This document shows positions 1 through 64,000 of a stretch of DNA of 64,000 bases, piece after piece. The position numbers and the translations under genes are program-made. This DNA is from a virus, in IMG/VR virus record IMGVR_UViG_3300027659_000015, positions 41,722-105,721 of that record. One strand, written 5' to 3'. Position 1 is the stretch's first letter, and every line of letters starts with the position of its first letter. Below the pieces are notes generated by a model. It was not told where the DNA came from. It saw only the letters and a program-made list of their open reading frames with translations, and searched no databases.

Positions 1-2
1 AT

Positions 3-581
3 GTTGTTTCAGGTAATATTCAATCTGTTTACATAACAACTGCTGGTTCTGGTTATATTACGACACCTACAATTACAATTACGGATGCTAATAATATTCC
101 TGGTACAGGCGCAACAGCAATCATTACAGGTGAAACATCTAAGAATGGTGGCAATGTACTCGCTAAATATGTCACCAAGAAAGTTGTTTTGGATCCAACA
201 TTTGACTCCGGTGACCTGAATGTTTATCTAACTGCATATCGTCCAGTAAATACAGATATTCATGTGTATTACAAGGTTCTAAACAGAAATGATACACAGA
301 AGTTTGATGACAGTTCATGGCAATTAATGACCAAAATTAATAACTCTGGTTCATTATTTTCTCAAGCAAGAAGTGATACTTATGAATATGTGTTTGCTCC
401 AGGAAATGCTGGTGTCGACCAAGGTTATGTAACTTATACAAGTACAACAGGACAAATATACACCTCATTTAGTCAATTTGCTGTCAAAGTTGTTTTGACT
501 AGTTCCGACCATACGTATTCACCATTTGTAAATGATTTACGTGTGATTGCTTTACCTGCGAACGTTAATACTTCAGTATAA
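3..581 (+). CDS. C-terminal part of large virion structural/baseplate-associated protein (DUF4815/VrlC-like); 5' end lies outside the window
   Basis: Frame is open from base 3 (VVSGNIQSVYITTAGSGY...); C-terminus KYVTKKVVL...DLNVYLTAYRP...FAVKVVLTS...P.V.DLRVIAL resembles large T4-like structural proteins. Confidence 0.6.
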   Translation, partial: VVSGNIQSVYITTAGSGYITTPTITITDANNIPGTGATAIITGETSKNGGNVLAKYVTKKVVLDPTFDSGDLNVYLTAYRPVNTDIHVYYKVLNRNDTQKFDDSSWQLMTKINNSGSLFSQARSDTYEYVFAPGNAGVDQGYVTYTSTTGQIYTSFSQFAVKVVLTSSDHTYSPFVNDLRVIALPANVNTSV

Positions 582-583
582 TT

Positions 584-802
584 ATGTTAATACCAATTAC
601 AGGAACAAGTTTAGTTCGTGATACGGAAAGTATGGCTTTGATTAATCGAGACATTTCTGGTTTACAAGATTATAAAACCAAACGAAAATTTGCTGAGTCT
701 CAAAAAGAGCAAATAAATAAGGTTGAATCAGAAATTAATAATATTAAAAACGACATATCAGATATTAAAAAACTGATGGTAAAACTATTAGAAAAAGGTT
801 AA
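584..802 (+). CDS. small hypothetical protein with C-terminal coiled coil
   Basis: 72 aa, LVRD..S.A.IN motif, tightly coupled to both neighbours. Confidence 0.6.
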   Translation: MLIPITGTSLVRDTESMALINRDISGLQDYKTKRKFAESQKEQINKVESEINNIKNDISDIKKLMVKLLEKG

Positions 803-803
803 A

Positions 804-3800
804 ATGGCAAATACAGTAACGATTATAAGTTATGCCAATACATTTGGTCAATGGATGGTTGCGACAGATGCTCTTATTGCAGAAAACAATACATTAGCAA
901 CAGGTGATTACACCAAAAATTCTGGTACAATTTTCCTCAGCGAAACAACAAAAAACGCACTGCAGTCAAACGGTAATATCATCGTACAAAAACAACTCAG
1001 AGTACAAGGCTCAGGTTCATCCGCTTCTATTGATAATAATTTATCGGTTGATGGCCAAGTTTATTTTGGTAATACAACATTAGGTTTAACTAATTCTGGC
1101 CAAGCCAACATCAATGGTCTTTTAATTGCTCAAGGACCAGGTACTGGGTTATATGTTTCCAATAGTGTATATATTGGTGGTAATACAACAATACAATATA
1201 ATATATTAACAAATTCAATCCAATCCAATACATCAGTAAATACAAGAACAATTAGTGTCACAGGTAATACATATTCAAATAATTTTATTGCAAATTCTTC
1301 TGCACAAATAAACAATTTAACTGTCGGTGGTTTAAGTAATTTAATTGGTACGACAAATGTTGGTGACATATATGTTTCCGGCACAGGTAATTTTAATACA
1401 ACAATTAACGTTGATGATGGTATAATTGTTGCTGGTATTAATGTGGCACCACAGCTTACGGCAGCTTTTGTTAAAGCGAATTCTGCTTATGAAGCACAAA
1501 ATACTACAGGTTCATATGCAAACGGTGCTTACGGCCAAGCAAACTCAGCGGCTACATATGCCAATGGTGCTTTCCTTCATGCTAATTCATCATTCAATTC
1601 TCAAAATACAACCGGTTCATATGCAAACGGTGCTTACGGCCAAGCAAATTCAGCAGCCTCATATGCTAACTCGGCCTTCACAAATTCAAATTCTTCTTAT
1701 TCACTCGCAAACAATATAGTCACAGGTACACAAAAATTAGATTGGGTGAGTGTAGGTAACACAACATTCACTTCTTCATTACAGGCTAATACAACTGTTA
1801 ATACTTCTAGTGTCTCTGTCACAAATAGAATAACAACAAAAGATATTACAGCAAATAATTCAATCACCTCACAAGGTTCTGTTGTATCCAATACCTTCAC
1901 AGCGAATATTAGTGCTTCGATACCAACACTTACAATATCAACGAAACTTGATGGTAATGATGCAGCATTTTTTGCAAACAGTTTATCTGTAGGTTCTGGT
2001 GGTTTAAGTATTAGTGGTAACTTTACTTTGACTGGTAGTACAATCTACGCTGCTAATACTTTCCAATTGAGTACTGGCGTTTCTGCTGGTATTTCTAGTT
2101 ATATTTCAGTTGCTCGTGGTTCTTCTGGTCCAAATGCTGCATTCCGTTGGAATGAACCTTTGTTGTATTGGGAAACACTAGATGTAACAGGTAACATCTA
2201 TTCACGTGTCATTACAGAAAACTATTTGGCTAATCAAACGGGTTCATATGCTAACTCAGCATTTGACAAAGCCAACTCTGCCTATGAATCACAGAATACG
2301 ACAGGCACTTATGCCAACTCAGCATATACACAAGCAAATACCGCATTTAATAATGCAGCTGGTGCTTCTCTGTATGCTAACGGTGCTTTCATTCAATCAA
2401 ATGCAGCGTTCATTAAATCCAACTCTGCCTATGAATCACAGAATACGACAGGCACTTATGCCAACTCAGCATATACTCAGGCAAATACAGCAGTTAATAA
2501 TGCAGTTGGTGCTTCTCTGTATGCTAACGGTGCATTTACACAATCTAATGCTGCTTTCATCAAAGCAAACTCAGCATATGATTTAGCAAATACATTTGCC
2601 AATACTTTTGTTGGTACACAAGGTTCTGTTACACATTCTGGTGGTGTAATATCATTCTCAAGTAATAATGGTATAAAAATTGTAGCTACAAGTGCAAACA
2701 ATTTTGCTATTAGTTCACCACAAGACTTACAGACAGCAAATACACCAACATTTAATGGTTTAATCTTAACTAATGCTTTACCGTTAAATCAAGGTGGTAC
2801 AGGTGCAACATCATCTTCTGGAGCATTAACCAATATTTTACCAACGGGTGCAACAGCAGGTTATGTATTAACTACAGGTGGTCCAGGTAACTTTTATTGG
2901 TCCGCAAGTTCTGGTGGCGGCGGCGGTGGTGGTGTAACACCAGGTACTACAATCAACTCAACTCGTTTGTCATACACAGCTAATGGACAATCGGGTTATA
3001 CAGGAAATTCTTTTGTTATACCAACCGCAACAACCGGTACACAAGTTCGTGCTTATATTAACGGTGTTAGACAATTTGAATCTGAATATGCTTTAGATTT
3101 AAGTGCCAACACAATTGCATTTACAACAACACCACCAAGTGGTGATTCGATTCTTGTTGAAGTTGATGGATATTATGTAAATCCATATTACGCAAATAAT
3201 ATTACATTTACTGCACCCCAAGGTGACATTCCATCTTCTGCTAATACAATTCAATTAGCAATCAACGATCTTGAGAGTAGAAAAGCTGCATTGACTGGAG
3301 GTTCATTTACTGGCCGAGTCTTTGGTCTTACACCAAGTGTGGGTAATAATGACACAACTTTTGCTACAACAGCATTTGTTAAATCTTTATTGAATAATAG
3401 TAATACATTTACCTTAAATGCTGCAACCGTGACTAACGGTGTATACACTACATCAACTGGTGTTGTTACAAGTGCAATGATGACAACAACTGGTATTTCT
3501 GCAGGTCAATATGGTACTACAACAGCTATACCACAATTTACAGTAGATACGGCCGGTAGAATTACTGCAATCGGTACAGTTGGTATTAGTATTCCTGCAG
3601 GAACGTCAATTTATGCTAACACAAATCAATTAGTCGCTAATGTCGCAACAGGAACAGTACAGATTGGTTTAGCAAATACCAATACAAATATAGGAACTTT
3701 TGGTGGTGCAAGTACAGCAACAACTTTTGCTGTTGACGGTTACGGTAGGATTACAAGTGTGGCCAACGTAGCAATAGCAATTGCTTCTAGTGCTGTTTCT

Positions 3801-4295
3801 GGTTTAGCATCATCAGCTACGACAGATACAACAAATGCTGGTAACATTGGTTCTGGTACTTTGGCTGCAGCAAGGCTTGGTACAACAATGCAACCACAAC
3901 TTGGTACACTTGGTGTTGGTACTGCAGCACCAACGACAACTGGTCAAATCCGTGCTTCTGACAACATTACTGCTTTTTACAGTTCAGATAAGAGATTGAA
4001 AGAGAACATACAAGATATTCCGGATGCATTATCTAAAGTTGGCTGTATTGGTGGTAAATTATTTGATTGGACAGATGATTACGTATCAAAACATGGTGGC
4101 GCAGATGGTTACTTTGTACAAAAATCAGATTTTGGTGTTATTGCTCAGGATGTTCAACAAGTATTCCCTGTTGCTGTTCGCCAGAAACCAGATGGAACAT
4201 TAGCAGTTGATTATGAAAAATTATGTGCTTTAGCATTTGCTGCTATTAAAGAACTCAAAGCTGAAGTTGATGCTCTAAAAGGAAATAATAAATGA
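804..4295 (+). CDS. long tail fibre with C-terminal peptidase S74-type intramolecular chaperone
   Basis: Thr/Asn/Ala-rich; ANSAF heptad repeats; VD..GRIT fibre repeats; C-terminal SSDKRLKENI...FGVIAQDVQ.VFP...VDYEKL...AIKELKAEV signature. Confidence 0.85.
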   Translation: MANTVTIISYANTFGQWMVATDALIAENNTLATGDYTKNSGTIFLSETTKNALQSNGNIIVQKQLRVQGSGSSASIDNNLSVDGQVYFGNTTLGLTNSGQANINGLLIAQGPGTGLYVSNSVYIGGNTTIQYNILTNSIQSNTSVNTRTISVTGNTYSNNFIANSSAQINNLTVGGLSNLIGTTNVGDIYVSGTGNFNTTINVDDGIIVAGINVAPQLTAAFVKANSAYEAQNTTGSYANGAYGQANSAATYANGAFLHANSSFNSQNTTGSYANGAYGQANSAASYANSAFTNSNSSYSLANNIVTGTQKLDWVSVGNTTFTSSLQANTTVNTSSVSVTNRITTKDITANNSITSQGSVVSNTFTANISASIPTLTISTKLDGNDAAFFANSLSVGSGGLSISGNFTLTGSTIYAANTFQLSTGVSAGISSYISVARGSSGPNAAFRWNEPLLYWETLDVTGNIYSRVITENYLANQTGSYANSAFDKANSAYESQNTTGTYANSAYTQANTAFNNAAGASLYANGAFIQSNAAFIKSNSAYESQNTTGTYANSAYTQANTAVNNAVGASLYANGAFTQSNAAFIKANSAYDLANTFANTFVGTQGSVTHSGGVISFSSNNGIKIVATSANNFAISSPQDLQTANTPTFNGLILTNALPLNQGGTGATSSSGALTNILPTGATAGYVLTTGGPGNFYWSASSGGGGGGGVTPGTTINSTRLSYTANGQSGYTGNSFVIPTATTGTQVRAYINGVRQFESEYALDLSANTIAFTTTPPSGDSILVEVDGYYVNPYYANNITFTAPQGDIPSSANTIQLAINDLESRKAALTGGSFTGRVFGLTPSVGNNDTTFATTAFVKSLLNNSNTFTLNAATVTNGVYTTSTGVVTSAMMTTTGISAGQYGTTTAIPQFTVDTAGRITAIGTVGISIPAGTSIYANTNQLVANVATGTVQIGLANTNTNIGTFGGASTATTFAVDGYGRITSVANVAIAIASSAVSGLASSATTDTTNAGNIGSGTLAAARLGTTMQPQLGTLGVGTAAPTTTGQIRASDNITAFYSSDKRLKENIQDIPDALSKVGCIGGKLFDWTDDYVSKHGGADGYFVQKSDFGVIAQDVQQVFPVAVRQKPDGTLAVDYEKLCALAFAAIKELKAEVDALKGNNK

Positions 4296-5188
4296 CAACA
4301 AAAGTTAGTTCATCCACGTTAGCTAATACGGCGGTTACGGCCGGCACATATGGTGGTTCAATTCAGGTTCCTGTTATTACCGTTGATCCACAAGGTAGAT
4401 TAACTTCTGCAGCCAATCTTATCATCACACAAACTGCTGTATATGCAAACTCAGGTCAAATCAACGCAAATACCGCAACAGGTGTTGTACAAATTGGTTT
4501 ACCAACACAATCTGTTAATCCAGCAATATCTTATGGTTCAGGTACACAGACACCAATCATTCAAGTTGACCAATATGGTAGAATTGTTGGTATTTCAACC
4601 ACATTGATTACTGGTGGTTCAGCAGGTATTGGTGCTACATCTTTTGTGAGAACAACATTTACCGCAACTTCGACACAAACAGTTTTTTCTGCAAATTACA
4701 CAGTAGGTTATTTACAAGTCTTTGTCAATGGTGTTTTACTTGGAACTTCTGATTATACTGCATCAAACGGAACATCTATTACTTTAGGTGTGGCATGTAT
4801 CGGAGGTGAAATAGTTGAAGTTATTGCTTATACCGTTACATTAGTTAATAATCTTTCTCCATCATATACTGGTGGACAAGGTGGTTCGGCTGGTCAAATA
4901 TTATATCAGTCAGCAGCAAATACTACATCAAATACAGACGTTGGTACAACTGGTTATTTGTTAACAAGTGCTGGTTCAGGTAAACCAACATGGACAGCTC
5001 CATCCGCTTTAACAGTTAGTGCAGCTACTTCAGCCACTTCTGCTGGATCACTTTCAACTGGACTATGGTCTGTGGCAAACACATCTAATAAATTGGTTTT
5101 CTCATATAATAGTGTGGCCGTTTTCTCAGTTGATTCATCTGGTAACATGATTGCCAAAGGTGATATAACTGGCTTTGGCACTCCTTAA
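4292..5188 (+). CDS. tail fibre protein
   Basis: GTYG...IPVITVD..GRLTSA repeats; TF.AT..QT.F...VFVNGVLL domain; ATGA overlap with upstream gene. Confidence 0.7.
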   Translation: MTTKVSSSTLANTAVTAGTYGGSIQVPVITVDPQGRLTSAANLIITQTAVYANSGQINANTATGVVQIGLPTQSVNPAISYGSGTQTPIIQVDQYGRIVGISTTLITGGSAGIGATSFVRTTFTATSTQTVFSANYTVGYLQVFVNGVLLGTSDYTASNGTSITLGVACIGGEIVEVIAYTVTLVNNLSPSYTGGQGGSAGQILYQSAANTTSNTDVGTTGYLLTSAGSGKPTWTAPSALTVSAATSATSAGSLSTGLWSVANTSNKLVFSYNSVAVFSVDSSGNMIAKGDITGFGTP

Positions 5189-5198
5189 GGATAATTAA

Positions 5199-5606
5199 AT
5201 GACTATCGCACGTACTTTAGGCAACTTCGCAAACGTAGTTTTAGCGAATACTGCTATTGTTTCATCAAATCCAATCACAGCGTCATCACTCACAGATTCT
5301 AAAGGTGGTGTAAGAGCTTTACCAGTAAACACACAAAGTGGTGTTTACACATTAACTTCAGCTGATGTTGGTAAAATGGTAAGCACAACAGCAGGTGTTA
5401 CTGTTCCAGTATCAACATTCGTTGCTGGTGATAATATCACTATTTACAACAATTCTGCATCTTCCATAACAATTACTTGTTCGGCAATTACAGTATATCG
5501 TGCTGGTATAACAACAGCATCTACATCTTTGGCACTTGGCGGTAGAGGTGTTTGTACATTCTTATTCTACGCAAGTGATGCAGCGGTTGTGACAGGAACA
5601 GTCTAA
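5199..5606 (+). CDS. small tail-fibre-associated protein
   Basis: YTL...D.GK....GVTVP...F.AGD.ITIYN fibre-tip-type domain; SD AAGGA. Confidence 0.6.
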   Translation: MTIARTLGNFANVVLANTAIVSSNPITASSLTDSKGGVRALPVNTQSGVYTLTSADVGKMVSTTAGVTVPVSTFVAGDNITIYNNSASSITITCSAITVYRAGITTASTSLALGGRGVCTFLFYASDAAVVTGTV

Positions 5607-7123
5607 TGTCATCAACAGCGGTTATGAGCAATCAAAGCTCAGCAGCTTTGATAAAATCAACATTCTGGCAAACAGGTAATGTTAATAGATTAAACGACTG
5701 TTGTATTGATTCCGCAGGTAATGTTTACACACTTTATGAATGTAGAGAAATTCAAACCGATAATTCTTTTTGGAAATATTCTTTACAAAAAACAAAATCT
5801 GATGGTACTGTCGCCTGGACAAAAATTTTGTATCAGGGTACTCAAAGTAATCAAATACAAAATAGTTATGTATTCATCAAAGCCATTGATAATGATTATT
5901 TGATTTTTGGTGGATCTTCATCGGCAGATGCATCATCAAAAGGTTATATTTCTAAAATAAATTCTTCTGATGGATCGGTTGCTCTGGCTAGAAATTTCAC
6001 AAATACTGATGGTCGTGGGTACGGATTTCGAGGATGTCATATTGATTCATCAAAAGCTATATATTTAACTAGATATGATTTGTATGGTTCTCCAATCATT
6101 TATAAACTCGATTATAATTGTAATTTAATATGGGCAAAATCATTACCGGTGGGTTTTTTTGATAGTGATGGTGCATCCAATGAATATATTCCGATTGGTT
6201 TTTTTGGAAATTCTTTAGGCCAAACAGTGTGGTGTGGTAATTTTTATGGATATTTGGCGAGGAATGGATCTCCAGGAAATAAGTACTGGAAACAATCAAC
6301 TATGCTTTTTTCATTGGACAGTAATGGTAATCTTGTTTATTTGAAATTTGTAAAACCAATGCAGTTTTATTCTGGTTTTTTAGATGAATCTGGTGTTTCA
6401 TACTACACCGGTTTGATGGGATATAATTATTATTCTAATGATAGCACCACTAGCAGTTATAATACCCTTAATAATAGATATAAAGGATTTTTAAAATTAG
6501 ATGCGGCAGGAAACGTATCTTTTTATAAAACATCAATAAGCAACGATACTTCAGCGCAAAACACTTATGACGTAAGTTTGATTAACGACAAACAAGGTAA
6601 TATTTACAGAATTAGTATTACACCTGATGGTTATGCAAAACCATATCTATGGATTAACAAATTTGATAGTTCCGGAAATCTTATTTGGGGCAATTATTTA
6701 AAATTTAGTACAACTTGGCCAAACACAACAGGTGTTGGTATATGGGATAATAATGATGGCGGAACCACAACAAAAAGCGGCTTGACGCCGTGTTGGATAG
6801 AAAATAATAAATTAATCATTCCACTTACTGTTTATGCAACTGCTGCAACAACTGATACTTCCAGAAAATGGATGATACACGTTAAACTACCAACAGATGG
6901 TTCAAAGTTGGGTTCGTATATACCAGCAACATATTTGACGATGGATTACTTAGCTCAAGATGTATCAAATAAGACTTGGGATTATTATGCAAACTCATCA
7001 CCTGTAATGTCAGCAAATACACCAGGCTTGGTTACACTCTCAGATACAATAAGTGCATCACCTACAACTTATACTGTGGCAGATACAACTATATCAATTA
7101 CAAATTATAAGGTGCCATTTTAA
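5606..7123 (+). CDS. putative beta-propeller adhesin/receptor-binding protein
   Basis: Repeated (I/L)DS.GN(V/L)(Y/W) and K.D..G...W blade-like motifs; aromatic-rich; TAATG coupling. Confidence 0.55.
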   Translation: MSSTAVMSNQSSAALIKSTFWQTGNVNRLNDCCIDSAGNVYTLYECREIQTDNSFWKYSLQKTKSDGTVAWTKILYQGTQSNQIQNSYVFIKAIDNDYLIFGGSSSADASSKGYISKINSSDGSVALARNFTNTDGRGYGFRGCHIDSSKAIYLTRYDLYGSPIIYKLDYNCNLIWAKSLPVGFFDSDGASNEYIPIGFFGNSLGQTVWCGNFYGYLARNGSPGNKYWKQSTMLFSLDSNGNLVYLKFVKPMQFYSGFLDESGVSYYTGLMGYNYYSNDSTTSSYNTLNNRYKGFLKLDAAGNVSFYKTSISNDTSAQNTYDVSLINDKQGNIYRISITPDGYAKPYLWINKFDSSGNLIWGNYLKFSTTWPNTTGVGIWDNNDGGTTTKSGLTPCWIENNKLIIPLTVYATAATTDTSRKWMIHVKLPTDGSKLGSYIPATYLTMDYLAQDVSNKTWDYYANSSPVMSANTPGLVTLSDTISASPTTYTVADTTISITNYKVPF

Positions 7124-7200
7124 AATTTCGAATTTTTGCGTTCCGGCTCAAGAATTTTCTCCGACAGTTTCGGGATTCCAAAAAGTGAATCCACTCCTAG

Positions 7201-7208
7201 ACTAAATA
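7201..7208 (+). promoter_or_regulatory. T4-type late promoter (ACTAAATA)
   Basis: Variant of the T4 gp55 consensus TATAAATA 25 nt upstream of the 7234 ATG; the same TAAATA core precedes most structural genes. Confidence 0.6.
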
Positions 7209-7233
7209 TAAGTATAATAATAAGAAGACTACT

Positions 7234-7575
7234 ATGCCAGCAGGTTACCAAGAATTATTTTTAGAACAAGGTTCGGAGTTCAACACATCCGTGACACTTG
7301 ACAACGCCGATGGTTCACCTTATAGCTTGGTGAATTGTCAGGTTAAGTCATCTATGAAGAAGTCTTATTATTCAACTAATTCCACGACAGAACTCACAGT
7401 TGACCTTAATAATCCATCACAAGGTATAATAATTTTAAGTTTAACATATAAACAAACAGCAAATATTGCTGCGGGTAGATATGTATATGATGTTGCTGTT
7501 AAGGATTCTTCGAATACAGTATCCAGAGTTTTGGAAGGTATTGTAAACGTATCACCTAGAGTTACCGTATTTTAA
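7234..7575 (+). CDS. virion structural protein (Ig-like, BppU-N-like)
   Basis: L...QG..F...........P..L.......MKKSY ... AGRYVYDV.......RVLEG.V.V.P motif. Confidence 0.65.
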   Translation: MPAGYQELFLEQGSEFNTSVTLDNADGSPYSLVNCQVKSSMKKSYYSTNSTTELTVDLNNPSQGIIILSLTYKQTANIAAGRYVYDVAVKDSSNTVSRVLEGIVNVSPRVTVF

Positions 7576-7583
7576 GGTAGAAC

Positions 7584-8123
7584 ATGCCAACAGTAACAGT
7601 CAGACAACCAGCATCTGTCCGAGTAAAAATAGGTACATCTGCAAGACCAGAAACAGTACAAACAATTTCTTATGGTACAAAGACTTTAAGGAGTCTGAAC
7701 GACCTAGGAATAACGGGTGCAAATACTGGTGATGTAATTGTGTATAATGCACAAACTGAAACTTTTAATGTCAGGCCTCTTGGTACTTCAACTCCAGTAA
7801 CAGGTAATTTGTTACCATCACAACATCTAGAATATGATTTAGGATCACCAACACAGAGGTTCCGAAGTTTATATATTGGTTCAAACACAATTGATTTGGG
7901 TGGAACTATACTTAAAACTGATGCCAACACAGGTTCATTGGCCATTGCTGCTGCACCTACAGATAGATATCCAAATCCTGTAGCAATTTTGATAACACCA
8001 CAAGGTGGATTTTCACCTGTACAAACGGTAGGTGGTGAAATTCCTGTTGGAGCATTAGACGCAACTGTATCAAGGTCTATTACCTATTTGGCTTTCACAG
8101 GTGCTGATTCCGGATTCTTTTAA
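7584..8123 (+). CDS. tail-fibre-associated protein
   Basis: L.SLND......GDV.VYN and GNLLP....YDLGS...RFR.LY...NTIDLGG motifs; the latter is shared with 26599..29346. Confidence 0.6.
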   Translation: MPTVTVRQPASVRVKIGTSARPETVQTISYGTKTLRSLNDLGITGANTGDVIVYNAQTETFNVRPLGTSTPVTGNLLPSQHLEYDLGSPTQRFRSLYIGSNTIDLGGTILKTDANTGSLAIAAAPTDRYPNPVAILITPQGGFSPVQTVGGEIPVGALDATVSRSITYLAFTGADSGFF

Positions 8124-8321
8124 ATGGCTAATACACACATACAAATATTAAGGTCGTATGCAAATACAGCACCAGAAACTTTATTAGATGGTGAATTAGC
8201 GTATTCTTTTGTTTCACAAACATTGTTTATTGGTAATGTTTCCAATAATGTTGTGGGAATTGCTGGTCCGGGTTACTTAGCGAACTCAATTAGCACAATT
8301 GACGGTGGCAGTTTTTCATAA
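8124..8321 (+). CDS. 65-aa mini fibre adaptor (I..LRS...GELA domain plus DGG.F tail)
   Basis: Paralogous to the N-terminus of 8367..10292. Confidence 0.6.
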   Translation: MANTHIQILRSYANTAPETLLDGELAYSFVSQTLFIGNVSNNVVGIAGPGYLANSISTIDGGSFS

Positions 8322-8324
8322 ATA
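8317..8324 (+). promoter_or_regulatory. late promoter (CATAAATA)
   Basis: TAAATA core upstream of the 8367 gene. Confidence 0.55.
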
Positions 8325-8366
8325 GATAATAGGATTAAATCCAAACCAATAACAAGGATAATAATA

Positions 8367-10292
8367 ATGGCAAATACCTCAATCTTAATCAAACGTTCCA
8401 CTACGTTAGGCAGACCAGTAAGCCTACAAGCTGGTGAGTTAGCGTACTCATACGCATCGAATACTATTTTTATTGGTTCACCTGACGGTAATGGTGTTGT
8501 CAATGTTGGTGGTCAATACTACACCTCACAAATTGATGCAGCTACCAGTTCAAATACCGTAAGCACCATAGTTAAACGTGACGCAGCTGGTAACGTTTTC
8601 TTAGGCCACGCAAACGTCAGAAGTATTAGTTTCTCTGATGGTGGTGTATTAAGTAATACTTCTTTCTCAGGCAACGCAAACTCAGCAACGCAATTCCAAA
8701 CAGATAGATATATTAATGTTACTGGTGGTGACATTACTGCTTCTGCACAGTTGTTTAATGGTACTGCAAATGCAACATTAAGTGCTTCACTTAATACGAT
8801 TGACGGTCTAACTGCTGGTGTCTATGGTGGTACAACAGTAATACCTATCATCCAAGTGTCTGCAAACGGTCGTGTTATGACCATTGCCAACTCGGCAACT
8901 ATCTCAACATCTTTGGGTATTGCTGGTGACACTGGTACCGATACTGTTTCACTCGCTACCGATACATTGACAATCACTGGTGGTGCAGGTCTTACATCAA
9001 CCGTAACAAACAATCAAGTTTCTATTGATGTAGACAATACAGTTGTTCGTGCAAATACTGCATCATTGAATCAAACGATTGATGGTAATATTACCATCAG
9101 CGGTAATCTTTCTGTCTTGGGTGATGTTACAAAATATGATGTAACAACAATGACAGTTGAAGATTCATTGATTGGTCTTGCAGCAAACAATTCAGGTGAT
9201 GCAGTCGATATTGGTTTCGTTGGTTCATATAATGATGGTACGGCTCGTTCTGCTGGTTTGATTCGTCATGCTGGTGATGGTGCATACTATCTGTTTGATA
9301 ATTATACAGGCGATCCAACAAGTAACGTAATTAACGTTTCATCTGGAACCTTCCGTCAAGCAAACTTGAGGTCAAACTTAGTTGCTGCATGGGCAAACAC
9401 AACAGTATTACAAGTTGGTACATTAACAGTTGCCGGTTCGACAAACATCAAATCATTGTCATTAACTGATGCATTAACTGTTCCTAGTGGCGGTACTGGT
9501 GCAACTACATTCACCTCTGGTTCTATACTTGTTGGTGATGGTACAAGCTCATTAAAATTACTTGCAAATACAAACTTTGTTAAAACGGAAAGTGGTCCAA
9601 CAACAGGCACACAAAATAATACTATCACATCTGTAACAGTAGATGCGTATGGTAGATTCACTGCTGCTACGTTCAATCAAATTTCTGGTCTAACAGTTGG
9701 CCAAGGCGGTACAGGTAAATCTACTTTTGCTGCTGGAAAAGTTGTTATTGGTAATGGCACAGGTGCTCTAGTAGAACTTGCAAATGTTACTTATGGATTG
9801 ACTGGTACATTAGGTCAAGCTAAAACAATCACATCGTTAACAGTTGATGATTATGGCCGTGTAAGTGCAGCAACAGCAGAAGACATTTCTGGATTGACTG
9901 TTACACAAGGCGGTACTGGTGTAAACACATTCTCTTCTGGTAGAATGTTGATTGGTAATGGTTCTGGTGCAATTCAAACAATTGCTAATGTTACTTACGC
10001 ATTAACTGGTACACTAGGTGCTTCTAAGACAATCACAGCATTGACGGTTGATGCATACGGTCGTGTAAGTGCAGCTACTGCTTCAGATATTTCTGGATTG
10101 ACTGTTACACAAGGCGGTACTGGTGCTTCTACATTTACCTCAAAAGGTATCGTATACGGTGATGGTACAAATGCTATGGCAGTTACTGCTGCAGCAGGTA
10201 CGGCTGACCAAGCATGGTCTAACCAGATTCTTACAACAACTAATGCAGGTGTTCCTGTATGGACATCCTCTTTGGATGGAGGTCAATTCTAA
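8367..10292 (+). CDS. tail fibre protein
   Basis: N-terminal ILIKRS...GELAY; several ~65-70-aa repeats LTV.QGGTG..TF..G..LIG.G...TVD.YGR; ends LDGGQF. Confidence 0.75.
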   Translation: MANTSILIKRSTTLGRPVSLQAGELAYSYASNTIFIGSPDGNGVVNVGGQYYTSQIDAATSSNTVSTIVKRDAAGNVFLGHANVRSISFSDGGVLSNTSFSGNANSATQFQTDRYINVTGGDITASAQLFNGTANATLSASLNTIDGLTAGVYGGTTVIPIIQVSANGRVMTIANSATISTSLGIAGDTGTDTVSLATDTLTITGGAGLTSTVTNNQVSIDVDNTVVRANTASLNQTIDGNITISGNLSVLGDVTKYDVTTMTVEDSLIGLAANNSGDAVDIGFVGSYNDGTARSAGLIRHAGDGAYYLFDNYTGDPTSNVINVSSGTFRQANLRSNLVAAWANTTVLQVGTLTVAGSTNIKSLSLTDALTVPSGGTGATTFTSGSILVGDGTSSLKLLANTNFVKTESGPTTGTQNNTITSVTVDAYGRFTAATFNQISGLTVGQGGTGKSTFAAGKVVIGNGTGALVELANVTYGLTGTLGQAKTITSLTVDDYGRVSAATAEDISGLTVTQGGTGVNTFSSGRMLIGNGSGAIQTIANVTYALTGTLGASKTITALTVDAYGRVSAATASDISGLTVTQGGTGASTFTSKGIVYGDGTNAMAVTAAAGTADQAWSNQILTTTNAGVPVWTSSLDGGQF

Positions 10293-10339
10293 GCTGACTA
10301 TATAATGTAAATGTATTTTCTATATAATAGGAGTTTGAA

Positions 10340-11032
10340 ATGGGAAATGATAAGTATTTAAATCATTATGTTGAGATATTGACCAGTACAATGACTGATT
10401 GTGTTGTTCGAAATGTCTCAATGCAAGCGAATGCTAAAATAACTGATGAGGTTGTAAAAGAACAGACTGAACAGATTGTTGAGTTGGTAAAGTTAAATGA
10501 TGAACTAAAAGAAACAGTTCAACAATTAAAACAAACCAATTCTACAAATGAAAATAATGTCATAGAAGAGTTAAGGAATAAGTTGGTTGAATCTGAAAGT
10601 CTTGTTACAAAACATAGACAAGAATATGAAGAATTGAACAACAAGTTTCGTGATTATGATAGTGTTAAGAATCAAGCAATACACGTTGAAACTTTTAAAG
10701 GTGAATTGATTAGAGCCAGAGAAGAAACTAACCGAGTTCGAGTAGAACTTGAGAATGTAATCAACTCTACCAAGGCCGAAAATAATGGAAAAATTAATGG
10801 TATTACTGAACAGAATGAAAATTATGTTAAACAACTAATACAGTCACATGAAACCGAGAAAAGCAATCTAAACAATAAGATTGCAGAATTGGTTGAAAAA
10901 ATTGAATACTTACAACTACCTCCTGCCAAACGCAGAAAAATTGAAGAACAGCTTAATAAAGAAGTAGTATCAACGAACATAATAAGTTTAGTTGATACTG
11001 AAAGTGTACTCAAGGATGGTGGAACGTTTTAA
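10340..11032 (+). CDS. coiled-coil protein of unknown function
   Basis: Glu/Lys/Asn-rich heptads; SD AGGAG; ends KDGGTF. Confidence 0.7.
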   Translation: MGNDKYLNHYVEILTSTMTDCVVRNVSMQANAKITDEVVKEQTEQIVELVKLNDELKETVQQLKQTNSTNENNVIEELRNKLVESESLVTKHRQEYEELNNKFRDYDSVKNQAIHVETFKGELIRAREETNRVRVELENVINSTKAENNGKINGITEQNENYVKQLIQSHETEKSNLNNKIAELVEKIEYLQLPPAKRRKIEEQLNKEVVSTNIISLVDTESVLKDGGTF

Positions 11033-11036
11033 GTAA

Positions 11037-11510
11037 ATGTCAAACACAGCAATACAGTTAAAAAAATCAGGCGTAACAGGAAACACACCATCAGGTCTTG
11101 CATTTGGTGAGGTTGCTCTCAACTACGCCGATGGAAAACTGTATTATAAAAACAGTCTTGGTGGTAGTTCATATATTAGTAACCAATTCTCGTTTGATAC
11201 AATCAACTCAAACAACTCCCTAATACTTGCGGGAGGCATTTCAGACACTCTGTCTATTGCTGCTGGTAATAATATAACCATCAGTACTAATACCACCACA
11301 AAAACAATCACAATCAATGCTGTTGATTCTGTTACAGATGCGAGAGCATATGCACATGCCAATGCTGCGTATGCGTCTCAAAATACAACACTATCCTTTG
11401 CTACCGCAGCGTTTATTCAGGCTAATGCAGCCTTTGCCAAAGCAAATACGGGAACAACAGCTCTCGATGTGAACTCCGATATTGTTGCATTTACTATCGC
11501 ATTTAGTTGA
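11037..11510 (+). CDS. short fibre adaptor protein
   Basis: IQLKKS...GEVALNY.DGKLYYKN N-domain; ANAAF heptads; ends IVAFTIAFS. Confidence 0.65.
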   Translation: MSNTAIQLKKSGVTGNTPSGLAFGEVALNYADGKLYYKNSLGGSSYISNQFSFDTINSNNSLILAGGISDTLSIAAGNNITISTNTTTKTITINAVDSVTDARAYAHANAAYASQNTTLSFATAAFIQANAAFAKANTGTTALDVNSDIVAFTIAFS

Positions 11511-11541
11511 TGTAATAAATAGAAGATAATAGGAAATTCAA

Positions 11542-11868
11542 ATGGCAAATACATTTAAAAATCAAGTAAAGGCGGCAGTAGGAACATCACCACAGACCAT
11601 CTATACTACTGCTGTTGGTGTATCAACTACAATCATTGGTATGACGATTGCTAATCTACTGAACACAACAATAACGGCAAATGTAATTCTAAACTCTGGT
11701 GGTACAGACTATTACATGGTTAAAATGGCACCAATTGATCCAGGTAATTCTTTGATTACTATTGGTGGTGAACAAAAATTAGTAATGACAGCCAACGATG
11801 TACTTAAAGTTTCAACAAGTAATGCTTCATCAGCTGATGTTATTTTAAGTTTATTGGAATTAACATAG
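11542..11868 (+). CDS. small virion/fibre adaptor protein
   Basis: MANTFKN... ~110-aa beta protein, similar in layout to 29348..29704; late promoter AATAAATA at 11514-11521 and SD AGGA. Confidence 0.65.
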   Translation: MANTFKNQVKAAVGTSPQTIYTTAVGVSTTIIGMTIANLLNTTITANVILNSGGTDYYMVKMAPIDPGNSLITIGGEQKLVMTANDVLKVSTSNASSADVILSLLELT

Positions 11869-11869
11869 T

Positions 11870-12136
11870 ATGAAATTCGCATACATTGGTGACCAAGGAA
11901 ATAAAGAAATACGGATAGTTGGAACTACCGCCAACAGTTCTTTCCAAAAAGCCAATTCAGCAGCAGTTGCCGCACAAGCGGCCTTCAATCAGGCCAATGC
12001 TGCATATGCCTATGCAAATACCGGTGGTGCTGGTGGAACCACAATTAATAATTATCTTGGTTTTCCTTTCCTTGATTTAGGTTTCATTAGTGAACCTATA
12101 GAGAATCGAACAGTTGATTGTGGAACACTAGCATAA
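11870..12136 (+). CDS. small fibre linker protein
   Basis: ANAAY heptads; ends with LDLGFI and VDCGTL motifs. Confidence 0.55.
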   Translation: MKFAYIGDQGNKEIRIVGTTANSSFQKANSAAVAAQAAFNQANAAYAYANTGGAGGTTINNYLGFPFLDLGFISEPIENRTVDCGTLA

Positions 12137-12165
12137 ATATTAAATAATATACGGATTAACCATTC

Positions 12166-15100
12166 ATGTCTACACAGTTACAATTTAGAAGAGGTAATAC
12201 GACACAGACAAGTGCCTTCACGGGTGCTGTGGCCGAAATTACCGTCAACACGGACAATTATAGCATTGTTGTACATGATGGAAATACTCCTGGTGGTTTC
12301 CAGGTATCAACGGCAGCACAAGGTGCAGCTACTTTAAGTATCGCTACTGGTGCTTTCACCAAAGCCAATGCGGCTTTTGAAGCAGCCAATAATGTGGCAC
12401 CACAAATTGCACCGGCTTTTAATACTGCCAATTCGGCAGGTATCTATGCTAACGGTGCCTTTACACAAGCAAATGCTTCTTATGGTCAATCAAATTCTGC
12501 TGCATCATATGCCAACTCAGCATTCACGGCAGCCAATACTGCTGATAGTAAAGCAGTTACTTCTGGTTCATATGCTAATTCCGCTTTAACGGCAGCCAAT
12601 ACGGCAGAGTCAAAAGCGATAACAGCAGGATTATATGCCAACTCAGCTTTCACAGCAGCCAATACTGCTGATAGTAAAGCAGTAACAGCCGGCAGTTATG
12701 CCAACTCAGCGTTCAATACGGCTAATTCAGCATTTGATGTAGCTAATTCAGCAAGTATCTATGCTAACGGTTCTTTCAATCAAGCCAATGCTTCATATGG
12801 CCAAGCAAACTCTGCTTCGTCATATGCTAATGCTGCTTTCTCTACGGCAAATTCTAAATTTAATTCATCTGGCGGTACAATATCAGGTGACACACTCGTT
12901 GCTGGTAATCTAACTGTTACAGGTACAACATTCTATGCTAATACAGTAAACTTATTAGTAAAAGATAATATCATTACATTAAATTCTAATGTAACTGGTA
13001 CACCAACACAAGATTCTGGTATTGAAGTTAATCGTGGCAATCAAACAAACACAGCTTTGATATGGAGTGAATCTAAGAAATACTGGCAGTTCACTAATGA
13101 TGGTACGAACTATAGTAATATAGCTGCTTCATCAGCAGAATCATACGCTAACTCAGCATTCATTAAATCTAATTCATCATATGGTCAGGCCAATTCAGCA
13201 TCATTATATGCTAATGGAGCCTTTGAACAGGCTAATGCAGCATTTGCATCAGCTAATAATGTAGCACCACAAGTTGCACCAGCATTTAGTACTGCAAATT
13301 CGGCTGCCTTGTATGCTAATAGTGCATTTGTCCAGGCCAATGCTTCATATGAAAAGGCAAACTCAGCTGGCATTTATGCTAATGGTTCTTTCATACAATC
13401 AAATTCTTCTTTTGGTACTGCCAATTCTGCGGCAAGTTACGCTAACTCAGCCTTCTTAGCAGCCAACACAGCAGATAGTAAAGCAGTAACAGCTGGTAGT
13501 TATGCTAATTCATCTTTCTTGGCCGCAAATACTGCTGATTCCAAGGCAGTAACAGCAGGTTCGTATGCTAACTCATCTTTCTTAGCAGCAAATACGGCAG
13601 ATAGTAAAGCAATAAGTGCTGGCAGTTATGCTAACTCAGCATTTATAGCAGCCAATATAGCTGACAATAAGGCGGTAACGACAGGTATATACGCCAACTC
13701 AGCCTTCTTAGCAGCCAATACGGCAGATTCAAAGGCAGTAAATGCCGGATCATATGCTAACTCAGCCTTTACATCAGCTAATACAGCAGACAGCAAGGCA
13801 GTAACAGCAGGATTATATGCTAACTCAGCATTCACGGCAGCCAATACGGCAGATTCAAAGGCAGTAACAGCAGGTTCTTATGCTAACTCAGCCTTTACAG
13901 CAGCTAATACGGCAGATTCAAAGGCAGTAACAGCAGGTTCTTATGCTAACTCAGCATACACTCAGGCAAATACTGCCACCACTAATGCAGCAACTGCTGA
14001 TTCTAAAGCAGTAACATCAGGTAGTTATGCTAATTCAGCATTCACAGCAGCTAATACGGCAGATTCAAAGGCAGTAACAGCAGGTTCTTATGCTAACTCA
14101 GCCTTTACAGCAGCTAATACGGCTGATTCTAAAGCTGTTTCTGCTGGTACATATGCTAACTCTGCATATGCTCGTGCTAATAATAGTATCAATGCAAATA
14201 CTGGTGGTACAATTACCGCAGATTTGATTATTACTGGTAACTTAACAGTTCAAGGTAATACGACTTATGTTAATACACAAACAATCGCCACACAAGACTC
14301 GTTAATTCGTCTTGCTAATAATAATACTATTGGTGATACAGTTGATATTGGTATTTACGGTGCATATAATCCTGGTGGTGGTGTAAAGTATACCGGTCTT
14401 GTTAGACAAGCTGGTGCAAATTATTTCTTATTTCAAAATTTAACTACTGACCCAACCGCAAACGTATTATCTCCGGGGTCATTGACTGCTGCTAACACAG
14501 GCACATTGACTGCCAATTTAACATCGTATGCTGTTTCAATTAATGGTATTGATGTTGAAACAAATCAAACTAGAATTTTTACACAAGCAAATTCAGCATT
14601 TGCAACTGCTAATTCTGCTGGTGTTTATGCCAACTCTGCCTTTACTGCAGCTAATATATCAGACTCTAAGGCAGTTACGGCTGGCAATTATGCCAACTCG
14701 GCATTCACGGCAGCCAATACTGCTGATAGTAAAGCAGTTTCTGCTGGTTCATATGCCAACTCAGGATATATTCAAGCAAATACGGCTACTACCAATGCAG
14801 CAACGGCTGATAGCAAAGCAGTAACAGCTGGTTCATATGCCAATTCAGCATTTGGTGTTGCTAATACTGCTGTAAGCAATGCAGCTGGTGCTTCTCTGTA
14901 TGCTAATGGCGCTTTCAGTCAAGCAAATGCCGCTTACGCAGCAGCTAATGCAGCAGGATCTAGTGCAACAGTTGTTGCTGCCTTCATACAAGCAAACTCG
15001 GCATTTGGTACGGCAAACTCAGCAGCACTCTATGCTAATGCTGCGTTCTTAGCAGCCAACAATTCTTCAGATTCTTGGGTTAGAGGTCAAGCAAATGCGG

Positions 15101-16146
15101 CCTTCATACAAGCCAATGCAGCATTCGCAGTAGCCAATTCTGGTTCAGGATCAGCATCATCTGGTGTGTATGCTAACGGTGCTTTTGCTCAAGCCAATGC
15201 AGCATTCAATAAGGCAAATACACTTACAACTACCGGTTATGTTGATGCGTTTACCGCTGATGGTGCCAACAGTAGTTTCGTATTGTCAACGATACCGGCT
15301 AATAAGAATGTAACCTTTGTTGCTGTACAAGGTGTCTTACAACCTAAATCAACATACAGTTTAACTGGTTCTACATTAACATTTGATTCGATTCCACCCA
15401 ATACTGCTATTATTGAAGTTACAACTCTAGTAACAACTGGTGGTAGTAATGCTGGTGGTGCAGGAAATATAACATACAGAAGTTATACAGGTAATAATAC
15501 AACATCAAGTTTTACCGTAACTTCTGGTATGACCGCCAACACAATATTCGTGGCAGAAAACGGTATTCTACAAAGACCAGGTACAGATTATACAGTATCA
15601 GGTACAACTCTAACATTCAATACAACTCCAGCTACTGATGTTGATATTCAAGTCCGTGAATTGTCATTAGGTGGTGATCCAAGTTTTGCTTTTGATGCAG
15701 CTAACTCAGCAGGATTATATGCTAACGCTGCCTTCTTAGCAGCCAATAATGCTTCCGATTCATGGGTCAGAAATCAGGCGAATGCTGCATTTGGTACGGC
15801 TAACTCAGCAGCATCGTATGCTAACTCAGCATTTGCAGCAGCTAATACATCTTCAATTACATGGTCTATTGTAAATACAAACAGTACAATGGCAGCGAGA
15901 CAAGGTTATTTTGTTGATACAACAACTGCTCCTATAACAATGACACTACCAACAAGTGCAACACTAGGTGATACTATTCGTATCAATGATTTGGCGGGAA
16001 CATTTAGTGCAAATAATTTAACAGTAGCAAGAAATGGTCATAAGATTCAAGGTATTGCTAACGATTTATTAGTGAACGTAAACCAAAGTAGTTTTGGTTT
16101 GGTATACAGTAACAGTACATACGGCTGGAAGGTAATAGAACTATAA
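12166..16146 (+). CDS. long tail fibre, Mtd_N-like N-terminus, extensive 21-aa Ala/Asn repeats
   Basis: LQFRRG...FTGA.AEITV.TD...VVHDG.TPGG (major tropism determinant N-terminal-like); GSYANSAFTAANTADSKAVTA repeats; C-terminal GYFVDT...TLP....GDTI...D....F..NNLTV.RNG.KIQG domain; promoter CATAAATA 12132-12139. Confidence 0.8.
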   Translation: MSTQLQFRRGNTTQTSAFTGAVAEITVNTDNYSIVVHDGNTPGGFQVSTAAQGAATLSIATGAFTKANAAFEAANNVAPQIAPAFNTANSAGIYANGAFTQANASYGQSNSAASYANSAFTAANTADSKAVTSGSYANSALTAANTAESKAITAGLYANSAFTAANTADSKAVTAGSYANSAFNTANSAFDVANSASIYANGSFNQANASYGQANSASSYANAAFSTANSKFNSSGGTISGDTLVAGNLTVTGTTFYANTVNLLVKDNIITLNSNVTGTPTQDSGIEVNRGNQTNTALIWSESKKYWQFTNDGTNYSNIAASSAESYANSAFIKSNSSYGQANSASLYANGAFEQANAAFASANNVAPQVAPAFSTANSAALYANSAFVQANASYEKANSAGIYANGSFIQSNSSFGTANSAASYANSAFLAANTADSKAVTAGSYANSSFLAANTADSKAVTAGSYANSSFLAANTADSKAISAGSYANSAFIAANIADNKAVTTGIYANSAFLAANTADSKAVNAGSYANSAFTSANTADSKAVTAGLYANSAFTAANTADSKAVTAGSYANSAFTAANTADSKAVTAGSYANSAYTQANTATTNAATADSKAVTSGSYANSAFTAANTADSKAVTAGSYANSAFTAANTADSKAVSAGTYANSAYARANNSINANTGGTITADLIITGNLTVQGNTTYVNTQTIATQDSLIRLANNNTIGDTVDIGIYGAYNPGGGVKYTGLVRQAGANYFLFQNLTTDPTANVLSPGSLTAANTGTLTANLTSYAVSINGIDVETNQTRIFTQANSAFATANSAGVYANSAFTAANISDSKAVTAGNYANSAFTAANTADSKAVSAGSYANSGYIQANTATTNAATADSKAVTAGSYANSAFGVANTAVSNAAGASLYANGAFSQANAAYAAANAAGSSATVVAAFIQANSAFGTANSAALYANAAFLAANNSSDSWVRGQANAAFIQANAAFAVANSGSGSASSGVYANGAFAQANAAFNKANTLTTTGYVDAFTADGANSSFVLSTIPANKNVTFVAVQGVLQPKSTYSLTGSTLTFDSIPPNTAIIEVTTLVTTGGSNAGGAGNITYRSYTGNNTTSSFTVTSGMTANTIFVAENGILQRPGTDYTVSGTTLTFNTTPATDVDIQVRELSLGGDPSFAFDAANSAGLYANAAFLAANNASDSWVRNQANAAFGTANSAASYANSAFAAANTSSITWSIVNTNSTMAARQGYFVDTTTAPITMTLPTSATLGDTIRINDLAGTFSANNLTVARNGHKIQGIANDLLVNVNQSSFGLVYSNSTYGWKVIEL
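13430..14170 (+). repeat. degenerate 63-bp (21-aa) coding tandem repeat array
   Basis: About 11 copies encoding GSYANSAF(T/L)AANTADSKAVTA, with synonymous variation. Confidence 0.85.
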
Positions 16147-19100
16147 TGGCAACGACAAATTTAACGAATTTAAAAGCAAATGCTTTTACTGATGTTGTAA
16201 GTACAATTGTAAATACAACTAGTATTATATCTACAACTCCAAAAGTTACAAGTATAACTTATCCAGGAAATGATACTGCGGCTAATACAGGTGGTGGACA
16301 AACAATTACATTAACTGGAACAGGATTTAGTTCAGGTGCTTCGATTCTTATCAATGCTACATATGCTGGTGTTGTAACAGTAGTCAGTAATACAACTATA
16401 ACATTCACTTCACCAGCACAAAATGCTGGTACTTACACACTATATGTTATTAATTCTGATGGTGGTACAGCCATTTCTATTCCTGGTATTAGTTATAGTG
16501 GAACACCAACATGGACAACTGCGGCTGGTACTTTAGGAACAAGTTACGAAACTGCTGCAATCAGTAACAGTTTGACTGCAACTGGTGATCCAACAATCAG
16601 TTATAGTTTATATTCAGGTACATTACCACCAGGAAGTTCATTGAATTCTTCAACTGGTTTATTATCTGGAACATCACAAGCAACAGCTAGTTCCACAACT
16701 TATAACTTCACAATTCGTGCTACTGATGGACAGAATCAGGACACAGATAGAGCATTTAGTATTACCATAAGTCCAGATGTTGTAAGTTGGAGTTCTCCTG
16801 CGGATAATTCCAGCACTTCTGTGTATGAATATGCTACAATAACACCAGTCACACTAGCCGCTTCTAGTGCAGCAGGTAAATCTATTACATATACAGCGAA
16901 TACTTTACCAACAGGTTTGACGATAAGTGGTAATACAATTTCTGGAACACCGACTGTAGTTGCTAATACGTTTACACAAGTTACTGCTAATTCAGCAAAC
17001 ACTTTCAGAACAGCCACTAAAAATATTAGTTTCATTGTTAATCCGGATGTAGTCACTTGGAGTTCACCTGCTGACGGTACAAGTACCTCTTTGTTTGCAG
17101 ATACAGCAATGTCAAATGTTACATTGAGTGCAGCTTCTGCGGCAGGTAAATCAATCACATATAGTGCGAATACTTTACCAACCGGAGTTACTATTACTGG
17201 TGCGGTAGTTAATGGAACACCAACTGTTCCTGGAACAACTAATAGTTTGATTACAGCAACAGCTGCAACGACAAATAGAACTGCTACAAGAAACTTTACA
17301 TGGGTAGTTAGTGTTGCTAACGATACTTACTTTAAATATACCACCTTGTTATTGAACGGTGAAACAACTTCTAATTCATTCATTGCTGATGCAAGTACAA
17401 ATAGTTTTGGATCAAATATTAATGGTGATACAAAACCTGTGTTGTTTAATCCATATCAAGGCGATGGGTATTATAGTAATTACTTTGATGGTACCGGGGA
17501 TTATCTATCGCTATCGTCTGCTATAGTGCCGGCTACTGGTAATTTCACTATTGAATTTTGGATTTATAGCTTGACCAATGCAGGCTCAGCCCAACGTGCA
17601 GTTTATGCTCAGTATTCAGGTGGCACGAGCGGACGATTTATGTTTGGTCTAGACCAAAGTTCCTCTTCTAGAATTTGGCTACATTATAATGGTACCGACT
17701 ACGTTGGAACGACCAATGGCATACTTCCTAATACTTGGACGCATCTTGCTTTAGTAAGAAACGGAGATGTATTCAATATGTATGTGAATGGTGCACTGAA
17801 CGCTACTAACACTTTTGCAGGCGCATCATTACAACAAATTGCTGGCAACATTGGTGGTATGGGTGGCAGTTTTAATGTTAATGCACAAGTTAGCAACTTA
17901 CGAATTGTAGTCGGCACCGCAGTCTACACCGCTGCATTCACTCCAAGCACAACACCATTAACAGCGATAGCAAACACAAGTTTATTAACATGCCAAAGTA
18001 ATAGATTTATTGATAACTCAACTAACAATTTTGCAATCACTAAAGTAGGTGATACAACAATATCACCCAACATACCATTCACTGCAAACGCTAGTTACAG
18101 CACTTATGGTAGCACATACTTTGATGGTACTGGGGATTATTTAAGTATAGCAAGCAATAGTGCATTTGCTTTTGGAACAGGTGATTTTACTGTTGAAGGA
18201 TGGTATTATTCAACTGCCGGAAATGGAAGATTTACTTTATATGATTCTGGTTCAGGTGGCGGAAACGGACAATTTTCTATATTCCAAGATAGTGCTTCTG
18301 GTTTTTATGTACGCATGGGAGGTGATATAACGTATGCATCTCCTCCAGGAAATAATCAATGGGTTCATTTTGCTGTAACAAGATCCGGTACAACTGTAAG
18401 ATTATTTTTTAATGGAATATTGGCTGTTAGCGGAACTCAATCTACTAATATAACAAACAATACACCGTACATTGGTTTATTAAATGGATATGGTTATCCA
18501 ATGAATGGTTATATTTCTGATTTGAGAGTAGTTAAAGGTACCGCAGTATACACAACAACCTTTACACCACCTACATCACCACTAACAGCAATAGCAAACA
18601 CAAGTTTACTAACACTACAATACAACGGTGGCGCAACTAATCAAGGTATTATAGACAACAGTAATTTCAACAATATTATCACACGTAATGGTAACACAAG
18701 TCAAGGCACATTTAGTCCTTATAGTGTGACAGGTTGGAGTAATTACTTTGATGGTACAGGCGACTATATTAATGCAGGTTCGGGTGCATCGGTAAATATG
18801 ACTGGTGATTTCACAGTTGAAATGTGGATATATGGTACTAATACAAGTTGGACTGGCGGAGATGTAATTGGCGCCACTTGTTTGGTGGACACAAGAGACC
18901 AATCAAACGCTACAGAAAATAATCGACTTGCACTTTCCATGAACAGTACTGGATCATATCCTAGTTTCTATAATGCGGGAACAAATGTATCAACCGCTTC
19001 AACTATTCCAGCTAATGTTGGTGTGTGGAATCATATTGCTTATTCACGCAGTGGTTCTACTATAAAGATTTTTGTAAATGGTGTTCAAGGCGCTAGTTTT

Positions 19101-21260
19101 ACGGATAGTACAGCATTCACGGCTGTAAGATGGGTTATTGGTATGTATGCATCTCAATCAGGTGGTACTAATAATAGAGGTGGATTTATAGGTTATATTT
19201 CCAACCATCGTATAATTAATGGTACTGCACTTTATACAACAGCATTTACCCCACCCACATCACCGTTAACTGCAATATCTGGTACAAGTTTATTAACTTG
19301 CCAATCAAATAGATTTATTGATAAATCAACTAATAATCTTACACTTACTAAAGCAGGTGATGTTTCAGTTCAAGCCTTTGGTCCATTCGGTGGTATAAGT
19401 GAAGCAGTGCCAATAAGTTATAGTAACTACTTTGATGGTACTGGGGATTATTTAACTGTACCGGACAATGTTGTCTTACAATTAGGATCTGGTGATTTCA
19501 CTGTCGAATTTTGGATTAATTATAATTCTATTACGGGATATCAGTCACCTTTCACTAAAGGTTACACCGCCGCAGGTGATATCTTGCTTCAAACAGGTAA
19601 CGGTAACGGAGCACTCATAGTTTATCTGAGTGGATCAGTAGTCATCACAGAATCTACCGGAGCAAGTATCGGGACGTGGTATCACTATGCATTGGTACGA
19701 AGCGGAACAACAGTAACATTATATCGTGATGGAGTGTCACGTGGGACTGCAACCAGTTCAGTCAACTTTAACACTACAAATCAATTAGGCATAGGTGCAA
19801 CAGGCAAAGCACCAGGTGGCGGAGCAATTGGTGATTTCACAATCAACGGATACATGAGTAATTTTCGTGTAGTCAAAGGTACCGCAGTATACACAACGGC
19901 ATTCACACCAAGTACAACTCCATTAACAGCGATAGCAAATACAAGTTTATTAACCTGTCAATCAACTAGAATGATTGATAATAGTACTAATGCATTTACA
20001 ATAACTGCTGCCGGCAATGTTGTGCCAAGAATATTCAACCCATTCGGATACACCGCACAGAGTGCAACAAGTTATACCCCAAGTTTGCATGGTGGTAGTG
20101 CATACTTTGATGGTACTGGGGATTATTTAAATATACCATACTCACCATCATTTAATTTTGGGACAGGAAACTTTACTGTTGAAGGATGGATTTATTTAAA
20201 CTCACTGGCTTCTAGTTATTATGTAATGGCCGGTACATACACTACAGGAACTACAGACGAATGGCTAATTCAAATTTCTAACGGAAACACGATTAGATTT
20301 TTGACTTCTGTGGGAACTTCTTTTTATTCCGCAACAATAACAACTAGCACTTGGTATCACATTGCCGCTGTTCGAAATGGGTCAACAATAACTTTATATG
20401 TAAATGGTACGAGCGTTGGTAGTTATACCAACTCCAATTCAATTGGTTCTGTATCTAAAGTTTTATACATTGGTGTTCAAAACATCAGCACTTGGCCAAT
20501 GAATGGTTACATAGACGACCTAAGAATAACTAATGGTACGGCAATATACACCAGTAACTTTGTACCACCTACAACACCATTGACAAACTACTCTACAGCT
20601 TATCCTGCAAGTCTATTGTTGAATTTCAATAACGGTGGTATAATAGACCAACATTCTACAAATGTATTAGAGACGGTGAGTAATGCACAGTTAAGCACTG
20701 CGGTTAAGAAGTATGGTAACGCTAGTATGTATTTTGATGGTACCGGGGATTACCTTTATGGGTCTCCAAACCAGACTTTTAATTTATCAGTAGGTGATTT
20801 TACAGTAGAACTTTGGGTATATTTTACCGGCTCTAATAACAGTAGAGGAATATGGGCAGTTGGTAATGCAAGTAGAAGTGGTGTATGTCTTAATATAAGC
20901 GCTACCGGTCGCATTCAAAGTGTGTATGGTGACGGTGTGAACTGTACTTACACAGACGGCACGACTGTTGTACAATTGAATACATGGAATCATATTGCTC
21001 TTTCTAGAGCTGGGTCTACTAATAGGATGTATCTTAATGGTGTTTTGGAAAATACATTTACATCATCTAATTTTGGAGCCGGATCATATTCGGGTTATGT
21101 TGGAGATGGTTGGGGAATAAGTTCTGGTAATTTAGTCTTTATGTCTGCTGCGGCCTCAGGACCAATTTTAGGATATATAGATGACTTCAGAATCACTAAA
21201 GGATACGCCCGTTACACAAGTAACTTCACCGCCCCAACAAGTGCGTTGATAACCAAGTAA
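16146..21260 (+). CDS. large adhesin: IPT/Ig-like N-terminal domains plus six LamG/concanavalin-like domains (paralog A)
   Basis: GGQTITLTGTGF..G, G.LP.G.SL...TG.LSGT Ig repeats; six YFDGTGDY...FT(I/V)E.W...W.H.A..R.G...Y.NG...GY...R modules. Confidence 0.85.
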   Translation: MATTNLTNLKANAFTDVVSTIVNTTSIISTTPKVTSITYPGNDTAANTGGGQTITLTGTGFSSGASILINATYAGVVTVVSNTTITFTSPAQNAGTYTLYVINSDGGTAISIPGISYSGTPTWTTAAGTLGTSYETAAISNSLTATGDPTISYSLYSGTLPPGSSLNSSTGLLSGTSQATASSTTYNFTIRATDGQNQDTDRAFSITISPDVVSWSSPADNSSTSVYEYATITPVTLAASSAAGKSITYTANTLPTGLTISGNTISGTPTVVANTFTQVTANSANTFRTATKNISFIVNPDVVTWSSPADGTSTSLFADTAMSNVTLSAASAAGKSITYSANTLPTGVTITGAVVNGTPTVPGTTNSLITATAATTNRTATRNFTWVVSVANDTYFKYTTLLLNGETTSNSFIADASTNSFGSNINGDTKPVLFNPYQGDGYYSNYFDGTGDYLSLSSAIVPATGNFTIEFWIYSLTNAGSAQRAVYAQYSGGTSGRFMFGLDQSSSSRIWLHYNGTDYVGTTNGILPNTWTHLALVRNGDVFNMYVNGALNATNTFAGASLQQIAGNIGGMGGSFNVNAQVSNLRIVVGTAVYTAAFTPSTTPLTAIANTSLLTCQSNRFIDNSTNNFAITKVGDTTISPNIPFTANASYSTYGSTYFDGTGDYLSIASNSAFAFGTGDFTVEGWYYSTAGNGRFTLYDSGSGGGNGQFSIFQDSASGFYVRMGGDITYASPPGNNQWVHFAVTRSGTTVRLFFNGILAVSGTQSTNITNNTPYIGLLNGYGYPMNGYISDLRVVKGTAVYTTTFTPPTSPLTAIANTSLLTLQYNGGATNQGIIDNSNFNNIITRNGNTSQGTFSPYSVTGWSNYFDGTGDYINAGSGASVNMTGDFTVEMWIYGTNTSWTGGDVIGATCLVDTRDQSNATENNRLALSMNSTGSYPSFYNAGTNVSTASTIPANVGVWNHIAYSRSGSTIKIFVNGVQGASFTDSTAFTAVRWVIGMYASQSGGTNNRGGFIGYISNHRIINGTALYTTAFTPPTSPLTAISGTSLLTCQSNRFIDKSTNNLTLTKAGDVSVQAFGPFGGISEAVPISYSNYFDGTGDYLTVPDNVVLQLGSGDFTVEFWINYNSITGYQSPFTKGYTAAGDILLQTGNGNGALIVYLSGSVVITESTGASIGTWYHYALVRSGTTVTLYRDGVSRGTATSSVNFNTTNQLGIGATGKAPGGGAIGDFTINGYMSNFRVVKGTAVYTTAFTPSTTPLTAIANTSLLTCQSTRMIDNSTNAFTITAAGNVVPRIFNPFGYTAQSATSYTPSLHGGSAYFDGTGDYLNIPYSPSFNFGTGNFTVEGWIYLNSLASSYYVMAGTYTTGTTDEWLIQISNGNTIRFLTSVGTSFYSATITTSTWYHIAAVRNGSTITLYVNGTSVGSYTNSNSIGSVSKVLYIGVQNISTWPMNGYIDDLRITNGTAIYTSNFVPPTTPLTNYSTAYPASLLLNFNNGGIIDQHSTNVLETVSNAQLSTAVKKYGNASMYFDGTGDYLYGSPNQTFNLSVGDFTVELWVYFTGSNNSRGIWAVGNASRSGVCLNISATGRIQSVYGDGVNCTYTDGTTVVQLNTWNHIALSRAGSTNRMYLNGVLENTFTSSNFGAGSYSGYVGDGWGISSGNLVFMSAAASGPILGYIDDFRITKGYARYTSNFTAPTSALITK

Positions 21261-21278
21261 TACATCTATCATAAATAT
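21189..21278 (+). repeat. 90-bp exact direct repeat, copy 1 (3' end of LamG gene A plus downstream late promoter)
   Basis: agaatcactaaaggatacgcccg...catctatcataaatat, identical to 26487-26576. Confidence 0.95.
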
Positions 21279-21308
21279 CCAGTATCAAACTAAAAAGAAA
21301 AATGTGAT

Positions 21309-24300
21309 ATGACTTTAAAAATTTCATCGACTAATATACAAGGTTCAACATTAGATGTACTGACGGCACCTGCAGCTATTGCTAATGCTGCCTTTGCAGC
21401 TGCTAATGTGGCATCCGCAGCAGCTAATACGGCTGCAGCTGCAGCAAATGTGGCAACCGCAACGGCAACATCAGCATTAACAGCAGCAAATACAGCAGTT
21501 GCTGCTGCTGCAAATAGTGCACCTAGAGTTTCCTTGATATCATATCCAGGAGATGATACTGCTGCTAATACAGGTGGTGGACAAACAATCACATTAACAG
21601 GAACAGGTTTCGCTTCTGGTGCCACAGTTCTTATCAACGGCACATATGCTGGGGTTGTATCGGTAGCAAACAGTACAAGTATGTCCTTTGCGGCTCCTAC
21701 TCAAAGTGCTGGTACATATACGTTGTATGTTATTAATACTGATGGAGGTACTGCTATCTCCATTCCAGGTATCAGTTATAGTGGTACACCAAATTGGACA
21801 ACTGCGGCTGGTAGTTTAGGAACAAGTTACGAAACTGCTGCCATTAGTAGTACACTAACAGCAACTGGTGATGCACCAATTACATATAGTTTATACTCAG
21901 GTACATTACCACCTGGAAGTTCATTGAATACATCTAGTGGTTTGTTATCAGGAACATCACAAGGTGTTGCAAGTTCAACCACTTATAATTTTACCATTCG
22001 TGCTACTGATGCACAAAATCAGGACACAGATAGAGCATTCAGTATAACACTCAGTCCAGATGTGGTTACATGGAGTTCTCCTTCAGACAACTCAACCACG
22101 ACTGCATATGAATATGCACCTATATCAAATGTAACAATGTCTGCCACATCGGCTGCTGGCAAATCAATTACATATACAGCGAATACTTTACCGACTGGTG
22201 TAACCATAACAGGTAATACAATTTCTGGAACACCTACAGTTGTTGCAAACACAAATACAAGATTAACAGCTAATGCAGCAACTACACTCAAAACAGCCAC
22301 AAAAGATATTAACTTTGTGGTTAATCCAGATGTAGTTACTTGGAGTTCACCTGCTGATGGAACTAGCACTGCGTTGTTCCAAGACCAAGCAATGTCAAAT
22401 GTAACATTGTCAGCAACATCAGCGGCTGGTAAAAGTATTACATATAGTGCGAATACTTTACCAACCGGAGTTACTATTACTGGTGCGGTAGTTAATGGAA
22501 CACCAACTACTGTGGGTACCACCAACAGTTTGATTACAGCAACAGCAACCACCACCAATCGTACTGCTACCAGAAACTTTACATGGGTAGTAAGTCTTGC
22601 TAATGATATATATTTTAAGAATACAACACTGTTATTAAACGGTGAAACAAGTGTAACACCATTCATTAGTGATATAAGCACAAATAGCTTTGGCTTAACT
22701 ATTCAGGGTGATACAAAACCTACATTGTTTAATCCATATCAAGGTGATGGGTATTATAGTAATTTCTTTGATGGTACTGGAGATTATTTAAGTGCTGGTT
22801 CTAATTCATCATTTGCCGTTGGCACAGGAGACTTTACTTTCCAAGCATGGGTTTATCCAACAGCATATACAAGCCCTGTATCGGCAATTTTTGATACTGG
22901 TAGCGCCGTAGCATCCGGTAGATTTTCTGTTGTTCTTTATTCGAGTGGGCTAGTCTATGTTGACAGCAATGCAAATCTACTTATATCAAGTTCAACGTTA
23001 CCGTTAAACAAATGGACACTTATTTCTATCATTAGAAGTAGCGGAACAATGACCATGTATTTTAATGGCACTAGTGTGGCTAGTGGAAGTATTGCAACCA
23101 ACTTTACTGAGACACAAAGCTATATTGGAAGAACAGTGGACGGCTACTATTTCAACGGTTACATTTCAAATTTGCGCTTGGTTAAAGGCACTGCACTTGC
23201 AAACACCGTACCAACCTCTCCGCTAACAGCAATAGCAAACACAAGTTTATTGACCTGTCAGAGTAATAGGTTAATTGATAACTCAACTAACAATTTTGCA
23301 ATCACTAAAGTAGGTGATACAACAATATCACCCAACATACCATTCACTGCAAACGCTAGTTACAGTACTTATGGTAGTACATACTTTGATGGTAGCGGGG
23401 ATTATTTAACTACTCCTATTACATCAAGCGGGCCGTTAGATTTTGGTAGTGGTAATTGGACAGTAGAAGCATGGGTAATGTACACTGGTGCCAGTTTAAC
23501 AGGAGGATATAGAAACTTTTTAACTTTCTGTAATGACTCTGGCTTACCCTATATACAAATTGGAACAAAAACAAGTAGTGGTTATGTTTTCGTACAAGAA
23601 GGAACACCAGCAACAGTACCTTGGAATGCTGAAGGAACTACGTTATTAACTTCAAACGTTTGGCATCATATTGCCGCAGTAAGAAACAGCAACAATATTT
23701 ACTTGTACTTGGATGGAGTATTACAGGGTTCGGTTGCATATAGTGGAACACATCAAACTTTTGCAAAAGTTCAAATCGGTTCGTTAAAGTATAGCGGATC
23801 TATTATACAAGATTGGACCGGGTATATTGCGGATGTTCGTATAGTTAAAGGTACAGCAGTCTATACATCAGCATTTACTCCACCTACAACACCATTAACC
23901 TCAATAGCAAACACAAGTTTACTAACACTACAATACAACGGTGGTGCTACTAATTCAGGTATTATAGATAATAGTAATTTCAACAACATTATCACAAGAT
24001 TTGGTAATACTAGTCAAGGCACATTTAGTCCATATAGTCCTACAGGTTGGAGTAATTACTTTGATGGTACTGGGGATTATCTAACCATTGCCGGAACAAG
24101 CACAGCCTGTGCGTTACCTGGTGATTTCACAATTGAATGTTGGTATTATCAAAATACTTCCTCAGCTTTATTTTACGGAACTATTTTTAGTACTACGGCT
24201 ACATATGCAACAACAAATAGTTTACGCATTTCAACCGGACAAAATAATAATACTATTCAAGTTGCTTCTGGCGGCAGCGCAGTTCTTAACGCCAGTGTAA

Positions 24301-26558
24301 CTTTTACTCCCTACACTTGGGTTCACCTTGCACTAGTAAGAAGTGGAACTACATTAACACTATACCAAAATGGAGTTTCTGTTGGTTCAGCTACAAATTC
24401 ACAATCATTTGTATCCGACACTTTTATTATTGGAGACACACAGGGGTCCGGAGCACCATATTGTTTTAACGGATATATGTCTAATTTCCGTGTAGTCAAA
24501 GGTACCGCAGTCTACACAACCGCATTCACCCCACCTACATCACCACTAACAGCAATAACAAACACGCAACTATTAACTTCTCAAAGTAATAGATTAATTG
24601 ATAATAGTCCGAACAATTTTACATTGGTAAAAGGCGGCGATGTTTCAGTTCAAGCCTTTAGTCCATTCGGTAGCGTAAGTGAAGCAACACCGTTGAGTTA
24701 TAGTAATTACTTTGCTGGTGGCGCATCAGATTATCTAACAGTAACTACTGGATCTAGTCAACTTAATTTACCTAGCGACTTTACAGTTGAATTGTGGTTT
24801 TATGAAACTAATACTACTCCAACAATACCTCGTTTTGCAGGATCAACGTCCGGTGGGTTTGCTTGTGGTATAAATGCGTATGATGGTAATGCAACTAGAA
24901 AACTAGACTGGCGAGCAACCGGTTCTGCACCAGTATATGGTGTAACTGCAATAACAACAAATGTTTGGCACCATGCCGCATATGTTAAATCTGGCTCTAC
25001 ATTTAGAATATTTTTAGATGGAGTATTAGAATATTATAATGGAAGTTATAGTACCACATTTACTAGTAGTGCAACATATATCGGCAGTGCAAATAGCGCA
25101 GATGCAGCTTATTCGTTTAGAGGTTACATTTCTAATTTCCGTGTTGTTAAAGGTACGGCTGTTTATACCACCGCCAGTACTACTGTAGGTGCAACAATAT
25201 TTACACCAGGTACCTCACCATTGACCGCTATAGCAAATACTGCATTATTAACTTGTCAATCTACTAGAATAATTGATAATAGTACCAATGCATTGACTAT
25301 GACAGGTACGGGAACCTACACAGTTAACCAGGTCAATCCATTCGGATACACTGCACAGAGTGCAACAAGTTATACCCCAAGTTTACATGGTGGTAGTGCA
25401 TACTTTGATGGTACTGGGGATTATATGCAAGCCCCGCTGACACCGTACAATTTTGCTCCTGCTGGTGATTTTACCATTGAGGCATGGGTATACTTGACCG
25501 GTGCGCTGGCCAGCGGCAATTATACAATTGCATCAAACTGGCCATCAGGATCAGTACCCGCCCAGACATTTCAATTTCAAGTAAACACATCAGGACGCCT
25601 GCTATTTTATGCCGGCATTGGAGACACACAAGTGCAAGTAGTAGGAACTTCAACACTTGTGTCAGTAAATGCATGGAATCATGTGGCAGTTTCTCGGTCA
25701 GGCGCAACCATTAGATTATTTGTAAATGGAACACAAGATTCAACCACTGTCAGCAATGCAGGTGCGCTAAACGTACAATCAACATCATATAAACTTGCAA
25801 TCGGTTGTCGCAATGATTCAGGTGGTTATGCATTTGGATGGAAAGGGTACATAACCGATTTCCGTTTTGTCGGCGGAACCGCAGTCTACACTTCAAACTT
25901 TTTACCACCAACACAAACATTAACAAACTACTCTACAAGTTATCCATCACAATTATTATTAAACTTTACTAACGGTGGTATAATAGATCAACATTCTACA
26001 AATGTACTAGAGACTGTGGGTAATGCACAATTAAGTACTGCGGTTAAGAAATATGGTAATGCTAGTATGTACTTTGATGGTTCTAGTAGAATAACAATAC
26101 CGGCGTCTCCGCAGTGGATATTTGAAACAGGGGACTTTACCGTTGAGTTTTGGATGAATACTGCGGACACTGGCGCAGGTTTAATAACTCCTGCAACTAC
26201 TGGCGCCGGATATTGGGCTTTGTTGATTTATGCAAGCACATTATATTGGCAAAATGCGTATAATTCTTCTAACTTAAAGACTGCATCATTATCTGGTTAT
26301 TTGAACAATACCTGGGCTCATATTGCTATTGTTAGATATTCTGGTAATTTGTATTTTTATTTTAACGGCACTGCACAAGGTAGTGCTACGGCAGATTCAA
26401 CCAATTATAGCGGCGCTGTAAATACATTAACTATTGGATACGATCCACAGGGTAATGGATACTATGCTGGTTATATAGACGACCTAAGAATCACTAAAGG
26501 ATACGCCCGTTACACAAGTAACTTCACCGCCCCAACAAGTGCGTTGATAACCAAGTAA
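21309..26558 (+). CDS. large adhesin: IPT/Ig-like N-terminal domains plus six LamG-like domains (paralog B)
   Basis: Same architecture as 16146..21260; near-identical linkers, divergent LamG cores. Confidence 0.85.
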   Translation: MTLKISSTNIQGSTLDVLTAPAAIANAAFAAANVASAAANTAAAAANVATATATSALTAANTAVAAAANSAPRVSLISYPGDDTAANTGGGQTITLTGTGFASGATVLINGTYAGVVSVANSTSMSFAAPTQSAGTYTLYVINTDGGTAISIPGISYSGTPNWTTAAGSLGTSYETAAISSTLTATGDAPITYSLYSGTLPPGSSLNTSSGLLSGTSQGVASSTTYNFTIRATDAQNQDTDRAFSITLSPDVVTWSSPSDNSTTTAYEYAPISNVTMSATSAAGKSITYTANTLPTGVTITGNTISGTPTVVANTNTRLTANAATTLKTATKDINFVVNPDVVTWSSPADGTSTALFQDQAMSNVTLSATSAAGKSITYSANTLPTGVTITGAVVNGTPTTVGTTNSLITATATTTNRTATRNFTWVVSLANDIYFKNTTLLLNGETSVTPFISDISTNSFGLTIQGDTKPTLFNPYQGDGYYSNFFDGTGDYLSAGSNSSFAVGTGDFTFQAWVYPTAYTSPVSAIFDTGSAVASGRFSVVLYSSGLVYVDSNANLLISSSTLPLNKWTLISIIRSSGTMTMYFNGTSVASGSIATNFTETQSYIGRTVDGYYFNGYISNLRLVKGTALANTVPTSPLTAIANTSLLTCQSNRLIDNSTNNFAITKVGDTTISPNIPFTANASYSTYGSTYFDGSGDYLTTPITSSGPLDFGSGNWTVEAWVMYTGASLTGGYRNFLTFCNDSGLPYIQIGTKTSSGYVFVQEGTPATVPWNAEGTTLLTSNVWHHIAAVRNSNNIYLYLDGVLQGSVAYSGTHQTFAKVQIGSLKYSGSIIQDWTGYIADVRIVKGTAVYTSAFTPPTTPLTSIANTSLLTLQYNGGATNSGIIDNSNFNNIITRFGNTSQGTFSPYSPTGWSNYFDGTGDYLTIAGTSTACALPGDFTIECWYYQNTSSALFYGTIFSTTATYATTNSLRISTGQNNNTIQVASGGSAVLNASVTFTPYTWVHLALVRSGTTLTLYQNGVSVGSATNSQSFVSDTFIIGDTQGSGAPYCFNGYMSNFRVVKGTAVYTTAFTPPTSPLTAITNTQLLTSQSNRLIDNSPNNFTLVKGGDVSVQAFSPFGSVSEATPLSYSNYFAGGASDYLTVTTGSSQLNLPSDFTVELWFYETNTTPTIPRFAGSTSGGFACGINAYDGNATRKLDWRATGSAPVYGVTAITTNVWHHAAYVKSGSTFRIFLDGVLEYYNGSYSTTFTSSATYIGSANSADAAYSFRGYISNFRVVKGTAVYTTASTTVGATIFTPGTSPLTAIANTALLTCQSTRIIDNSTNALTMTGTGTYTVNQVNPFGYTAQSATSYTPSLHGGSAYFDGTGDYMQAPLTPYNFAPAGDFTIEAWVYLTGALASGNYTIASNWPSGSVPAQTFQFQVNTSGRLLFYAGIGDTQVQVVGTSTLVSVNAWNHVAVSRSGATIRLFVNGTQDSTTVSNAGALNVQSTSYKLAIGCRNDSGGYAFGWKGYITDFRFVGGTAVYTSNFLPPTQTLTNYSTSYPSQLLLNFTNGGIIDQHSTNVLETVGNAQLSTAVKKYGNASMYFDGSSRITIPASPQWIFETGDFTVEFWMNTADTGAGLITPATTGAGYWALLIYASTLYWQNAYNSSNLKTASLSGYLNNTWAHIAIVRYSGNLYFYFNGTAQGSATADSTNYSGAVNTLTIGYDPQGNGYYAGYIDDLRITKGYARYTSNFTAPTSALITK

Positions 26559-26576
26559 TACATCTATCATAAATAT
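26487..26576 (+). repeat. 90-bp exact direct repeat, copy 2
   Basis: Identical to 21189-21278; includes CATAAATA at 26568-26575. Confidence 0.95.
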
Positions 26577-26598
26577 GGAATAATAACCAAAAAGAAAC

Positions 26599-29346
26599 AT
26601 GTCATTATTAAAGATAAAACCATTTGTTATAGATGATACAACAGCAAGTGATGCTTTTGTAAAAGCTAATGGTGCGTTTGGCACGGCCAACTCAGCTGCC
26701 TTATATGCTAACGCTGCCTTCACAGCAGCCAATAATGCTTCTGATTCATGGGTTCGTAATCAAGCGAATGGTGCCTTCATACAAGCTAACGCTGCCTTTA
26801 CAGCAGCCAATAATGCTTCTGATTCATGGGTTCGTAATCAAGCCAACTTGGCATTTGGTACTGCAAACTCCGGTTCATCTTACGCCAATTCAGCATTCAC
26901 AGCAGCCAATACTGCTGATGGTAAAGCAGTCACGGCTGGTTCATATGCTAACTCAGCATTTGGTACGGCTAACTCAGCAGCTCTATATGCTAACGCTGCC
27001 TTCTTGGCAGCAAACAATGCTCTAGATTCGTGGGTCAGAGGTCAAGCTAATGCTGCTTTTGGTACAGCCAATTCTGGTGCTTCATATGCCAATTCAGCAT
27101 TCACAGCAGCTAACACAGCAGATGGTAAGGCAGTCACGGCTGGTTCATATGCCAATTCAGCATTCACAGCAGCTAACACAGCAGATGGCAAGGCAGTAAC
27201 ATCCGGTAGTTATGCCAATTCAGCATTTGGTACGGCCAATTCTGCTGCGTCATATGCTAACGCTGCGTTTACAGCAGCTAACTCAAAATTCAATTCATCT
27301 GGTGGTACAATCTCAGGTGATACAGTTGTTACAGGTAACTTAACAGTAACAGGTACAAGATTCTACGCCAATACAATCAATTCAACTGTTCAAGATAACA
27401 TCATTACATTAAATTCTAATGTAACAGGTGTACCAACACAAGATGCTGGTATAGAAATCAACCGTGGCAGTTCAACAAACACATCCATTGTATGGAAAGA
27501 GTCGGTAAAATCGTGGCAGTTCACTAATGATGGCACAAACTATAGTAACATAGCAGCTTCATCAGCGGAGTCATATGCTAACTCAGCATTTACAGCAGCC
27601 AATACGGCTGATGGTAAAGCAACAAGTTCTGGTAGTTATGCCAACTCAGCATTTGGTACGGCCAACTCAGCAGCTCTGTATGCTAATGCGGCCTTTACTG
27701 CCGCTAATACGGCTGATGGTAAGGCAGTAACGGCAGGTACATATGCCAATGGTGCCTTCATACAAGCTAATGCGGCCTTTACAGCAGCCAATAATGCTTC
27801 GGATTCTTGGGTAAGAAACCAAGCCAATGCATCGTTTGGTACTGCCAATTCGGCTGCTCTATATGCTAATGCAGCCTTTATTCAGGCTAACGCAGCATAT
27901 AATACAGCCAATTCCGGTTCTTTATATGCTAATGGTGCCTTCTTACAAGCTAATGCAGCATTCACTGCAGCCAATAATGCTTCAGATTCTTGGGTTAGAA
28001 ATCAGGCCAATGCAGCATTCTTACAAGCTAACGCAGCATACACTATAGCCACTCTAGGATCCGCAGCAATTGTAACAAGAACATATACGGGGAATGGCGC
28101 AACAACAAATTATACTATTACTACCGGATCAACCGTAGATAATGTTTTGGTAACAGAAAATGGTGTGTTACAAACACCAACAATAGATTATACAATATCT
28201 GGTACAACACTCGCATTTGTTGTTGCACCAATAAATAATGTGAAGATTCAAATCAGAGAACTTCTAATACCTAGTGGTAGCCAATCTAGTAATACAGCCA
28301 ATATTGCTTTTGATACGGCCAATGCAGCATTTATAAGAGCAAATAATTCTTTAAATGTACAATCTGGTGGTACAATTACAGGCAATCTTACGATTGCTGG
28401 TAACTTCCTTCCTTCGGCAAACATAACATACAATTTAGGTTCAAGCACAGCCAGATGGAAAGACTTATATCTTTCAGGTAATACAATTGACCTTGGTGGT
28501 GCACAGATTAAAAATGATGCTAACACAGGTAGTTTTGTGTTCGTTCCAATTGCATCAGCGAATACACCAAATCCAACAGCATTATTCATTAGTTCTACTG
28601 GTTCTATAACAACAGTACAAACTACTGGTGGTGTAATTAGTGATGCCAATTTGACTCTAGCGGCAGCAAATACAGCTAATACAGTACCAACCGATGTATC
28701 TATAAATTTGGCATTTATTCAAGCTAATGCAGCATTCTTACAAGCTAATGCAGCATACACGGCAGCAAATAGTGCTAGTAGTGCCGGCAATCAACTTTAT
28801 TATAATTCATTTACTGGTGATGGTACAACAACAGGATTTACATTAACAGCTGCTCCATTGGATAGTACTTACACAATTGTTAATATTGATGGTGTATTTC
28901 AATTAAAATCTGCTTATACGCTTTCTGGAAATACTATTACATTTACTGCTGCACCAACCAACAGTTCAAAAATAGATGTAACATCTTTTGCAAACATAAC
29001 ACTAAATACAACGATTGATACGGTCGCTAGACAAACAGGTGCTTCGGCATTCCTAGCAGCCAATACACCACAAGAGATTGCTAATTCGGCAGCATTGTAT
29101 GCTAACGCAGCATTCATTCAAGCCAATGCAGCATTCACGGCAGCCAACAATGCTTCTGATTCTTGGGTTCGCAATCAAGCTAATGCTTCCTTTATACAAG
29201 CAAACGCTGTATTCACACAATCAAATACTTATGTTTGGCCAGCTGCTAACTCAGCAGGTGTATATGCTAATGCGGCCTTCGCAAAAGCAAATACTGCGTT
29301 AACATTGGGTAAATCTATAGCAATGGCAATAATATTCGGAGGATAA
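26599..29346 (+). CDS. tail fibre/stalk protein with Ala/Asn repeats
   Basis: ANAAFTAANNASDSWVRNQ repeats; shares the GGTISGD...DAGIE.NRG...WQFTNDGTNYSNI domain with 12166..16146; ends GKSIAMAIIFGG. Confidence 0.8.
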   Translation: MSLLKIKPFVIDDTTASDAFVKANGAFGTANSAALYANAAFTAANNASDSWVRNQANGAFIQANAAFTAANNASDSWVRNQANLAFGTANSGSSYANSAFTAANTADGKAVTAGSYANSAFGTANSAALYANAAFLAANNALDSWVRGQANAAFGTANSGASYANSAFTAANTADGKAVTAGSYANSAFTAANTADGKAVTSGSYANSAFGTANSAASYANAAFTAANSKFNSSGGTISGDTVVTGNLTVTGTRFYANTINSTVQDNIITLNSNVTGVPTQDAGIEINRGSSTNTSIVWKESVKSWQFTNDGTNYSNIAASSAESYANSAFTAANTADGKATSSGSYANSAFGTANSAALYANAAFTAANTADGKAVTAGTYANGAFIQANAAFTAANNASDSWVRNQANASFGTANSAALYANAAFIQANAAYNTANSGSLYANGAFLQANAAFTAANNASDSWVRNQANAAFLQANAAYTIATLGSAAIVTRTYTGNGATTNYTITTGSTVDNVLVTENGVLQTPTIDYTISGTTLAFVVAPINNVKIQIRELLIPSGSQSSNTANIAFDTANAAFIRANNSLNVQSGGTITGNLTIAGNFLPSANITYNLGSSTARWKDLYLSGNTIDLGGAQIKNDANTGSFVFVPIASANTPNPTALFISSTGSITTVQTTGGVISDANLTLAAANTANTVPTDVSINLAFIQANAAFLQANAAYTAANSASSAGNQLYYNSFTGDGTTTGFTLTAAPLDSTYTIVNIDGVFQLKSAYTLSGNTITFTAAPTNSSKIDVTSFANITLNTTIDTVARQTGASAFLAANTPQEIANSAALYANAAFIQANAAFTAANNASDSWVRNQANASFIQANAVFTQSNTYVWPAANSAGVYANAAFAKANTALTLGKSIAMAIIFGG

Positions 29347-29347
29347 A

Positions 29348-29704
29348 ATGGCAGCACCAAATATGGTAAACATAACATCAGTAACAGGAAAAACGGCAGT
29401 GGCCGGTTTGACTACAATAACGAGTAATGTTATTACAAATAGTTCAGGTAGCAGTACAGTCAACAAACTTAATAATGTAATTTTAAGTAATTATACCACA
29501 TCAACTGTTACAGCGAATGTAATAATTAATCGTACTTCTGTTCTTTATTATCTAGCTGGTACCGTAAGTATACCTTCAAATTCAACATTGGTATTATTAG
29601 GCAAAGATACAAGTGTATACTTAGAAGAAGGTGATGTAATACAAGCAAATGCATCAGCAAATTCTTCTGTTAATTTTACTGCAAGTTATGAGTTGATAAG
29701 TTAA
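29348..29704 (+). CDS. small fibre adaptor protein
   Basis: MAAPN.VN...TGKT ... YLA.T.S.P..STLV....TS.YLEEGD...A....S......SYE.I. Confidence 0.7.
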   Translation: MAAPNMVNITSVTGKTAVAGLTTITSNVITNSSGSSTVNKLNNVILSNYTTSTVTANVIINRTSVLYYLAGTVSIPSNSTLVLLGKDTSVYLEEGDVIQANASANSSVNFTASYELIS

Positions 29705-29705
29705 A

Positions 29706-30716
29706 ATGAGAACAAGAAGCAATTACGGTGTCATTGGTCAAACTCAATCTTTGACCATAAATTCTACGGGCGGTGTTTATTCGGCCGATGACCAAAGAGT
29801 TGCTAAATCTGGTATTAATTGGCCAGGAGTTATCGGGTGGATAAATTATTATACACCAGGTACATATACATTTACGGTACCTTCAGCAGTGACTACAATT
29901 TCTGGAATGGCAGTTGGTGGTGGAGGTGCTGGTGATGACGGTGTGAACGGTGACGGCGGCGGTGGCGGCGGGTCAGGCGGATCATCCGGTTATTTTAGTA
30001 ATCTTACAGTAACTCCCGGATCAACTATTACTATAGTTGTTGGAAACGGTGGACCAGCAACTACTTTAAAGAGTACTAATGCACCTGCTGGTAATTCAAG
30101 TTCAATCACATATGGTACATTTTATTTAACTGCTTATGGTGGTCCAGGTGGAATATGTTATTCTGGTGGAGCTGCTGCGGCACCACCTGCGCCGCTGTTT
30201 GGGAATATTCCAGTAGGAGTAACTACTGGCGGTTATGCGGGTGGTAGTGGAGGCGCTGCATATAACGGCGGCGGTGCCGGCGGTGGCGCAGGTGGATTAG
30301 CTGGTGTTGGTGGAAATGGCGGTGGTCAAGTAGGTGGTGCAGGCGGTGCTGGAACAGGTGGAGGAGGTGGCGGCGGATCAACTGCCACCGGAGGAAGTGG
30401 TGGTGCTGGTAGCACTAATAATGGTTTTACTTCTGGCGCAGGCGGCGCTGGAACATCCGATGTAACTGGTGGCGGAGGAGGAGGATGCGTTACATATAGT
30501 AATACCTATACAACTACTTCTGGTGCAGCTGGAAATGGTTTGACAGTTTTAGGTTCAAAAGGCGGCGATGGTGGATTTCCTGGCGGTGGCGGCGGTGGGT
30601 CTTTTGATAATAATACTGGTTTAGCCAGTGCCGGCGGGAATGGTTTTGTGCGTTTGATATGGGGATCAAATGGTAATGGAGCTAGAATATTCCCAACAAA
30701 TGCTGGAGATGTTTAA
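29706..30716 (+). CDS. glycine-rich adhesin (polyglycine, gp38-like tip analogue)
   Basis: PGTYTFTVP..VT.I...AVGGGG.G start; many GGGGG runs; G.GG.G.VR.IW end. Confidence 0.7.
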   Translation: MRTRSNYGVIGQTQSLTINSTGGVYSADDQRVAKSGINWPGVIGWINYYTPGTYTFTVPSAVTTISGMAVGGGGAGDDGVNGDGGGGGGSGGSSGYFSNLTVTPGSTITIVVGNGGPATTLKSTNAPAGNSSSITYGTFYLTAYGGPGGICYSGGAAAAPPAPLFGNIPVGVTTGGYAGGSGGAAYNGGGAGGGAGGLAGVGGNGGGQVGGAGGAGTGGGGGGGSTATGGSGGAGSTNNGFTSGAGGAGTSDVTGGGGGGCVTYSNTYTTTSGAAGNGLTVLGSKGGDGGFPGGGGGGSFDNNTGLASAGGNGFVRLIWGSNGNGARIFPTNAGDV

Positions 30717-30744
30717 ATACAAACAATGATAACAAAAGTAACAA

Positions 30745-31545
30745 ATGGCATTAACTAAAATTCTTCCATCAGGTTTAGATTCTACACAGAACTATACCGT
30801 AAATACAATTACAGCCAACACGGTGGTGTCTAATGGTATAAACTTATTTACATTTGCTAATGCAGCATTCACCGCAGCCAATAGCGCTTCAGATTCTTGG
30901 GTAAGAAATCAAGCTAATGCTTCCTTTATACAAGCAAATGCTGCCTTTACAGCAGCCAATAACGCTTCAGATTCTTGGGTAAGAAATCAAGCTAATGCTT
31001 CCTTTATACAAGCAAATGCTGCCTTTACAGCAGCCAATAACGCTTCTGATTCTTGGGTAAGAAATCAAGCTAATGCTTCCTTTATACAAGCGAATGCAGC
31101 ATTCACGGCAGCCAATAACGCTTCAGATTCTTGGGTAAGAAATCAAGCTAATGCTGCGTTTGTTCAAGCAAATGCTGCCTTTACAGCAGCCAATAATGCT
31201 GGCGGTGGTTTAAGTACACCCACAGTTACTGGTGTAACACAAGCTAATGAAGTAACAACACAAACATTTATAATCACTAATTATAATGCAGCTTACGCAT
31301 ACATAATTAGTACAACTGGTGGTTCAATATCTCGAACAGCAAATACCATATATTGGACGATGCCGTCTGTTACAACAAATACAGTACATTATATGACAAC
31401 ACAAAGTGTTTACACGGGCGTAACTTCTTTAGTTGGTACAAATACCGTTTTGGTTGTTAATCTAAATATAACTGACACAGCTATTGTTGTGACAGATTTC
31501 ACCACCTCTTATGCAAATACGGTTTATGGATGGGTAGTACCATGA
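30745..31545 (+). CDS. fibre stalk protein with four 26-aa repeats
   Basis: MALTKI N-terminus; ASDSWVRNQANASFIQANAAFTAANN x4. Confidence 0.7.
   Translation: MALTKILPSGLDSTQNYTVNTITANTVVSNGINLFTFANAAFTAANSASDSWVRNQANASFIQANAAFTAANNASDSWVRNQANASFIQANAAFTAANNASDSWVRNQANASFIQANAAFTAANNASDSWVRNQANAAFVQANAAFTAANNAGGGLSTPTVTGVTQANEVTTQTFIITNYNAAYAYIISTTGGSISRTANTIYWTMPSVTTNTVHYMTTQSVYTGVTSLVGTNTVLVVNLNITDTAIVVTDFTTSYANTVYGWVVP
30885..31196 (+). repeat. 78-bp tandem repeat x4
   Basis: Units start at 30885, 30963, 31041 and 31119; the first two are identical. Confidence 0.95.
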
Positions 31546-34166
31546 AAGCAAAAGCTAATGCAATTTTTATCAGTAGCATTTATAATCAAGAGGTGGGTGA
31601 TACCAATTGGAATGAATACCAAACAATTATTACTGCAAATAGTGTAAATGAATTAACCATAAGAACGAGTGATACAACAGCAAATAATTTATCTGTGACA
31701 AGTAATTATTCCAGTTTAGTTCCAGGTTCAAAGATTTATGTTAGTAACAATGGTACCACTTTGATTGGTGGAACTATTGGTACTATAACTACTGGAACAG
31801 TTAAATCAAACACATCAACTAAGGCAGTAGATACGACAAGAAGTGCAGTTTCAGGTAATACAATTTATAATACTGCTGCGTCAACTTATGCATCTGCAAA
31901 TTTTATAAAACCTGATGGAAAATTATTCTGGATTTGTGGTGGTGATGGTGTTATAAGAGAATATAAATTAAATGTTCCTTGGAATCTTGCTTCAGGTGCA
32001 TCAACTGGTAAAACAATCGGTGCATACAACGGAAATATAGGAACATCAGCTTTCTGTTTTAGTTATGATGGAAAATATTTTTTTAGAAGTACTTCGCAAG
32101 ACAATAATGTAGCATCACCAGCGGCTGAATGTATAGCTAGATTTACTTTAATTACACCATGGGATATTTCAACATTAGGTACCAACGTTCAATCTAGAGT
32201 AATGATGTCTGGTAGTGGCGGCAATGGTTACCAATACAGTAGAAGTATGAGAATTTCTAGAGATGGAAAAACAATATTGACATGGTCTTATGATGGAACC
32301 ACTGCCGGTTCTAAGAACGTACTAGCTGTACCATTTGATATAACGAGTTATGTATCAGCTTCAAGTTATACATACTCTCCTACCGGTGTTTCTGGTCCTG
32401 CGAGTTACGAGGTTTCAGAAGATGGAAAAATTTGGTATAGTTGGACAGGTGTTAATGGTGCCTATGCAGCCATTCTGTATCAAGGATCTTTTTCGTCTCC
32501 TTGGGAACTCAACACAATGGCGGTTGCTAAAACAATTTCTTTAAGTTTCCCATCCGGAGCCTATGGCGATCTGAAAAGTACTTACGGGCCAGTAGGTATT
32601 ATGAGTGCAGACGGAAAAACAACTGGTGTGATTCTACCAACAGCGACACCCAGTTCAGTTGGAATCGTAACATTTAACCTAGACACTCAAGGCGGTGACG
32701 CTGCACAAAGTTACAATATTGATGTTACTAGTTTTGGTATGACTGCTGCAGCAAATAGAGCATGGTTATCAGAACCAAGTGTTTATGTTGCAGCAACAAG
32801 AAGTGCAAATACCGCAAGAACTTGGTCATATCAAATAGAATTAGATACAGATACAGCAGCAAACACCACAACAGCAGTTGTAGGTATAGATGGAACAGGT
32901 GTGTTGGCTGCCAATGACACTGTTTTATTAAATGGATCAACTTCAGTAACATTGACTTCTGTTGTTGAAACAGCAAATGGTTTACCTTGGAAAGATCCAG
33001 CTGGATCGACCGATTACATTAAATATTTCGGAAAAAATTATCAAACATTAAATTCCACCTCTATTACAGATTACACTCTTGTGGCAAACATGCACATGAG
33101 ATTTTCCAATAATGGTAGTTATTTTTACATTATTGGAGATTCTACTGCTGTTTATGGAACAGGTGTTTATCAGTATGTGATGACAAGTCCGTGGGATGTT
33201 AGTACAGCAAAATTTTTAAATTTTTGTCCAATAGGAAAATGGAATGCTGGATCTTCTAATGGGTATTATAATGGTAGTTACCCTTTGATTACTGGATTTG
33301 ATATTGATCCTAATGGCAATAGATTTTTTATTTTCTGGGGCACAGCGTATGCAAACACTCGGGCATATCAATATAATTTATCGAAACCACATGATTTAAA
33401 TTCTATATCATCAGTTAATGGTCCTTATACATATGTACCTGCAGATGTTGGTGTGTCAACCAGGAGAATTGCGGGAACCAGGTTTAATAAAACAGGTACA
33501 CAAATTCTCGCAATAAACACTGCATCCTCAGGTGGACCGAGTTACAGTCAGGTTTTAACATTAGGTACTCCATGGGATATTTCATCAGTAACAAATTGGA
33601 CTCCAGTAACCACATTGACAGGCACGGCAACTGGAATGCCATGGATTGATAGTTGTTTCACACCGAACGGAGATAATTTGTTATGTTTGGGACAAAGTTA
33701 TACAGATTCATATTTAACTATGCAACCAACCACAACAGCAAACAATTCTTGGACTGGTTGGATTTGGAATACAAAATCTACATCTGCAGCCAACGTTGCG
33801 GCTTATCCAGCCGGTTCTATTAGTGCAACAGGTCAATCCAGAAGTATAGATATATCTCCAGATGGAACAAATTTGTATATTTTATTAGCCAGTGGTGCAA
33901 TATACCAATTTGGTACAAGATTAAAACCATTAACTAAATATGTTATAACATATCCAACTCAAGCATCAGCACCGACAAGTGTTTATTTGCCTGATCCTAG
34001 TGTGTTACAAACATTTACTCCATCATTAGATAGTGCAAATAGCACATTAAATTTCAGTAGTTCATTTGTTTCTGCCAACTCTCGAGCAATACAATTTAAA
34101 ATTAATAATGCTCCAGTAGATACTGAAGTTACTCAAGTAAGAATTAACCTAAACAAGTCACAATAA
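31542..34166 (+). CDS. putative beta-propeller receptor-binding protein with PWD(I/V)ST repeats
   Basis: Repeated F..DG.. and L..PWDIS(T/S) motifs in two clusters; start taken at the ATGA overlap (31542) rather than 31530. Confidence 0.65.
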   Translation: MKAKANAIFISSIYNQEVGDTNWNEYQTIITANSVNELTIRTSDTTANNLSVTSNYSSLVPGSKIYVSNNGTTLIGGTIGTITTGTVKSNTSTKAVDTTRSAVSGNTIYNTAASTYASANFIKPDGKLFWICGGDGVIREYKLNVPWNLASGASTGKTIGAYNGNIGTSAFCFSYDGKYFFRSTSQDNNVASPAAECIARFTLITPWDISTLGTNVQSRVMMSGSGGNGYQYSRSMRISRDGKTILTWSYDGTTAGSKNVLAVPFDITSYVSASSYTYSPTGVSGPASYEVSEDGKIWYSWTGVNGAYAAILYQGSFSSPWELNTMAVAKTISLSFPSGAYGDLKSTYGPVGIMSADGKTTGVILPTATPSSVGIVTFNLDTQGGDAAQSYNIDVTSFGMTAAANRAWLSEPSVYVAATRSANTARTWSYQIELDTDTAANTTTAVVGIDGTGVLAANDTVLLNGSTSVTLTSVVETANGLPWKDPAGSTDYIKYFGKNYQTLNSTSITDYTLVANMHMRFSNNGSYFYIIGDSTAVYGTGVYQYVMTSPWDVSTAKFLNFCPIGKWNAGSSNGYYNGSYPLITGFDIDPNGNRFFIFWGTAYANTRAYQYNLSKPHDLNSISSVNGPYTYVPADVGVSTRRIAGTRFNKTGTQILAINTASSGGPSYSQVLTLGTPWDISSVTNWTPVTTLTGTATGMPWIDSCFTPNGDNLLCLGQSYTDSYLTMQPTTTANNSWTGWIWNTKSTSAANVAAYPAGSISATGQSRSIDISPDGTNLYILLASGAIYQFGTRLKPLTKYVITYPTQASAPTSVYLPDPSVLQTFTPSLDSANSTLNFSSSFVSANSRAIQFKINNAPVDTEVTQVRINLNKSQ

Positions 34167-34546
34167 TGTTAACAAGTAAAACTGTTGAAATACAACCTCA
34201 GATGTTTAAGAAGGTTTATACTTTCTATGATGATATCATTCAAGGTTATAAAGCTCAAAAAACCGAAACGATAAACAATTCTACCATAGAATTTAATGGT
34301 TGGGTATTTGATTCTGATGAAAAAAGTATAGGTAGAATGTCTAGATATCTACAGATATCCACTATCACAATGTTGAAAGACCAATCAAATGGTATGACAA
34401 CAAGTGATGCTTGGCAAAAAAATTACGTTGATAACAAAATTCAATGGAAATTAAATGACAATAACATACAAGAAATTAGTGTTGAACAATTATTTGAAGT
34501 TTATACTATGTGTGTTCATAACATGTCCAACAACTGGTTAAAATAA
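34166..34546 (+). CDS. DUF4376-like tail fibre assembly/associated protein
   Basis: IEFNG..FDSDEKS..R ... WKL.DN.......QL pattern. Confidence 0.6.
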   Translation: MLTSKTVEIQPQMFKKVYTFYDDIIQGYKAQKTETINNSTIEFNGWVFDSDEKSIGRMSRYLQISTITMLKDQSNGMTTSDAWQKNYVDNKIQWKLNDNNIQEISVEQLFEVYTMCVHNMSNNWLK

Positions 34547-34559
34547 TAGGTAACAAAAC

Positions 34560-34664
34560 ATGGCTTTTCCATCAAGTCCAGTAGACGGACAAACGTATTC
34601 ACAATTTGAAAGAAACTATACCTATCCAATAATATTGTACCACACAACACTAAATACCTGGTAA
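34560..34664 (+). pseudogene. truncated remnant of a fibre gene (MAFPSSPVDGQTYSQFERNYTY...)
   Basis: 34-codon ORF not in the supplied track; FP.SP..GQ.Y N-terminal motif typical of phage fibre proteins; runs into the gp13 late promoter. Confidence 0.5.
34649..34656 (+). promoter_or_regulatory. late promoter (ACTAAATA) for gp13
   Basis: TAAATA core followed by SD AAGGAG and the ATG at 34680. Confidence 0.65.
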
Positions 34665-34679
34665 TAAGGAGATTTAGTA

Positions 34680-35453
34680 ATGGCAGTAACAACAACTAGA
34701 GCCAGTTTCAAAGATTATTGTCTCAGACGTTTAGGTTTTCCCGTAATAGAAATTAACGTTGATGATGACCAAATAGAGGATCGTATTGACGATGCTTTAT
34801 TGTATTATCAAGATTACCATTTTGATGGCCTACAAAAAATCTATTACATCAAGGCAATAGACCAAACAGACATTAACAACAAGTATCTTAGCCTATCTCA
34901 GGCCAGAGATTCAGCTAACAATATATTAGATATTGCTGGTATAACTCGTATCTTTCCAGTTAGTGATTCACAATCATCAGTCAATATGTTTGACCTAAGA
35001 TACCAATTACGTTTGAATGAGTTGTATGACTTCACATCAGCATCCTACATCAACTACACCTTAACACAACAACACCTACGTTCACTTGAATTGATGTTCA
35101 CAGGTGAAGTTCCAATTCGTTTCCAACGACATATGCAAAGGCTCTACATTGATTGGGCATGGGGTGCATCACAAGCACCAGTTGGTACTAAAGTAATTGC
35201 CGAATGTTATGCCGTTATTAATCCAGAAGTTTATGGTCGTGTATATAATGACCGATGGTTAAAAGAATATGCAACGACATTAATCAAAATTCAATGGGGC
35301 GCCAATCTTAAAAAGTTTGCTGGTATTCAATTGCCAGGTGGTGTATCACTAAATGGTAATGTAATCTTTGATGAAGCCATGAAAGAGAAAGACCGTTTAG
35401 AACAAGACATGATTACAAACTATGGTGGCCCACTAGAAATGTTTATGAACTAA
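34680..35453 (+). CDS. gp13: neck protein gp13
   Basis: YCLRRLG.PVIEINVDDDQ.EDRIDDAL...YHFDG; WLK.Y....IK.QWG.NL.KF.G.QLPGG..LNG. Confidence 0.95.
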   Translation: MAVTTTRASFKDYCLRRLGFPVIEINVDDDQIEDRIDDALLYYQDYHFDGLQKIYYIKAIDQTDINNKYLSLSQARDSANNILDIAGITRIFPVSDSQSSVNMFDLRYQLRLNELYDFTSASYINYTLTQQHLRSLELMFTGEVPIRFQRHMQRLYIDWAWGASQAPVGTKVIAECYAVINPEVYGRVYNDRWLKEYATTLIKIQWGANLKKFAGIQLPGGVSLNGNVIFDEAMKEKDRLEQDMITNYGGPLEMFMN

Positions 35454-35454
35454 C

Positions 35455-36330
35455 ATGGCAACATCAGTCTATTTTAATAACTACAACTCACATGCTGAGC
35501 AAAGAGTTGTAGAAGACCTCATCGTTGAATCTATAAAGATTATGGGTTTCGATGCATACTATTGTCCTATCTTTAATCCGGATGATAGAGACATTCTATA
35601 CGGTGAGGATCCTGTTAAGAAGTTTAAGTCTGCATTTCCGATTGAATTCTATCTTTCTGATGCCATGGATTATTCTGGTGAAAGAGAATTCTTTTCTAAG
35701 TTTGGCCTTGAGATTAAAAACAACGCTAATGTTATTCTATCCAAGCGTTCATTCTCACAACGAGTACCACAAGATTTATTTACCAGGCCACGTGAAGGTG
35801 ATTTGGTCTATGTACCATTCTTAAATGGTAGAGGTGAACTTTTTGAAATTAAGTTTGTGAATCAAAATAAAGATTTCTTTACTTTAGGCCGTAAGATTCC
35901 ATTCTTCTATGAATTGGAACTTGAGAAATTCAAATACTCACAAGAAGTTATTGATACGGGTATCGCTGATATTGATGATGCAGCCACACAATCTAGTTAC
36001 ACATTAGATTTGAATATGTCTGGTGGTACAGGAGTTTATCAATCAAAAGAAATTGTATATCAATCACCAGACACCACAAAAGCCAATGCTACTGTTGTTG
36101 CTATTGCACAATCTTGGTCAGCAAATACATTAAGTGTTACAAATATTGCTGGTGAATTTATTACTGGTCAAAGAATAATTGGTGCCACAAGTAATGCTCG
36201 ATTTACGCTATCGACATTCAATACATTAAAAGATTCTACGAGAAACGAAACATACGACAATATGTATATTGAAAATCAAGCAAACAATATTGTTGATTTT
36301 GCTGAAAATAATCCTTTTGGAAAAATATAA
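35455..36330 (+). CDS. gp14: neck/head completion protein gp14
   Basis: EQ...EDL..ESIK..G; FFSKFGLEI; RPREGDL.Y.P; ends F.E.NPFG. Confidence 0.93.
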   Translation: MATSVYFNNYNSHAEQRVVEDLIVESIKIMGFDAYYCPIFNPDDRDILYGEDPVKKFKSAFPIEFYLSDAMDYSGEREFFSKFGLEIKNNANVILSKRSFSQRVPQDLFTRPREGDLVYVPFLNGRGELFEIKFVNQNKDFFTLGRKIPFFYELELEKFKYSQEVIDTGIADIDDAATQSSYTLDLNMSGGTGVYQSKEIVYQSPDTTKANATVVAIAQSWSANTLSVTNIAGEFITGQRIIGATSNARFTLSTFNTLKDSTRNETYDNMYIENQANNIVDFAENNPFGKI

Positions 36331-37316
36331 TGGCTACACCACAATACAATCGTGTCATTCGTAAAATAGTTGTTGGATTTGGTAATCTATTTAATGAGAT
36401 TACTTTAGTTAGATTTAATCCAGATTCAACTGAAGCCGAACGTTTTATTATACCAATTGCTTATTCATCCAAAGAACGTTATGTTATGAGGTTAGAGGAT
36501 GATTTAAGTTTAGATAAAAAAGTTCAAGTTACTTTGCCACGTTTGTCATTTGAGATGACCGGATTATCTTATGATGCATCCAGAAAACAAAATACAAACA
36601 TTAAAAACTTTGCGCAAACTTCAGCTGGCGTTGTGGCTCAATACAATCCTGTACCTTACAATTTTGATTTTTCTTTATACTTGTATGTGAGGAATATTGA
36701 AGATGCAACACAAGTAATAGAACATATATTACCGTATTTTACACCAGATTATACCATCAAACTCAATTTAATTCCTGAAATGGGAATCACCAAAGAAATT
36801 CCTGTAATATTAAATTCAACACAACAAGAAATTGTTTATGAAGGTAACAGAGACCAAGAAACAAGAATGATTATTTGGACTCTTAACTTTACAGTCAAAG
36901 GTTTTATATTTGGTAAATCTTCTACATCTGGTATAATTAAAACTTCTATCACTAATATATTGAATGATATTGGACCAGATGATATTGTTGAATTTAATAT
37001 GGCTAATCCAGGTATTGGAACATATCAAATAGGTGAAATTGTATACCAAGGATATACACCTACAAATGCTATTGCAACAGGAAAAGTTCTTTCTTGGAAA
37101 AATAATATATTAAAGCTAACAAATGTTAACGGTAACTTTGTTTCTTCACAACCAATTTATGGTGTAAATAACAACGCTAGTTATACATTCAATACATACA
37201 ATAGAGGTGGTGTTATATCAAATACTATGGTTACAATTACAACAACACCATCACCTAATACAGCTAATGCTAATAGTTTGTATACATATGCAACCACTAT
37301 AGTTGAAAAAGTTTAA
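36330..37316 (+). CDS. gp15: tail sheath stabiliser/terminator gp15
   Basis: IRK.VV.FG.LFN; LPR.SFEM; PVPY...F.L; Q..E.ILPYF.P; IWTL.F..KG. Confidence 0.93.
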   Translation: MATPQYNRVIRKIVVGFGNLFNEITLVRFNPDSTEAERFIIPIAYSSKERYVMRLEDDLSLDKKVQVTLPRLSFEMTGLSYDASRKQNTNIKNFAQTSAGVVAQYNPVPYNFDFSLYLYVRNIEDATQVIEHILPYFTPDYTIKLNLIPEMGITKEIPVILNSTQQEIVYEGNRDQETRMIIWTLNFTVKGFIFGKSSTSGIIKTSITNILNDIGPDDIVEFNMANPGIGTYQIGEIVYQGYTPTNAIATGKVLSWKNNILKLTNVNGNFVSSQPIYGVNNNASYTFNTYNRGGVISNTMVTITTTPSPNTANANSLYTYATTIVEKV

Positions 37317-37328
37317 AGCAAAGAAATT

Positions 37329-37742
37329 ATGAATACATTTGATAAGAACATGGAAAAAATCTTTGATGTAACTCCCGTAGAGGAAGAAAAGAAATCTTTA
37401 GTACCAGTTACAAAAGAACCAATTGATAGTATCGACCTTAAAACAGATTTGGTCGATGCTTACGAACAATCTAAAAGTAATCTACAAGATTTAATTGACA
37501 ACGGCAAAGATGCAATGGAAGAATTGCGTCAGATTGCCAGCGCAGGACAACACCCACGAGCATTTGAAGTATACGCCACATTATTAAAAAATGTAGTAGA
37601 AGCAAATGACCGGTTATTAAAAACACAAAAAGAAATGCGTGAAATGGATGGTAAAAAAAGAGAAGCTGATACAAAAATCAATAATGCTCTCTTTGTTGGA
37701 TCAACGGCTGAGTTGAATAGGTTCCTCAAAGGTAAAGAATGA
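37329..37742 (+). CDS. gp16: terminase small subunit gp16
   Basis: HPRAFEVYA.L; NNALFVGSTAEL. Confidence 0.93.
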   Translation: MNTFDKNMEKIFDVTPVEEEKKSLVPVTKEPIDSIDLKTDLVDAYEQSKSNLQDLIDNGKDAMEELRQIASAGQHPRAFEVYATLLKNVVEANDRLLKTQKEMREMDGKKREADTKINNALFVGSTAELNRFLKGKE

Positions 37743-39430
37743 ATGTTGATTTAAAATTTGGTGAAGCCTACAGAGACAATCCTTTACTTAAAAAGGCAGG
37801 CGTTAAGGTAGAGTATACACAAGAACAAGTTGACGAATATATTAAGTGTTCTAAAGACCCAATCTATTTTGCCAAGAACTACATTAAGATTGTGAACGTA
37901 GATGAAGGTTTAATCAACTTTAATATGTGGCCATTTCAAGAAAAAATGCTTGAATTGTTTGTCAGAGACAGATTTGTTATCACCAAATGTCCTCGACAGG
38001 TAGGTAAAACAACTACAACTGTGGCATATATGTTGTGGGCAACCATCTTTACTGACACACAGAATTGTGCTGTACTTGCCAATAAAGGTTCATTAGCAAG
38101 AGATATTTTATCCAAGTATCAACTTGCTTATGAAAACTTACCAATGTGGTTACAACAAGGCGTTCTTACATGGAACAAAGGTAACGTAGAACTTGAAAAT
38201 GGTTCTAAGATTATTGCTGCTTCTACATCATCATCTGCCATTCGAGGCGGTTCATTTAACATTGTGTTCTTAGACGAATTCGCTTTCGTTCCAAACAATA
38301 TTGCTGAAGAATTCTTTAACTCTGTTTACCCTGTAATTTCATCAGGTAAAAAGACCAAGATTATTATTGTGTCTACACCGAACGGCATGAATCTATTCTA
38401 CAAGTTGTGGATGGATTCATTAAACAAGAAAAATAACTATACCAATTTTGAAATTCATTGGTCAATGGTACCAGGTCGTGACGAGAAGTGGAAAGAAGAA
38501 ACAATACGTAACACTTCTGAAAGGCAATTTAGTCAAGAGTTTGAAACTGAGTTCTTAGGTTCAACCAACACCTTGATTTCTGGTTACAAATTACAACAGA
38601 TAGCTTATAAAGATCCTATTGCCAACCACGACCTACTGAAAATCTATGAACATCCAGTCAAAGAAGGTGTCGATGAATCTAAATCTGACCACCTATATTG
38701 TATCTGTGTAGACGTATCAGAAGGTAAGAATCTAGATAGTTCAGCGTTCTCGGTAATTGATATATCTCAGACACCATATAGACAAGTGGCAACTTATAAG
38801 AGTTCATCAATCACACCCATATTATTTCCAACAGTTATCTACAATACAGCCAGATACTACAACGATGCCTATGTATTAGTGGAGATTAACAATAATCCAC
38901 AAGTGGCAGACTCATTACACCAAGATTTTGAATATGAAAATCTGTGGAAAATATTTACAGGTAACAAGAAACCACAACAACTATCTGCTGGTTTCGCACG
39001 TGGTATTCAAATGGGACTGAAGATGTCAGTTCAGGTCAAGGCAATTGGTTGTTCCAACCTTAAAACTTTGATTGAAGGTGATAAATTATTGATTAATGAT
39101 TTTGATACTTACTCAGAATTGACCACCTTTGTTCAGCAAAAGAATACATTCAAGGCTGAAGAAGGTGCTAATGATGATACAGTTATGCCTTTAGTTATGT
39201 TTTCATGGTTAACAACTCAACAATATTTTAAAGAGATTGTTAACCACGACATCCGAAAACAAATTCAGTTGGAAAATATGAATCAAATAGACGATGATGT
39301 ATTACCAGCACCCATAATTGAAGATGGATTAGAACATGACTTTGAAATATGGGGTGGTGATTTATGGGAAAAACCAGAAGGTGGTGATACTTATGCAAAC
39401 TTTACAAAAAAGATGCTTTCAAGGATGTAA
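37739..39430 (+). CDS. gp17: terminase large subunit gp17
   Basis: PRQVGKTT Walker A; IRGGSFN..FLDEFAF Walker B; IIVSTPNGMN; nuclease DVSEG and NDD. Confidence 0.98.
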   Translation: MNVDLKFGEAYRDNPLLKKAGVKVEYTQEQVDEYIKCSKDPIYFAKNYIKIVNVDEGLINFNMWPFQEKMLELFVRDRFVITKCPRQVGKTTTTVAYMLWATIFTDTQNCAVLANKGSLARDILSKYQLAYENLPMWLQQGVLTWNKGNVELENGSKIIAASTSSSAIRGGSFNIVFLDEFAFVPNNIAEEFFNSVYPVISSGKKTKIIIVSTPNGMNLFYKLWMDSLNKKNNYTNFEIHWSMVPGRDEKWKEETIRNTSERQFSQEFETEFLGSTNTLISGYKLQQIAYKDPIANHDLLKIYEHPVKEGVDESKSDHLYCICVDVSEGKNLDSSAFSVIDISQTPYRQVATYKSSSITPILFPTVIYNTARYYNDAYVLVEINNNPQVADSLHQDFEYENLWKIFTGNKKPQQLSAGFARGIQMGLKMSVQVKAIGCSNLKTLIEGDKLLINDFDTYSELTTFVQQKNTFKAEEGANDDTVMPLVMFSWLTTQQYFKEIVNHDIRKQIQLENMNQIDDDVLPAPIIEDGLEHDFEIWGGDLWEKPEGGDTYANFTKKMLSRM

Positions 39431-39441
39431 ATCCGGCGTTT

Positions 39442-39449
39442 CATAAATA
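39442..39449 (+). promoter_or_regulatory. late promoter (CATAAATA) for gp18
   Basis: TAAATA core in the gp17-gp18 spacer. Confidence 0.65.
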
Positions 39450-39499
39450 TCCAATATGGTATAACTGCCAAACAAACATAATAATTCAAGGAGAATAAA

Positions 39500-41218
39500 A
39501 TGGCATTTCAAATCTCTCCAGGTGTAAATGTATCCGAAGTAGACTTAACAACAGTCGTACCTTCCGTACTTACAACTGCTGGTGCATTTGCTGGAAATTT
39601 TGCATGGGGTCCAGCAAATCAAATTAAATTAATCGATAGTGAAATCACTTTAGTAAAAACGTTTGGTAAACCAAATTCAAATACAGCAGTACCATTCTTT
39701 ACTGCTGCAAGCTTTTTGGCATATGGTGACAATTTAAGTATTGTTCGTGCTGTTGGTTCTGGTGCATTAAATGCTGACGCAAACACAGCAAATGCAAACA
39801 TTCAAATTACCAATGAAGAAGCTTATGAAGCATCGTATTTAAATGTTAATTCTTCAAATCTTTCTGGTCCTTTTGCAGCACGTTATGCTGGATCTTTAGG
39901 AAATTCAATTAAAGTTGAAGTTTTTGATTCAGCAAATTCCACACTATTCAATGCTTGGTCGTATAAATCATATTTTACATCTACACCAGGAACATCATCA
40001 CAGGTGGCTGCTGCTGGCGGCACTAATGATGAGATTCACATTATAGTTACAGATGCTAATGGTTTATTTACTGGTACTCCAGGAACAGTATTAGAAACTT
40101 ATCCATTTGTTTCTAAACTATCTACTAGTACATTGAATGGTGCAAGTACTTATTATAAACAGGTAATCTTTAACGATTCAAATTACATTTATTCAATGGA
40201 TCCTGTTGATTATAGTAATACAAATAGTACATGGGGTTCATCTAATGCCGCAACATCATTCGCCAGAATTAGTTCAGCAACATATGCAAATGGTTATTAC
40301 TCTGTTACTTTGGCTGGTGGTGTAGATTCAGCACCGGCTGACGGAAACACGCAGTCTGCTTACAGTTTGTTCTCAAATAAAGAAACAGTTGATATTGCTT
40401 TGGTATTGACTGGTGATTCAAGCGTAACTGTTCAACAACATGTAATTGATAATTTAACTACAAGTCGTGCTGATTGTGTGGCATTTGTTTCACCACGTTA
40501 TGTCGATGTTGTTAATAAGTCAGGAAACGAAACAACTAATATTCAAAGTTGGTTAACAAGTCTAGGTAGAAGTTCATCTTATGTTATGGCAGATTCTGGT
40601 TGGAAATATCAATACGACAAATACAACAATGTATATCGTTGGATTCCATTGAACGGTGACATTGCTGGTCTATGTGTATACACAGATACAATTAAAGATC
40701 CATGGTTCTCACCGGCTGGTTTCAACCGTGGTGCTATCAAGAACTGTATCAAGTTAGCATGGAACCCAACTAAGACATTCCGTGATGTATTGTATGCAGC
40801 AGGTGTCAATCCTGTTGTATCTTTCCCTGGTCAAGGTACCGTATTGTTTGGTGACAAAACATTACAATCTAAACCATCAGCGTTTGACCGAATCAATGTT
40901 CGCAGACTATTCATCACATTAGAGAAATCTATTGCTAAAGCTGCTCAATATTCATTGTTTGAATTGAACGATGAATTCACACGTGCTCAGTTTAATAATT
41001 TGGTAACTCCATTCTTACGTGACATCCAAGGTCGCCGTGGTATTACAGACTTTAAAGTGATATGTGATTCAACCAATAACACTCCACAAGTTATTGATTC
41101 TAACCAATTTGTTGGTGATATCTATATTAAGCCTGCTCGTTCTGTCAACTTTATTCAGTTGAACTTTGTGGCCGTTGGAACTGGTGTTGACTTCAACACT
41201 ACCGTTGGTGTGGCTTAA
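39500..41218 (+). CDS. gp18: tail sheath protein gp18
   Basis: SPGV...EVDLT; PWFSPAG.NRG; FGDKT.....SAFDRINVRRLF; IKPARS.NFI.LNF. Confidence 0.98.
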   Translation: MAFQISPGVNVSEVDLTTVVPSVLTTAGAFAGNFAWGPANQIKLIDSEITLVKTFGKPNSNTAVPFFTAASFLAYGDNLSIVRAVGSGALNADANTANANIQITNEEAYEASYLNVNSSNLSGPFAARYAGSLGNSIKVEVFDSANSTLFNAWSYKSYFTSTPGTSSQVAAAGGTNDEIHIIVTDANGLFTGTPGTVLETYPFVSKLSTSTLNGASTYYKQVIFNDSNYIYSMDPVDYSNTNSTWGSSNAATSFARISSATYANGYYSVTLAGGVDSAPADGNTQSAYSLFSNKETVDIALVLTGDSSVTVQQHVIDNLTTSRADCVAFVSPRYVDVVNKSGNETTNIQSWLTSLGRSSSYVMADSGWKYQYDKYNNVYRWIPLNGDIAGLCVYTDTIKDPWFSPAGFNRGAIKNCIKLAWNPTKTFRDVLYAAGVNPVVSFPGQGTVLFGDKTLQSKPSAFDRINVRRLFITLEKSIAKAAQYSLFELNDEFTRAQFNNLVTPFLRDIQGRRGITDFKVICDSTNNTPQVIDSNQFVGDIYIKPARSVNFIQLNFVAVGTGVDFNTTVGVA

Positions 41219-41244
41219 TAAATAAACAATAACAGGAGAAAAGA

Positions 41245-41790
41245 ATGGCATTCAATGTAGCAGAATTTAGAGCGAATATGATTGGAGACGGTGCACGTCC
41301 TAATCTATTTTCGGTCACTTTAACTTTTCCAACTATTGCTTCAAACAGTACTGCATCTGGTCAAAAATTAACATTTATGGCCAAGACAGCACAATTACCA
41401 GGTTCAACCATTGGAACTGTACCAGTATATTATTTCGGTCGTGAAATGAAATTTGCTGGTAACAGAACTTTTGCTGACTGGACATTAACAATTATCAATG
41501 ATGAAGATTTCACAATTAGAAATAGTCTTGAATCATGGATGAATGCTATTAATAGTCACGCAGGTAATATTCGTAGCAGTGCTGCTAAAAACGCAGTCAA
41601 CTACACAGTTGACGCAATAGTAACACAATACGGAAAAACAGGTAACGAACTTAAAAAATATAAATTTGTTGGAGTATTTCCAGTAGATTTGGCACCAATT
41701 GATTTAGATTGGGGTTCAAATGATACCATCGAAGAGTATGCAGCAACATTTGCATATCAATTCTGGGAATCAGAGAACACAACAACTTGA
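41245..41790 (+). CDS. gp19: tail tube protein gp19
   Basis: GARPNLF; AQLPGS; GR..K.AG.RTF.DWT.TIINDEDF. Confidence 0.97.
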   Translation: MAFNVAEFRANMIGDGARPNLFSVTLTFPTIASNSTASGQKLTFMAKTAQLPGSTIGTVPVYYFGREMKFAGNRTFADWTLTIINDEDFTIRNSLESWMNAINSHAGNIRSSAAKNAVNYTVDAIVTQYGKTGNELKKYKFVGVFPVDLAPIDLDWGSNDTIEEYAATFAYQFWESENTTT

Positions 41791-41796
41791 TTTTAC

Positions 41797-41829
41797 GGAG
41801 GGATTAATTTTCCTCCTTTATGTTTTTTT
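41797..41829 (+). terminator. probable intrinsic terminator after gp19
   Basis: GGAGGGA-ttaatt-TTCCTCC hairpin followed by TTTATGTTTTTTT. Confidence 0.6.
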
Positions 41830-41852
41830 GACTTTATAATTAATTTAAAAAT

Positions 41853-43526
41853 ATGGCTAATACAAATAAATTTTCACTTTTTGGTTTTACAATATCCCGT
41901 GAAAAAGATGAGCTTGAGAAATCAGCTCAACAGTCGTTTTCGCCTCCAACTACGGATGATGGCGCATTAACTATTACATCTGCTGCTTATTACGGTACAT
42001 ACGTTGACCTTGACGGTACAGCCAAGAATGAGGTAGAACTTATCTCTCGTTACCGTGAAATGGCAATGCAACCAGAAATTGAATCTGCGATAGATGATAT
42101 AATTAATGAAGCCATTGTACAAGATGATGATGGTACAATTACAAACATCATTTTAGATAATCTAAAACAACCAGATAAGATTAAGAAAGCCATCAAAGAT
42201 GAATTTCAAACCATCTTACGTCTGTTTAATTATAAAAACATGGCACAAGATGTTTTTCGTAGATATTATATCGATGGTAGATTGTTTTATCATGTAATTA
42301 TTGATAGAGAAAAACCTACTGAAGGCATTAAAGAACTAAGATACATTGATCCACGTAAACTACGTAAGGTACGTGAGATTAAGAAACAGAAAGACGAAAG
42401 AACCGGTGCAGATATTATGCAAACGGTTAATGAATATTACATCTACAACGATAAGGTTGTGGCTGGTTCATCATCGAATTATGGTCCAGTTGGTGTTCGT
42501 ATTACAACAGACTCAATCGTTTCGGTTGTTTCTGGATTAATGGATTCACGTAGAGCAGTCGTTCTGAGTTATCTACATAAAGCTATCAAACCTCTCAATC
42601 AACTTCGGATGATTGAAGATGCAACGGTGATTTACCGAATTTCGAGAGCTCCAGAACGCCGCATCTTTTATATTGACGTAGGTAATCTACCAAAATTAAA
42701 AGCAGAGCAGTATCTCCGTGATATTATGGTGAAATACAAGAACAAACTTGTATATGATTCTAACACAGGTGAGGTACGTGATGACCGCAAACACATGTCT
42801 ATGTTGGAAGATTTTTGGTTACCTCGCCGTGAAGGTGGTAAAGGTACAGAAATTACCACATTGCCAGGTGGCCAGAACCTAGGTGAGTTAGAAGATGTTA
42901 AGTATTTTCAAAAGAAATTATATGGTGCATTGTCTGTACCAATTTCTAGATTAGAACCAAATCAAGGTTTCTCATTAGGTCGTACCTCTGAGATTACCCG
43001 TGACGAATTAAAGTTTTCTAAATTTGTTGACCGTTTACGTAACAAGTTTACAGAAGTGTTTGACCAAGCACTAAGAATACAATGTGTTCTCAAAGGTATT
43101 TGTACAGCTCAAGAGTGGGATTTATTTAAAGAACACATCTATTATGATTTCATTAAAGATAATAACTTTGCTGAACTTAAAGAAGCAGAACTGATGAACC
43201 AACGATTAAGTTTGTTGGGTGCCGTTGATGCCTACACAGGTCGTTATTTTTCACAAGCATGGATTCAACGTCATGTTTTACGTTTGACAGATGATGAAAT
43301 TGAAGAAATGCAAAAAGAAATCGATACCGAGAAAGAAGAAGGATTAGGTTTACCAGTTGGTGTTATGAATGACGTTGCTCAACAGCAAATGATGAGTAAT
43401 GTACCAGCACAAGCAACTCATCCAGAAGATTTGAAGGCACAAGCTGAATTACAATCGCAATCACAAAAACAGCAGGCCAAAAAAGAAGAAGTGAATACTT
43501 TCACAAAACTGAAACGTATATTATAA
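41853..43526 (+). CDS. gp20: portal protein gp20
   Basis: YLHKAIKP.NQLRM.EDA.VIYR..RAPERR.FYIDVGNLP; EDFWLPRREGGKGTEI.TLPGGQNLG. Confidence 0.98.
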   Translation: MANTNKFSLFGFTISREKDELEKSAQQSFSPPTTDDGALTITSAAYYGTYVDLDGTAKNEVELISRYREMAMQPEIESAIDDIINEAIVQDDDGTITNIILDNLKQPDKIKKAIKDEFQTILRLFNYKNMAQDVFRRYYIDGRLFYHVIIDREKPTEGIKELRYIDPRKLRKVREIKKQKDERTGADIMQTVNEYYIYNDKVVAGSSSNYGPVGVRITTDSIVSVVSGLMDSRRAVVLSYLHKAIKPLNQLRMIEDATVIYRISRAPERRIFYIDVGNLPKLKAEQYLRDIMVKYKNKLVYDSNTGEVRDDRKHMSMLEDFWLPRREGGKGTEITTLPGGQNLGELEDVKYFQKKLYGALSVPISRLEPNQGFSLGRTSEITRDELKFSKFVDRLRNKFTEVFDQALRIQCVLKGICTAQEWDLFKEHIYYDFIKDNNFAELKEAELMNQRLSLLGAVDAYTGRYFSQAWIQRHVLRLTDDEIEEMQKEIDTEKEEGLGLPVGVMNDVAQQQMMSNVPAQATHPEDLKAQAELQSQSQKQQAKKEEVNTFTKLKRIL

Positions 43527-43529
43527 ATA
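43522..43529 (+). promoter_or_regulatory. late promoter (TATAAATA)
   Basis: Exact T4 late consensus at the gp20 stop. Confidence 0.75.
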
Positions 43530-43548
43530 GTTTAATTGGGAGAACAAT

Positions 43549-43740
43549 ATGTCAGAAACAACAAGAGCAATTATAGATTATGCAGAAGATGGTAACGCAA
43601 CAGAGATGCGTGATGCTTTGTATTCTGCTATTCAAGATAGAGTTATGGCTCATATCGAAAACCATAAAGAACAGTTAGCAAAGAACCTTTTTTCACAGCC
43701 ACCAGAAGTAGAAGCTGAAACAGAAGATTCATCCGTTTAA
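43549..43740 (+). CDS. prohead core protein (gp67-like)
   Basis: Small acidic helical protein immediately after the portal, in the T4 gp67 position. Confidence 0.6.
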   Translation: MSETTRAIIDYAEDGNATEMRDALYSAIQDRVMAHIENHKEQLAKNLFSQPPEVEAETEDSSV

Positions 43741-43752
43741 TAGGAAATAAAA

Positions 43753-44274
43753 ATGGCAAATTCATTCACATATCAAGTGATAAAAGATACCACAGAACAT
43801 ACTGTTATTAAATTAACAGGATCTTTTGATGGTACCGGTCAAGAATCTAATGCAGTTCGTATTCAAGCAAATACACTATATGGCGCATTAGATAGTTCCA
43901 AAGCTAATTTGTTATCGTCTGCAGCAAACACAGGATCTCTTTCATATTATGGACTGGCATTAAATCGTTTGTGGTATGATTGTCCTTCTGGTGGTGATGT
44001 ACAACTATTTTGGAATGCATCAACACCATTAACATTGATTGCTATGAACGGCAACGGAGAATATGATGGTATGGGCAATTGGACAACAATTCCAAATAAT
44101 ACAGCTGGTGCGGCAGGCAGTAAAGGTGACCTTGGTGTTGTGACCCGTGGCATGCTTGCAAACGACTCATATACCATGATTATTGAACTACGTAAAGATA
44201 ATGCTCAATATCAACGTGGTCAATTTAATGATCCTGCAGCGTTTAACTACGGATCTTACGGCGTAAGGCCATAA
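43753..44274 (+). CDS. head-module hypothetical/virion protein (occupies the gp68 position)
   Basis: Synteny between gp67-like and gp21; SD AGGA. Confidence 0.55.
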   Translation: MANSFTYQVIKDTTEHTVIKLTGSFDGTGQESNAVRIQANTLYGALDSSKANLLSSAANTGSLSYYGLALNRLWYDCPSGGDVQLFWNASTPLTLIAMNGNGEYDGMGNWTTIPNNTAGAAGSKGDLGVVTRGMLANDSYTMIIELRKDNAQYQRGQFNDPAAFNYGSYGVRP

Positions 44275-44287
44275 AAGAAAGTCTATA

Positions 44288-44932
44288 ATGAAACTCATTA
44301 AAGAAATTACCGAATCGGTAAACTACTTAGTAGAAGAAAAAAATGGCAAGAAAGAACTCTATATTGAAGGTCCTTTTCTTGTTGCTGAGTCGGTTAACAA
44401 AAACAAACGCATGTACAAAGAAGAAACTATGCGTAATGAAGTTAATCGTTATACAGAAGAATACATTAATAAAAACCGTGCCTTTGGTGAATTGGGTCAT
44501 CCAGACACCCCATCCATTAATCTTGACCGTGTATCTCACTTAATTGTGGGTTTACATCAAGAGGGAAATGCTTGGATAGGCAAAGCTAAAATCCTTGAAA
44601 CCCCTATGGGTAACATTGCAAGAAGCCTTATTGAAAGTGGTGCACAATTAGGTGTGTCATCTAGAGGTATGGGTTCTCTTAAAATGGAAAACGGTATCAA
44701 CGTTGTTCAAGGTGATTTTTGTCTAGCCACAGCGGCAGATATAGTAGCAGACCCTTCTGCGCCTGGTGCTTTTGTACAAGGTATCATGGAAGGTAAAGAG
44801 TGGATGATGGTAAACGGATCATGGACTGAAGTTCAATTGGAGGAAGCAAAACAAGAAATTCGTCAAGCTTCTAAAAAACAGATTGAACAAGTCAGTTTAA
44901 AAATATTCGAAAATTTCATCAAAAAACTTTAA
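44288..44932 (+). CDS. gp21: prohead protease gp21
   Basis: MKLI.E; RA.GELGHP....INLDRVSH; GVSSRGMGS; DIVADPSAP.AFV. Confidence 0.97.
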   Translation: MKLIKEITESVNYLVEEKNGKKELYIEGPFLVAESVNKNKRMYKEETMRNEVNRYTEEYINKNRAFGELGHPDTPSINLDRVSHLIVGLHQEGNAWIGKAKILETPMGNIARSLIESGAQLGVSSRGMGSLKMENGINVVQGDFCLATAADIVADPSAPGAFVQGIMEGKEWMMVNGSWTEVQLEEAKQEIRQASKKQIEQVSLKIFENFIKKL

Positions 44933-44933
44933 T

Positions 44934-44941
44934 TATAAATA
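44934..44941 (+). promoter_or_regulatory. late promoter (TATAAATA) for gp22
   Basis: Exact T4 late consensus. Confidence 0.75.
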
Positions 44942-44968
44942 TCCATTATATACAAGGAGATTCTCAAA

Positions 44969-46240
44969 ATGGGAAATTTTAATCTAGCAGACGCCGCTAA
45001 AGCAATCTTAGTCGAAGGTGCAAAAGAATCTTTCGATTCTAACATTTCGTCTAAGCAAGGCGGTAAAGACAAACCATCTAAATTACCTACATCAGTTGCT
45101 TACGGTAACAAAGATGTTGGTAAAGTCGGTGATGCACCAGAAGAAATGGATGATACTAATCCAGATTACACAAAAGGCACACCATCAGCAACACCTCCAG
45201 GTGCTACACCACCAGTTGGTTCACAACCTATGGCTAAACTAAAAGGTCAACCAGGAGAAGATTCAGCTGCCGGTACAACACCAGTACAAGAACCAGCCAC
45301 AGATTATTCATCTATTCGTGACCGTGTGAAGGCTAAATTGGCCAAGCAAACTATGCAGCCTAATCCAGGTGCTACATTCCAATCTTACGGTGAAGAAACC
45401 GAAGAAGAAGGTGAAGTAGTTGCTGAAGAAAAAGAAGAAGGTCATGAGGACGCTAAGCAAGACAAAGCCATGATTAAGAAGATGATGAAGAAAGAAAAGA
45501 TGAAAGAGCAAATGGAACAAGACGTTGATGCTCTATTGTCTGGTGAAAACCTTTCTGAAGAATTCAAAGACAAGGCTACCACAATTTTCGAAGCTGCCGT
45601 TATTGCTCGTACACAAGCTGTAATGGAAGATATTGAACAGGCACTATTCGAAGAATTCGAAGTTGCCGTTGAAGAAATCAAAGAAGACTTGGCTACCAAG
45701 TTAGATGATTATATCAATTACATGGCCGAAGAATGGTTGAAAGAAAACCAATTGGCAGTTGAAAAAGGTCTACGTGCTGAAATCGTGGAATCTTTCATCA
45801 ATGGTATGAAAGACCTATTCGAATCACATTACATCGACATTCCAGAAGAAAAAGTGGATGTTGTTGAAGGTCTAACAAGCAAAGTCGAAGAACTTGAATC
45901 TTCATTGAACGAACAGATTCAATCTGCCGTTGACTTGAAGAAAGAACTTAACGAACACAAAAAAACAGAGGCTATACATGCAGTATGTGAAGGCCTAACG
46001 CAGACTCAAGTAGAGAAAATGAAATCACTCGCAGAGGGTGTTGAGTTTACTACTGACGAAGAATTCGCAGATAAACTGGTAACGTTGAGGGAATCTTATT
46101 TCAATCAACCAATCAATACATCTGGTAGTTCTGCATTGAACGAAGAAGTCGATATCGAAGAAGACAAAAAGCCTACAGGCCGTGTCGATGCAGAAATCGC
46201 ACAGTATGCACAAACAATCTCTAAAACATTGGTTAAATAA
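44969..46240 (+). CDS. gp22: prohead core scaffold protein gp22
   Basis: LSEEFK.KA.TIFEAAV; D.Y..Y..EEW..EN.LA.E.GLR.EI.E.F; LRESYF. Confidence 0.93.
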   Translation: MGNFNLADAAKAILVEGAKESFDSNISSKQGGKDKPSKLPTSVAYGNKDVGKVGDAPEEMDDTNPDYTKGTPSATPPGATPPVGSQPMAKLKGQPGEDSAAGTTPVQEPATDYSSIRDRVKAKLAKQTMQPNPGATFQSYGEETEEEGEVVAEEKEEGHEDAKQDKAMIKKMMKKEKMKEQMEQDVDALLSGENLSEEFKDKATTIFEAAVIARTQAVMEDIEQALFEEFEVAVEEIKEDLATKLDDYINYMAEEWLKENQLAVEKGLRAEIVESFINGMKDLFESHYIDIPEEKVDVVEGLTSKVEELESSLNEQIQSAVDLKKELNEHKKTEAIHAVCEGLTQTQVEKMKSLAEGVEFTTDEEFADKLVTLRESYFNQPINTSGSSALNEEVDIEEDKKPTGRVDAEIAQYAQTISKTLVK

Positions 46241-46281
46241 ATAAAATTTACCAACACATAAAACTATAAGGATAACATAAA

Positions 46282-47622
46282 ATGTTTCTAACAGAAGAAT
46301 TACAACAAAAGTGGTCACCAGTTCTGAATCATCCAGAACTCGAAGCCATTAAAGACCCATACAAGAAAGCAGTTACTGCTCTTGTTTTGGAAAACCAACA
46401 ACAAGCTATGGCTCAAGACCGTCAGTCTTTGAACGAAACTACATCTGCTACACCAACTAACGTTGCCGGTGGTGTTTCGAACTATGACCCAATCTTGATT
46501 TCATTGGTTCGCCGTGCTTTGCCTAATCTAATTGCTTATGACGTTGCTGGCGTTCAGCCAATGACTGGTCCTACCGGTTTGATTTTTGCAATGCGTGCTC
46601 GTTACAACGCACAATCTGGTGGCCCATCTAACAGTAATGAAGCATTCTTCAATGAAGCAAATACCGAATTCTCTGGTACTTCTTCTGTTGCTAATCCATA
46701 CGGCTTCCGTGGTAACAATGCAACTGACGTTGTTACAAACGCTGGTGCTGACTTGACTGCTAACAGTTACACAACTGGTATTCCTTTGCCAACAGCTACT
46801 GCTGAAGGTTTGGGTGCAGATTCTGGTGTTGCTTTCCAACAAATGGCATTCTCTATTGAGAAAGTTACTGTTACTGCTCAGTCACGTGCTTTGAAGGCCG
46901 AGTACTCACTTGAACTTGCTCAAGACTTGAAGGCAATCCATGGTTTGGATGCTGAAACAGAATTGTCAAACATTCTGTCTACAGAAATTTTGGCTGAAAT
47001 CAACCGTGAAGTTATCCGTACCATTTATACTTGTGCCGTAGCCGGTGCTCAGTATGGTACTACTACTGCTGGTGCTTTCGACTTGGACACCGACTCTAAC
47101 GGTCGTTGGTCTGTTGAGCGTTTTAAAGGTTTGATTTTCCAAATTGAACGTGATGCTAACGTAATTGCTAAGCAAACTCGTCGTGGTAAAGGTAACGTGA
47201 TGATTGTATCATCTGACGTTGCTTCTGCTATGGCAATGGCTGGTGTGTTGTCTTACACTCCAAACCTGTCTGCTGACCTACAAGTTGATGACACAGGCAA
47301 TACATTTGCTGGTTTGTTACATGGTCGTATCAAGGTTTATATCGATCCTTATTTTGGTGGTTATACATCAAACCAAGAATTGGTTACAATCGGTTATAAA
47401 GGTTCATCTCCTTATGACGCTGGTATCTTCTATTGCCCATACGTACCGTTGCAAATGGTTCGTGCAATTGACCAGGCTACATTCCAACCAAAAATTGGTT
47501 TCAAGACTCGTTACGGCATGGTTGCAAACCCATTCGCTACAGGATTGACAAGTGGTAACGGCGCATTGAACGCACGTTCAAACGTTTACTATCGTATCTT
47601 TGCCGTCAAAAACTTGATGTAA
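46282..47622 (+). CDS. gp23: major capsid protein gp23
   Basis: LISLVRRA.PNLIAYD..GVQPMTGPTGLIFAMR; SRALKAEYS.ELAQDLKAIHGLDAE.EL; YCPYVPL; FQPKIGFKTRYG. Confidence 0.99.
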   Translation: MFLTEELQQKWSPVLNHPELEAIKDPYKKAVTALVLENQQQAMAQDRQSLNETTSATPTNVAGGVSNYDPILISLVRRALPNLIAYDVAGVQPMTGPTGLIFAMRARYNAQSGGPSNSNEAFFNEANTEFSGTSSVANPYGFRGNNATDVVTNAGADLTANSYTTGIPLPTATAEGLGADSGVAFQQMAFSIEKVTVTAQSRALKAEYSLELAQDLKAIHGLDAETELSNILSTEILAEINREVIRTIYTCAVAGAQYGTTTAGAFDLDTDSNGRWSVERFKGLIFQIERDANVIAKQTRRGKGNVMIVSSDVASAMAMAGVLSYTPNLSADLQVDDTGNTFAGLLHGRIKVYIDPYFGGYTSNQELVTIGYKGSSPYDAGIFYCPYVPLQMVRAIDQATFQPKIGFKTRYGMVANPFATGLTSGNGALNARSNVYYRIFAVKNLM

Positions 47623-47650
47623 AAAGAAGTCACCGTAGAGTGATATTTAA

Positions 47651-47679
47651 AAGACCACTTTCGAGTGGTCTTTTTTTTT
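47651..47679 (+). terminator. intrinsic terminator after gp23
   Basis: GACCACT-TTCG-AGTGGTC plus T9; UUCG loops are typical of T4 terminators. Confidence 0.9.
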
Positions 47680-47709
47680 GGCTCCTAAATAATAGATAAG
47701 GAGAAATGA

Positions 47710-48222
47710 ATGACTGTATTAAACAGAAGTCCACAAAATACCAATCCATTACAAGCTACAAAATTTTTACTAACGTTTGCACGTATTAAGGCTGTACAGT
47801 ATTTTTGTCAAGAAGTTAATCTTCCTGGTGTATCATTAGGTGAAGTTAATCGAGCTACTCCATTTTTAGATATGTATTCTCCAGGTACTAAACTAACATA
47901 TGAACCACTTGATGTAACATTTACTATTGATGAAGAATTACAATCATGGAAAAATATGTACGATTGGTTTTTAACTATTGCTAGTCCAGATGGTTTTGAA
48001 GGCCGTACTTATGTAAGAGAACTACAAAGAAGTGAACATTTATCTGATGCCACTTTGACAGTATTATCTGCATTGAATAATCCAATATTAAGAATTGAAT
48101 TTACCAATGTATTTCCATTATCATTGAGTGATATTCAATTCGATACCAAATCATCTGCAGATAATATTATTACAGCCAAGGCAACATTCAGATATCAATC
48201 ATATAAACACTTGACAGTATAA
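47710..48222 (+). CDS. gp3: tail completion protein gp3
   Basis: YFCQ.VNLPG; PG.KL.Y..L.V.F..DE.L; SDATL..L; FP..LS...F; late promoter CCTAAATA 47684-47691. Confidence 0.88.
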   Translation: MTVLNRSPQNTNPLQATKFLLTFARIKAVQYFCQEVNLPGVSLGEVNRATPFLDMYSPGTKLTYEPLDVTFTIDEELQSWKNMYDWFLTIASPDGFEGRTYVRELQRSEHLSDATLTVLSALNNPILRIEFTNVFPLSLSDIQFDTKSSADNIITAKATFRYQSYKHLTV

Positions 48223-48239
48223 TACTTTTGTGATATAAT
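48211..48239 (+). promoter_or_regulatory. sigma70-type (early) promoter for uvsY-uvsW
   Basis: TTGACA-17-TATAAT with TG extension. Confidence 0.85.
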
Positions 48240-48282
48240 GTTTTTATTATGTAAGCTATTGACCTAATTGATTATTTTAAAT

Positions 48283-48717
48283 ATGGAAACACTTGAACAG
48301 ATATTAAAGATGTGGGAATCCGATGTAATTATCGACCAAACGGAACCCTCCAAAGAATTATTAAAGATACCAAGGTATCATAGTAAGTATTTGTCCGTCT
48401 TAACTAAACATAGAATTGCCTCAAAGAAGGCTCATTTTGATTATTTACGTATGCGTAAAGTCAAATGGGAATACTTTACTGGTAAAATGTCGCAAGATGA
48501 ATTGGAACAATATGGTTGGGAGCCATTTCAGTTTGCTCTCAAGTCTGACATAACAACATACCTAGAAGCAGATTCAGACCTTATCAAGTTGCTTGAGAAG
48601 AAGGTCTATCACGAAGAGGTCGTATCGGTATTAGAATCTATTATGAACGAATTGAAACAAAGAACATGGCAACTACGTGACTTTATATCATGGGAGAAAT
48701 TCATTGGTGGCCAGTGA
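48283..48717 (+). CDS. uvsY: recombination mediator UvsY
   Basis: W..D..ID.......L.IP..HSKYL; K.EY.TGK; R..Q....I.W.KF; ATG at 48283 preferred. Confidence 0.9.
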   Translation: METLEQILKMWESDVIIDQTEPSKELLKIPRYHSKYLSVLTKHRIASKKAHFDYLRMRKVKWEYFTGKMSQDELEQYGWEPFQFALKSDITTYLEADSDLIKLLEKKVYHEEVVSVLESIMNELKQRTWQLRDFISWEKFIGGQ

Positions 48718-50197
48718 TTTAATTATTACTAAGAAAGATGAAGTCTTTGCCAAGGTGGCCTGTGAACGCCACATTGCAATGGAACTGTCTGAGTTCTTCA
48801 CCTTCTTTGTACCAGGCTATCAGTTCGTTCCAGCCTATCGGAATCGAATATGGGACGGTAAAATAAGATTGTTTGCTTTACAATCTGGTCAAATCTATCT
48901 TGGTCTTGTGCCTTATCTCAAAGAATTCTGTACCGAGCGTGAATATACATACGAAATAGAAGAGTTAACAGATGAATACTCTGTATATCTGGCAGAAAAG
49001 TTTATCAAAACGTTAAATCTTCATTCGAACGGACAACCAATTGAGGTCAGAGAACACCAATTAAATGCTTATGTTCACGCAATGCGCAATCGTAGAGCAT
49101 TGTTATTGTCACCTACGGCATCAGGCAAATCATTAATCATTTATCTTATTTGCCGGCAGTTATTAGATTATCAAAAACTTAAAGGTCTTATTATTGTTCC
49201 GACTACATCTTTGGTAGAACAATTATACGCAGACTTTGGTGATTATGCAAGTGAAAGTGGTTTCAAAAACTTTATGCATGTGCATAGAATTTACCAAGGT
49301 AAAGAAAAGACCACAGATAAAGCCATTACAATATCTACATGGCAATCATTGTATCAGATGGACAAATCTTATTTTGAACAGTTTGATTACATTATAGGTG
49401 ACGAAGCACATCTATTCAAGGCACAGTCTTTGACAACCATTATGACTTCTGCCAACAAAACAAAATACCGTATTGGTCTAACTGGTACTTTGGATGGAAC
49501 CAAAACACACAAATTGGTATTGGAAGGTTTATTTGGTCCTGTAGAAAAAGTTATTACAACTAAAGAATTAATTGATAAGAAACAACTATCAGATTTTGTT
49601 ATTAAATGTTTGGTACTTAAACACTCGGATGAGATATGTGCTGAGATGAAAGGTGCAACTTATGTGGATGAGATTCAGTATCTAATTGCCAATGAGGCAA
49701 GAAATAAATTCATTCGTAATCTAACCATATCATTAAAGACCAATACTTTGGTATTGTATCAAATGGTAGAGAAACACGGTAAGATTCTTTTTGATATGAT
49801 TAAAGAACGAGCTGGTGAAAGAAAGGTATTCTTTGTACATGGGGGTACAGAAACCGAAACAAGAGAAGAGATTCGTGGAATTATGGAGAAAGAAAATGAT
49901 GCAATTGTTGTTGCTTCTTTTGGCACCTTTAGTACTGGGATTAATATACGTAATTTGCACAATATTATATTTGCGTCGCCGTCAAAGTCCAGAGTTAGGA
50001 ACTTGCAATCAATTGGTCGAGGTCTCAGGCAGTCTGAGGGTAAAACCATTGCAACACTCTACGACATTGCAGATGACCTCAGACACAAAAAACATATGAA
50101 CTTTACACTACAACATTTCGTGGAAAGAGTGAAGATATATAATGAAGAGAAGTTCTCATTTAAAATTTACAACATAGGACTCAAAGATGGAAAATAA
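48707..50197 (+). CDS. uvsW: DNA helicase UvsW
   Basis: WDGKIRLF; SPTASGKSL; IGDEAH; GLTGTL; LQSIGR.LR; GTG start at 48707 with GGGAG SD. Confidence 0.96.
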   Translation: MASDLIITKKDEVFAKVACERHIAMELSEFFTFFVPGYQFVPAYRNRIWDGKIRLFALQSGQIYLGLVPYLKEFCTEREYTYEIEELTDEYSVYLAEKFIKTLNLHSNGQPIEVREHQLNAYVHAMRNRRALLLSPTASGKSLIIYLICRQLLDYQKLKGLIIVPTTSLVEQLYADFGDYASESGFKNFMHVHRIYQGKEKTTDKAITISTWQSLYQMDKSYFEQFDYIIGDEAHLFKAQSLTTIMTSANKTKYRIGLTGTLDGTKTHKLVLEGLFGPVEKVITTKELIDKKQLSDFVIKCLVLKHSDEICAEMKGATYVDEIQYLIANEARNKFIRNLTISLKTNTLVLYQMVEKHGKILFDMIKERAGERKVFFVHGGTETETREEIRGIMEKENDAIVVASFGTFSTGINIRNLHNIIFASPSKSRVRNLQSIGRGLRQSEGKTIATLYDIADDLRHKKHMNFTLQHFVERVKIYNEEKFSFKIYNIGLKDGK

Positions 50198-50552
50198 TAT
50201 AAAAATTGTTCGTTTTAAAGATGGATTGGATGTTGTTTGTCATTTTAATTATACATCAGAAGATGAAACCATGATGGAACTTGAAACACCAATGATGTTT
50301 GAGGTAAGAAATACCAATTTGATAATGCAGAATTGGTTGCCTTTATCTTTAATGAAAGTGAATACTGTTAAGATTAAAACAGAAGAGGTTCTTTGTTTGA
50401 TTGAACCTTCCGATGAATTCGCTGAGTATTACCATGAAACGGTAACTAAGATGAATAGGTTTGAGGGTAACAAACAAACAGGAGAAGAAACTCATCAGCT
50501 ATTGGAAGCATTAGCTGAATTGAAGAGTATGGATGAATCGGACATCCATTAA
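50187..50552 (+). CDS. conserved hypothetical protein downstream of uvsW
   Basis: IKIV....G..V..; W.P.S; position conserved in T4-like phages. Confidence 0.65.
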   Translation: MENNIKIVRFKDGLDVVCHFNYTSEDETMMELETPMMFEVRNTNLIMQNWLPLSLMKVNTVKIKTEEVLCLIEPSDEFAEYYHETVTKMNRFEGNKQTGEETHQLLEALAELKSMDESDIH

Positions 50553-50577
50553 TATATATCATAGGGGAACACCGAGG

Positions 50578-50606
50578 ACTATAACACATGTCAAGCCCCT
50601 TGTCAA
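50578..50606 (-). promoter_or_regulatory. antisense sigma70-type promoter upstream of gp55
   Basis: Minus strand reads TTGACA-aggggcttgacatgtgt(17)-TATAGT with a TGn extension. Confidence 0.55.
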
Positions 50607-50628
50607 CAACTTTTTATGGTACATTTGA

Positions 50629-51168
50629 ATGAGTAAACAAAAACATTATATTAATAACGGAGATTTTCTAACAGCTTTGGTCGAATACAAGACAAAGAAA
50701 AAAGAAGCAATTGAAAAAGGTTTACCTGAACCTCGTATACCGAATTACATAGGTGAATGCTTTATGAAGATTGCCGAAGGTCTGTCACATAAGCCAAACT
50801 TTATTAATTACACTTACCGAGATGAAATGATTTCGGACGGTATTGAGAACTGTTTGATGTACTTTGCCAACTTTGATGAAACCAAATCAAAGAATCCATT
50901 TGCCTATTTTACTCAAATCATTTACTATGCCTTTCTTAGACGAATACAGAAAGAAAAGAAACAACTGTATGTGAAGTACAAAGCTACGGAACAAATGGGT
51001 ATTCTGGATGAATTTGAAATGATGGAATTTGAAGATGGTACATCAAAACAATTTGAATTGTATGACAATATATCCGAATTCATTGAAACATATGAAGATG
51101 CCAAACAGGCAAAGAAAGACTCCAAATCGGCAAAGAAGCCTAAAGGGATTGAAAAATTTATAGAATAG
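50629..51168 (+). CDS. gp55: late transcription sigma factor gp55
   Basis: HY.NN..FL; YIGECF.KIA..LS.KPNF.NY.YR.EMI.DGIENC; NPFAYFTQI...AF.RRI.KEK. Confidence 0.97.
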   Translation: MSKQKHYINNGDFLTALVEYKTKKKEAIEKGLPEPRIPNYIGECFMKIAEGLSHKPNFINYTYRDEMISDGIENCLMYFANFDETKSKNPFAYFTQIIYYAFLRRIQKEKKQLYVKYKATEQMGILDEFEMMEFEDGTSKQFELYDNISEFIETYEDAKQAKKDSKSAKKPKGIEKFIE

Positions 51169-51177
51169 TGTTATAAT
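51149..51177 (+). promoter_or_regulatory. sigma70-type promoter for gp47-gp46
   Basis: TTGAAA-17-TATAAT with TG extension. Confidence 0.7.
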
Positions 51178-51183
51178 CTTGTT

Positions 51184-52257
51184 ATGAATATGAAAATTGC
51201 TGTAATTACTGACCAACATTTTGGAGCTAGAAACGACTCCGTTCACTTCTTGGATTTCTATGAGAAGTTCTACCGTGAAACATTTTTTCCTAAGATTAAG
51301 GAAGAACAGATTAAGTTCGTACTGATTTTAGGTGATACCTTTGACCGTAGAAAGTATGTGAATTTCTATTCTCTCAAGCGTACCAAAGAGATGTTCTTTG
51401 ATCCGTTACAAGAGATGGGATGTGAAGTCTTTATGTTGGCTGGTAATCACGACACATACTTTAAAAATACGAATGATGTAAACTCTGTTGACCTATTGTT
51501 AGCAGAGTATGGTAACATACATGTTATCACAGAGCCAGAAACTATCTACATTGGACCTAAACCGATTGCAATGGTACCATGGATATGTGCCGATAACTAT
51601 GAACAAACATTACAGTTTATCAAAGAGACTGATGCCACAATCTGTATGGGTCACTTTGAAATTGCTGGATTTGCTATGCATCGTGGTATGCCATCACAAG
51701 AAGGCTTAGACCGTTCCTTATTCAACAAGTTTGATTATACATTCTCTGGTCACTATCACCACAAATCAAATGCTGATGGCATCTATTATCTTGGTAATCC
51801 ATATGAATTAACATGGCAAGATTACAATGATACCAGAGGATTTCACCTGATGGACTTTTGGAAAGATGAAATACAATTCATACCAAATCCAAATCGTATG
51901 TTCCACAAAATCCTATATGACGATAAGGTAGATACCATTAAAGAGATTGATGGTAAAAACTTATCTGAATACAAGAATACCTATGTCAAAGTGGTTGTGG
52001 TCAATAAAACCAATCCGTACCTATTTGACAAGTTCATGAATAACCTGTATAATGTCAATCCAATCGACATTACTATAGCTGAAGATTTTACTGAATTATC
52101 ATTTGATGATGAAGAATTAGTAAATGAGGCAGAGGATACAATTACAATTCTAAACAAATATGTTGATGGTATCTCTGAAGATAACATTGATAACACCAAA
52201 TTAAAAAACATTCTCAAAGAACTTTACGTTGAAGCTTTGAATACTGAACAAGCATGA
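51184..52257 (+). CDS. gp47: recombination endonuclease gp47 (Mre11/SbcD-like)
   Basis: TDQHFG; LGD.FD.R; GNHD; GH.E; SGHYH phosphoesterase motifs. Confidence 0.96.
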   Translation: MNMKIAVITDQHFGARNDSVHFLDFYEKFYRETFFPKIKEEQIKFVLILGDTFDRRKYVNFYSLKRTKEMFFDPLQEMGCEVFMLAGNHDTYFKNTNDVNSVDLLLAEYGNIHVITEPETIYIGPKPIAMVPWICADNYEQTLQFIKETDATICMGHFEIAGFAMHRGMPSQEGLDRSLFNKFDYTFSGHYHHKSNADGIYYLGNPYELTWQDYNDTRGFHLMDFWKDEIQFIPNPNRMFHKILYDDKVDTIKEIDGKNLSEYKNTYVKVVVVNKTNPYLFDKFMNNLYNVNPIDITIAEDFTELSFDDEELVNEAEDTITILNKYVDGISEDNIDNTKLKNILKELYVEALNTEQA

Positions 52258-53972
52258 TATTATTCCAAAAAGTTAGGTGGAAGAATTTTCTTTCTACTGG
52301 TGCTCATTATACAGAAATTAATTTTACCAAATCACAGAACACTTTGATTATTGGTCAGAATGGTGCTGGTAAGTCCACTATACTGGATGCACTTTGTTTT
52401 GGCCTGTTTGGTAAACCGTTTCGTAAAATAAATAAACCACAACTGGTAAACTCTATCAATACAAAAGATTGTGTTGTGGAAGTATTCTTTAATATCGGTC
52501 AGAAACAATATAAGATTGTTCGTGGTATTAAACCGAATACATTTGAAATTTATATCAATGATGTTTTGCTGAACCAAGATGCCGCTGCAAAAGACTATCA
52601 AGAGGTACTAGAGAAACAAATTCTCAAATTAAACTACAAGTCCTTTACGCAGGTGGTCATCCTTGGTTCAGCATCTTTTGTTCCGTTCATGCAGTTATCT
52701 GCCAATGACCGTAGAACTATTATCGAAGACCTACTCGACATTCAAATCTTTTCATCAATGAATGGTGTGGTCAAAGATAAACTATCCGAATTCAAAGAAG
52801 ATATTACCAAAGCAAAGTATGGTATCTCTCTGACGGAAGAAAAGATTAAACTTCAATTACAGAACATTGAAGAACACAAGAAACATAATGATGATGAGAT
52901 TGCCAAGATACTGGCTGAAATAGGTAAATCAAAAGAGCAACACAACAAATTACGAAATGATATTGAGTTGATTAACAAACATGTTAAAGTATTGAACTCA
53001 AAGATTGGTGATAAGAAAGAAAAACTGGAAAAGAAATCTAAAGGTTTGTTTCAGGTTAAAGGTAAGATTGAGAACAATATCAAGAAGAATGAAAAAGATA
53101 TTGAATTCTACCAACATAATGATAACTGTCCTACTTGTAAACAATCTATTGAACCAGACTTCAAAGAACACCAAGTTGAAGAACGTACTAATAAATTAGG
53201 TACACAGAAAATTGGTCTTACTGAGGTAGAAACCGAACTTCAAAATATTACTAATGAAATGTCGGATATCACCAAGATTATCCAGCATATTATTGAACAC
53301 CAAAATCAAGTAACAGAACATAATGCTACGGTGAGAGCTATCAGTACATACATTGATAAGTTAAATAAACAATATGATGAACTGTCTATCAAGGTTAATA
53401 GTCCACAAGCTGATAACCAAAAGTTACTTGAGTTGAAATCTGAGATGTTTGAATTCAACACGGCATATGAAGAACTGATGAACGAAAAACATTATTTTGA
53501 ATTTGCAGGTTCTTTGTTAAAAGATACTGGTATCAAAACCAAAATCATTAAACAATATTTGCCAATTATGAATAAGTTGATTAACAAGTACCTAACTGCC
53601 ATGGACTTCTTTGTTAACTTTAACATTAACGAAAACTTTGAAGAAACAATTAAGAGTAGGCACCGTGATGAATTCTCTTATGCCAATTTCTCTGAAGGCG
53701 AGAAGATGCGTATCGACTTAGCACTCCTTTTTACATGGAGACAGATTGCTAAGATGAAAAACTCTACCAATACAAACCTATTGATACTAGATGAGGTATT
53801 TGATTCTAGTCTCGATACAGTCGGTACAGAAGAATTTTTAAAGTTGATACATGAGATGGGACAAGACACAAATGTGTTTGTTATTTCCCACAAAGGAGAC
53901 CAACTGTTCGATAAGTTCCGTTCGGTCATTAAGTTTGAGAAAAAAGGAAACTTTTCAAGGATAGCAAAATGA
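52254..53972 (+). CDS. gp46: recombination ATPase gp46 (Rad50/SbcC-like)
   Basis: GQNGAGKST; CPTC zinc hook; FSEGEK.RIDLA; LILDE.FDSSLD; ISHK. Confidence 0.97.
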   Translation: MILFQKVRWKNFLSTGAHYTEINFTKSQNTLIIGQNGAGKSTILDALCFGLFGKPFRKINKPQLVNSINTKDCVVEVFFNIGQKQYKIVRGIKPNTFEIYINDVLLNQDAAAKDYQEVLEKQILKLNYKSFTQVVILGSASFVPFMQLSANDRRTIIEDLLDIQIFSSMNGVVKDKLSEFKEDITKAKYGISLTEEKIKLQLQNIEEHKKHNDDEIAKILAEIGKSKEQHNKLRNDIELINKHVKVLNSKIGDKKEKLEKKSKGLFQVKGKIENNIKKNEKDIEFYQHNDNCPTCKQSIEPDFKEHQVEERTNKLGTQKIGLTEVETELQNITNEMSDITKIIQHIIEHQNQVTEHNATVRAISTYIDKLNKQYDELSIKVNSPQADNQKLLELKSEMFEFNTAYEELMNEKHYFEFAGSLLKDTGIKTKIIKQYLPIMNKLINKYLTAMDFFVNFNINENFEETIKSRHRDEFSYANFSEGEKMRIDLALLFTWRQIAKMKNSTNTNLLILDEVFDSSLDTVGTEEFLKLIHEMGQDTNVFVISHKGDQLFDKFRSVIKFEKKGNFSRIAK

Positions 53973-54589
53973 GTACAGATGATAATATAGTTTTATATAA
54001 CACGGACGAAAAGGTAAAGATTCAACAACCACAAATTGAAACTTTCGATTTAGTTGACCCAACACATTCAGCATTACACAAAGCATTACAAGAATTTGAT
54101 TTTGATAATACGCCTATCAATCCGGATGATTTCGCTTCTTCACTTGTTGAAACTTGTAAGAAAAATAATGGATTAGGATTATCTGCCAACCAATGTGGGT
54201 TTGAACATCGTGTTTTTGTGATGGGTGCCGAAGATGATTATATTGCCTGTTTCAATCCAAAAATTATTGAAATGGAAGGCGAAGCACATATGGAAGAAGG
54301 TTGCCTTACTTTTCCATTATTGATGTTGAGAGTTACCAGACCTAAAAAGATTAAAGTGGAATACCAGGATTTCACAGGTGTGAAACGAGAAGCAACTTTC
54401 GATGGCATAAGTGCGAGAGTTTTCCTCCATGAGCTTGACCATATGAACGGAATAGTGTATACTAGTCGTGTAAAGCCTTTGGCATTCCAGTTTGGTTTGA
54501 AGAAACTAAACAAGATTCGCCGTAAGTATTTTAATCCTAAAGTTATGGCACAATTAGCAGCACAACAAAATAATGGCAAAACAACTTAA
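53969..54589 (+). CDS. def: peptide deformylase
   Basis: Three PDF motifs: GLGLSANQ, EGCLT, HELDH. Confidence 0.93.
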   Translation: MSTDDNIVLYNTDEKVKIQQPQIETFDLVDPTHSALHKALQEFDFDNTPINPDDFASSLVETCKKNNGLGLSANQCGFEHRVFVMGAEDDYIACFNPKIIEMEGEAHMEEGCLTFPLLMLRVTRPKKIKVEYQDFTGVKREATFDGISARVFLHELDHMNGIVYTSRVKPLAFQFGLKKLNKIRRKYFNPKVMAQLAAQQNNGKTT

Positions 54590-55940
54590 AATCGTAAATA
54601 CAATCTTTGGTGAAGAAGAACAAGTCTGTCAAAGTAATGTCATTCCACCAGTTGATGAACAATGGAAAATTTGGCAACAACAAAATCCACCAACCACTGG
54701 TGAAAAAGTTGATAAAGAAACTTTAAAATCAAAGTTGATTAATGATTTGACATATGCATCTAAAATGGATGTACGTGAATATACCTTGTATCAAAAATGG
54801 ACAGAAGTCAAGAAAAGATATCCACTTAAAGTAACATCTACCATAAATGATGAAATTGTTATGGATGATCCAAAACAAAACAAAATAATTCAACAAGTTA
54901 AACAAAACTTTTGGATGCCAGAATCACCAGATGATTATGCCAATTTAAGACCTATCATGAAATTGTCTAATGGTAGTGAAGGTGATTTTACAGTTGATGA
55001 ATGGAATGCCATTCGTACCTTTTCTTCCACAATGAAGAACAATTCTAATATTGGTCGTAATCTATTCTATACAGTTATCGATGGCCAGTCAGGAAAGTAT
55101 CTTGGTGTTATTTGTATCAGTTCCGACTTCTTAGACCTGACTCCAAGAGATAATAAAATTGGTTGGTCGAGAGATGTTAAGACACAACAAAGTATGATTA
55201 ATCATACGGCAATTGGTTCTACGATTGTTCCTTTACAACCACTAGGTTTTAATTATATGGGCGGCAAGTTACTTGCCTTATTATGTTTATCGGATACAGT
55301 ACAAAATGATTGGAAGGTAAAATATGGAGATACACTTGTTGGTGTTACTACTACTTCACTTTATGGTAACACAAAGTCCGGTGGTCTTTCTCAGTATGAT
55401 GGTTTGGAACATTGGGAGAAAATGGGATTCTCATCTGGTTCAGTTGCTTTTGAACCATCCAAAAAAACAGTAGATGAAATTTATAAATGGGTTAAAGAAA
55501 ATTATCCCGAAAAATACTTTGAGTGGTGGGATGCAAAGAAGCCAACCACAAAATTTGATAAAGATGGTAATGGAAAAGATGGTGGTTTACCTTTGAAACG
55601 TGACCATAAGAATCGCACACTTAATTTTGCCTATTCTAAGTTAGGCATTCCAAAAGAATTAATTCGTACAGAACATGCGAGAGGAATCTATTTTTCTCCT
55701 CTCTATAATAACACCAATGAATATCTCCGCAAGGAGATTGGTGATAAAGAACTGGTTAAATCGTTTGATACCAGTGAAGAAGCCTTGACGCAAATTTGGA
55801 AAACCAAATATGCCAAAGGTCGTATATCAATGTTGAAGAAAAAGAACACCGTATCTTATGAATCTTTGTTCTATGATGACTTGATATACCTGTCTTGGGA
55901 AGAAACCAAGGCTAAGTATTTGCCACAAGTTGGCAGATAA
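54573..55940 (+). CDS. DUF4338 / Druantia DruA-like protein
   Basis: GR.L.Y.V.......LG.I...S....L..RD..IGW ... P..P...GGKLLA.L..S..V...W..KY...L....TTSLYG...SQY..L pattern. Confidence 0.65.
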   Translation: MAKQLKIVNTIFGEEEQVCQSNVIPPVDEQWKIWQQQNPPTTGEKVDKETLKSKLINDLTYASKMDVREYTLYQKWTEVKKRYPLKVTSTINDEIVMDDPKQNKIIQQVKQNFWMPESPDDYANLRPIMKLSNGSEGDFTVDEWNAIRTFSSTMKNNSNIGRNLFYTVIDGQSGKYLGVICISSDFLDLTPRDNKIGWSRDVKTQQSMINHTAIGSTIVPLQPLGFNYMGGKLLALLCLSDTVQNDWKVKYGDTLVGVTTTSLYGNTKSGGLSQYDGLEHWEKMGFSSGSVAFEPSKKTVDEIYKWVKENYPEKYFEWWDAKKPTTKFDKDGNGKDGGLPLKRDHKNRTLNFAYSKLGIPKELIRTEHARGIYFSPLYNNTNEYLRKEIGDKELVKSFDTSEEALTQIWKTKYAKGRISMLKKKNTVSYESLFYDDLIYLSWEETKAKYLPQVGR

Positions 55941-55961
55941 TTAAATATACCATGGAAATGG

Positions 55962-55990
55962 TTGACAGGAGTACTATATAATAGTATAAT
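55962..55990 (+). promoter_or_regulatory. consensus sigma70 promoter
   Basis: TTGACA-17-TATAAT. Confidence 0.88.
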
Positions 55991-56041
55991 GTGAATACTT
56001 GTGAAAACAAGACTTTGAAACTTTGTCATTAGGAGAAAATT

Positions 56042-56308
56042 ATGACTAAACTATCCGCAAAACAACGTATGTTGAATGCTTTGAGCAAACCAGAAGGTTA
56101 CAACACCTTCACAGTCGAGCAAGCTCGCCGCCGCTTTGGTGTTACCAATGTGTCTGCTCGTATCGATGAACTTCGTCAAGAAGGTCACGTAATCTATACT
56201 AACACCAAGTACAACGCTAACGGTGTTAAAGTTGCTTCTTATCGCCTCGGTAAGCCAACTAAAGCTATGGTGCGTACAGCACTTCAAGCAGGTTATAGCT
56301 TAGCTTAA
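56042..56308 (+). CDS. small winged-helix/HTH DNA-binding protein
   Basis: T..QA...FG......ARI.ELR..G..I HTH pattern; basic; strong SD AGGAG. Confidence 0.7.
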   Translation: MTKLSAKQRMLNALSKPEGYNTFTVEQARRRFGVTNVSARIDELRQEGHVIYTNTKYNANGVKVASYRLGKPTKAMVRTALQAGYSLA

Positions 56309-56318
56309 ACCACTTATT

Positions 56319-56355
56319 AGGGAGACTGCCGTAGAGGCGGTACTCCCTTTTTTTT
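56319..56355 (+). terminator. intrinsic terminator after the HTH gene
   Basis: GGGAG-ACTGCC-gtaga-GGCGGT-a-CTCCC plus T8. Confidence 0.85.
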
Positions 56356-56371
56356 ATTTCTTGGAGAGCAA

Positions 56372-57190
56372 ATGGAAATTTCAGTTAAAAAAGAAGAACT
56401 ACAAAAGAAAAGTATATTTGTAGCCACACCAATGTATGGTGGAATGAATCATGGATTGTATGCCAAAGCTTGTTTAGATTTACAGGCTATTTGTATGCAA
56501 TACGGAGTACAAATTAAATTTTCATTTCTTTTCAATGAATCTTTAATTACACGAGCTAGAAACTATTTGGTGGATGAATTCATCCATCGTTCAGAATGTA
56601 CACATCTATTGTTTTTAGATTCTGACATTCACTTTAATCCACAAGACGTTATTGCCTTGTTAGCACTAGAGAAAGATGTTATTGGTGGTCCTTATCCTAA
56701 GAAGGCCATTAAGTGGCGTGCTGTTAAAAAGGCAATGGAAAAGAATCCGAATATTGAACCACAAAATCTCGAACAAGTTACTGGTGACTTTGTTTTCAAT
56801 CCAGTTAAAGGCACAGATAAATTTTCTGTAACCGAACCACTTGAAGTACTTGAGATTGGTACAGGATTTATGTTAGTTGAGCGTTCAGTCTTTGCAAAGA
56901 TGGAAGAAGCATATCCAATGATTCGTTACAAACCAGACCATGTTGGCCAAGCCAATTTTGATGGTTCACGTTACATTCAGGCTTTCTTTGATACAGTAAT
57001 CGATACTAAAGATTCTATCACAGGTGGTGGTTCAGACCGTTACTTATCTGAAGATTATATGTTCTGTCAAATGTGGCGTAAAATTGGTGGTTCAATTTGG
57101 TTGTGTCCTTGGATGAAAACTGACCATATTGGTACATATCACTTCAGAGGAGATATGCCTGCTGTTGCCAACTTTGTTGGTGAGATGTAA
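56372..57190 (+). CDS. glycosyltransferase-like protein (GT-A fold)
   Basis: ATPMYGG; ESLI.RARN; HLLF.DSD (DxD); GTGFML; YLSEDY.FC..W. Confidence 0.7.
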   Translation: MEISVKKEELQKKSIFVATPMYGGMNHGLYAKACLDLQAICMQYGVQIKFSFLFNESLITRARNYLVDEFIHRSECTHLLFLDSDIHFNPQDVIALLALEKDVIGGPYPKKAIKWRAVKKAMEKNPNIEPQNLEQVTGDFVFNPVKGTDKFSVTEPLEVLEIGTGFMLVERSVFAKMEEAYPMIRYKPDHVGQANFDGSRYIQAFFDTVIDTKDSITGGGSDRYLSEDYMFCQMWRKIGGSIWLCPWMKTDHIGTYHFRGDMPAVANFVGEM

Positions 57191-57510
57191 TGGGTGCAGG
57201 TCGTAAGTATGATGGAGGCAAACTAGAATATGGTTTACTTCCACCATTTGCATTAGAAGAGACCGTCAAAGTACTTACCTTTGGCGCTCAAAAATATGAA
57301 CGTGGAAATTGGCAAAAAGTACCTGACTCTAAACGCAGGTATTTTGATGCAATGGAACGGCATGTTTGGGCATGGCAAAAGGGTGAACAATTAGACCCCG
57401 AGTCTGGTATACATCATTTAGCCCACGCAATGTGCTGCTTGATGTTTTTGTATGAACATGATATAATCTATTCTGTTAATAATGATAAGGTGAAAAATGA
57501 AACTATCTAA
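57190..57510 (+). CDS. dATP/dGTP diphosphohydrolase-domain protein (DUF5664-like)
   Basis: G.KYD.GK....LLP..AL.....VLTFGA.KY...NW.K......Y..A..RH......GE..DPESG..HLAHA.C...FL. Confidence 0.82.
   Translation: MGAGRKYDGGKLEYGLLPPFALEETVKVLTFGAQKYERGNWQKVPDSKRRYFDAMERHVWAWQKGEQLDPESGIHHLAHAMCCLMFLYEHDIIYSVNNDKVKNETI
57439..57467 (+). promoter_or_regulatory. sigma70-type promoter for gp45 (internal to the upstream gene)
   Basis: TTGATG-17-TATAAT with TG extension. Confidence 0.55.
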
Positions 57511-58171
57511 CGAGACACTTAACGTGTTAAAAAACTTTGCTGGAATCAATTCTGGTATTGAGTTTAAAACAGGCAATAAGATTGCTACTATTTCTTCAAC
57601 AAAGACCGTGCTTGCAAAAGCCACTTTGCCTGATGATTTTCCACAAGACTTTTGTATCTATGATTTGAACCAATTCTTATCAGTACATTCCTTGGGTAAA
57701 GATACTGAATTGGATTTTGATTCCAATAATGTAGTATTTAAATCTGGTCGTTCCAAGACTAAGTATCGTATGACCGCCAAGTCTATGATTGTCTCGGCAC
57801 CAGAAAAAGAGTTGACTTTACCATCTGTTGATGGTTCTTTTAAACTTAAAGATGAAGACCTAGCACAAGCATTGAAGAATGCTGCTGTACTTGGTTCTCC
57901 TAACATTGCTTTTGAATCCGATGGTTCTAAAATCTCTGTTACCTGCTTCAATGCTAAAGATGACTCAGCACACACAAATACAATCGAAATTGGTACAACC
58001 GATAGTGATGAAGTATATAAAGCCGTCTTTCTAGTTGAAAACTTTAAGATGATTCCTGGTACATATGATGTACAAGTTTCATCAAAAGGTCTGGCATCAT
58101 TTGCCAATGAAAAAGGCGACTTGCAATATTGGATTGCTATTGAAGCCAAAGAATCTAAATTTGGAGAATAA
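57497..58171 (+). CDS. gp45: sliding clamp gp45
   Basis: MKLS..TL.VLKNF..IN; F.IYDL.QFL; EN.K..PG.Y.V; Y.IA.E. Confidence 0.95.
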   Translation: MKLSNETLNVLKNFAGINSGIEFKTGNKIATISSTKTVLAKATLPDDFPQDFCIYDLNQFLSVHSLGKDTELDFDSNNVVFKSGRSKTKYRMTAKSMIVSAPEKELTLPSVDGSFKLKDEDLAQALKNAAVLGSPNIAFESDGSKISVTCFNAKDDSAHTNTIEIGTTDSDEVYKAVFLVENFKMIPGTYDVQVSSKGLASFANEKGDLQYWIAIEAKESKFGE

Positions 58172-58172
58172 T

Positions 58173-58358
58173 ATGTTTTATGTTACTGATGCCGTTACTG
58201 CCAACCGTGTTGCTATTAATCCTGCTCACGTTGTTGCTGTGTTTAAAATTCCAGAAGGTGAACAAGCCGGCAAGACTGGTGTGAATCTTGTGAATGGTAG
58301 TATCGTTTGTACCGAAGAAGATTATGAGATTGTTGCAATGATTAATAACGAAGGTTAA
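58173..58358 (+). CDS. small hypothetical protein (possibly FlbD-like)
   Basis: Real start likely the ATG at 58173 after GGAG; V.INP.HV..V ... V.E...EI pattern. Confidence 0.55.
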   Translation: MFYVTDAVTANRVAINPAHVVAVFKIPEGEQAGKTGVNLVNGSIVCTEEDYEIVAMINNEG

Positions 58359-58359
58359 T

Positions 58360-58635
58360 ATGACTAAAGTTAATACATTATTTGGTTCTTATGATGATGA
58401 AGCATTGAAGAAACTCAAAGGATATGTTGACGAAGTTGTACTTCATATGCACAAGAATGATGGTAACAATGCTGCCATCAAAGACATTGTTGATATTGCA
58501 CATGATGAATTGAAAGTACCTAAAAAGATTCTCAAGCGCATGGCAAAGACACAACATAAGAATTCTTTTCAGACTGAAGTGGCTGAATCAAAAGAATTTG
58601 AAGCTTTGTATGAAAGCATGGTTGAGGTCAAATAA
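58360..58635 (+). CDS. dsbA: dsDNA-binding protein DsbA-like
   Basis: IKDI...A..EL.V..K...RMAK..HK..F.......E.E.LY resembles T4 DsbA. Confidence 0.72.
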   Translation: MTKVNTLFGSYDDEALKKLKGYVDEVVLHMHKNDGNNAAIKDIVDIAHDELKVPKKILKRMAKTQHKNSFQTEVAESKEFEALYESMVEVK

Positions 58636-58973
58636 TGAATCAGTTAGAGATTAAGTTTTTTTGGCCTCTAACTGAACAAACTGAATTGAACCTGGATTTT
58701 AATCCAAGTATTCAATGGAATGAAGAATGGCGAAAGAGACAATTGAATACTACTGCATATAGTGGTAGTTTTTTAATTAGTGATGGTGGTACAGGTGTTA
58801 TCAGTTGGTCTCAACCTGTAACCAGCTCATTCGTTTTAAGGCCTTCTACAAAGAATGTTGGTAAATGGGAACTATCAGAATCTATGTTTGTGTATAGACC
58901 CACTAAACCAAATGCCGTCATCAGGTTTATGGCCAAGCATCTTCTTGGCTTTAAATGGCATGATGAAAATTAA
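58635..58973 (+). CDS. hypothetical protein
   Basis: TAATG-coupled ORF; C-terminal KPN...RF....LLG.KW. Confidence 0.55.
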   Translation: MNQLEIKFFWPLTEQTELNLDFNPSIQWNEEWRKRQLNTTAYSGSFLISDGGTGVISWSQPVTSSFVLRPSTKNVGKWELSESMFVYRPTKPNAVIRFMAKHLLGFKWHDEN

Positions 58974-58993
58974 TTATATTATGGAGAATTTGA

Positions 58994-59926
58994 ATGTCAG
59001 AACACATGTTATGGGTGGAGAAGTATCGCCCTAAAACGATTGAAGATTGTATTCTTCCTGAGGCTCTCAAGGCAACCTTTCAGGAATTTGTAAATCGTAA
59101 AGAGATCCCAAATTTGCTTCTAGCAGGTTCAGCAGGTGTCGGCAAGACTACTGTTGCTCGTGCTATGTGTGAAGAGGTGGGTTGTGATTACATTGTCATT
59201 AACGGTTCTGATGAGAATGGTGTAGATACCATTCGTGTTAAAATTAAAAACTATGCTTCGTCAATGTCCTTGACTGGTGGTCGTAAGGTCATTATCTTAG
59301 ATGAAGCAGACTATCTAACGCCTAATGCACAGGCCATCCTGCGTGCAGGTATTGAAGAATTTGCATCTAACTGTTCTTTCATATTCACCTGTAACTTTAA
59401 GAACAGGATTATCGATCCTATTCATTCCCGTTGTACTGTAATTGATGTTAAGCCAAATGGTTCTAAAGCCAAGATGGCGACACTATTCTTTAAGCGTGTA
59501 GAATGGATATTGAAAGAAGAGAATATCACGTATGACAAAGAAGTTATTGTCGCCGTTGTTACTAAACATTTCCCTGATAATCGCCGTATTCTTAATGAGT
59601 TACAACGATATGGTATATCTGGTAACATTGACAAAGGTATTCTTGCCTCAGTTTCAGATATTCAACTTGGTGAGTTAACCAAATCACTCAAAGATAAAGA
59701 CTTTGCTGGTGCTCGTAAATGGGTCACCATGAACTTGGACAATGATCCTACACGCATCTTCCGTAAATTGTATGATGGTCTATATGAACTATTGAAAGCC
59801 AATTCTGTACCTCAATTGGTTCTTATCCTTGCCAAGTATCAATATCAGGCAGCATTTGTGGCTGACCATGAAATTAATTTGATTGCCTGTCTCACAGAAA
59901 TTATGGTTGAATGTGAATTCAAATGA
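58994..59926 (+). CDS. gp44: clamp loader large subunit gp44
   Basis: LWVEKYRP; G.AG.GKTT; IILDEAD; FI.TCN; SRC motif. Confidence 0.97.
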   Translation: MSEHMLWVEKYRPKTIEDCILPEALKATFQEFVNRKEIPNLLLAGSAGVGKTTVARAMCEEVGCDYIVINGSDENGVDTIRVKIKNYASSMSLTGGRKVIILDEADYLTPNAQAILRAGIEEFASNCSFIFTCNFKNRIIDPIHSRCTVIDVKPNGSKAKMATLFFKRVEWILKEENITYDKEVIVAVVTKHFPDNRRILNELQRYGISGNIDKGILASVSDIQLGELTKSLKDKDFAGARKWVTMNLDNDPTRIFRKLYDGLYELLKANSVPQLVLILAKYQYQAAFVADHEINLIACLTEIMVECEFK

Positions 59927-60291
59927 CACCATTCGACTTTGTAAACCTGGTTCTTCACACCAAGAAACCAGATGATGAACTTGACTTCAAGGACTATGCG
60001 CCTTTCATAGTCAATCGTTCTCTATCATACCACATTGATTGTGTGTTGTATGCCAATGAGATGAATCTTTGGCCATCTACGGACAAAGACATGCAATACC
60101 AGTATCTTCTAAATAGTATTAGACCTATGAAACGGAAGTTCGCTCCGTGGCAGAAGTCCAAGAACGATGAGAATATTGATTGCATTAAAACATATTTTGG
60201 TTACTCCAATCAAAAGGCTAAAGAAGCCTTGCGTATTCTTACTGATGAACAAATCGCTGAAATAAAAAGAAAAACAGACAAAGGCGGGTGA
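59923..60291 (+). CDS. gp62: clamp loader small subunit gp62
   Basis: Y.PFIVNR.LS...D....ANEMN; KR.F..W.K; YFGYS..KA.EAL.IL. Confidence 0.94.
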   Translation: MTPFDFVNLVLHTKKPDDELDFKDYAPFIVNRSLSYHIDCVLYANEMNLWPSTDKDMQYQYLLNSIRPMKRKFAPWQKSKNDENIDCIKTYFGYSNQKAKEALRILTDEQIAEIKRKTDKGG

Positions 60292-60292
60292 T

Positions 60293-60700
60293 ATGATTGA
60301 CGTTAAGGATTTGGTGGAAGTAACATTACAAGAACAAGATGATTTCTTAAAAGTCCGTGAAACATTAACACGGATTGGTGTGGCTTCCAAAAAAGATAAA
60401 ACATTATTCCAGTCGTGTCATATTCTCCACAAGCGTGGACAATATTACATAGTACATTTCAAAGAACTATTTGCCTTAGATGGCAAGCCAACAGACATTA
60501 CCGAGAATGACCTTTCTCGTAGAAATGCCATCGCCAACCTATTGGAAGATTGGGGTCTGATTAAGATTGTCAACAAAACACAAACAGAAACACCACCACC
60601 TATCTTTCTATCACAGGTAAAAATCATTTCTCATAAAGAGAAGGCTGAATGGCAATTAACCCCCAAGTACAATATTGGTAAAAAACCACAAAGTACTTAA
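60293..60700 (+). CDS. regA: translational repressor RegA
   Basis: DDFLKVRETLTRIGVAS.K...L.QSCHILHK.G.YYIVHFKELF.LDG. Confidence 0.98.
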   Translation: MIDVKDLVEVTLQEQDDFLKVRETLTRIGVASKKDKTLFQSCHILHKRGQYYIVHFKELFALDGKPTDITENDLSRRNAIANLLEDWGLIKIVNKTQTETPPPIFLSQVKIISHKEKAEWQLTPKYNIGKKPQST

Positions 60701-60725
60701 CAGGTAGTATAAATAATAGTATAAT
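60697..60725 (+). promoter_or_regulatory. nested promoters for hsp20: sigma70-type TTAACA-17-TATAAT enclosing late TATAAATA (60708-60715)
   Basis: Both motifs are read directly in the sequence. Confidence 0.65.
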
Positions 60726-60730
60726 TATGG

Positions 60731-60788
60731 TGCCGTGCTCATCGAGGCGGCAATTTCTTAAACTCGCTTTAACAGGAGAAAAAGCATG
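60731..60788 (+). promoter_or_regulatory. ROSE-like RNA thermometer candidate in the hsp20 5' UTR
   Basis: 5' hairpin TGCCG..CGGCA, then CTC-G-CT/AGGAG hairpin with a bulged G over the SD. Confidence 0.55.
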
Positions 60789-61229
60789 ACTCAATTATTT
60801 CCTTCAATGGATTTCCACAAGTTCGACCCTTTTATGATTGGTTTCGATGAAGTTTTCAAGCAATTTGAAGACCTGTCTAAAACAGCAAAAAAAGCAGTTG
60901 CATATCCACCATACAATATTAAACAAGTAAAAGAAAACAAATACGTCATTGAAATGGCAGTTGCTGGTTTCGCTAAAACAGATATTGAAGTTACCCTAGA
61001 AGGTAACAAATTGGTTGTTAAAGGTGCTGCTAAAGAAGATGAAACAGACACTTCAGAATACCTCTTCAAAGGTATTGCTAATCGTGGTTTCAATCATGAA
61101 TTCAAGATTGCTGATAAGATTGAAATTGAAAACGCAGAGTTGGCAAACGGTATGTTAAAAATCTGGTTGTCTAACATGGTCAAAGCTCAAGACCTAATCA
61201 AAAAGATTCCTTTGGTTTCTAAAGACTAA
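60786..61229 (+). CDS. hsp20: small heat shock protein (Hsp20/IbpA-like)
   Basis: IGFD; YPPYNI......Y.IEMAVAGF....I.V; YL.KGIA.R.F...F; A.L.NG.L.I. Confidence 0.95.
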   Translation: MTQLFPSMDFHKFDPFMIGFDEVFKQFEDLSKTAKKAVAYPPYNIKQVKENKYVIEMAVAGFAKTDIEVTLEGNKLVVKGAAKEDETDTSEYLFKGIANRGFNHEFKIADKIEIENAELANGMLKIWLSNMVKAQDLIKKIPLVSKD

Positions 61230-61260
61230 ATGTAATTTTCCAATAAAACGGTAAATAACA

Positions 61261-61291
61261 AAGGGGCTCTTGACAGAGCCCTTTCTTTTTT
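61261..61291 (+). terminator. intrinsic terminator after hsp20 (overlaps next promoter)
   Basis: AAGGGGCTCT-TGAC-AGAGCCCTTT plus CTTTTTT. Confidence 0.85.
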
Positions 61292-61298
61292 GTATAAT
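61270..61298 (+). promoter_or_regulatory. consensus sigma70 promoter
   Basis: TTGACA-17-TATAAT. Confidence 0.8.
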
Positions 61299-61307
61299 GG
61301 ACTTATT

Positions 61308-61517
61308 ATGAAATATCGAAACAAAGAACTTCAACATTCCAATCCAGTAAAAGTGCGTGTGAAATCATCACAAGAAGTTTTCTATACCTTTAAACATTGG
61401 GGTACGGAAGATATTGATGGTGTTGATTTTATTTCGGTTTGTAAATTTGAACCTAGACAAGACTTAACACAACAGCTATATAAGATGCGTAAAGATTCAT
61501 TGGAATATATTAAGTAA
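61308..61517 (+). CDS. hypothetical protein
   Basis: ATG at 61308 just downstream of the promoter; E.IDGV.F..V ... MRKDS.E. Confidence 0.6.
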   Translation: MKYRNKELQHSNPVKVRVKSSQEVFYTFKHWGTEDIDGVDFISVCKFEPRQDLTQQLYKMRKDSLEYIK

Positions 61518-61528
61518 TATTTCACATT

Positions 61529-61957
61529 ATGAAACAGAAACATATTGAAGCCTATATGAAGACCGCTGAGGTCTTTGCGGAATGTTCTACCGCAACCCGT
61601 CTCCATGTTGGTGCTATCATAGTCAAAGATGAACGTATTATCTCAATAGGATACAACGGAACACCGTCTGGATGGGATAATAATTGTGAAGATATCAAGA
61701 TAAACAATGATGGTGATTATGTCACCGTGACTAAACCTGAGGTGTTACATGCGGAAACCAATGCTATCGCTAAACTGGCGAAATTTAATGGATCTGGAAG
61801 TGGGTCTGTATTGTTCGTTACTCATGCTCCTTGTCTTGATTGCTCCAAGTTGGTTTTTCAAAGTGGTATTTCTACTGTGTACTATCGTAATAGCTATCGT
61901 GACAATGCTGGAGTGGACTTCCTCAACCGAGCAGGAGTAAAAGTGGAACAAATCTAA
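61529..61957 (+). CDS. cd: dCMP deaminase
   Basis: VGA.IVK..RIIS.GYNG.P; HAE.NAI; PC..C zinc motifs. Confidence 0.93.
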   Translation: MKQKHIEAYMKTAEVFAECSTATRLHVGAIIVKDERIISIGYNGTPSGWDNNCEDIKINNDGDYVTVTKPEVLHAETNAIAKLAKFNGSGSGSVLFVTHAPCLDCSKLVFQSGISTVYYRNSYRDNAGVDFLNRAGVKVEQI

Positions 61958-62007
61958 TTTTCTAAATAAGGCTGGAAAACTATGGTCGGATAACTCAAGG
62001 AGTTCCT

Positions 62008-62514
62008 ATGAAATTGAGAATCGTTAATTGTCCAGATGAACACTTCAAGCCTTATGTGGAACGGGCTGTCCATTTTTTTGCCAAAGAACTAATTATTAAT
62101 AAAAAAATTAGAAATAATTGTTTTGTTAAGATAAAGTTTGATGAAAAAATAAAAGATTATGGTTCCTGTCTGGTTGAAGAATACAATACTAGAAACCAAC
62201 CTAGAGAATTCCTAATTGAAGTTCATCCTGGTATTGGTGCCAGAACAATCATAGAAACTATTGCACATGAAATGGTGCATGTCAAACAACATATCTACAA
62301 CGAAACCAATGATGACTTATCACATTGGCTTGGTAGAAAAATAAACTCAGACGAAATTGATTATTGGATTCATCCATGGGAAATAGATGCTCATGGAAGA
62401 GAAATTGGTTTAGTAACTAAATTTGCCATTTCTGAAAGCCTTTGGGATATTTTTGATGGTTTTAAAAATCCAACTCAAGCAATCGATAATAAAGAACTAG
62501 GTTGGAAAATATAA
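62008..62514 (+). CDS. putative zinc metallopeptidase (HExxH)
   Basis: TIAHEMVHVKQ ... Y...PWEI.A; SD AAGGAG; late promoter TCTAAATA 61961-61968. Confidence 0.7.
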   Translation: MKLRIVNCPDEHFKPYVERAVHFFAKELIINKKIRNNCFVKIKFDEKIKDYGSCLVEEYNTRNQPREFLIEVHPGIGARTIIETIAHEMVHVKQHIYNETNDDLSHWLGRKINSDEIDYWIHPWEIDAHGREIGLVTKFAISESLWDIFDGFKNPTQAIDNKELGWKI

Positions 62515-62520
62515 CATTCT

Positions 62521-63195
62521 ATGAAAATTTCGGAGTTTAAACCAAAGAGTAACAATCTTTGGGAAGAAAAGTTTTTGCCTAGTAAAAAGATTGGTATTGT
62601 TATACGTGGTATAACAACAGGTAGATCCGTAAAACAAGATAAAGATTGGAATTTAACTAAAGATAATATAAAAGAATATCTAATAAATCCAATAGGACAA
62701 TCACACAATATCTATATTACAACTTACCAACATGATAACTTGGAAGAAATCAAAGCATTTTATAATCCAAAAAAATTAAATGTATTACCATTTCAAGGTT
62801 CCAATCAAGTAGATACAATAATAAAAGCTTTGGTTGATATACAGGATGAAGATTTAGATTTTATATTTGTAATAAGATTTGATACCGAATATTTACAAAA
62901 GGTTGATACCTTTGAATTTGATTTTGATAAGTTTAATTTTTTGTTTAGAGAAAAGGATACTTGGCAGGAACAAAATTATGTTTCGGATATCTTCTTTGCT
63001 TTTCCTAAAAAATACTTAACATCTTTTATAGATGCCATCAAAGCAGAGCAAACTAATCCATCAAGAAGTTTCCATGATTTACACAATTCATATAAGAGAA
63101 TTAAAGATATAATTGGAGAAGAAAGTATTCATTTTGTCTTTGATGGTGAACATTTTTCTGATGTTAATCCTTATTTCATAATAAAAAGAATCTAA
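62521..63195 (+). CDS. hypothetical protein, possibly glycosyltransferase-related
   Basis: D.I...RFD and SD.FF motifs; very AT-rich; start uncertain. Confidence 0.5.
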   Translation: MKISEFKPKSNNLWEEKFLPSKKIGIVIRGITTGRSVKQDKDWNLTKDNIKEYLINPIGQSHNIYITTYQHDNLEEIKAFYNPKKLNVLPFQGSNQVDTIIKALVDIQDEDLDFIFVIRFDTEYLQKVDTFEFDFDKFNFLFREKDTWQEQNYVSDIFFAFPKKYLTSFIDAIKAEQTNPSRSFHDLHNSYKRIKDIIGEESIHFVFDGEHFSDVNPYFIIKRI

Positions 63196-63199
63196 CCGC

Positions 63200-63228
63200 T
63201 TGCCAAACAATAAAAGTTCCTATATAAT
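63200..63228 (+). promoter_or_regulatory. sigma70-type promoter of the tRNA operon leader
   Basis: TTGCCA-17-TATAAT; predicted +1 near 63235. Confidence 0.75.
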
Positions 63229-63234
63229 AACACT

Positions 63235-63327
63235 ATGACAAAATTTAATAACACATTACCGACAACTCCACAGTATCACAATTGTGATGAGTCATGGTCG
63301 ACCAGGTTTTGTGTAAAGGAAAAGTAA
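63235..63327 (+). CDS. putative leaderless leader peptide MTKFNNTLPTTPQYHNCDESWSTRFCVKEK (attenuator)
   Basis: 30-codon ORF starting at the predicted +1; its 3' part carries the antiterminator arm. Confidence 0.6.
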   Translation: MTKFNNTLPTTPQYHNCDESWSTRFCVKEK

Positions 63328-63355
63328 CTAAAAAGTTCTATCAGATTCTAAACAC

Positions 63356-63392
63356 AAGACCCTAGACCTAAAAAATCTAGGGTTTTTTGTTT
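63356..63392 (+). terminator. intrinsic terminator (attenuator) directly upstream of tRNA-Ser
   Basis: ACCCTAGA-cctaaaaaa-TCTAGGGT plus TTTTTGTTT. Confidence 0.8.
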
Positions 63393-63480
63393 GGAAGTGT
63401 GGTCGAGTGGTCTATGGCTCTGGTCTTGAAAACCAGCGTATCGAAAGGTACCGTGAGTTCGAATCTCACCGCTTCCGCCA
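63393..63480 (+). tRNA. tRNA-Ser(TGA)
   Basis: Acceptor GGAAGTG/CGCTTCC; anticodon arm CTGGT-cTTGAaa-ACCAG; long variable arm; TTCGAAT loop; encoded CCA. Confidence 0.95.
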
Positions 63481-63486
63481 ATTTGT

Positions 63487-63560
63487 TTCTCGCTGGTGTA
63501 GTGGTAGCACAATAGTCTCCAAAACTATTAGTTGCGGTTCGATTCCGTAGCGGGATGCCA
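63487..63560 (+). tRNA. tRNA-Trp(CCA)
   Basis: Anticodon arm ATAGT-ctCCAaa-ACTAT; TTCGATT loop; G73; CCA end; U1:U72 mismatch. Confidence 0.9.
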
Positions 63561-63565
63561 ATTGT

Positions 63566-63641
63566 ATAGGTGTGACCCGAAAGGTTAGGGGGCGGATTGC
63601 AAATCCGCTTTATGCAGGTTCGATTCCTGTCACCTATTCCA
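63566..63641 (+). tRNA. tRNA-Cys(GCA)
   Basis: Acceptor ATAGGTG/CACCTAT; GCGGA-ttGCAaa-TCCGC; U73 discriminator; CCA. Confidence 0.93.
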
Positions 63642-63669
63642 AATGTGTTGTATTAAAACAACAGTCTGG

Positions 63670-63697
63670 TTGACAGGTCTACCAGTTCTGTTATAAT
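63670..63697 (+). promoter_or_regulatory. second sigma70 promoter within the tRNA cluster
   Basis: TTGACA-16-TATAAT with a TGn extension. Confidence 0.75.
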
Positions 63698-63704
63698 TCA
63701 TCCA

Positions 63705-63738
63705 TGAATTGAGAAATCGATTCAACTGTTCTTTAAAA
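63705..63738 (+). promoter_or_regulatory. rrn-like boxB hairpin plus boxA antitermination candidate
   Basis: TGAATTGA-GAAA-TCGATTCA hairpin, then TGTTCTTTAAAA (10/12 to the E. coli rrn boxA TGCTCTTTAACA). Confidence 0.55.
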
Positions 63739-63753
63739 ATTTTGTATCAATAT

Positions 63754-63829
63754 GCTCGGTTCGTCTATCGGTTAGGACACTGCCCTTTCACGGCAGTAAG
63801 GAGGGGTTCGATTCCCCCACCGAGTACCA
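63754..63829 (+). tRNA. tRNA-Glu(TTC)
   Basis: Acceptor GCTCGGT/ACCGAGT; CTGCC-ctTTCac-GGCAG; TTCGATT loop; CCA. Confidence 0.93.
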
Positions 63830-63837
63830 TATTAAAA

Positions 63838-64000
63838 TACATTGGGTTACCAATTCCAGTAGGTGACTTAGGAGCACGTGATGGCCGCATCATCTCGCTA
63901 AGTTTACATGAAGCCTTCCGATGGCGCTGGAAAACAAATTGGCCTGTAATGTGGAGATTGTCTTATCGGCAGACGAAGCCGTGAGAAGCCAGATAAAGTT
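63838..64000 (+). ncRNA. candidate structured non-coding RNA (may continue past the window end)
   Basis: GC-elevated non-tRNA segment with nested helices CCAATT/AATTGG, CCAG/CTGG, GACTTAG/CTAAGTT, GTGATG/CATCAT. Confidence 0.4.

Follow-up and report, generated by a model that had tools for sequence, protein, structure and literature searches.

We describe here a short element, about 160 bases long and self-contained, that heads tRNA genes in an uncultured T4-like phage and its relatives and that, as far as its sequence allows us to judge, is likely to be a ribosome-mediated (leader-peptide) transcription attenuator. In the form proposed here it would report the decoding of the phage's own tRNA set, with a presumed trigger leading to predicted read-through. 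The case is built on features that can be seen in the DNA of the phage and its relatives: the parts and their conservation, the covariation of the pairing arms, an ORF that is kept, an association with tRNA arrays and a leader whose content fits that of its array. The window that was analyzed is a stretch of 64,000 nt (positions 41,722-105,721 of IMG/VR record IMGVR_UViG_3300027659_000015), taken from a 105.7-kb virus contig and ending where the contig ends; coordinates without a locus name are positions in this window, and all window features of the element and its tRNA genes are on the plus strand. The dCMP deaminase of the phage shares about 50% identity with its counterparts in S-TIM5-like cyanophages and in Caulobacter phage Cr30, a likeness that names no host.

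The element begins with a sigma-70-type promoter, P1 (-35 hexamer at 63200-63205, -10 hexamer at 63223-63228), which reads TTGCCA-17-TATAAT and matches the consensus at 11 of 12 positions. The gene upstream of P1 ends at 63195, and no terminator separates the two. The A of an ATG at 63235 is the seventh base past the -10 hexamer and opens a leader ORF of 30 codons (63235-63327, including the stop codon at 63325-63327) that is probably leaderless. Within the ORF lie a hairpin with a 6 bp stem and a 4-base loop (63274-63289) and a run of different residues, codons 10-21 (63262-63297), that ends in the invariant Ser-Trp codons (63292-63297). Codons 24-27 contain the 5' strand of an antiterminator (arm 2, 63305-63314). 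Its 3' strand (arm 3, 63352-63361) follows beyond the stop codon, and the final two bases of arm 3 are the first two of the stem of an intrinsic terminator (63360-63392), which has a 7 bp stem (63360-63366 with 63376-63382), a 9-base loop and a U tract at 63383-63392. A terminator pattern scan of the plus strand misses this hairpin solely through its loop limit of 8. The gene for tRNA-Ser(UGA) starts at 63393, directly after the U tract, and is followed by tRNA-Trp and tRNA-Cys, the three together occupying 63393-63641. A second consensus promoter (63670-63697) appears after these genes, within a unit (63646-63738) that begins with a hairpin and closes with another hairpin and a boxA-like motif (63727-63738); tRNA-Glu (63754-63829) lies 3' of the promoter and motif, and after this fourth tRNA the array is truncated by the end of the contig. 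No promoter is found in the window between the terminator and the tRNA-Ser, tRNA-Trp and tRNA-Cys genes, so these three depend on read-through from P1 or from further upstream. The first-pass annotation of this DNA had placed the promoter, the ATG, the 30-codon ORF, the terminator, the tRNA-Ser gene and the arm complementarity at the positions given above, and we found every one of them there.

These parts suggest how the switch would work. P1 would start an RNA that opens directly with the ATG codon at 63235. A ribosome translating at normal speed to the end of the ORF would cover or unwind arm 2, the terminator would form, and transcription would stop at 63392. If no ribosome stood at the last codons by the time that polymerase had made 63352-63361, arm 2 would pair with arm 3; this pairing would remove the first bases of the terminator stem, and polymerase would continue into tRNA-Ser, tRNA-Trp and tRNA-Cys. 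The codons just upstream of arm 2 specify amino acids of phage-encoded tRNAs, and slow decoding of any such codon would lead to more transcription of tRNA genes, a feedback loop on the phage's own tRNA set. In this scheme we infer where transcription starts, that the leader is translated, how efficiently the terminator works, the direction and size of the response, and its natural trigger, for which anticodon nucleases or starvation would be candidates.

Four DNA-pattern scans and a profile search of viral contigs yielded 121 full-length family matches, 82 of them distinct, on contigs of up to about 180 kb. The 82 distinct sequences are the basis of the counts of arm pairing given below, and 70 distinct leader ORFs or variants are the basis of the counts of ORFs and second promoters; family members are related to each other, and p-values overstate their independence. 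Both hexamers of P1 are conserved across all aligned relatives. For the gene upstream of P1, the viral contig collection contains a single relative (77% identical in amino acids), on a contig that has a homologous leader as well; in cultured phage records the protein of the window's upstream gene has no match. The element itself is absent from cultured phage, in that a DNA search of 50,697 phage records matched tRNAs only. A scan of 185,579 prokaryote genomes returned 48 pattern matches and no family member, and tblastn with the leader peptide gave matches at chance level only. In Rfam no family, T-box included, reaches its threshold, the best being Thr_leader at 23.7 bits against a threshold of 55, and in eight relatives tRNAs are the sole Rfam matches.

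The link to tRNA genes holds throughout the family. Downstream DNA is available at 107 loci, and every one of them has a same-strand tRNA gene beginning 5-132 bases past the U tract; the first is Gln at 97 loci, Ser(UGA) at 7, Trp at 2 and Ser(GCU) at 1. The suggestion that the element lies upstream of tRNA arrays is thus borne out, whereas the further claim that it controls the tRNA cluster has to be narrowed. In 57 of the 70 variants the first tRNA is preceded by a second promoter placed beyond the terminator, followed in 53 of them by a boxA-like motif; in these the switch can only add to transcription of the array and is not the sole route. This promoter is missing from three lineages, namely that of the window, the L255 group and L207.

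Several further features of these regions deserve mention. In the window unit at 63646-63738, the first hairpin has covarying arms and stands just 5' of the consensus sigma-70 promoter, and the second, small hairpin precedes the boxA-like motif (TGTTCTTTAAAA). The same layout sits directly after the terminator in L001, L015, L150, L244 and others, and by analogy the promoter and boxA-like motif look like an rrn-type antitermination unit for an untranslated tRNA array. One or two more tRNA genes are found 1-2 kb upstream of the leader (L015 1811-1882, L001 2869-2943, L244 4372-4443, L255 8396-8549) and so lie outside the unit that the switch could control. The DNA beyond tRNA-Glu (63838-64000) is richer in GC; it does not encode a tRNA, and Rfam gives no match for it at E up to 1. 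L001 has a comparable unassigned stretch at 5080-5240, flanked by tRNA-Gln and tRNA-Ser. Elsewhere in the window, between a small heat-shock gene and the next ORF, an intrinsic terminator carries a perfect TTGACA in its loop with TATAAT 17 bases later, forming an overlapping terminator-promoter unit (61261-61298).

The heart of the proposed switch is the pairing of arm 2 with arm 3. In the window the two arms form 10 bp, including one G-U; arm 2 is the best complement of arm 3 in the entire upstream RNA (-14.4 kcal/mol, z -5.7 against shuffles), and when the nascent RNA is folded only as far as the 3' arm of the terminator, the antiterminator is part of the minimum-energy structure. The same holds across the family. 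When the 12 bases preceding the terminator plus its first C's were taken as the arm 3 query, the best upstream complement was the 3' end of the ORF in 82 of 82 distinct sequences, at -11 to -21 kcal/mol with a mean z of -5.4. Arms pair better with their own partner than with those of other classes: the mean is -15.6 kcal/mol for own pairs and -12.35 for swapped ones (14 arm classes, permutation p < 1e-4).

Individual lineages show how the two strands change together. One antiterminator pair is G-C in L268, G-U in L002 and A-U in L206, even though the encoded residue goes from Cys to Tyr; in L207 each arm is shorter by one base; in the L059, L222 and L265 groups the register of both arms differs and the changes match; and in L222, L255 and L221 arm 2, arm 3 and the 3' arm of the terminator jointly gain a G or C. 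On alignments, 86-87% of antiterminator cells are paired, a value that none of 500 shuffles reaches, that is above all slid controls, and that understates the helix because the MAFFT and Infernal alignments leave the L059 group in a different register. Per-sequence folds were therefore used in place of a single consensus structure for all lineages. The terminator is also well supported, with 97.4% of cells paired in relatives and four of its six pairs changed on both sides. In the test that the first-pass annotation had named, the complementarity of the arms proves to be conserved and covarying, and, as it had proposed, antiterminator and terminator are mutually exclusive: they share bases, and the covariation supports both. 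The antiterminator is the stronger of the two (mean -16.2 against -9.8 kcal/mol for the terminator hairpin), so that a free arm 2 should win.

The position of the stop codon fits this arrangement. In all variants it lies 1-23 bases past arm 2 and 29-47 bases before the terminator, so a ribosome that finishes the ORF must cross arm 2 and stays short of the terminator. In some lineages the stop is 20-23 bases beyond arm 2, and there a terminating ribosome would hinder arm 2 rather than cover it. The geometry had been likened to that of trp and his attenuators. This is correct for the end of the ORF, which lies over arm 2, and for the stop before the terminator; it is not established for the hairpin of strands 1 and 2, which would enforce termination when the leader is untranslated. 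A trp-like 1:2 hairpin is no better than shuffles (mean z -0.35), although the pairing is the minimum-energy partner in some lineages, and an untranslated leader would accordingly read through by default. The hairpin inside the ORF is a different matter. It is kept in 28 of 28 distinct variants with lineage-specific upper stems (mean z -2.9); RNAalifold gave nothing for it, the upper stems being misaligned. Possibly it serves as a pause site for polymerase.

We now turn to what the leader encodes. Fully covered arrays contain 23-32 tRNAs for 19-20 amino acids, and the leaders that head them contain 19-20 amino-acid types in only 31-44 residues. The background for leaders of these lengths is about 14 types in windows of the phage's own proteins and about 16-17 in base-shuffled stop-free ORFs. 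Of 11 lineage representatives that are less than 65% identical, 8 have the full set of 20 types, with p of 1e-4 to 8e-3 even with the invariant core fixed; against base-shuffled stop-free ORFs, leaders with all 20 types have p of 0.001-0.025. The positions of the rare residues Cys, His and Val vary between lineages: what is kept is completeness and not position.

The window lineage differs in both respects. Relatives with 6-8 kb of downstream DNA have arrays of only 12-13 tRNAs, and the leaders of this lineage contain 17-18 types; the window's own leader, the shortest in the family at 30 codons, has 17 types and a run of ten different residues (11 when extended). The first-pass annotation had drawn attention to these two counts, and both are correct, but the use of 17 of the 20 residues is not significant in itself; by count, the diversity of the window leader is mildly unusual (p of about 0.04 and 0.10 against the phage's own proteins, 0.15-0.25 under stricter nulls). 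It is the identity of the ten residues, not their number, that is exceptional. They lie wholly within the amino acids of the array at locus L030, taking up 10 of its 12 types, a closer match to downstream tRNAs than had been claimed; in 9142 windows drawn from proteins of the same phage, array-only runs of this kind reach 8 at most. Each of the 16 residues that precede arm 2 is an array amino acid, where a stretch of at least 15 has a background frequency of 0.005, and the leader residues that have no tRNA gene (Lys, Phe, Leu and Val) stand at the very start or in and after arm 2. The window's four tRNAs, for Ser, Trp, Cys and Glu, all have their amino acids in the leader. Gln in the leader tracks tRNA-Gln in the array at 4 of 5 window-lineage loci, a small sample; the exception, L080, is a window-type locus with tRNA-Gln in the array and no Gln in the leader. 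Within the phage family, arrays range from 12-13 genes (L009, L030, L105) to 27-32 (L225, L213, L233), with a similar gene order at the front (Ser, Cys, Glu, Tyr, Asp, Asn).

These comparisons also alter what the leader would be sensing. It had been read as a broad sensor of host tRNAs; the set of amino acids that it samples is instead that of the phage's own tRNA repertoire, reduced in the window lineage and complete in others. A remark that the run includes the queuosine family (Tyr, His, Asn and Asp) adds nothing. There are no tandem codon runs in these leaders: hardly any residue occurs twice in the sensing stretch, and regulatory codons are single and represent many amino acids. Sensitivity to a mild shortage of one tRNA may therefore be low.

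The lack of codon runs also bears on the best of the alternative explanations, that the element is an attenuator gauging general translation capacity (ribosome availability, coupling or inhibitors) and that the make-up of its leader is incidental. Drug-sensing leaders such as bmrB (PMC4191407) and toiL (PMC12121999) operate in this way, and the weak constraint on the peptide described below would be expected of such a gauge. A pure measure of speed does not, however, predict that leader content should follow array content, with 19-20 types where the array is complete and an array-only run where it is reduced, and for this reason we regard the general gauge as unlikely.

By comparison, an attenuator that reports on the decoding of the phage's own tRNAs would account for both kinds of leader, and it invites a more specific hypothesis. 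We suggest tentatively, and with slightly less than even confidence, that the leader reads out, and co-evolves with, the tRNA repertoire of the phage itself, so that the loss or cleavage of any one tRNA, for example through host anticodon nucleases or host shut-off, would switch on the replacement genes. Lineages with complete arrays would on this hypothesis have leaders with all 20 amino acids, and in lineages that lost tRNA genes the sensing stretch would have been trimmed to the rest. If true, this would be a general and self-tuning counter-measure of a kind described for no tRNA genes so far.

A second alternative takes the peptide itself to be the product. The element would then be a small gene for a phage peptide of 30-44 residues with its own promoter and terminator, the pairing would contribute to mRNA stability or 3' end formation, and the proximity to tRNA genes would be inherited gene order. 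That the ORF has proper start signals in all relatives and that some motifs recur could be cited for this, as could a weak likeness to the N-terminus of T4 Stp. The pattern of substitution speaks against it. The pN/pS of the leader is 0.71, a weak amino-acid constraint, and the few invariant codons (Tyr-Arg-Thr and Ser-Trp) are frozen at all three positions; what is constrained is the RNA and its translation rather than the peptide. The codon just ahead of the conserved Asp codon encodes any of five amino acids, yet it always ends in a pyrimidine, which faces a G. Within arm 2, residues vary freely as long as the RNA still pairs: replacement of Cys by Tyr or of Phe by Ser leaves the helix intact or improves it. 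Furthermore, arm 2 and the 3' arm of the terminator compete for one set of bases, and the three segments change in concert. Searches of Pfam, PHROG and NCBIfam found no family for the leader peptide. A functional micropeptide was rejected on these grounds, that is, on the weak amino-acid constraint, the frozen synonymous sites and the lack of a family in those three collections. Homology to T4 Stp was likewise rejected: the N-termini are alike by eye, whereas the family-profile score ranks Stp 84th of 2001 among its own shuffles. We consider a peptide gene improbable; by sequence, the data point to selection on the RNA and its translation rather than on the peptide.

Two observations on these coding sequences may be added. 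The leaders of L150, L124, L240, L220 and L265 share a 5-6-residue acidic Gly-Trp-Asp tail despite differing arm 2 sequences, which suggests exchange of leader 3' ends or a role at the RNA level. In the window, an ATG inside the invariant Ser-Trp codons opens a 23-codon ORF in another frame that runs into the terminator stem (63294-63365); it is without a ribosome-binding site and hence probably incidental. A similar overlapping frame occurs in L015.

That the leader is translated is suggested by its frame, which passes the test of conservation in relatives that the first-pass annotation had named: it is open in 70 of 70 distinct ORFs of 30-44 codons despite insertions and deletions, while the other two frames contain stops in 94% and 100% of them. 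Three start arrangements are found in the family. One is the leaderless ATG 7 bases after the -10 hexamer; in the others a GTG, ATG or TTG lies 26-35 bases further on, behind a purine-rich ribosome-binding site. The last alternative, a small non-coding RNA, or a structured 5' region recognized by a protein or tRNA, in which the ORF would be irrelevant, could draw on the strong promoter, the intrinsic terminator, the conserved hairpin and the invariant RNA motifs, but it conflicts with a frame kept open while the others are closed and with three independent start arrangements that each have fitting signals, and it has no Rfam family at threshold to support it, T-box included; we rate it a shade lower even than the peptide gene.

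The leaderless arrangement is not peculiar to the leader. The same spacing of -10 hexamer and ATG also precedes long genes of the same genome, for example at window position 51184, and long ORFs starting 6-7 bases after a -10 hexamer are found there, at C1:5693 of the genome and at loci L003, L006, L008, L031 and others. An identical 17-base promoter-ATG string stands ahead of many unrelated long ORFs in related contigs. Leaderless messages thus seem normal for these phages, and such starts hint that early messages of a leaderless class exist in the group.

Current discussion treats phage tRNA arrays as insurance for cases of host codon bias, host shut-off or defences that cleave tRNAs. A leader that sampled the amino acids of its own array would be a simple feedback sensor of decoding. 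With it, attenuation, known from textbooks for amino-acid operons, would extend to the genes for tRNAs. A full-text search of the literature found no description of attenuation of phage tRNA genes. The natural variants, with their matched leaders and arrays, constitute a ready-made mutational series, and if the element works as we propose it could serve as a compact sensor of tRNA supply.

The closest mechanistic parallel is provided by the enterobacterial attenuators of amino-acid operons, trpL, hisL, pheL, leuL, thrL and ilvL. The phage element resembles the trpL/hisL type in its short leader ORF, in an intrinsic terminator placed before the regulated genes, and in an antiterminator that shares bases with the terminator and has its 5' strand at the end of the ORF, so that the outcome would be set by the position of the ribosome. 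It differs in that its output is phage tRNA genes and not biosynthetic genes; in that many amino acids are represented about once each, with no tandem run of one codon; in its probably leaderless start and its 1:2 hairpin, which is not established; and in having no sequence relation to that type, the Thr_leader score lying far below threshold. T-boxes likewise tie tRNA status to the choice between terminator and antiterminator, but they do so by direct binding of uncharged tRNA, lack a translated leader and act on synthetase and amino-acid genes; unlike them, the phage element has a translated leader, as predicted here, and matches no T-box.

Leaders without codon runs have precedents. In bmrB-bmrCD of Bacillus subtilis, ribosome stalling in such a leader relieves premature termination ahead of drug-resistance genes (PMC4191407), and in the E. 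coli toiL uORF stalling in a run-free leader relieves premature termination through Rho, with toxin-antitoxin genes as the output (PMC12121999). The phage leader ORF is similarly run-free; unlike both, its output is a tRNA array and its make-up follows that array. The output itself has a counterpart in the trn operon of Anabaena PCC 7120, a long tRNA array that is induced under translational stress and is controlled at its promoter by direct repeats and the repressor TrcR, with no mention of a leader or attenuation (PMC8421152, PMC10272220). Both systems have a tRNA array as output, and for the phage we propose the same rise in expression when translation is impaired; the difference is that control in Anabaena is by a repressor. 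Overall, the sequence comparisons suggest that the element works like leader-peptide attenuators and that it would be new in lacking codon runs and in having tRNA genes as its output.
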